Source: an uncultured Clostridia bacterium
GTDB lineage: Bacteria > Bacillota > Clostridia > Christensenellales > Borkfalkiaceae
Assembly: GCA_965120435.1 (NCBI GenBank)
Contig: CBCPNE010000107.1
Coordinates: 1-28,290, forward strand
Direction of reading: 5' to 3'
Length of the DNA: 28,290 bases
Part shown: positions 1 through 28,290 of the stretch, one piece after another
How positions within the stretch are numbered: position 1 is the stretch's first letter
Layout: each line of letters opens with the position of its first letter
Made by a program: the position numbers and the translations under genes
Notes under the pieces: generated by a model
Told to the model about the DNA's origin: nothing
What the model saw: the letters and a program-made list of their open reading frames with translations, nothing else
Databases searched by the model: none

Positions 1-14
1 CCGGGAGAAATTTT

Positions 15-1418
15 ATGGCAGACGAAAAAAGGGCCGTAACGCAGGAAAAGCTTGTAGCGCTTTGCAAAAACAGGGGCTTTATATTCCCCGGCAGCGAGAT
101 TTACGGCGGCCTTGCAAACACTTGGGACTACGGCCCGCTGGGCGCGGAACTCAAGAACAACGTAAAGAAGGCGTGGTGGAAAAAATTTGTGCAGGAGAAC
201 GTTTACAACACGGGAATTGACTGCGCGATACTGATGAATCCCCGCACCTGGAAAGCTTCAGGGCATATAGGCGGATTTTCCGACCCCCTTATGGACTGCA
301 AAAACTGCAAGACGAGACACAGGGCGGACAACCTTGTGGAAGATTACTGCAAAAAGCACGGCCTTGACGTAAAAGTTGAGTCTATGGACAACGAGGCGCT
401 TGAAAAATTTGTGGCTGAAAAGAAGATTGTCTGCCCCGCGTGCGGCAAGTCTGACTTCACGCCCATAAGAAAGTTCAACCTGATGTTCAAGACGTTCCAG
501 GGCGTTACGGAGGACGGCGCAAGCACGGTATATCTCCGCCCCGAAACGGCGCAGGGAATATTTGTAAACTTCAAAAACGTGCAGCGCTCCACGAGGATGC
601 GCGTACCGTTCGGCATCGGGCAGACGGGAAAGTCGTTCAGAAATGAAATCACGCCCGGCAACTTCATATTCCGCGTGAGGGAATTTGAACAGATGGAGCT
701 GGAGTTCTTCTGCAAGCCCGGCACAGACCTTGAATGGTTTGCTTACTGGAAGAACTTCTGCAAAGACTGGCTCCTTGACCTCGGCCTGAACGAGGACAAC
801 CTGAGGCTGAGGGACCACTCCCCCGAAGAACTTGTGTTCTACTCCAAGGCTACGACCGACTTTGAATACAGATTTGCCTTCGGCTGGGGCGAACTGTGGG
901 GAATTGCCGACAGGACGGATTACGACCTTACGCAGCACCAAACGGAGAGCGGCGAGAGTATGGAATACACCGACCCCGCCACAGGCGAAAAGTACGTACC
1001 CTATGTGATTGAACCTTCCTTAGGCGTGGAGAGAATGGTGCTGGCCATACTCACCGACGCATACGACGAGGAAGTTCTGGACGCGGAAAAGAACGACGTG
1101 CGCACCGTTATGCGCCTGCACCCCTTCCTTGCGCCCTACAAGGCGGCGATTCTGCCGCTGCAGAAGAACCTTGCCGAAAAGGCGCAGGAACTTTACGCAA
1201 GGCTCGCAAAGAACTTTTCCGTGACATATGACGTAACCGGCTCCATAGGCAAGCGCTACCGCAGACAGGACGAAATAGGCACGCCCTGCTGCATAACGGT
1301 GGACTTTGACACCCTTGAGGACGGCACCGTAACCGTGCGCGACAGGGACACGATGGAGCAGATAAGGATAAAGACTGACGAGCTGGAAGCTTATATAGCA
1401 AAGCTTGTTGAATACTGA
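15..1418 (+). CDS. glyQS: Glycine--tRNA ligase (alpha2, eukaryote-like GlyRS)
   Basis: 467 aa. Motifs [30 protein letters not shown], motif 2 [38 protein letters not shown], and a C-terminal anticodon-binding domain ([16 protein letters not shown]). GGAG SD upstream. Confidence 0.97.
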
Positions 1419-1428
1419 TTGAATTTTT

Positions 1429-1466
1429 AAACGCCTCCGCGGCAGCCGCCGCGGAGGCGTTTTTTT
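1429..1466 (+). terminator. Intrinsic terminator after glyQS, probably bidirectional
   Basis: 15-bp stem aaacgcctccgcggc/gccgcggaggcgttt with a 4-nt loop and a T7 tract, lying between convergent genes. Confidence 0.9.
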
Positions 1467-1470
1467 AAAC

Positions 1471-1505
1471 AGGGCGGCACATATGCCGCAAATAACGCGA
1501 TTTTT
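1471..1505 (+). repeat. Short intergenic repeat element, copy A
   Basis: agggcggcacatatgccgcaaataacgcgattttt; similar to the minus-strand sequences at 9607-9638 and 27255-27289. Confidence 0.55.
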
Positions 1506-2566
1506 TATACGTCTTCATCGTTCTCAAGGTATGACCTTACTATGGACTTGCCGAGCTTTTTGCCTATTTTCATAAGCCTGCTTTTGAGCGTGCGAACGGG
1601 CTTCTGCCTCTCTTCAAGACTGCCGCCGAGTTCCATTGATTTTGTGGGGTTGTGAATGACGTACCCGCACTCCTCCGCGTATTCAAACACGCTCTTGAAT
1701 ATGCCTTCTGCAATCTCCCTCAGGGATTCGGGAACGGCTTCTGTGACCGAATATATATCCGAAGCGTCTATATTTGTTATGCGCTCCTTTCCGAGCAGCG
1801 GTATGAGATAGATGTCTATACAGCTGTTTATTTCATCTATGTACTTAGGCGAAATTTTGCTGGTGGAGCGGCGCTCTCCGCTGCCGCTGCGGACCAGCCC
1901 GTACCACTCCATTACCACGGCCGAAAAGCGCGCCCTGCCCTTTGCGGGAGAGATTGCCCAGCGGGCAAGATTTGCAAACCCGCCGAAGAGCAGCGGTATG
2001 GCCTGGATAATAATCAGAATGATGGAGATTATTATGAGTACCGCCTTGAGGGCTATGGCGGCGGAACCGGCCGAGCCCGCGCTTATGGCAATGGCGATGA
2101 TGGCCATTGCGATTGAAATAATTCTTATGCAGAACCTGAATATTTTGAGCGCCTTGTTGTACTTTTTTACAGTCTTTGTGGTGACTTTGCCCGCAAGCAG
2201 CGTTGCAAGAATCAACAGCACGGCAAACACTGCGTACACGCCGAGCATACAGAATATAGCAATGCCCAGCCCGAACAGCTCTATCCAGTCGTTGATTACT
2301 GCATATACCGCGTAGGCTGTGTAGAACATCGTAAATATGAGGCTGCATATCAGCGAAAATATATTCAGTCTGCGGGCTATTACCGCGCGGTTTGCATATA
2401 TATTCTTGAAAAAACAGCGCAAATCGAACACGTCCTTTGCCAGCGTGAACGTCTCTTCAGCGGAAATGGTGTGGCGCACGACGTGTTCCTGCCTGTCCTC
2501 CGCCTCCGCCGCGGCAGCCTCTTCCTGCTGTTCGTTTTTTAATTGCTTTTTATCCCTTTCTGACAT
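1505..2566 (-). CDS. Membrane protein (~4 TM) with C-terminal tyrosine-recombinase core-binding (SAM-like) domain and no catalytic domain
   Basis: 353 aa with GAGGTG SD. Four hydrophobic segments lie in aa ~67-195. Residues ~213-310 (FSAVVMEW...YLIPLLGKERITNIDASDI...FKSVFEYAEECGYVIHNP) resemble the integrase N-terminal/CB pattern. Confidence 0.75.
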   Translation of the reverse strand: MSERDKKQLKNEQQEEAAAAEAEDRQEHVVRHTISAEETFTLAKDVFDLRCFFKNIYANRAVIARRLNIFSLICSLIFTMFYTAYAVYAVINDWIELFGLGIAIFCMLGVYAVFAVLLILATLLAGKVTTKTVKKYNKALKIFRFCIRIISIAMAIIAIAISAGSAGSAAIALKAVLIIISIILIIIQAIPLLFGGFANLARWAISPAKGRARFSAVVMEWYGLVRSGSGERRSTSKISPKYIDEINSCIDIYLIPLLGKERITNIDASDIYSVTEAVPESLREIAEGIFKSVFEYAEECGYVIHNPTKSMELGGSLEERQKPVRTLKSRLMKIGKKLGKSIVRSYLENDEDV

Positions 2567-2603
2567 AAATACACCTCACGGAATTGCGCAAAATATGCGC
2601 CCA

Positions 2604-4496
2604 TTATATTAGCTTTTCGTATTCGGAATACAGTTCTTCCTGTATCTTTTTCAGCTCTTCCAGTCTGCGGCAAAGCCTTTCAACCTCGCGGTAGTCTGCC
2701 GTAACTCCGGGGTCCGAAAGGCGGCTTTCTATTTCGCCTTCCTCAGTTTCGGCAGAGCTTATGTCCCTTTCCAGCTGCTTTATGCGCGCACGCGCGGCCG
2801 CCTCTTCGGCGCGCTGTCTGCGCGAACGGAAGGCATCTTTCCTGCCCTCTTCGTATTCGGCGCGCGCCCTCTTCTCCCTCTCCGCCTCTACCTCTGCGGC
2901 AAGACTGCGCTTGCCCTCGCGGTAGGCTTCGTAGCCGCCGTCATATACGCTGAGGCGGCCTCCCTCGATTTCGGCTATCCGCTCCGCTACGGCGGCTATG
3001 AAATATCTGTCGTGGCTGACGAAAAGCACGGTGCCCTCAAAATTTTTCAGCGCGCTCTCCAGACTTTCGCGGGCGGGGAGGTCGAGGTGGTTGGTGGGCT
3101 CGTCCAGAAGCAGAAGGTTGCCCTCTTCCGCCGCCAGCACGCACAGCGCGAGTTTGGCGCGCTCGCCGCCCGAAAGGTCGCCCACACGCTTGACGGCGTC
3201 CTCTGCGCAAAGTCCGCACCGCGCAAGGGCGGCGCGCATATCCGTCTGGGAAGAGGATACGTGCCTCTCCCACAGCTCTGCAAGTACGGTGTTGTTCATA
3301 TTGAGGTTGGAATTTTCCTGGTCGTAGAAGGCGGCGCGCACATACCTGCCGAGGCTCACCGCCCCGTCGCAGTTTTTGAATATATGCTTAAGAAGCGTAG
3401 ACTTGCCCGCTCCGTTTTCTCCGACGAGCGCAACCTTCTGCCCGCGCTTTACTGTGAGGCTGCCGCCCGTTACCAGCCGCTTGCCCCCCGCTTCGAGGTT
3501 GAGGTCTTTAACCTCTATGACGGTTTCTGCGGCGCGCTCTGAAAAGGTGAAGCCGAACCGCGGCGGAGCGGGCGGGACATACGGCTTTTCAAGTATTTCC
3601 ATTCTGTCAAGCTGCTTTACCCTGCTCTGGGCGGATTTTGCCGTGGTGGCGCGCGCTATGTTTCTGTCCACATAGTCCTGAAGGCGCGCCCTCTCCTCCT
3701 GCTGCCGCTCATATTCCTTAACCTCAAGGGCAACCCTTTCCGCCTTGAGCGCCTTGTACTTTGTATAGTTGCCGTGGTATGAATACAGCTTCTTATTCTC
3801 TATTTCAAGTATTCTTGCCGCCGTTCTGTCGAGGAAATACCTGTCGTGGGAGACGGTTATCACCGCGCCCTTGAATACGGACAGATAATCTTCCAGCCAG
3901 AAGAGCGTTTTAATGTCGAGGTGGTTGGTTGGCTCGTCCAGAATCAACAGGTCGGGTTCTTCCAGCAGCAGGCGGGCGAGCCTGAGCCTCGTCTTTTCCC
4001 CGCCCGACATTGTTGCGACTTTCTGTTCGTATGAGTCGGCAAAGCCCATTCCGCCCAGCACCGTCTTTACGCGCACTTCGGCATTGTAACAGTCGTGCGC
4101 GGCGATATACCTGTTCAGGCTTTCATACCTTGAAGAGAGCGCCGCATATTCCCTGCCGCCGTACTCCGCCGCGGAGAGCTTTTCAGAGAGGGCGGACAGC
4201 CGTTCTACCGCGTCGAGCTGCGGTTTTACCGCCTCAAGCGTCTGCGAATAGACCGTACCCTCGCCGTCAAGTCCGCCGCTCTGTTCAAGAAAACCTATGC
4301 GGGCGCCGCCCTTTACCTGAACAGAGCCGCCCTCCGCGGACAGTTTGCCGCACATTAAATTCAAAAGAGTGGTTTTGCCCGCTCCGTTTTCGCCTATCAG
4401 GCCTATGCGTTCGCCCTCGTTTACGGCAAACGTGACGTCTTTAAGTACGGCGCCGCCCTGATAGCCGAAGCTTACGCTGTTGAATGATACCAACAT
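2604..4496 (-). CDS. ABC-F family ATPase (ribosome-associated; no TM domains)
   Basis: 630 aa with two NBDs (GENGAGKTT and GENGAGKST; MSGGEK and LSGGER; LILDEPTNHLD twice; SHDRYF twice), the inter-ABC linker and a C-terminal coiled coil. Confidence 0.93.
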   Translation of the reverse strand: MLVSFNSVSFGYQGGAVLKDVTFAVNEGERIGLIGENGAGKTTLLNLMCGKLSAEGGSVQVKGGARIGFLEQSGGLDGEGTVYSQTLEAVKPQLDAVERLSALSEKLSAAEYGGREYAALSSRYESLNRYIAAHDCYNAEVRVKTVLGGMGFADSYEQKVATMSGGEKTRLRLARLLLEEPDLLILDEPTNHLDIKTLFWLEDYLSVFKGAVITVSHDRYFLDRTAARILEIENKKLYSYHGNYTKYKALKAERVALEVKEYERQQEERARLQDYVDRNIARATTAKSAQSRVKQLDRMEILEKPYVPPAPPRFGFTFSERAAETVIEVKDLNLEAGGKRLVTGGSLTVKRGQKVALVGENGAGKSTLLKHIFKNCDGAVSLGRYVRAAFYDQENSNLNMNNTVLAELWERHVSSSQTDMRAALARCGLCAEDAVKRVGDLSGGERAKLALCVLAAEEGNLLLLDEPTNHLDLPARESLESALKNFEGTVLFVSHDRYFIAAVAERIAEIEGGRLSVYDGGYEAYREGKRSLAAEVEAEREKRARAEYEEGRKDAFRSRRQRAEEAAARARIKQLERDISSAETEEGEIESRLSDPGVTADYREVERLCRRLEELKKIQEELYSEYEKLI

Positions 4497-4528
4497 ATTT
4501 TGTATATATTTGCCTGTAAAATTTTATT

Positions 4529-5380
4529 TCAGTAGTCCCATACGGGAATAAAACTATGCTGCGCACTGTCCTTATCCTGAAGAAACACGTTTTCAAGGCC
4601 GGCGGCCTCAACCGCGGACAGCACGGCCTTATACTCCCTGGCAGTAATTCTGCGGCCGAGTTCGGGGACGCCGGCTATATCTCCGCAGGGCGTGTACTGG
4701 CTCATCAGACTGAAGTACACCGTGCGCGGCAGCGTGGCGACAAACTGCACCGCCTTTACCGAATCGGCCACGCACATAGGCATAATCAGGTGCCTCACTA
4801 TGCAGCCGGACAACATCCTGCCATCGCCGTCGAACGCGGCGGGCTTTTCCGCCATATAGCGGATTGCGGGCAGAGCGTAGTCGGCATAGTCGGCGCGCGC
4901 GGTGTACCTTGCAGAAAGCTCTTTGCTTATGAACTTCAGGTCGGGCAGCCATATATCGGTAAAAGCCGAGGCGAGTTCAAGCGTTTCAGGCTTTTCATAT
5001 CCGTGGGTGTTGTACACTACGGGGACGCCCGGTTTGTATATGGAAAATGCTTCCGCGATTTCCGCGCAGTAATGGGTAGGATTTACGAGATTGATATTGT
5101 CCGCCCCCATATCCTCCAGCTCCCTGAAAATATCCGCAAGCTGCGCGGCCGTTATCTCCCTGCCGCGCACCGCGCGCGAGACTTCATAGTTCTGGCAGAA
5201 CCTGCACTTCAGAGGGCAGCCGCAGAAAAATACGCAGCCGCTGCCGTTTCTGAAAGAGACGGGCGGCTCTTCATACGGGTGAAGATAGTACTTTGCAATT
5301 TTCAGCCCCTTTACAGAGCAGGCCCCCCGGCGCGAGGGCCTGTCTGCCCCGCAGGATACGGGACATTGTGTGCAACCCAT
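4529..5380 (-). CDS. Radical SAM protein, PflX-like (PFL-activating-enzyme related)
   Basis: N-terminal CTQCPVSC, radical SAM CPLKCRFC, NINLVNPTH, LPDLKF, IVRHLIMP, SLMSQYTP. Start placed at ATG 5380; the ORF-track extension to 5530 runs through promoters and the riboswitch. Confidence 0.85.
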   Translation of the reverse strand: MGCTQCPVSCGADRPSRRGACSVKGLKIAKYYLHPYEEPPVSFRNGSGCVFFCGCPLKCRFCQNYEVSRAVRGREITAAQLADIFRELEDMGADNINLVNPTHYCAEIAEAFSIYKPGVPVVYNTHGYEKPETLELASAFTDIWLPDLKFISKELSARYTARADYADYALPAIRYMAEKPAAFDGDGRMLSGCIVRHLIMPMCVADSVKAVQFVATLPRTVYFSLMSQYTPCGDIAGVPELGRRITAREYKAVLSAVEAAGLENVFLQDKDSAQHSFIPVWDY

Positions 5381-5386
5381 AGGTAT

Positions 5387-5415
5387 ATTATAGAATAAAA
5401 TTTTTAATAATGCAA
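5387..5415 (-). promoter_or_regulatory. SigA-type promoter for a leaderless radical SAM gene
   Basis: TTGCAT-17-TATAAT, then 6 nt, then ATG; no SD. Confidence 0.7.
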
Positions 5416-5433
5416 TTAAAGCGACGTTTTTAT

Positions 5434-5463
5434 TTGACAGCGCAGACAGCGCGGTGATATAAT
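5434..5463 (+). promoter_or_regulatory. SigA promoter for riboswitch-metK
   Basis: TTGACA-18-TATAAT with extended -10 TG, about 10 nt upstream of the riboswitch. Confidence 0.85.
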
Positions 5464-5472
5464 CAGCGTACA

Positions 5473-5598
5473 ACCTATAAAGAGTGTGCGAGAGAACGGC
5501 TCGATGACCACACAGCAACCTGCAGAGCAAGGTGCTAAGGCCGTACCGATGGGGTAAATAGATGGTAAATTTTGCTCCGCGGCTGCGGAGTTTTTTTT
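5473..5598 (+). ncRNA. SAM-I (S-box) riboswitch with terminator expression platform
   Basis: AAGAG, P2 gtgtg/cacac with kink-turn GA..GATGA, P2b gag/ctc, L2 ACGG pairing with CCGT (pseudoknot), GCAACC...GGTGC core, GATGG as P1 3' strand, terminator ctccgc-ggct-gcggag-T8. Directly upstream of metK. Confidence 0.9.
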
Positions 5599-5665
5599 AT
5601 GCGAGGACGATAAAAAGCCGTTTTCAGCCCCTAAACAGGACAGAAATTAATACACGGGAAATTTT

Positions 5666-6829
5666 ATGAAGAAACTTTTTACCAGTGAAAGCGTTACGGA
5701 AGGACACCCCGACAAGCTGTGCGACCAGATTTCTGACGGTATACTTGACGCCGTTTTAGCACAGGACAATATGGCGAGATGCGCCATAGAGTGCTGCGCG
5801 GCGTACAACCAGATACTTATAATGGGAGAAATTACCACCAACGCCAAGGTCAAATACAAGAAAGTTGCGCGCGATATAATGGCCGGTATCGGATACACTT
5901 TCGGTTCTTTCCGCGCGGACAACTGCAAAATCACGCTCGCCCTGCACAGACAGAGCCCCGATATTGCAATGGGCGTGGACAGCTCGCTTGAAAACAGAAT
6001 GGGCGGCGGTATAAACGACCTTATCGGCGCGGGCGACCAGGGAATGATGTTCGGCTACGCCTGCAATGAGACCGACGAACTGATGCCCCTCTCCGCCCAC
6101 CTTGCGAACAGGCTGGCCAAGCGGCTTGCAGACGTGAGAAAGTGCGGGCTTTTGCCCTACCTCCGCCCCGACGGAAAGACGCAGGTTACAGTTGAATACG
6201 ACGGCCGCACGCCCGTGCGCGTGGACGCGGTGGTTGTTTCCTGCCAGCACAACGAGAACGTAAATCAGGACGCGCTGCGCGGCGACATAAGAAAGTATGT
6301 GATAGACAGCGTGATACCCCATCACCTGCTGGACGAAAACACCAGATATTACATCAACCCCACAGGCAGATTTGAAATCGGCGGCCCTGAGGGCGACAGC
6401 GGACTCACCGGCAGAAAGATTATAGTGGACACTTACGGCGGCAGGTGCGCGCACGGCGGCGGAGCCTTTTCCGGCAAGGACCCCACTAAGGTGGACCGCT
6501 CTTCCGCATATATGGCGAGGTATGTATGCAAAAACCTTGTAGCCGCGGGACTGTGCGACGAAGTGGAGCTTCAGGTGGCGTATGCCATAGGCGTATCCTC
6601 CCCCGTATCGGTGTTTGTGAACACCTACGGCACGGGCAAGCTGTCTGACGGAGAGATAGCCGACATTGTGGTGCGTGAATTTGATTTGCGCCCCTACTCC
6701 ATCATAGAGACCCTTGACCTGCGCCGCCCCATATACCTTCAGACGGCGGCATACGGGCACTTCGGCAAGCCCGACCTCCCTTGGGAGAGGACCGACCGCG
6801 CCCAGGCGCTTGCGAAATACCTCGGATAA
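5666..6829 (+). CDS. metK: S-adenosylmethionine synthetase
   Basis: [54 protein letters not shown]. Confidence 0.97.
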
Positions 6830-6832
6830 TAC

Positions 6833-6856
6833 GGCGCGGCTTTGCCGCGCCCTTTT
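6833..6856 (+). terminator. Terminator-like hairpin between metK and comF
   Basis: 8-bp stem ggcgcggc/gccgcgcc with a TTT loop, followed by CTTTT. Confidence 0.5.
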
Positions 6857-6859
6857 GCT

Positions 6860-7573
6860 ATGAAACTGAAAACTGCAATAAAAAAAGTGCGGGACGCGCT
6901 GTTCCCGCTGAATATAACCTGCGACCTGTGCGGCGCGGAGGTATTTGACGGCCTGAACCTTTGCAGAAACTGCGCGCAGACGGTTGAACTGAACGACAAA
7001 ACCGTGTGCCCCGTGTGCGGCAGAAAGACCGCACGACCTGAAATTTGCGCCGAATGTAAGGCCGACGCGCCGAAGTTTAAAATGGCCGCCTCTGCAATCA
7101 TATACAGGGACGGCGGGGCAAAACTTGTAAACAAGTATAAAAACGGCGCTGTGTATCTGAAGAGTTACCTCGGCGGGCTTATGGCAAAAAAGGCCGCCGC
7201 TCTTCCGCCGTGCGACTTTATAACGTATGTGCCGCTCACGAAAAAGAAGAGGCGCAGGCGCGGATACAACCAGAGCGAACTGCTTGCGCTGGAGATTGGG
7301 GAAAGGCTGAACCTGCCCGTTACAGGCGTGCTGGAGAAGAAGCGCGAAACTGCCGACCAGAAAAACCTATCCAAAAGGGAAAGGACGGAAAACCTGAGGG
7401 CGTGCTTCACAGTTGCAGACCGCGGCGCGGTGAAGGACAAGGCCGTGCTGCTGTGCGACGACATTCTCACCACGGGCGCAACCGCGGACGAGGCGTGCCG
7501 CCAGCTTCTTATTGCGGGAGCAAAGTATGTGTGCCTTATAACCGCCGCCAGCGTGGAATACAGACTGCCTTAA
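6860..7573 (+). CDS. comF: ComF family protein (double zinc ribbon plus phosphoribosyltransferase-like domain)
   Basis: CDLC..CRNC..CPVC..CAEC, RGYNQSELLA, and the PRPP-type motif LLCDDILTTGAT. Start placed at ATG 6860. Confidence 0.88.
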   Translation: MKLKTAIKKVRDALFPLNITCDLCGAEVFDGLNLCRNCAQTVELNDKTVCPVCGRKTARPEICAECKADAPKFKMAASAIIYRDGGAKLVNKYKNGAVYLKSYLGGLMAKKAAALPPCDFITYVPLTKKKRRRRGYNQSELLALEIGERLNLPVTGVLEKKRETADQKNLSKRERTENLRACFTVADRGAVKDKAVLLCDDILTTGATADEACRQLLIAGAKYVCLITAASVEYRLP

Positions 7574-7600
7574 AAACCCGTGCGTAAATGCACGGGTTTT
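7573..7600. terminator. Bidirectional terminator between comF and ligA
   Basis: aaaacccgtgc...gcacgggtttt stem between convergent genes. Confidence 0.85.
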
Positions 7601-7650
7601 CTGATGAAAAAATTTACGCAAAAATTACATAATTGAGGCATATTGCGGGG

Positions 7651-9600
<1,950 letters not shown>

Positions 9601-9606
9601 TTACTT

Positions 9607-9638
9607 GTAAAAATGCGTTGTTTGCGGCATATCCGCGG
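9607..9638 (-). repeat. Short intergenic repeat element, copy B
   Basis: Minus strand ccgcggatatgccgcaaacaacgcatttttac, immediately after the pcrA stop. Confidence 0.55.
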
Positions 9639-11921
9639 TCAATTTATTATCGTGAGCGGGGCGATAGCGGCCGAAAGCTCCTTTATGCCCTGCCCGTCGA
9701 ACGCCACGTTGATGACCGCTCCGCCGTTGCGTATCGCCACCACCGTTCCGTTGCCGAACTTTGCGTGGCGCACCTTCATACCCACTGCGTAACCTGACGC
9801 CGGCCTGACGTTTTTTGCCGCGGAGGCAAACGCCTGTGAATATGATTTGGCGGGGCTTGCAGAGGACGCCTTTTCCGCCTCCGCATAGCCTTCGTCTGAA
9901 GTGTACAGCGAACGCGAATAGTCGCTTTTGCGGTCCTCCTCATATCTGTTGCCGCGCGGCCTGAAATCTCCGTAGCGCCTGTAGGTATAGTCTCCGCCGT
10001 AGCGGTTGCCCGCGTAGACGGGCGTATCCTTTATGCCGAGACGGTCGGACAGTTCCTTTAAAAAGCGGGAAGCGGCCGTTCTGTCCCTTCTGCCGTAGAG
10101 GTTACGCTCCTTTGCGCGCGTGAAGTACAGCCGCTCCTTTGCGCGCGTTATGGCCACATACATCAGCCTGCGCTCCTCCTCCAGCTCCCTGCCCTCCGAT
10201 TCCGCGCGGGAAGAGGGCATTATGCCGTCCTCCAGCCCTGCGATGAACACGGCGCGGAATTCCAGACCCTTTACAGAGTGAATTGTCGCAAGGGTGACGT
10301 AGTTGCTGTCGTCCATATCGTCCGTGTCTGAATACAGCGTAACCTGGCTCAGATAATCGCTGAGGGTAGCCTGGGGATTGAGGCGGGAAAAGTCGTCCAC
10401 CGAGGCGATATACTCGTCTATGTTGGCAAGGTCGTTTTCGTCCTCGCAGGATTCTTTAAGGCGGGAGGAAGTTATTACCTCGCGCACGAAGTTGTTTACA
10501 GGGCTGACCTGTGCGGATATTACAAGTTCCTTGATAAGGCTGCCGAACTCCCTGAGGCGGGACTTCATTCCCGCGTTTAAGGGAAGTTCTTCACTGTCTA
10601 TAACGGCGTCGTAGAGCGACAGCCCGTTTGCTTTGGCGTACTCCTCCATCACCTCCAGCGTTCTGCCGCCTATGCCGCGGCGGGGTACGTTTATTATTCT
10701 GGTGAGCGCCTCGTTGTCGTAGGGGTTGGCTATCAGGCGAAGGTAGGCGAGAACGTCCTTTATTTCCTTTCGCTCAAAGAACTTCAGGCCGCCGAACACC
10801 TTGTAGGGAATATTGTATTTGGAAAATTCCTGCTCGAACGAGCGCGTGAGCGCGTTTATGCGGATTAGGACGGCAAAGTCTGAATAACTGTAATCTCCGC
10901 CCGCCACGAGGTCGGTTATCGTGCGCGCGGCAAAGAGAGCTTCTGAAAGTTCGTCCTCGGCGGCAAAGTACTGCGGCTTTTCGCCCTCCCCCTCGTCCGT
11001 CCACAACGTCTTGCCGCGGCGGCCTGAGTTGTGCTTTATTATGTCGTTGGCAAGGCCGAGAATACTTCCCGTAGAGCGGTAATTGCGCTCCAGCTTATAG
11101 ACCTTTGCATCGGGAAAGTCGTCGTCAAACCTGAGAATATTTTCTATTTCCGCCCCGCGCCAGCCGTATATGGACTGGTCGTCGTCGCCCACGGCGAACA
11201 GATTGCCGTGTACGGACGTGAGCAGCTTTATAATGTCGTACTGAACGGCGTTGGTATCCTGGAATTCGTCCACGAGTACATACCTGAACCTTTCAGAGAG
11301 GTAGGTGCGCACCTCTTTGTCCCTGCGGAGAAGGCGCAGGGTGTACAGAAGCAGGTCGTCAAAGTCGAGCGCGTTGTTCTCTTTAAGGCGGGCTTCATAC
11401 CGTTCGTAGACGCGCATATAGTCGTCCATATGCAGTTCGTGCGCGTGCTTTCTGAGGTACTGGTCGGGGTCAAGGCCGAGCATCTTGGCGTTGCCTATGT
11501 GGAACCTGGCGTTCTTAAGCATCTTCTCGTCGTCAAAGTCGAGGTCTTTGAGGCACTTTTTTACTATGTTTTTGCGCTCGGTTTCACTGTATATGGAAAA
11601 GTCTGGCTTTATCCCTGCCTCCTGCGTGAACCTGCGCAGTATGCGCACGCACATCGAGTGAATGGTGCATATCCACATCTTTGAGCAGTCGTCGCACACC
11701 GCGCCCACGCGCTCCTTCATCTCCGCGGCGGCCTTGTTTGTAAAAGTTATGGCCAGAATCTCCCACGGGGAGGCCAGCCCCTGCCGCAGTATGTAGGCTA
11801 TGCGCGAGGTGAGAACGCGCGTCTTTCCGCTGCCCGCGCCGGCGAGCACCAGCACGGCGCCCTCCGTGTCGCAGACGGGTTTTATTTGTTCGGGGTTAAG
11901 TTTTTCAAGTATATCGTCCAT
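9639..11921 (-). CDS. pcrA: PcrA/UvrD superfamily 1A DNA helicase
   Basis: Begins MDDILEKLNPEQ. Motifs LAGAGSGKT, ITFTNKAA, VDEFQD, GDDDQSIYGWRGA, NYRST, TIHSVKGLEF, YVAITRA and C-terminal Tudor-like VRHAKFGNG. Has its own promoter immediately upstream. Confidence 0.95.
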   Translation of the reverse strand: MDDILEKLNPEQIKPVCDTEGAVLVLAGAGSGKTRVLTSRIAYILRQGLASPWEILAITFTNKAAAEMKERVGAVCDDCSKMWICTIHSMCVRILRRFTQEAGIKPDFSIYSETERKNIVKKCLKDLDFDDEKMLKNARFHIGNAKMLGLDPDQYLRKHAHELHMDDYMRVYERYEARLKENNALDFDDLLLYTLRLLRRDKEVRTYLSERFRYVLVDEFQDTNAVQYDIIKLLTSVHGNLFAVGDDDQSIYGWRGAEIENILRFDDDFPDAKVYKLERNYRSTGSILGLANDIIKHNSGRRGKTLWTDEGEGEKPQYFAAEDELSEALFAARTITDLVAGGDYSYSDFAVLIRINALTRSFEQEFSKYNIPYKVFGGLKFFERKEIKDVLAYLRLIANPYDNEALTRIINVPRRGIGGRTLEVMEEYAKANGLSLYDAVIDSEELPLNAGMKSRLREFGSLIKELVISAQVSPVNNFVREVITSSRLKESCEDENDLANIDEYIASVDDFSRLNPQATLSDYLSQVTLYSDTDDMDDSNYVTLATIHSVKGLEFRAVFIAGLEDGIMPSSRAESEGRELEEERRLMYVAITRAKERLYFTRAKERNLYGRRDRTAASRFLKELSDRLGIKDTPVYAGNRYGGDYTYRRYGDFRPRGNRYEEDRKSDYSRSLYTSDEGYAEAEKASSASPAKSYSQAFASAAKNVRPASGYAVGMKVRHAKFGNGTVVAIRNGGAVINVAFDGQGIKELSAAIAPLTIIN

Positions 11922-11928
11922 CCCGTCA

Positions 11929-11957
11929 ATTATAGCACAGCGCAGCACGAAAGACAA
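11929..11957 (-). promoter_or_regulatory. SigA-type promoter for leaderless pcrA
   Basis: TTGTCT-17-(TGc)TATAAT, then 7 nt, then ATG; no SD. Confidence 0.7.
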
Positions 11958-12064
11958 TTTTTTGAGGGCACAAAAGGCGGGACCGACAAATTTTGCATAT
12001 CGCCCGTCTTTCCGACGGCGTATCGCCGGCTGCGCCGCGCCCCGCGCAGGATTGCACAGAGTGA

Positions 12065-12090
12065 GGGCGCGGGGCTCTTGCCCCGCGCCC
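12065..12090. other. Perfect 11-bp GC hairpin inside the stop-free linker upstream of pcrA
   Basis: gggcgcggggc-tctt-gccccgcgccc; no clear U-tract. Confidence 0.7.
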
Positions 12091-12098
12091 ACGTCGCC

Positions 12099-12467
12099 GT
12101 ATTCCTTTTCCCGCCTGTACCGCTCAAGCGCGGCAAGATACTTTGCGGAAAGTTCCAGCGTGTACCGCTGTTTTTCTTCATAGCTCAGACCGTCGTAATA
12201 CTCTCTGTCCGTAAGCCGTCCGATGGCGTCTGAAACCTCGCCGTATTCGTCAAGCATTGCCTTGACTTTCAGGTAGAACGCGTCCGGCGTTTCGCCGCGG
12301 ATTTCGCGGTGAACCTTGCCGCCGAGATAACTTTTTACCTTATTTTCGTTGAGCCCCAAGTTTTTCGCCTGTATCTCTCCCTGCCGTAAATCTGTTCTGC
12401 AGTTTTCCCAGAAGTTATTTTTCAGCCGCTGTTTTGCCTGACGTGCAATGCTTTTGATTGTCTCCAT
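12099..12467 (-). CDS. Hypothetical helical protein (~123 aa) lacking its own stop codon; reads in frame into pcrA
   Basis: Strong SD AAAGGAG before ATG 12467. Protein-like composition up to ..RYRREKEY, then low-quality linker across a hairpin and the pcrA promoter. The 3' end given is inferred. Confidence 0.7.
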
Positions 12468-12508
12468 AATAACTCCTTTTCCGCCATAAAACGACTTTTT
12501 ATAAAATG

Positions 12509-12542
12509 AAAAAATCCGGCCGACATAATACCGTCAACCAGA
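12509..12542 (-). terminator. Intrinsic terminator after rpsU
   Basis: Minus strand tctggttgac/gtcggccgga (10 bp including G-U pairs), followed by T6. Confidence 0.65.
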
Positions 12543-12550
12543 CCTTTTAC

Positions 12551-12727
12551 TCAGTTTTTATTGCGTTTTCTTGCGGCCTCAGCCTTTTTGCGCCTCTTTA
12601 CGGAAGGGGATTCGTAATATTCCTTCTTCCTGAGGTCGCCGATTATTCCGTCGCGGGAGCACTTTCTTTTAAATCTTCTGATAGCGCTTTCAACGGATTC
12701 GTTTTCGCCAACCCGTATAGTGGACAT
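12551..12727 (-). CDS. rpsU: 30S ribosomal protein S21
   Basis: [23 protein letters not shown]...[22 protein letters not shown] (58 aa) with GGAGG SD. Confidence 0.95.
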
Positions 12728-12794
12728 ACCTTTTACTACCCTCCTTCGCCTGCGCACTTATTTGCCTTACGCACATTTTGCGGAAAGCTTTACC

Positions 12795-12823
12795 ATTATA
12801 GCAGAGCCGTGACGGCCTGTCAA
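12795..12823 (-). promoter_or_regulatory. SigA promoter for rpsU
   Basis: TTGACA-17-(TGc)TATAAT. Confidence 0.85.
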
Positions 12824-12867
12824 ATATTTTTTTGCAGCTTTTTCCGTTATTTTAAGCGCCCAGCCTT

Positions 12868-13737
12868 TCAGGCGGCAAGCACGGCTATGCTGTTGATAAC
12901 TATGCCCGCGGCCACGCTCACCGCATATATCACGGCGAGGAGCGCGATGTTGCGCTTCAGCTTTTTGGTGTTCCTGAACAGAATTACAAAGCCCAGCCCC
13001 GCGTTTGCGCACAGTCCCGCCACGCAGCTGCCGAATGTTATAGCGTCATTTATATAGGCGGTGGCGGTTATCACGCTTGCGGCGCAGTTTGGTATCAGCC
13101 CGATGGCCGAAGTTATAAGCGGCTGGAAATACGGCCCGCCTATTATGAGGGAAGAGATTGCGTCCTCCCCGACAGAGCAGATGACGCAGCCGAGTACTAT
13201 GTTTACTATGAGTACGTAGAAAGTTATCTTGAGCGAGTGCAGAAGCGGGTCAAGAAAATAGACGTGAGCCTGACTCTTGCCGTCGTGTTCCCTGCCGCAG
13301 GAAAAGGCGTGTACGTCCCCGCCCGAAAGGGGAAGCCCTTCCGCCTCTTCATCCCGCACGAAGAGGTTTGCCCCGTAGCCAACGAGTACCGCCACTGCGA
13401 GCTTTATGACTATCAGCGGAACCACCTCTGAAGCCTTTGACATTTCAGACAGCAGAAGGATAAGGGCTTCGTCTGAAGTGGCGATGAACACGGCGAGCAG
13501 GGTGCCCGTGCGTATGAGCCCCCTGTCGTAAAGCTTTGCCGCCATAACGGAAAAACCGCACTGCGGTATGATTCCCGTCGCCGCGCCGATGAGCGGAGCG
13601 AAGTTGCCCTGAAGCCTTTCCCTGTCCTGTATGAACGACGTCTTGTGTTCAAGCAGTTCTATCAGTATATATATTATCAGGATAAACGGGAATATTTTAA
13701 GCGTGTCCAGAAACGCGTCTAAAATTGTATCCCACAT
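12868..13737 (-). CDS. Putative metal (Mn/heavy-metal) transporter, ArsP_2/DUF2899-like permease
   Basis: Multi-TM protein with IGAATGIIPQCGFSV, IATSDEA, the repeated GLIPNCAASV, and a central His/Cys-containing loop. Confidence 0.72.
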   Translation of the reverse strand: MWDTILDAFLDTLKIFPFILIIYILIELLEHKTSFIQDRERLQGNFAPLIGAATGIIPQCGFSVMAAKLYDRGLIRTGTLLAVFIATSDEALILLLSEMSKASEVVPLIVIKLAVAVLVGYGANLFVRDEEAEGLPLSGGDVHAFSCGREHDGKSQAHVYFLDPLLHSLKITFYVLIVNIVLGCVICSVGEDAISSLIIGGPYFQPLITSAIGLIPNCAASVITATAYINDAITFGSCVAGLCANAGLGFVILFRNTKKLKRNIALLAVIYAVSVAAGIVINSIAVLAA

Positions 13738-13801
13738 ATAAGTACAGTTAATTATTACCCGTCGCCCGCGCAGCTAAACGCAGGTTGCGGTTAAATTTTT
13801 A

Positions 13802-13823
13802 AACCCCCGCGTCCGCGGGGGTT
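13802..13823 (-). terminator. Hairpin, probable terminator downstream of the ABC ATPase gene
   Basis: aacccccgc/gcgggggtt stem with a short T-run on the minus strand. Confidence 0.55.
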
Positions 13824-13864
13824 GAACTATGCAGCAATGTTAAATTTGCCGCGCGGCGCACAGC

Positions 13865-15097
13865 TCAGCGGCGCTTTGCGGGCTTCTTTTCGGGAGGAGC
13901 GAACTTCTTTTCCGTCGCCTCCATTTCAGATTTGGTCAGAGGAACAAAGCCGGCCTCAGAATTCTTTTCATCGGGGATATAGCCGCCGTCCCTTTCAAGC
14001 AGGGTGAGCTGGGTTTCCGTATCGAATACGTACAGACGGGTAAGGTCGGGCTTTACGCGATGGACAGCTCCCTTTGCCGCGCTCTCGCAGAATATGGTGA
14101 GGCTTGCATTTTTGGATATGTCTATTTCAGCAAGGCCCTTGCCGTCTATGCTGTCCGCGCCGCAGACGGTGCCGGATATTACTCCCTCCGTCTCGCCGTC
14201 AACCAACTCTATATCTTCGGGGCGGACGCCTAAAATAACAGTCTTTTCCGTGCCGGCGTATTCGCCTATGTTCGTCCAGCGGGCGACAATATTCTGAGGT
14301 ATGGCAAGCTTTATTTCGTCGAACACGGCAAAGAACTGCCCTTCCTCTTCAACTACCTTTACGTTCTGAATGAGGTTCATCGTGGGGCTGCCCACAAAGA
14401 AGCCCACATATGCGTTTGCGGGGTAGTCGTACAGGTTGCGGGGCGTGTCCACCTGCTGAACGAAGCCGTCCTTGAGGACGACTATCCTCGTGGCGACGCT
14501 CATCGCCTCTGAGATGTGTTTGGTGGCGTAGATAAACGTACCCTTGACCCTTGACTGAAGGTTTACGAGTATGTTGCGCATATCGTCGCGCAGTTTGCCG
14601 TCAAGGCCTGCAAGAGGTTCGTCCAGAAGGTACAGCTTGGGCTCCCTGACTATCGCCCTGCCGTATGTAGTGAGCAGCCTCTGCCTGGCGGTGAGCGCCT
14701 TGGGCTTGCGGTAGAGTATATCCGTGAGGCCGAGCATTTCCGCAACCGCCTTTACGCGCTGGTCTGAAACCACCTGGGGGACTTTGCGCATCTTGAGGCC
14801 GAAAGCCAGATTTTCAGCCACGGTGAGCGCGGGATAGAGCGTATTGCTTGAAAAAACCATTGCGACGTCCCGCTCCTTGGGGTCTACCTCGTTTACGAGC
14901 TTGTCGCCTATATATATGTCGCCGGTAGTCTTTTCTTCAAGTCCTGCAATCACGCGGAGAAGCGTGGATTTGCCGCAGGAGGGACCGCCCGTGACGGCGA
15001 TAAATTCGCTGTCCGACGAACTGAAATTGACGTTGAAAAGCGCCATTTTACCAGAGGGGTACATCTTGCTTACCCCGGCAAGTTTAAGATTTGCCAT
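13865..15097 (-). CDS. MalK/MsmX-like sugar ABC ATPase subunit with degenerate catalytic motifs
   Basis: Walker A GGPSCGKST and Walker B LLDEP present, plus C-terminal TOBE/OB region (LGVRPEDI). Q-loop, signature and H-switch are altered. Start placed at ATG 15097 with GGAG SD. Confidence 0.85.
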   Translation of the reverse strand: MANLKLAGVSKMYPSGKMALFNVNFSSSDSEFIAVTGGPSCGKSTLLRVIAGLEEKTTGDIYIGDKLVNEVDPKERDVAMVFSSNTLYPALTVAENLAFGLKMRKVPQVVSDQRVKAVAEMLGLTDILYRKPKALTARQRLLTTYGRAIVREPKLYLLDEPLAGLDGKLRDDMRNILVNLQSRVKGTFIYATKHISEAMSVATRIVVLKDGFVQQVDTPRNLYDYPANAYVGFFVGSPTMNLIQNVKVVEEEGQFFAVFDEIKLAIPQNIVARWTNIGEYAGTEKTVILGVRPEDIELVDGETEGVISGTVCGADSIDGKGLAEIDISKNASLTIFCESAAKGAVHRVKPDLTRLYVFDTETQLTLLERDGGYIPDEKNSEAGFVPLTKSEMEATEKKFAPPEKKPAKRR

Positions 15098-15257
15098 ATA
15101 AAGCACTCCGTACTTTTGAAGTTTACCGCTATATAATAGCATAAACCGCAGTTTTTATCAATTAAAAAGAGGCTGTTTTTTTTGCAGGGCATAAAAATCG
15201 GGCAAAATCAATCGCCCCGCCAAAACGGAGCAATTTACGGCGGAGCCTTATTTGCGC

Positions 15258-15286
15258 TTGTATTTTGCGCCGCGGAGCGGTATAAT
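15258..15286 (+). promoter_or_regulatory. SigA-type promoter for leaderless queH
   Basis: TTGTAT-17-TATAAT, then 7 nt, then ATG 15294; no SD. Confidence 0.7.
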
Positions 15287-15293
15287 CGTGCAT

Positions 15294-15902
15294 ATGAACA
15301 GGCCTGACTATGACAAACTTATGCAATCCGTGATTGCGGCGCTGGACGGAAGGCGGGCAAAACTGCTTCTGCACAGCTGCTGCGCGCCCTGCTCCTCCGC
15401 CTGCCTTGAAAGACTGAAGGACAGCTTTGACATAACCGTGCTGTACTACAACCCAAACATCGGCGGGGAGGAATATCAAAGGCGCAAGGCCGAACAGATT
15501 CGCCTTTTACGGGAGACGGGCTGGGCGGAATTTATGGACTGCGACCACGACGAGAGGCAATTTTACACCATATGCGCGGGACTTGAAGCCGAGCGCGAGG
15601 GCGGCGCGAGGTGCCTGAAATGCTATGAGCTGCGCATAGGCCGCACCGCAAAGGAGGCCGAGGCGGGCGGCTTTGAATACTTCACCACCACCCTGACAAT
15701 AAGCCCGCTGAAGTCCGCCTCCGCAATAAACGCCATAGGGGAGCGGGCGGCCGCGGGCCTGAAAGCCGCGTGGCTGTACAGCGACTTCAAAAAGCGGGGC
15801 GGATACTTAAGAAGCTGCGAACTCTCGCGGGAACACTCCCTCTACCGCCAGAACTACTGCGGGTGCGAATATTCACGCAGGGACGGACGAGGGCAAAATT
15901 AA
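15294..15902 (+). CDS. queH: Epoxyqueuosine reductase QueH (DUF208)
   Basis: LLLHSCCAPCS, YYNPNI, ERE GGARC..CY, FTTTLTISPLK, DFKKRGGY, YRQNYCGC. Confidence 0.9.
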   Translation: MNRPDYDKLMQSVIAALDGRRAKLLLHSCCAPCSSACLERLKDSFDITVLYYNPNIGGEEYQRRKAEQIRLLRETGWAEFMDCDHDERQFYTICAGLEAEREGGARCLKCYELRIGRTAKEAEAGGFEYFTTTLTISPLKSASAINAIGERAAAGLKAAWLYSDFKKRGGYLRSCELSREHSLYRQNYCGCEYSRRDGRGQN

Positions 15903-15905
15903 CAG

Positions 15906-15934
15906 TTGAAAAATTGCGAGCAGTGTGATATATT
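15906..15934 (+). promoter_or_regulatory. SigA-type promoter for the transcarbamylase-like gene
   Basis: TTGAAA-17-(TGa)TATATT. Confidence 0.6.
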
Positions 15935-15988
15935 ATTTACAGAACACGGGCGGGCGCAACCTGACCCGACCGCAAGAGGAAGAAATTT

Positions 15989-16927
15989 ATGGATATTAAC
16001 CGCTATTCCCCGTCCTATATCCTGAACAAGAAACATCTTATAGGGCTTTCCGACTATTCCACAGAGGAAATTTTTGAAATATTATACGCAACAAAGGCAT
16101 TGAAGCGCAAATTTGAGGCGCACGAGGAGACGAAGATTCTGCACGGCACCGCCATCGCGCTTATGTTTGCAGACACCTCCCTGCGCACGCGCTCCGCGAT
16201 AGAGATAGGCGTGCAGCAGCTGGGAGGCAGCTGCGTTGACCTTCCGTACAGCTACAAGGATATGCAGGCCGGCGAAAATATAAAGGACGTGGTCAACGTC
16301 ATATCGCGCTACGGCGTGGGAGCGCTGATAACGCGCGGAATAGGCAAAAAGATGCTGAGGGAGTTTACGGCCTTATCCTCAATGCCCATATTAAATTCCA
16401 ACAACGATGACTGCGTGCCGATGCAGGCGCTTACAGACCTGTTCACCATATGGGAGAAAAAGGGCGAGCTTGCGGGCGTAAAGCTTGCAGTGCTGGGCAA
16501 GGGAACGAGCCTTGTTTCCTCTTTTGTGATAGGTGCGGTAAAGTGCGGAATGGAAGTATCCTGCGCGATGCCGCGCGGTTACGGACTCAAGCGCGAGAAC
16601 GTGGAATCCGCCGAACAGCTCGGCAAAATTTACTTCACAGACAACCCCGTAGAGGCCGTGCGCGACGCGGACATAGTATATACCTGCAGCTACAGCTATC
16701 ACACCGCCATAAGCGAGGAGGCGCGCCATACGCTTGCCCCCTATCAGGTGGACGCGGGGCTGATGTCTTACGCCAAACACAACGCGCTGTTTATGCACCC
16801 CCTGCCCGCCACGCGCGGAGTTGAGGTGACTGCGGACGTGATAGACGGCAAGCACAGCATAGTATATGACCAGGCGGAAAACAGACTGCACGCCATAAAG
16901 GCGATACTCACCCTGCTTGCGAAATAA
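15989..16927 (+). CDS. Ornithine carbamoyltransferase-fold protein with a degenerate active site
   Basis: Full-length OTCase framework (SLRTR, GENIKD, PYQVD, FMHPLPATRGVEV, DQAENRLHA), but HPxQ, GDGNN, YTDxW and SMG are altered. Confidence 0.85.
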   Translation: MDINRYSPSYILNKKHLIGLSDYSTEEIFEILYATKALKRKFEAHEETKILHGTAIALMFADTSLRTRSAIEIGVQQLGGSCVDLPYSYKDMQAGENIKDVVNVISRYGVGALITRGIGKKMLREFTALSSMPILNSNNDDCVPMQALTDLFTIWEKKGELAGVKLAVLGKGTSLVSSFVIGAVKCGMEVSCAMPRGYGLKRENVESAEQLGKIYFTDNPVEAVRDADIVYTCSYSYHTAISEEARHTLAPYQVDAGLMSYAKHNALFMHPLPATRGVEVTADVIDGKHSIVYDQAENRLHAIKAILTLLAK

Positions 16928-16956
16928 TCTGACGGCAGTAAAACTTTTTACAAAAT

Positions 16957-16984
16957 AAAAAAAGCGCCATACGGCGCTTTTTTT
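16957..16984. terminator. Bidirectional terminator
   Basis: A7-gcgcc-atac-ggcgc-T7 between convergent genes. Confidence 0.85.
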
Positions 16985-17006
16985 ATTTGCGTTTGGCGGC
17001 ATTTTT

Positions 17007-17681
17007 CTATTTACACACGCGCGCTACGGCGCGGTAAATCTTTCTGCCGTCGGCCATAAACTTTGCCTCGTGTTCCGTTATGACGTTGCCGTCAAACGGG
17101 TGCGCGGCGAGGTCGCGGCAGACCTCCGTTACCTCAAAGCCGGCCTCGGCATAACTTCTGAGCGAAAATTCAAAGAAGGGCAGGTTGTCCGTCTTTTGCC
17201 ATATCTCCCCTCCCGCTTCAAGCATATCCCTGTATATGGCCAGAAGGCGCGGGTGAGTAAGGCGCTGCGCCGAATAGCCCAGCTTGGGAAGTGGGTCGGA
17301 AAAGTTGAGGTATATGCGCGACGCCGAGCCGTCCCTTATGTACTTGGGCAGAACTTCTGCGGGACAGTTTATAAAGCGCAGGTTTTTAAGCCCTGCGGCC
17401 CTGGCGCTCTCGCAGGCGGTGACAATTACGTTGGACACCCTCTCCACCGCGATAAAATTTATGTCGGGGTGCAGCCTGGCCATACCCACAGCAAACGCCC
17501 CCTTGCCGCAGCCTATTTCAAGGTGAACGGGCGAGTTGTTGCCGAAGGACTTTTCAAAATCTATATAGTCCTTTATCTGCGCCGCCTTCTTCATATTCTT
17601 TTCAGAGAGGTCTGCCGCCGTCATTATGTCGGCGCAGGCCGATAGCCTCTCTTCCAGATTGTCCTTTCTGTGCATTCTCAT
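17007..17681 (-). CDS. trmB: tRNA (guanine-N7)-methyltransferase
   Basis: LEIGCGKG, NFIAVER, IYLNFSDP, KTDN, TEHE motifs. Start placed at ATG 17681 (MRMHRK). Confidence 0.92.
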   Translation of the reverse strand: MRMHRKDNLEERLSACADIMTAADLSEKNMKKAAQIKDYIDFEKSFGNNSPVHLEIGCGKGAFAVGMARLHPDINFIAVERVSNVIVTACESARAAGLKNLRFINCPAEVLPKYIRDGSASRIYLNFSDPLPKLGYSAQRLTHPRLLAIYRDMLEAGGEIWQKTDNLPFFEFSLRSYAEAGFEVTEVCRDLAAHPFDGNVITEHEAKFMADGRKIYRAVARVCK

Positions 17682-17688
17682 AAAAAAG

Positions 17689-17718
17689 AGTTTAACACAA
17701 ACCGCGCGGCGTTGGCAA
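17689..17718 (-). promoter_or_regulatory. SigA-type promoter for leaderless trmB
   Basis: TTGCCA-18-(TGt)TAAACT, then 7 nt, then ATG; no SD. Confidence 0.6.
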
Positions 17719-17758
17719 CTCAAAAGCCGCTCCGCGGAAAAACCTGTCAATACTTCTA

Positions 17759-17772
17759 TGTGAAATTTCACA
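17759..17772. promoter_or_regulatory. Perfect 14-bp palindrome, candidate operator
   Basis: TGTGAAATTTCACA in a divergent intergenic region; AAATTTCAC recurs 10 bp downstream. Confidence 0.4.
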
Positions 17773-17851
17773 AAATTTCACGCGGCTTTATTTTTGCAGA
17801 AATTGTTTTGCGCCGCGCACGGGGATTATAAGTAAGCGTCGGGTGAAAAAA

Positions 17852-17968
17852 TCTTTAAAAAAGGGGGAATTTGCCTATAGACTGCGTATATCGCTTTTAT
17901 CTGCGTCGGCGCGCCGTAAGGCGCGGGGCGATGCGCTGTATCTTTGATATGTTCCCCCTTTGAAGGAG
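17852..17968 (+). ncRNA. Candidate structured leader or ncRNA
   Basis: Nested helices aaagggggaa/ttcccccttt, atcgc/gcgat and cgcgcc-GTAA-ggcgcg (GNRA loop), ending at the SD of the next gene. No family recognised. Confidence 0.45.
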
Positions 17969-17974
17969 CGAACA

Positions 17975-18352
17975 TTGACGGAAAACAATATCTGCGAAGT
18001 CTTCGCCCTGTACGGGGTGGACGTAATTCTGCTAGCCGCAGTCACCGCGGCGCTGTGCGAAGCGCTGAAGAGAACGGTGCTTAAGGACAACGCGAGGGCG
18101 GTTATGCTTATCGCCTACGGCGCGGGTATAATCTTTTATTCCGTGTACGCCTGCGTACACGAGATGAGCGCGGCATATCTTTTGCAGAATTTTGCCGCGG
18201 TGTGCGAGCGCGGACTGTCCGTCGGCACGCTGGCGCTGCTGATATGCGCGGGGGTAGATAAATTCCTCGGCGGGGGAACGAACAGCGCGGACGGCGGCGA
18301 ACCGACAGAGGACAGCGGCGAAGAGACGGGAAAAACTGAACAGGCGTTTTAA
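17975..18352 (+). CDS. Small membrane protein (~3 TM) with acidic tail
   Basis: TTG start 6 nt after AAGGAG; three hydrophobic segments; followed by a hairpin. Confidence 0.7.
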   Translation: MTENNICEVFALYGVDVILLAAVTAALCEALKRTVLKDNARAVMLIAYGAGIIFYSVYACVHEMSAAYLLQNFAAVCERGLSVGTLALLICAGVDKFLGGGTNSADGGEPTEDSGEETGKTEQAF

Positions 18353-18356
18353 GCGC

Positions 18357-18382
18357 GGCGCGCGGCAGTTATGCCGCGCGCC
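18357..18382. terminator. Hairpin between convergent genes
   Basis: 10-bp stem ggcgcgcggc/gccgcgcgcc with loop agttat, followed by ttattt. Confidence 0.65.
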
Positions 18383-18386
18383 TTAT

Positions 18387-19595
18387 TTATCTTACGCTTT
18401 TAATCTTTACGTCGTACTCCACTTTCATCGCGTCAAAGAGATTGTCTTTGTACTGCCCGTAGTACTTCCCCCCGTATTCATACAGCATCCTGCCCGCGCC
18501 GACGAGGTCGCACGAATTCTGCGTGCAGAAGTCTGTGAGGGACTGCAGTCTGCCCTTTATCGTACCCGAAACCGCCTCCAGCACGCCGTCCGGCACGAGG
18601 TGGGAATTTGCGGCGCCCTCTGACGACGGATTGCTTTCCGCCGACTGAATGTGGGCGAGGCCGCTGAATTTTATCCTGAGGACGGGAACGCCGCCCGATA
18701 TGCGCAGCGCGGCCGAGCCATAATTGTTTTTTAGCCCCACCGTATAATTTTCGCCCTCATATACAGTGTTTACCACCGCAAGGCGGATACTGTTTTTTAT
18801 GAGGTTGAGCGCAAAGGATGCGTCCTCGTCAAGAACGCCCTTAAACTCCCCATCCGAAAAGGCGGCCGTTGTAAGGCAGGTGAATTCCGCAGTTCCCTCC
18901 CCTCCTGAACTTTTGCCCGAACCGCCCGAAGAGCCGTCTGACGAGGCGGACGTCGTGCCGCCGCTTCCGTCGTCTGAAAACTCTATGAACGGCATATATG
19001 AAGCCGCGGAGGCAGAGCCGCCGTCCTGCGCAAACATCTTGAGGTTTACGGTGGCGGCGTTGGCAGAATTGCGGAGTTCTTCCGACATAGCCCGCGAGAT
19101 TGCGGAGGAGGACATTCCCCCGTCGGCAGGCTTCTGCCCCAACAGCCCGCGCGCGCTGCCGCGGCACATCCCTACGAGGGCGGTGAGCGGAACATATTCG
19201 TTGCGGTAAAAGAAGTCCAGCACGCGGTATATGTTTGACTGTTCACAGCTTTCGCCCAGAACTATGAGATTGCAGAAGGTAAGTTTAGGGTAAAAACCCG
19301 TCTTTGCGTTTATCCGGTCTATGGCCTCCGCCACCGTCGCACCCTCGCCCGTAACCTGCGTGTATGCGGCGCTCCCCTCACCCTGGGCGGGCGTGGGGAC
19401 TGCGGCCTGCGCCGTGACGGAGTAGCCGCCGTCTTCCGCGTCTATGCCGAGCGCGACGACCACGGACGTCTTGTGAATGTCCACGAGGCCGAAATCATTG
19501 GTGAAAAACAGAAAGAGCATTGCGGCTATTATCAGTATAAAAACTATGCGCGCCGCCCTCTGCACGCCGTCGCCGCCGAAAGCAATCCTTTTCAT
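18387..19595 (-). CDS. Spore germination receptor C subunit, Ger(x)C family
   Basis: SVVVALGID, VTGEGATVAEAID, LIVLGE, LDFFYRN, CDLVGAG. Third gene of the gerA-B-C cluster, with an ATGA overlap with gerB. Confidence 0.85.
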   Translation of the reverse strand: MKRIAFGGDGVQRAARIVFILIIAAMLFLFFTNDFGLVDIHKTSVVVALGIDAEDGGYSVTAQAAVPTPAQGEGSAAYTQVTGEGATVAEAIDRINAKTGFYPKLTFCNLIVLGESCEQSNIYRVLDFFYRNEYVPLTALVGMCRGSARGLLGQKPADGGMSSSAISRAMSEELRNSANAATVNLKMFAQDGGSASAASYMPFIEFSDDGSGGTTSASSDGSSGGSGKSSGGEGTAEFTCLTTAAFSDGEFKGVLDEDASFALNLIKNSIRLAVVNTVYEGENYTVGLKNNYGSAALRISGGVPVLRIKFSGLAHIQSAESNPSSEGAANSHLVPDGVLEAVSGTIKGRLQSLTDFCTQNSCDLVGAGRMLYEYGGKYYGQYKDNLFDAMKVEYDVKIKSVR

Positions 19596-20728
19596 CGCGC
19601 CTTCCCCTCCGCCCTGCGCGGCCTTCTCACGGCGGCGTACAGTACCCATACAAGGGGCGGCAGCACGAATGAGAACACGGCAAACACCGGCCAAAGATAG
19701 CTGCCGTACACAAGCTGTACGGCGCTGTAGCTGTTATTGAAGGCTATGACGAGCGCCGCCGCTATGATATTCACCGCCAGCGAGGCTGCGGCGGAGCCTG
19801 TGCTGACCCGGCCGCCCTCCGTCTGGCGGACGCCCAGCAGGGAACATATACACGTCACGCACAGCTGAAGACAGAGCGCGAGAGCGAACAGCATACATAT
19901 CTCTGCGGCATATACGGCTATAAGGTCTATTCTTCCGACGACGGACAGGGCGTTGAAGAACACTGACACCTTGCTTATTGCAAAGTACTGGTCGGGCGCA
20001 AGCGTAGAAAAGATACTGTAAAACAGCGCGAGAAACACCAGGACGAGTACCGCGCCGAGCGAATACGTCAGTGTGATTTTTGCGCAGTCACCCTTTCTGT
20101 ATTCAAACCTGCCGAGAAGCATAAGCATTACGGCGGCGTCCGTAAAGTTATACAGCCCGAAGCGTATCCCTGTGAAAATTCCAGACGCAGGGCGGCGCAG
20201 CACGGGGAGCAGCCACTCCATATTGCTCTCCGCAAACGACATAATAAAAATGGCCGCGATTGCCGCGCAGAACACGGGCAGCGCAATGTCCGCCGCCCTG
20301 CCGGCGTTCCTTATGCCCTTTGCCGCCGCATACACGGCGAAGATAAAGAACGGCAGGAACGGTATGAGCGACGGAATAGTGTCGTAAAAGATTGACTGAA
20401 CGAACAGCTTCTGTTCGAGCATAGGGAGAAACGCCGCCAGAAAGAAGAACAGCGCAAACAGGCACATAAGTATCTTTGAGACAACTTTGCCGAACGCCTC
20501 CTCCGCGAGGGCGAAAAAGGTTTTGTCCGTCCTTGAACAGGCGAAAGCTACCGCCCACACGGCGGCGGTTTGCAGAAGGTATATGAACAGCGCGGGGAAC
20601 ACGAGGTCGTTTGCGCAGTAATAGCTTAAGAGCGCGGGCAGCATAAGCAGCTTGCCCGCCGCGGGATAGGCAAACATTATGAAGCACACCTGCCTTGTGC
20701 AAAGTTGATTTTTCATTCCTGTCAACAA
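19592..20728 (-). CDS. Spore germination receptor B subunit (APC-fold membrane protein)
   Basis: About 10 TM segments, RQVCFIMF start, GRIDLI motif, located between gerA-like and gerC-like genes. Start may be TTG 20728 or ATG 20716. Confidence 0.85.
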   Translation of the reverse strand: MLTGMKNQLCTRQVCFIMFAYPAAGKLLMLPALLSYYCANDLVFPALFIYLLQTAAVWAVAFACSRTDKTFFALAEEAFGKVVSKILMCLFALFFFLAAFLPMLEQKLFVQSIFYDTIPSLIPFLPFFIFAVYAAAKGIRNAGRAADIALPVFCAAIAAIFIMSFAESNMEWLLPVLRRPASGIFTGIRFGLYNFTDAAVMLMLLGRFEYRKGDCAKITLTYSLGAVLVLVFLALFYSIFSTLAPDQYFAISKVSVFFNALSVVGRIDLIAVYAAEICMLFALALCLQLCVTCICSLLGVRQTEGGRVSTGSAAASLAVNIIAAALVIAFNNSYSAVQLVYGSYLWPVFAVFSFVLPPLVWVLYAAVRRPRRAEGKAR

Positions 20729-20774
20729 TTCTCCTATACGGTATGTGATTTTTGCGCGGACGCGCCGCGGAGGG

Positions 20775-22205
20775 TCAGCTCTTCCTCTTAAGGCGCACCC
20801 TGTCCTTTGTTTTAAGCGCCTTTGGCCGCCGCGAAAGCGAATACATATCCGCCTTTACGAGGCTGTCTGAAAGGTCGGACGGTATCAGCGGTGAAAAAGG
20901 AGCGGTCAGCGGCACTCCGTAGGCCTGTTCGGTGACGAGATAACAGATTAAAAAGGCTATGAACAGCACTATGCCGAAAGTGCCTATGCTGCCCGCTATT
21001 ATCAGAAATATCCACCTGAGCATGGCGGTAGTTTCCACGAGGTCTGGCACGACGTACAGGCAGATTGCGGAAAATGCCACGATAATTATTGCAGGCGTGG
21101 AGATTATGCCCGCAGACACGGCAGTTTCGCCGAGGACGAGCGCGCCCACTATGGAGATTGCCAGCCCCACATATTTTGGCATTCTGATGGAGGCCTCGTT
21201 CAGTACTTCGAGGACGAAGAGCGTAAGGAACATCTCTACGCTGGGCGACAGCGGCAGGCCTGATACCGAGCTTGAAATATTGAGCAGCAGTTTGAACGGT
21301 ATGAGCTGCAGTTTGAACAGCTGTGCCGCGACATACAGCCCCGGCAGAATGACGCCCACGGTGAGCGCCACGGCGCGCAGCAGGCGCAGAATTGTGGCGC
21401 GATAGGACGAAATATAGTAGTCCTCTGACGACTGGAAGTCCTCCGCGAGCATATACGGCACGGTGATTGCTATAGGGGAGCCGTCCACTATCAGCCCCAC
21501 CCTGCCCTCGCAGAGTTTGGCGCAGAATATGTCCGGCTTTTCGCAGGTTGCGCAGCGTTTGAAAACAGAGCGCGGCTTTGCCGAAATAAACCTGCCTATA
21601 TACGACGAGTCCGCCACAATATCTATTTCCGTGGAGGCTATCTGCTTTTTTATCTTGTCCGGCAGGGACTTGTCGCACACCCCCTCTATATAGCATATGG
21701 TGACGGCCGTGTCCGAACGTTTGCCTGCGCGGACGGTGTCCATACGCAGTTTGTCGGTTTTAAGGCGCTTTCTCACGAGAGCGTTGTTTACCTTTACGTC
21801 CTCCGTAAAGCCCTCCCTCGGCCCTTTGACGGCAATCTGCGTGGGAGGTTCGGCAACCGACCTTCCCGGCGGCTTTGTGAGCCCTATTATAAAAAATTCG
21901 CTCTCGCCGTCCACAAGCAGCACCGCGCCGCCGTAAGAGATTTCCTTCACCGCCACGGAAAAATCGTCGCCCTCCTTTACTTCGGGGGAGGCGAGGATGG
22001 AGCGCACTTCCTCTATGGCGGCGTCGCTTTGCACAGGGCGCAGAGGCTTTACCACAAGTTCGCCCAGCTGCACCTTGTCCACCAGCCCGTCCACATAGAT
22101 GAGAGCAAACTTTTTGCCGTGCAGCGAGGTAAATTCATATGTTATGACGTCGCCTGAAACGAGGACGTCCTTTATTCTGTCTATATTCTGCCGTAAATCC
22201 CGCAT
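20775..22205 (-). CDS. Spore germination receptor A subunit, GerA family
   Basis: YVDGLVD, KGPREGFTE, NNALVRKR, EKPD..CAKLCEGRVGLIVDGSP, EASIRMP, IVGALVLGETAVSAGI. Start placed at ATG 22205. Confidence 0.93.
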   Translation of the reverse strand: MRDLRQNIDRIKDVLVSGDVITYEFTSLHGKKFALIYVDGLVDKVQLGELVVKPLRPVQSDAAIEEVRSILASPEVKEGDDFSVAVKEISYGGAVLLVDGESEFFIIGLTKPPGRSVAEPPTQIAVKGPREGFTEDVKVNNALVRKRLKTDKLRMDTVRAGKRSDTAVTICYIEGVCDKSLPDKIKKQIASTEIDIVADSSYIGRFISAKPRSVFKRCATCEKPDIFCAKLCEGRVGLIVDGSPIAITVPYMLAEDFQSSEDYYISSYRATILRLLRAVALTVGVILPGLYVAAQLFKLQLIPFKLLLNISSSVSGLPLSPSVEMFLTLFVLEVLNEASIRMPKYVGLAISIVGALVLGETAVSAGIISTPAIIIVAFSAICLYVVPDLVETTAMLRWIFLIIAGSIGTFGIVLFIAFLICYLVTEQAYGVPLTAPFSPLIPSDLSDSLVKADMYSLSRRPKALKTKDRVRLKRKS

Positions 22206-22275
22206 ACCGTTATTATCCGCCAAAAAATTTATTTTATTATAGCGGCGGACCGACCGGGCGGCCGCCGCGCCGCGT

Positions 22276-22304
22276 TTGACAAAATCTGTGCGCGGTGATA
22301 AAAT
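22276..22304 (+). promoter_or_regulatory. SigA promoter for ogg
   Basis: TTGACA-17-(TGa)TAAAAT; AGGAG SD downstream. Confidence 0.8.
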
Positions 22305-22331
22305 TTACGGCGTACATAAGAGGAGATTTTT

Positions 22332-23156
22332 ATGCAGAAGATAGACTACGACGGCAGCTTCTTTTCGCCCGAAGACGTGCTTGAATGCGGACAGATTTTC
22401 CGCTTTTATCCGTACCGCGACGGGTACAGGGTATATTCCGCGGACAGGGCCTGCTACATATACGCGCAGGGCGGCAGGACGATTGTGGAGTGCGACGACG
22501 GCGACTACTTCTACAATTTTTTTGACCTCGGCCGCGACTACGGCGCGATAAATATGCGGGCGAGAAGCTTCGGCGTGCCCCTGCTTGAGCGCGGGGCGGA
22601 GCGCGGCAAGGGAATAAGGCTGCTTAACCAGAACGCCGAGGAGATGATTTATTCCTTCATAATTTCGCAGAACAACAATATCCCGCGCATAAAGGGCATT
22701 ATAGAGCGCATATGCAACGCCCTGGGCGAGGAAAGGGAATTTATGGGCGAGAAATACCACGCCTTCCCCTCCTCTGCGGCGCTCGCCTCCGTGCCACCGC
22801 AATTTTACAGGGAGCTGGGCGCGGGCTACCGCGACGAATACCTTGCAAAGACCTCTGCACGCATAGCAAAGGAGGGCATAGACGGACTGTATTCCCTCCC
22901 CTCTTCCGGACTCAAAAGCGAGCTTATGACATATACGGGCATAGGGCCGAAGGTTGCCGACTGCATAAGTCTGTTCGGGTTCGGGCGGAGGGAATGTTTC
23001 CCCGTGGACACCTGGATTGAAAAACTGTACAGAGAGGACTTCGGCGGACAGCTTAAGGACAGAAACAGGATAAACGCCTACTTTTGCGGACTGTTCGGCA
23101 GCGACGCGGGATATATGCAGCAGTACCTCTTCTACGCTAAACGCGAAGGAATGTGA
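22332..23156 (+). CDS. ogg: 8-oxoguanine DNA glycosylase/AP lyase (HhH-GPD family)
   Basis: LECGQIFR, GIRLLNQ, SFIISQNNNIPRI, HhH GIGPKVADC (Lys), FPVDTW (Asp), AGYMQQYLF. Confidence 0.9.
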   Translation: MQKIDYDGSFFSPEDVLECGQIFRFYPYRDGYRVYSADRACYIYAQGGRTIVECDDGDYFYNFFDLGRDYGAINMRARSFGVPLLERGAERGKGIRLLNQNAEEMIYSFIISQNNNIPRIKGIIERICNALGEEREFMGEKYHAFPSSAALASVPPQFYRELGAGYRDEYLAKTSARIAKEGIDGLYSLPSSGLKSELMTYTGIGPKVADCISLFGFGRRECFPVDTWIEKLYREDFGGQLKDRNRINAYFCGLFGSDAGYMQQYLFYAKREGM

Positions 23157-23212
23157 GCATAAGCGGCGGGCAGACAGCGTATTTTTATGTGTAAAAGGGA
23201 GAAAATTATATT

Positions 23213-23890
23213 ATGCCCGACTTTTTTACACACATGATTGCCGCAGAACTGATATATGAAAAGCTGGACGGCGAATACGGAAAGGCCGTAACGGACAGAC
23301 CGCTGTACCTGCTGGGAGCGCAGGGCGGCGACATATTCTTTTTTTACGGACTGAGCTTCAAGAACAATCTGGGCAGACTGCTGCACCGCGCGCCCGCGGC
23401 CGAACTGTTTGACGCCATTTCAAAGGGCGACAGGTCCTATGCGGCGGGCTGGGCAACGCACTACGCGTTAGACAGCAGCGTACACCCGTTGGTCTACGCG
23501 TATGAGGAAGCGCACAGGGGCGCGTTTATACACCAGAGATATGAGAAAGACCTTGGACTGTATGTGAGCAGAAAGAGCGGGCTCCGCAGGACCATACTGC
23601 CGAGGGAAAAGGTTATAGCCTGCACCCCCGCCATATGCGACTCGGTTAAGAAGTATGTGCCATATGTTAGCGCTTCTGGCGTGGCCTGCTGCCTTAAACG
23701 GTACTTTGCTTACACGCGCAGACTGTTCGGCTCCAAACAGCAGGAATTTACGCTAGACTGCGACTATTCGGCGGCATACGCGGCCTTTCAGCAGGGGTGC
23801 GAACTCGGCGTACAGGCCGTAAAATGCGTGCTGGACGGCAGGATTGACGGCGAAGTGTTTTCAAAGAGTTTTTTGGAAAGGCGCGCATAA
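23213..23890 (+). CDS. Zinc-dependent phospholipase C/P1-nuclease-fold protein, cytoplasmic
   Basis: MPDFFTH, GAQGGDIFF, THYALDSSVHP and HQRYE metal-ligand pattern; no signal peptide; GGGAG SD. Confidence 0.75.
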   Translation: MPDFFTHMIAAELIYEKLDGEYGKAVTDRPLYLLGAQGGDIFFFYGLSFKNNLGRLLHRAPAAELFDAISKGDRSYAAGWATHYALDSSVHPLVYAYEEAHRGAFIHQRYEKDLGLYVSRKSGLRRTILPREKVIACTPAICDSVKKYVPYVSASGVACCLKRYFAYTRRLFGSKQQEFTLDCDYSAAYAAFQQGCELGVQAVKCVLDGRIDGEVFSKSFLERRA

Positions 23891-23993
23891 CACGGCGCGC
23901 CGCCGCTTAAAAAACCGCCGCCTGCGGCAAGGACATATACAGAGCATTAAAGAGCGGGGACGCGCTGCGCCCTCCGCCCTTTTTTTGCCGGCT

Positions 23994-24857
23994 TCAGCCG
24001 TCCTCCCCTACGGCAGGAGCTTCGTCCTGGATTTCAAACACTCTGTCGTATATTCCGCGGGACACAAATCCGAGGTACAGTTCGTCCTGCGTTACCTCCC
24101 TTCCGCCCGCGCGGAAGATTACATACTTCTTGTCGTCGAGAAACCTGACCGCCTCCCGATAGGTAAGATTTTCGTCCGTAAAGATGTACTTTATCTCCAG
24201 CCCGCGCCTCTTCTTTTCGGGCGTGGCAAAATTTATTTTTGCGGCCTGCGGCGGCTTTTCAAAGGCGGACAGCACGAGAAACGCCCCGAACATTATGCAG
24301 GTGAAGCCGAGGTCTGTGAGGAAGAACAGCGCAGCAAAAGCGCCCGCAAACAGTACGGCCGCGCAGCGCATTATTATGTTTGCCGTCCGCGCGGAGAACA
24401 GTTTTGTAAGCGCACACCTTGCAACCCTGCCGCCGTCGAGCGGGTAGGCGGGCAGCAGATTTACGGCGAGCATTACGGCGTTTGCCTGCATAAGTATATC
24501 CGTATAGGCGTAAGTTACGGGATAAAACCACCACAGCCCTGCAAGCGCAACGCACAGGGCGGCGTTGACTAGCGGCCCTGCAAGCGCGAGTTTTACCTCG
24601 TCCGACGGGGAAATGCCGTCTATTTCACACACGGCGGACGCACCGTAAGGCGTGAGCCTTATTCTGCTGCAGACAAAGCCCATTCTGTGCGCGCAAAATA
24701 TATGACCGCACTCGTGGATGAGCGCGGTCAGCGTATATATTACGAATATCGGAAGTCCGCCGAACAGCGCGCTCAACAGCCCGACCGCTATGAACAGCGG
24801 GTGAACGGTAATTTTTACGAATTCCAGACGGGAACTGTTCCGCTTAAAGTGTAACAA
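23994..24857 (-). CDS. spoIVFB: SpoIVFB-like site-2 (M50) intramembrane protease
   Basis: VHPLF, HECGH (HExxH), LAGPLVN, NLLPAYPLDGGR (NPDG). Follows a spoIVFA-like gene. Start codon uncertain. Confidence 0.75.
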   Translation of the reverse strand: MLHFKRNSSRLEFVKITVHPLFIAVGLLSALFGGLPIFVIYTLTALIHECGHIFCAHRMGFVCSRIRLTPYGASAVCEIDGISPSDEVKLALAGPLVNAALCVALAGLWWFYPVTYAYTDILMQANAVMLAVNLLPAYPLDGGRVARCALTKLFSARTANIIMRCAAVLFAGAFAALFFLTDLGFTCIMFGAFLVLSAFEKPPQAAKINFATPEKKRRGLEIKYIFTDENLTYREAVRFLDDKKYVIFRAGGREVTQDELYLGFVSRGIYDRVFEIQDEAPAVGEDG

Positions 24858-25555
24858 TTCAAAAGTTCTCCGTCGTTATACATTGATACGGACACCTCGC
24901 GCGAGCCGTCGGAATACCCCACGGGTATGTTGCCCAGCACCGTATCGCCTGGCTCGTAATATACCTGAGTGAGCCCGCTCATTACGCTGCGGAAAGAGGA
25001 CGTATGCGCAATCTCTACGGAATATCCGCCGCTTTCAAGTTCTGTTACGGTTGCCACTTCGCCGTTGGTAACGGGATAGACGGCGCACTCAGCGGTGAAG
25101 GTTATTACCCCGGAATCCGATACGGAAACTTCCGCGTCGGAAAGGTCGGAAACTACGGAGTTCAGCTCAAAATCCGTATAGGCCGCCTCCGTTGTACTCT
25201 CCTGCGTGAGAGAGGTTATAAAAGTATTTATGGCGCTGTTGGGCATAAACACGTTGGTGAGAAATATGCCGACCGCCAGAAGGCAGGCCGCCACAATCTC
25301 TATCATCAAAATCTTGCCGGATTTGTCGCTCAGAGTTGCGGCAAAGGCAGATTTTTCAGGCTTGGGCGGAACGGAGAGGTCCTCCGCATAGACGTAGTCG
25401 CCCATGCGCTCGTTTACGCTGTCCACGACCTGTTCTTTAAGGTTATCCTCTTCCTCCTCCCTGGGCCGTCTTTTAAAGACGCTCTTCTTCTTTACCACGC
25501 TCACCGTGCTGACAGGCACTTCAAGCATCTGGGCATATTCAAGTTCCTGGTTCAT
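24815..25555 (-). CDS. SpoIVFA-like single-TM protein with non-catalytic M23/LytM-like domain
   Basis: One TM segment, then VYPVTNGEV..VEIAHT..GDTVLGNIPVG; no HxxxD/HxH ligands. GGAGG SD; adjacent to the M50 protease. Confidence 0.65.
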   Translation of the reverse strand: MNQELEYAQMLEVPVSTVSVVKKKSVFKRRPREEEEDNLKEQVVDSVNERMGDYVYAEDLSVPPKPEKSAFAATLSDKSGKILMIEIVAACLLAVGIFLTNVFMPNSAINTFITSLTQESTTEAAYTDFELNSVVSDLSDAEVSVSDSGVITFTAECAVYPVTNGEVATVTELESGGYSVEIAHTSSFRSVMSGLTQVYYEPGDTVLGNIPVGYSDGSREVSVSMYNDGELLNCYTLSGTVPVWNS

Positions 25556-25645
25556 TCACATAGCCTCCGCTTTTTTCAGGTTTACCTTAATGTATGCGGA
25601 GGTCTGTGCGCATAGAACGGTGCCGTATGCAAAAAAATTGTCAGA

Positions 25646-26497
25646 TTATGGCGCGGCGGCGGTGGGTTGTCCGCTCAGTCTGTCGGCGAGGGCGGCAAAC
25701 GAGGCGGGCGGGAGTTCTTCCCCGCGCGCCATAGAATCTATGCCGCAGGACGACAGAATTTCCCGCGCCTGCTCCCTTGTCAATTTAAACGCCTGCATAA
25801 GGTTGTTTTCAAGCGTCTTTCTGCGGGAGGAAAAGGCCGCGCGCACCACCTTTTTGTACATTGCCGCGTCCTTTACGGGCACGTTGCCGTCCACGATGTC
25901 TATTCTGACTACGGCGCTGTCCACATTGGGGCGGGGCGAAAACATATGGCGCGGCACGCGCTTTATTATGCGGCAGTTTCCGCGCAGGGCGATGGACGCG
26001 GTGACGGCGCCGTACTCCGCCGTTCCCGCCGTTGCACAGAAGCGTTCTGCAACCTCCTCCTGCACCATAACGGTGAGGGACAGGCATTTTTTTGCCTGCT
26101 CTACAAACTTCATTACGAGCGGCGTGGTTATATAATACGGCAGGTTGGCTATCACGACATAGGGGGGCATTGCCTCCTCAAAGGCGCGCATATCAACCTT
26201 CATAAAGTCCCTGAACACCACTTCGGCGTTCTCTATGCCGGAGAGGGTGACGGCCAGCACGGGTTCAAGCTCGCGGTCTATCTCAAAGGCGACGACCTTT
26301 TTTACGCGCCCTGCTATGGCGCGGGTGAGCGTTCCCGCACCGCAGCCGACTTCCACCACCACGCTTTCGCCGTCCGCGCCCGACCCCTCCACTATGGAGG
26401 CGAGCAGATTTTCATCCGTTATGAAGTTCTGCCCGAACTGTTTTTTGAATCTGAAGCCGTGCGCAAGCAGCAGCTCTTTTACCTTTTTATCTTCCAT
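25646..26497 (-). CDS. rsmA: 16S rRNA m6,2A dimethyltransferase
   Basis: KKQFGQNF, EVGCGAG, FEIDR, ANLPYYITTP, PRPNVDSAVV, RRKTL, RGEEL. Confidence 0.96.
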   Translation of the reverse strand: MEDKKVKELLLAHGFRFKKQFGQNFITDENLLASIVEGSGADGESVVVEVGCGAGTLTRAIAGRVKKVVAFEIDRELEPVLAVTLSGIENAEVVFRDFMKVDMRAFEEAMPPYVVIANLPYYITTPLVMKFVEQAKKCLSLTVMVQEEVAERFCATAGTAEYGAVTASIALRGNCRIIKRVPRHMFSPRPNVDSAVVRIDIVDGNVPVKDAAMYKKVVRAAFSSRRKTLENNLMQAFKLTREQAREILSSCGIDSMARGEELPPASFAALADRLSGQPTAAAP

Positions 26498-26552
26498 AAT
26501 CTGCCTCTTGAAAAGCGGAATAAAAACAACTCTTCCGCAGATACTTATAACA

Positions 26553-26566
26553 GTAAACGCGTTTAC
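26553..26566. promoter_or_regulatory. Perfect 14-bp palindrome upstream of rsmA
   Basis: GTAAACGCGTTTAC, between a TTGTAA and a TGtTATAAG on the minus strand. Confidence 0.35.
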
Positions 26567-26581
26567 CTTACAAAAGATTGA

Positions 26582-26609
26582 GGGGCGGCGGCAAAATTGC
26601 CGCCGCCCC
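26582..26609. terminator. Strong hairpin after the radical SAM gene
   Basis: ggggcggcggcaa/ttgccgccgcccc stem with an imperfect U-tract. Confidence 0.6.
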
Positions 26610-26615
26610 GCTCTT

Positions 26616-27218
26616 TCAGCTGTCGTAAATCATAGGGCGGACGCGCAGCGGCAGTCTGAGCGACTCCGCAAGAGCGGCGCAGCGACTGACTTTTTCGTCG
26701 CCGATGCAGTCCACCACGGAAAGTTCGGTGAAAATTCCGCGGGCGGCGCACTTTGCAGCGAAGTCTAAAAGCGCGGGGAAGGCTTTCTCTCCGAACCTGC
26801 TCTTGCAGACGGCGTCGTATTCGGCGGCCGACGGCGCGTTTAGACTGACGTTCACCCCGTCTATGCGGCCAACAAAATCCTGCGTTATATCCCTTCCGTT
26901 TATGAGGCTGCCCTGACCGTTGGTGTTTATACGGGTTTTAAAGCCGCGCTTTTTCAGCCCGTCCGCAACGGCGAGAAGAACTTCCAGCCTTTCCGTAGGT
27001 TCACCGAAGCCGCAAAAAACCGCCTCCCCGTAAGCTTTCAACGGGACGGAGGCAAGCACTTCCTCCGCAGAGGGTTCGCGCTCCAGCCACAGACTGTTTC
27101 CAAAATAACTGTCCTTGCCGTTGCGCACGCAGAACGTGCAGGCATTGGAACAGCGGTTTGTAAGATTTATATAGATATTGTCGCCAAATTCATAGGCGAA
27201 AGTAAGACCCTTTTTCAT
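26616..27218 (-). CDS. TatD-associated radical SAM protein
   Basis: YINLTNRCSNACTFCVR, VFCGFGEPT, RINTNGQG, VSLNA. Directly downstream of tatD. Confidence 0.88.
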   Translation of the reverse strand: MKKGLTFAYEFGDNIYINLTNRCSNACTFCVRNGKDSYFGNSLWLEREPSAEEVLASVPLKAYGEAVFCGFGEPTERLEVLLAVADGLKKRGFKTRINTNGQGSLINGRDITQDFVGRIDGVNVSLNAPSAAEYDAVCKSRFGEKAFPALLDFAAKCAARGIFTELSVVDCIGDEKVSRCAALAESLRLPLRVRPMIYDS

Positions 27219-27254
27219 AGCAAATCATCGCAGTGCGCAGACGCGCGGCTGTCT

Positions 27255-27289
27255 GTAAAATACGGTATTTGCCGCATATGCGCGGCCCT
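27255..27289 (-). repeat. Short intergenic repeat element, copy C
   Basis: Minus strand agggccgcgcatatgcggcaaataccgtattttac, 2 nt after the tatD stop. Confidence 0.55.
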
Positions 27290-27291
27290 TT

Positions 27292-28071
27292 TCAGTTTTT
27301 CAGGCGGGGAAAGAGCGTATGGGCGTTATCCCATACTGCCGCCGCAAACCGTTCCGTTTCCATTTGTTTGAGCGCGGCGAGGTTGGCCGCGATTTCCGGT
27401 ATGCTCTCAGGCGTGTTGGGGAATTGTCCGCGCCTGCTCTCCGTGGGGAGATAGGGGCTGTCCGTCTCCGTAAGAATTTTATCCGCCGACAGCGCGCAGA
27501 CGCTCTTGCGGGCGCGCTTGCTCCCCTTGTACGTTGAAGTGCCGCCGAAGGAAAAACTGAGGCCGAGGGCGGCGAACATTTCCGCAAGTTCGGCCGAATG
27601 TGAATAACAGTGCATCAGCGCGCCGTTTTTCAGGAGGTCCCTGCGGGACGAGAGCGTCTGATACATATCCTCCGCACAGTCGCGGCTGTGTATCTGCACG
27701 GGCATACCCGCGCTTGCGGCTATTTCCAGCTGGCTGACGAACAGACGGTGTTGCAGGGGTTTGTCCGTGTCCTCATAGTGATAGTCAAGACCTATCTCCC
27801 CCAGCGCAACGCACTTAGGGTGGGAGAGCAGCTTTTCTATCTCCGCAAGGTCGCCCTCGCGGTACTTCCTGAGTTCGGTGGGATGAAAGCCCGCGGTAAA
27901 ATATACTATCGGGTACTTTTCCGCAATGCGGGCGCCCTCTTCAGAGGAGCGCAAATCAAATCCCGCGGTTATCACCTTATTTACGCCGACAGACTGTAAT
28001 CTGTCCATAAGGGCGGACAAATCGCCGTACTCGCCGCCAGTAAGGTGGCAGTGTACGTCTATAAAGTTCAC
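27292..28071 (-). CDS. tatD: TatD family nuclease/hydrolase
   Basis: DVHCHL, GFHP, GEIGLDYH, QIHSR, MHCYS, ETDSPYL. GTG start overlaps the metG stop (GTGA). Confidence 0.94.
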   Translation of the reverse strand: MNFIDVHCHLTGGEYGDLSALMDRLQSVGVNKVITAGFDLRSSEEGARIAEKYPIVYFTAGFHPTELRKYREGDLAEIEKLLSHPKCVALGEIGLDYHYEDTDKPLQHRLFVSQLEIAASAGMPVQIHSRDCAEDMYQTLSSRRDLLKNGALMHCYSHSAELAEMFAALGLSFSFGGTSTYKGSKRARKSVCALSADKILTETDSPYLPTESRRGQFPNTPESIPEIAANLAALKQMETERFAAAVWDNAHTLFPRLKN

Positions 28072-28290
28072 GAAAGCACGCTCCCTGAGGGTACGTCCTT
28101 TTCCGGGCAGACGAGCGAGAGCGTTCCGTCAGGAGCTTCAGCGCACACAATCATACCCTCGCTCCTCAATCCCTTCATCTCGCGCGGGGGCAGGTTGGTG
28201 ACCACCACCACCTTTTTGCCCACCATTTCTTCAGGCGTGTAGTGCTTTGCTATTCCGCTTAAAACGGAGATAGTCCTTCCGCCTATGTCC
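28068..28290 (-). CDS. metG: Methionine--tRNA ligase C-terminal tRNA-binding (Trbp111-like) domain, partial at window edge
   Basis: Translated by hand: DIGGRTISVLSGIAKHYTPEEMVGKKVVVVTNLPPREMKGLRSEGMIVCAE..PSGSVLS*. The metG-tatD-(...)-ksgA order is typical of Firmicutes. Confidence 0.85.
   Translation of the reverse strand, partial: DIGGRTISVLSGIAKHYTPEEMVGKKVVVVTNLPPREMKGLRSEGMIVCAEAPDGTLSLVCPEKDVPSGSVLS

What the first reader, a model, noticed from the sequence alone, without database searches (positions are those of the whole stretch)
1505..2566. Membrane-anchored integrase core-binding domain with no catalytic domain
Seen: four hydrophobic helices (aa ~67-195), then aa ~213-310 (nt ~1637-1930) reading F.AVVMEW..., YLIPLLGKERITNIDASDI, FKSVFEYAEECGYVIHNP. 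The protein ends ~40 aa later in a basic amphipathic helix. Known: this pattern (F..v..eW; hi.P.lG...l..I...dI; iF.yAv..g.i..NP) is characteristic of the core-binding/SAM-like domain of tyrosine recombinases, which normally precedes an R-K-H-R-H/W-Y catalytic domain. No such domain or neighbouring integrase is present, and the gene has a good SD at the end of a housekeeping operon. Inference: a domesticated DNA-binding module tethered to the membrane, such as a chromosome anchor or one-component regulator. I do not recognise this architecture.
Basis: partly seen in the sequence, partly recalled or inferred. Interest (0 to 1): 0.72.

Follow-up and report, generated by a model that had tools for sequence, protein, structure and literature searches.

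The report
Membrane protein carrying orphan integrase domain
A gut Clostridia genus (Candidatus Coproplasma) keeps a small four-helix membrane protein whose cytoplasmic tail is the DNA-clamping front domain of a phage integrase with the enzyme half missing. The domain is real and under selection, but its surface has turned acidic, so its job is unknown and may no longer be DNA binding.

Summary
Observation confirmed. Window 1505-2566 (-) encodes a 353-aa protein with these parts:
- a variable acidic N-tail;
- a very conserved cytoplasmic helix;
- four TM helices (N-in/C-in, outside loops of 10 aa or less);
- an invariant RW-x-SP-x-K hinge;
- a phage-integrase core-binding (CB) domain, aa 213-310;
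- an acidic linker and a +8 amphipathic helix.

The CB assignment rests on Pfam PF22022 (28-30 bits, cut-off 27), a profile search of PDB sequences (top six hits all integrase CB domains) and AlphaFold plus VIA-align (Z 12.5, top 24 all tyrosine recombinases). There is no catalytic domain.

The fusion is not a relic. More than 300 full-length homologues were found, in 141 species-level genomes, with identity down to about 27%. dN/dS is about 0.1, and the gene is single-copy. It nearly always follows a radical-SAM gene and a Uup-like ABC-F gene.

The DNA-binding interpretation is only partly supported. The domain has net charge about -2, against +3.5 in 15 genuine integrases of the same order. 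An invariant Glu replaces their conserved Arg/Lys/His. No operator or sensor domain was found.

I read it as a non-catalytic membrane adaptor. The family is uncharacterised.

The scan earlier noted CB-only domains on giant CPR surface fibres, which have a different architecture.

The parts
1505..2566 (-). Whole CDS (353 aa plus stop), protein P0001
   Evidence: 333 homologues, nearly all full length. dN/dS 0.04-0.31 by region, so purifying selection.
2572..2577 (-). Shine-Dalgarno GAGGTG, 5 nt before the ATG
   Evidence: sequence read
2486..2566 (-). aa 1-27: variable acidic N-terminal tail (cytoplasmic)
   Evidence: net charge about -3.4, low conservation
2369..2485 (-). aa 28-66: most conserved segment (consensus VRHTISAEETFTLAKDVFD.RCFIKNVY.NRAVIARRLN), a cytoplasmic helix running into TM1
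   Evidence: column identity 0.8-0.9; dN/dS 0.04; helices 36-58 and 60-91 in the model
1973..2368 (-). aa 67-198: four transmembrane helices, predicted N-in/C-in, outside loops of about 6 and 10 aa
   Evidence: hydropathy and K+R counts: N-side 6, loop1 0, loop2 7, loop3 0, after TM4 4. AF2 helices. Only generic helical-bundle fold matches.
1931..1972 (-). aa 199-212: basic juxtamembrane hinge with W203 (invariant), P207 and K209 (R-W-x-x-S-P-x-K)
   Evidence: W203 is the only residue invariant across the most divergent members; net charge +3.7
1637..1930 (-). aa 213-310: integrase core-binding (Phage_int_M / SAM-like) domain, net acidic
   Evidence: homology and fold; charge inversion, E287
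1508..1636 (-). aa 311-353: acidic linker, then a strongly basic amphipathic helix (aa about 322-346, conserved G335/G339), then an acidic tail
   Evidence: helix charge +7.8 on average; hydrophobic moment 0.72; helix 327-348 in the model
1431..1460 (.). GC-rich hairpin between this gene and the convergent glyRS gene (shared terminator, stronger for glyRS)
   Evidence: sequence read
2604..4496 (-). Upstream co-oriented gene: ABC-F ATPase with C-terminal coiled-coil domain (Uup-like), 37 nt before this gene
   Evidence: Directly upstream in 75 of 80 species loci and in members of 27-35% identity.
4529..5380 (-). First gene of the operon: radical SAM protein with a leaderless-type promoter

Best explanation
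SHOWN. This is a real, single-copy, vertically inherited gene for an inner-membrane protein. It is confined to Candidatus Coproplasma and close kin (Christensenellales gut MAGs). Its parts are:
- a cytoplasmic N-terminal helix, the most conserved part;
- four TM helices with almost nothing outside the cell;
- an invariant Trp-containing hinge;
- a domain homologous to the core-binding (CB) domain of P4/lambda-type phage integrases;
- a +8 amphipathic C-terminal helix.
It has no catalytic domain, so it cannot recombine DNA. It is the last gene of a conserved operon (radical SAM, Uup-like ABC-F, this gene).

INFERRED. The CB fold was captured from an integrase and then re-surfaced. The basic residues of helices B and D became a conserved acidic and salt-bridged stripe (R283-E287-K291-E295-E299, D244/E245, D251), and new family-specific lysines appeared.

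I therefore think the protein most likely works as a non-enzymatic membrane adaptor. The anchor holds the re-surfaced CB domain and the conserved N-helix at the cytoplasmic face as a binding platform for a protein partner. The product of the co-transcribed ABC-F gene, or ribosomes, is the only candidate the context offers. The basic C-terminal helix and hinge would lie on anionic lipid or bind a nucleic acid non-specifically.
For: - CB homology and fold.
- No catalytic domain.
- Conserved fusion: 333 hits, nearly all full length; only 40 clusters at 50% identity in 1.84 billion proteins, and every complete one is TM+CB. Short hits are contig-edge fragments or one frameshifted copy.
- Distribution: 39 of 40 genomes of the genus. 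No full-length match in 184 genomes of 22 other genera of the family, where the few weak hits are integrases and one TM-only frame. 141 species loci.
- Purifying selection in every region, with CB dN/dS about 0.10.
- Cytoplasmic location of both ends by the positive-inside rule.
- Charge inversion: family -1.8 against integrases +3.5 over the same columns; invariant E287 against R/K/H.
- Operon link to ABC-F in 75 of 80 species and in members down to 27% identity, with 7-12 nt gaps.
- No conserved operator at the operon promoter.
Against: - Every characterised use of the CB fold binds DNA: recombinases, FliZ (PMC3367168), and MrpR/SroF among the fold hits.
- The family keeps conserved Lys/Arg at the N-termini of helices B and D (columns 33, 79) and after them (56-57, 87, 105). 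These could still contact a DNA backbone.
- FliZ itself has Glu at the lambda-N99-equivalent position yet binds DNA.
- Net charge is a crude proxy. I could not map residues on model coordinates.
- No partner is shown. ABC-F adjacency may be inherited synteny within one clade, and two members sit elsewhere (after recG; after a phosphoribosyltransferase).
Confidence: 0.4

Rival explanations
1. The CB domain still binds DNA, so the protein is a membrane-tethered DNA-binding protein: a nucleoid or chromosome anchor, or a membrane-bound transcription regulator. The basic C-terminal helix would add affinity.
For: - The CB fold is a DNA-binding module wherever it has been studied; the fold hits include lambda Int-DNA complexes, MrpR and SroF, and FliZ is a CB-only repressor (PMC3367168).
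- The whole C-terminal cytoplasmic part is net positive: hinge +3.7 and helix +7.8.
- Conserved K/R sit at helix N-termini.
- Both ends are predicted cytoplasmic.
Against: - The CB domain itself is net acidic (-1.8, range -7 to +2), against +3.5 in 15 integrases.
- Invariant E287 replaces a universally basic residue, and D/E sits at the lambda N99-aligned position.
- There is no extracytoplasmic sensing domain.
- No conserved repeat or operator lies near the operon promoter.
- A survey of transmembrane transcription regulators does not mention integrase-type domains.
Confidence: 0.3
2. The four-helix module is the missing membrane partner of the neighbouring ABC-F ATPase, forming a transporter or mechanotransducer of the FtsEX/MacB kind. 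The CB-like domain would be the coupling element.
For: Tight, conserved adjacency to ABC-F. Four TM helices with N-in/C-in topology, as in FtsX/MacB.
Against: The ABC-F gene has the inter-domain linker (ABC_tran_Xtn) and the C-terminal coiled coil of ribosome-binding ABC-F factors. From general knowledge, ABC-F proteins act on ribosomes, not with membrane domains. This protein has no extracellular domain. Other genera keep the radical SAM and ABC-F pair without it.
Confidence: 0.04
3. A decaying integrase remnant accidentally fused to a membrane ORF, or an assembly or annotation artefact, with no function.
For: The catalytic domain is missing. The Pfam score is only 1-3 bits over the cut-off.
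Against: Conserved full length in 141 species and down to 27% identity. dN/dS 0.04-0.13 in all structured regions. Conserved synteny. No recombinase remnant downstream. High-confidence fold.
Confidence: 0.02

Closest known systems
Core-binding (central, 'SAM-like') domain of P4/lambda-type tyrosine integrases (Pfam PF22022 Phage_int_M; PDB 2kj9, 2kd1, 2kj5, 2kj8, 2oxo/1z1b)
   Same: Homologous domain: same helical fold (VIA Z 10.7-12.5, rmsd 2.1-4.4 Å over 89-108 residues), same core motifs (W helix; hydrophobic-P-x-x-G; F-x-Y-A-x-x-x-G-x-hydrophobic-x-x-N-P), and the same interdomain-linker position after NP.
   Different: No arm-binding domain before it and no catalytic domain after it. It is attached to a 4-TM anchor. 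It is net acidic instead of basic, and the conserved Arg/Lys of helix D is an invariant Glu.
FliZ of Enterobacteria (PMC3367168)
   Same: A chromosomal protein that keeps only an integrase CB-like region, without the catalytic domain, and works non-enzymatically.
   Different: FliZ is soluble and 183 aa, is compared there with XerD-type CB domains, and is shown to bind DNA through a basic residue (R108) in helix 2. Here the protein is polytopic in the membrane and the equivalent helix carries Asp/Glu. No direct sequence comparison with FliZ was made here.
MrpR (SPbeta, PDB 8a0a) and SroF (phi3T, PDB 9rd5): recombinase-like repressors
   Same: Domesticated tyrosine-recombinase folds used for binding rather than recombination. 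Their CB domains are among the fold hits (Z 7.3 and 6.3).
   Different: They keep both domains, are soluble and phage-encoded, and bind DNA. This protein keeps only the CB domain and is a host core-genome membrane protein.
Transmembrane transcription regulators (ToxR, TcpP, CadC; PMC10269533)
   Same: The idea of a nucleic-acid-binding domain held at the cytoplasmic membrane.
   Different: From general knowledge these have an N-terminal winged-helix domain, one TM helix and a periplasmic sensor. Here there are four TM helices, no outside domain, and a C-terminal CB-type domain whose DNA binding is doubtful.
CB-only domains on giant membrane-anchored surface fibres of CPR bacteria
   Same: Recombinase CB domains without a catalytic domain on the cytoplasmic end of a membrane protein.
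   Different: Those are Xer-type tandem CB domains, with a single TM helix and thousands of extracellular residues, in a different phylum. No sequence relationship was tested.

Membership tests
Tyrosine recombinase / phage integrase (enzyme) | Catalytic domain (PF00589) with the R-K-H-R-H/W-Y active site | tested here: not met
   No PF00589 hit at E up to 10. Only 43 residues follow the CB domain, and the next feature is a terminator.
Tyrosine recombinase / phage integrase (enzyme) | Core-binding domain preceding the catalytic domain | tested here: met
   PF22022 at 28-30 bits, above the 27-bit cut-off. Profile against PDB sequences. Fold Z 12.5.
Pfam PF22022 Phage_int_M domain family | Score at or above the gathering threshold (27 bits) | tested here: met
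   28.0 bits (whole protein), 29.8 (tail), 30.2 (genome scan). Most homologues carry the precomputed hit.
Pfam PF22022 Phage_int_M domain family | Basic DNA-facing surface, as in genuine integrase CB domains | tested here: inconclusive
   Net charge -1.8 against +3.5, and E287 in place of R/K/H. However, residues could not be mapped on coordinates, and which positions touch DNA was not verified here.
FliZ-like CB-only DNA-binding regulators | Soluble protein with a CB-like region whose helix 2 carries the DNA-contacting basic residue | tested here: not met
   The protein has four TM helices. Helix 2 positions aligned with lambda I98/N99 are D244/E245. The alignment is only motif-anchored.
Transmembrane transcription regulators (ToxR/CadC type) | Extracytoplasmic sensor domain and a winged-helix DNA-binding domain | tested here: not met
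   Outside loops are about 6 and 10 aa. No wHTH or any other Pfam domain was found.
Transmembrane transcription regulators (ToxR/CadC type) | Binds a specific operator | not testable with these tools
   Only a negative look for conserved repeats at the operon promoter was possible.
ABC transporter membrane domain (FtsX/MacB-like partner of the neighbouring ATPase) | Recognisable permease family or fold | tested here: inconclusive
   No Pfam or NCBIfam match for aa 1-210. Fold search of the TM part gave only generic helical bundles.

The most novel reading that the evidence does not exclude
An integrase DNA-binding domain has been captured by a host membrane protein and converted, by charge inversion of its DNA-facing helices, into a protein-binding platform. 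This platform would tether the co-transcribed ABC-F translation factor, or ribosomes, to the membrane. It would be the first membrane partner of an ABC-F protein and the first non-DNA use of the recombinase CB fold.
Probability: 0.12. Interest if true: 0.75.

Novelty: new variant of a known kind. Interest (0 to 1): 0.45.

Why it matters
Non-enzymatic reuse of recombinase parts is known from only a few cases (FliZ, MrpR/SroF, kinetochore Ndc10), and all of them bind DNA. This family shows a clean, datable capture of just the core-binding domain by a polytopic membrane protein in one genus of uncultured gut Clostridia. After the capture, the residues that are basic in real integrases were systematically re-surfaced.

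If the domain still binds DNA, this would be a new type of membrane-DNA tether. If it does not, it would show how a DNA-binding fold is converted to another use.

In practice, the family has no Pfam or NCBIfam model for its whole length and is annotated only as 'hypothetical protein', with a stray integrase-domain hit that could be misread as a mobile-element marker. The limits on interest are that the family is narrow, the organism is uncultured, and no function is in hand.

Tried and rejected
- Complex prediction of the full-length protein with the neighbouring ABC-F returned 'no answer' (score 0.00). This is neither for nor against binding.
- NCBIfam gave nothing for the protein. Single-sequence phmmer against PDB gave only noise.
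- The fold search of the whole model found only generic helical bundles for the TM part (Z 9-10.5). That part remains unassigned.
- I looked for a conserved operator or repeat upstream of the operon in 76 species. Only the back-to-back -35/-10 boxes of the radical-SAM and metK promoters are conserved.
- I looked for the ancestral state downstream of ABC-F in 20 other genera of the family. There was no homologue. One genus has an unrelated SPFH/band-7-like protein there, recognised from its sequence only.
- Possible TM-only relatives lie in other families (237, 228 and 266 aa). Their scores of 20-35 bits fall over hydrophobic segments, they share no context, and I treat them as unproven.
- Apparent CB-only or TM-only short homologues are two contig-edge fragments and one frameshifted copy. 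They are not natural split forms.
- The two papers that would give the lambda Int CB-DNA contacts (PMC149183, PMC1809751) are not held, and a text search for R144/K141 found nothing. The claim that E287 replaces a DNA-contacting residue therefore stays an inference.
- Literature searches for this architecture and for Coproplasma found no description of the protein.

Full report
**1. What is there**

The minus-strand ORF 1505-2566 encodes 353 aa. A GAGGTG Shine-Dalgarno sits 5 nt before the ATG. The gene lies 37 nt downstream of a co-oriented ABC-F gene (2604-4496), which itself follows a radical-SAM gene (4529-5380). A GC-rich hairpin (1431-1460) separates the gene from the convergent glycyl-tRNA synthetase gene.

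**2. Anatomy**

The parts below come from a 32-sequence alignment, the AlphaFold2 model and simple hydropathy and charge counts.
- aa 1-27: a variable acidic tail.
- aa 28-66: the most conserved stretch of the protein (column identity 0.8-0.9), a helix that runs into TM1.
- aa 67-198: four hydrophobic helices.
- aa 199-212: a basic hinge, R-W-x-x-S-P-x-K.
- aa 213-310: the integrase-like domain.
- aa 311-321: an acidic linker.
- aa 322-346: a helix with mean charge +7.8, hydrophobic moment 0.72 and two nearly invariant glycines.
- Then a short acidic tail.

Lys+Arg counts are 6 before TM1, 0 in loop 1, 7 in loop 2, 0 in loop 3 and 4 after TM4. By the positive-inside rule both ends and the CB domain are therefore cytoplasmic. 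Only about 6 and 10 residues face outward.

**3. Is the domain really an integrase core-binding domain?**

Three independent lines say yes.
- Pfam PF22022 (Phage_int_M) is the only significant family. It scores 28.0 bits for the whole protein, 29.8 for the tail and 30.2 in a genome scan, against a gathering cut-off of 27. The same hit is precomputed for most homologues.
- A profile of 28 C-terminal domains was searched against all PDB sequences. Six of the seven hits are integrase CB domains and rank first (2kkv 7.6e-5, 2kj8 1.4e-4).
- The domain folds with pLDDT 90-96. Foldseek's top ~20 hits are integrase CB domains at probability 1.0. An exhaustive VIA-align search of 48,161 chains puts 24 tyrosine-recombinase CB domains on top (Z 12.5 to 5.6), clear of the first unrelated chain at 5.2.

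No catalytic domain exists. There is no PF00589 hit at E up to 10, and only 43 residues follow the NP motif. In this 88%-complete MAG the only PF00589 match is a 323-aa reading frame, Xer-sized, on another contig, and this gene is the only PF22022 match.

**4. Is the fusion real and conserved?**

- The word-indexed search found 333 homologues. Nearly all are 336-381 aa and cover more than 90% of the query.
- The exhaustive HMMER search of 1.84 billion representatives found only 40 clusters. Every complete member (326-423 aa) has both the TM part and the CB part, down to about 27% identity.
- The short hits are explained: two start at contig edges and one is a frameshifted copy.
- In GTDB representatives the gene is present in 39 of 40 genomes of the window's genus. 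No full-length copy was found in 184 genomes of 22 other genera of the same family. The weak hits there are ordinary 390-420-aa integrases matching only the CB columns.
- A pattern scan found 141 species-level genomes. These are named Candidatus Coproplasma, or deposited as uncultured Christensenella/Borkfalkiaceae/Clostridia MAGs, and come from chicken, mouse and rabbit gut.
- Pairwise dN/dS among orthologues is 0.04 (N-helix), 0.13 (TM), 0.08 (hinge), 0.10 (CB) and 0.12 (C-terminal part) (dS is near saturation, so the values are approximate).

A decaying relic or a chance fusion is excluded.

**5. Context**

In 75 of 80 species loci the ABC-F gene is directly upstream on the same strand. In 62 of them the full arrangement is kept: metK (divergent), radical SAM, ABC-F, this gene, glyRS (convergent). 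Members as distant as 27-35% identity keep radical SAM, ABC-F and this gene with 7-12 nt gaps. Two members sit elsewhere.

The ABC-F protein has the ABC_tran_Xtn linker and the C-terminal coiled-coil domain, so it is Uup-like. The radical-SAM gene is present in all 23 genera of the family, and several genera have ABC-F after it. None has a homologue of this protein downstream. The gene therefore looks like an invention of the Coproplasma lineage, added to the end of a pre-existing operon.

All this covers one clade, so the synteny counts are not independent observations.

**6. Does it still bind DNA?**

- Over the profile columns shared with genuine integrases, the family domain has net charge -1.8 (n=79, range -7 to +2). 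Fifteen integrases from genomes of the same order have +3.5 (range 0 to +7).
- The difference lies in the second half of the domain.
- Column by column, the family has an invariant Glu (E287) where 12 of the 15 profile-aligned integrases have Arg, Lys or His. In a motif-anchored alignment of eight of them with lambda Int, all have Arg or Lys there, R144 in lambda. The family also has Asp/Glu at the two helix-B positions aligned with lambda I98/N99.
- N99 is a known specificity determinant, and helix 2 is the DNA-contacting helix, according to the FliZ paper.
- On helix D the exposed i/i+4 stripe reads R283-E287-K291-E295-E299. That looks like a salt-bridge ladder rather than a DNA-reading face (inference).

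Against this:
- The family has its own conserved lysines and arginines at the N-termini of helices B and D and just after them.
- FliZ binds DNA with a Glu at the N99-equivalent position.
- The hinge and the C-terminal helix are strongly basic.

I could not map residues on coordinates, and I could not retrieve the lambda contact papers. No conserved operator-like repeat lies upstream of the operon. That region holds only back-to-back promoters and the metK SAM riboswitch.

**7. Most likely mechanism**

Shown: a non-catalytic, cytoplasm-facing, integrase-derived domain on a four-helix anchor, under selection and co-transcribed with an ABC-F factor.

Inferred (confidence 0.4): the re-surfaced CB domain and the ultra-conserved N-helix form a protein-binding platform at the membrane, and the basic C-helix and hinge rest on anionic lipid or nucleic acid.

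The rival reading is canonical DNA binding, as a chromosome anchor or membrane-bound regulator. It keeps 0.3. A transporter-partner reading (0.04) and a relic or artefact reading (0.02) are unlikely. A structure prediction of the protein with ABC-F gave no verdict and is not used either way.

**8. Comparison with the known**

The domain is a member of the integrase CB superfamily, but the protein is not a recombinase. The nearest functional precedents differ as follows.
- FliZ is CB-only, soluble and DNA-binding (PMC3367168).
- MrpR and SroF are two-domain, non-catalytic repressors, and both appear among the fold hits.
- ToxR-type transmembrane regulators have a different domain, one TM helix and a sensor. 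A survey of such regulators does not mention integrase-type domains.

Earlier notes of this scan describe CB-only domains on giant CPR surface fibres. That is a different architecture and phylum, and those notes are unchecked. No paper or curated family describes the present architecture.

**9. Verdict**

This is a new variant of a known kind: a domesticated recombinase CB domain in a new, membrane-bound, lineage-restricted architecture with an altered surface. Interest is moderate (0.45). It is a tidy case of domain capture with an open and testable functional question, but the family is narrow, the organism is uncultured and there is no functional evidence.

Noticed in passing
window 5472-5555 (+): SAM-I riboswitch (RF00162, 55.3 bits) in the leader of metK, preceded by a perfect TTGACA-18-TATAAT promoter at 5434-5463.
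   Followed up: partly
window about 5381-5463; loci L017-L096 upstream of the radical-SAM gene: Across dozens of species the radical-SAM gene keeps TTGCAT-17/18-TATAAT ending 6-7 nt before its ATG, with no SD, which is a leaderless-type arrangement. Its -35 box lies about 10 nt from the reverse-complemented -35 (TGTCAA) of the divergent metK promoter.
   Followed up: partly
L103:564-1277 (+), L104:37-723 (-), L105:515-1315 (+): Small 4-TM proteins (237, 228 and 266 aa) with Lys/Glu-rich tails, found in other Christensenellales families. They match only the TM part of the family profile (20-35 bits). They could be CB-less relatives of the anchor module or a composition artefact. Their neighbours are unrelated to each other.
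   Followed up: partly
L167:2501-3482: One metagenome scaffold carries a frameshifted copy of the gene (a 267-aa product plus an overlapping 76-aa ORF) in the normal position between ABC-F and glyRS.
   Followed up: no
G000 contig C78:2187-2666 (locus L110): The only tyrosine-recombinase catalytic domain found in this 1.04-Mb, 88%-complete MAG is a single 323-aa reading frame, Xer-sized. Many Firmicutes have two Xer proteins.
   Followed up: no
L117:3024-4013 (genus g22 of the same family): In one sister genus the slot after ABC-F is occupied by a 329-aa membrane-anchored protein that looks SPFH/band-7-like from its sequence and did not match the family profile. It is another membrane protein at the same operon end.
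   Followed up: no
window 1431-1460: A 12-bp GC-rich hairpin sits between this gene and glyRS. It is followed by T7 on the plus strand, so it is a good glyRS terminator, but only by TTAAAAATT on the minus strand.
   Followed up: no
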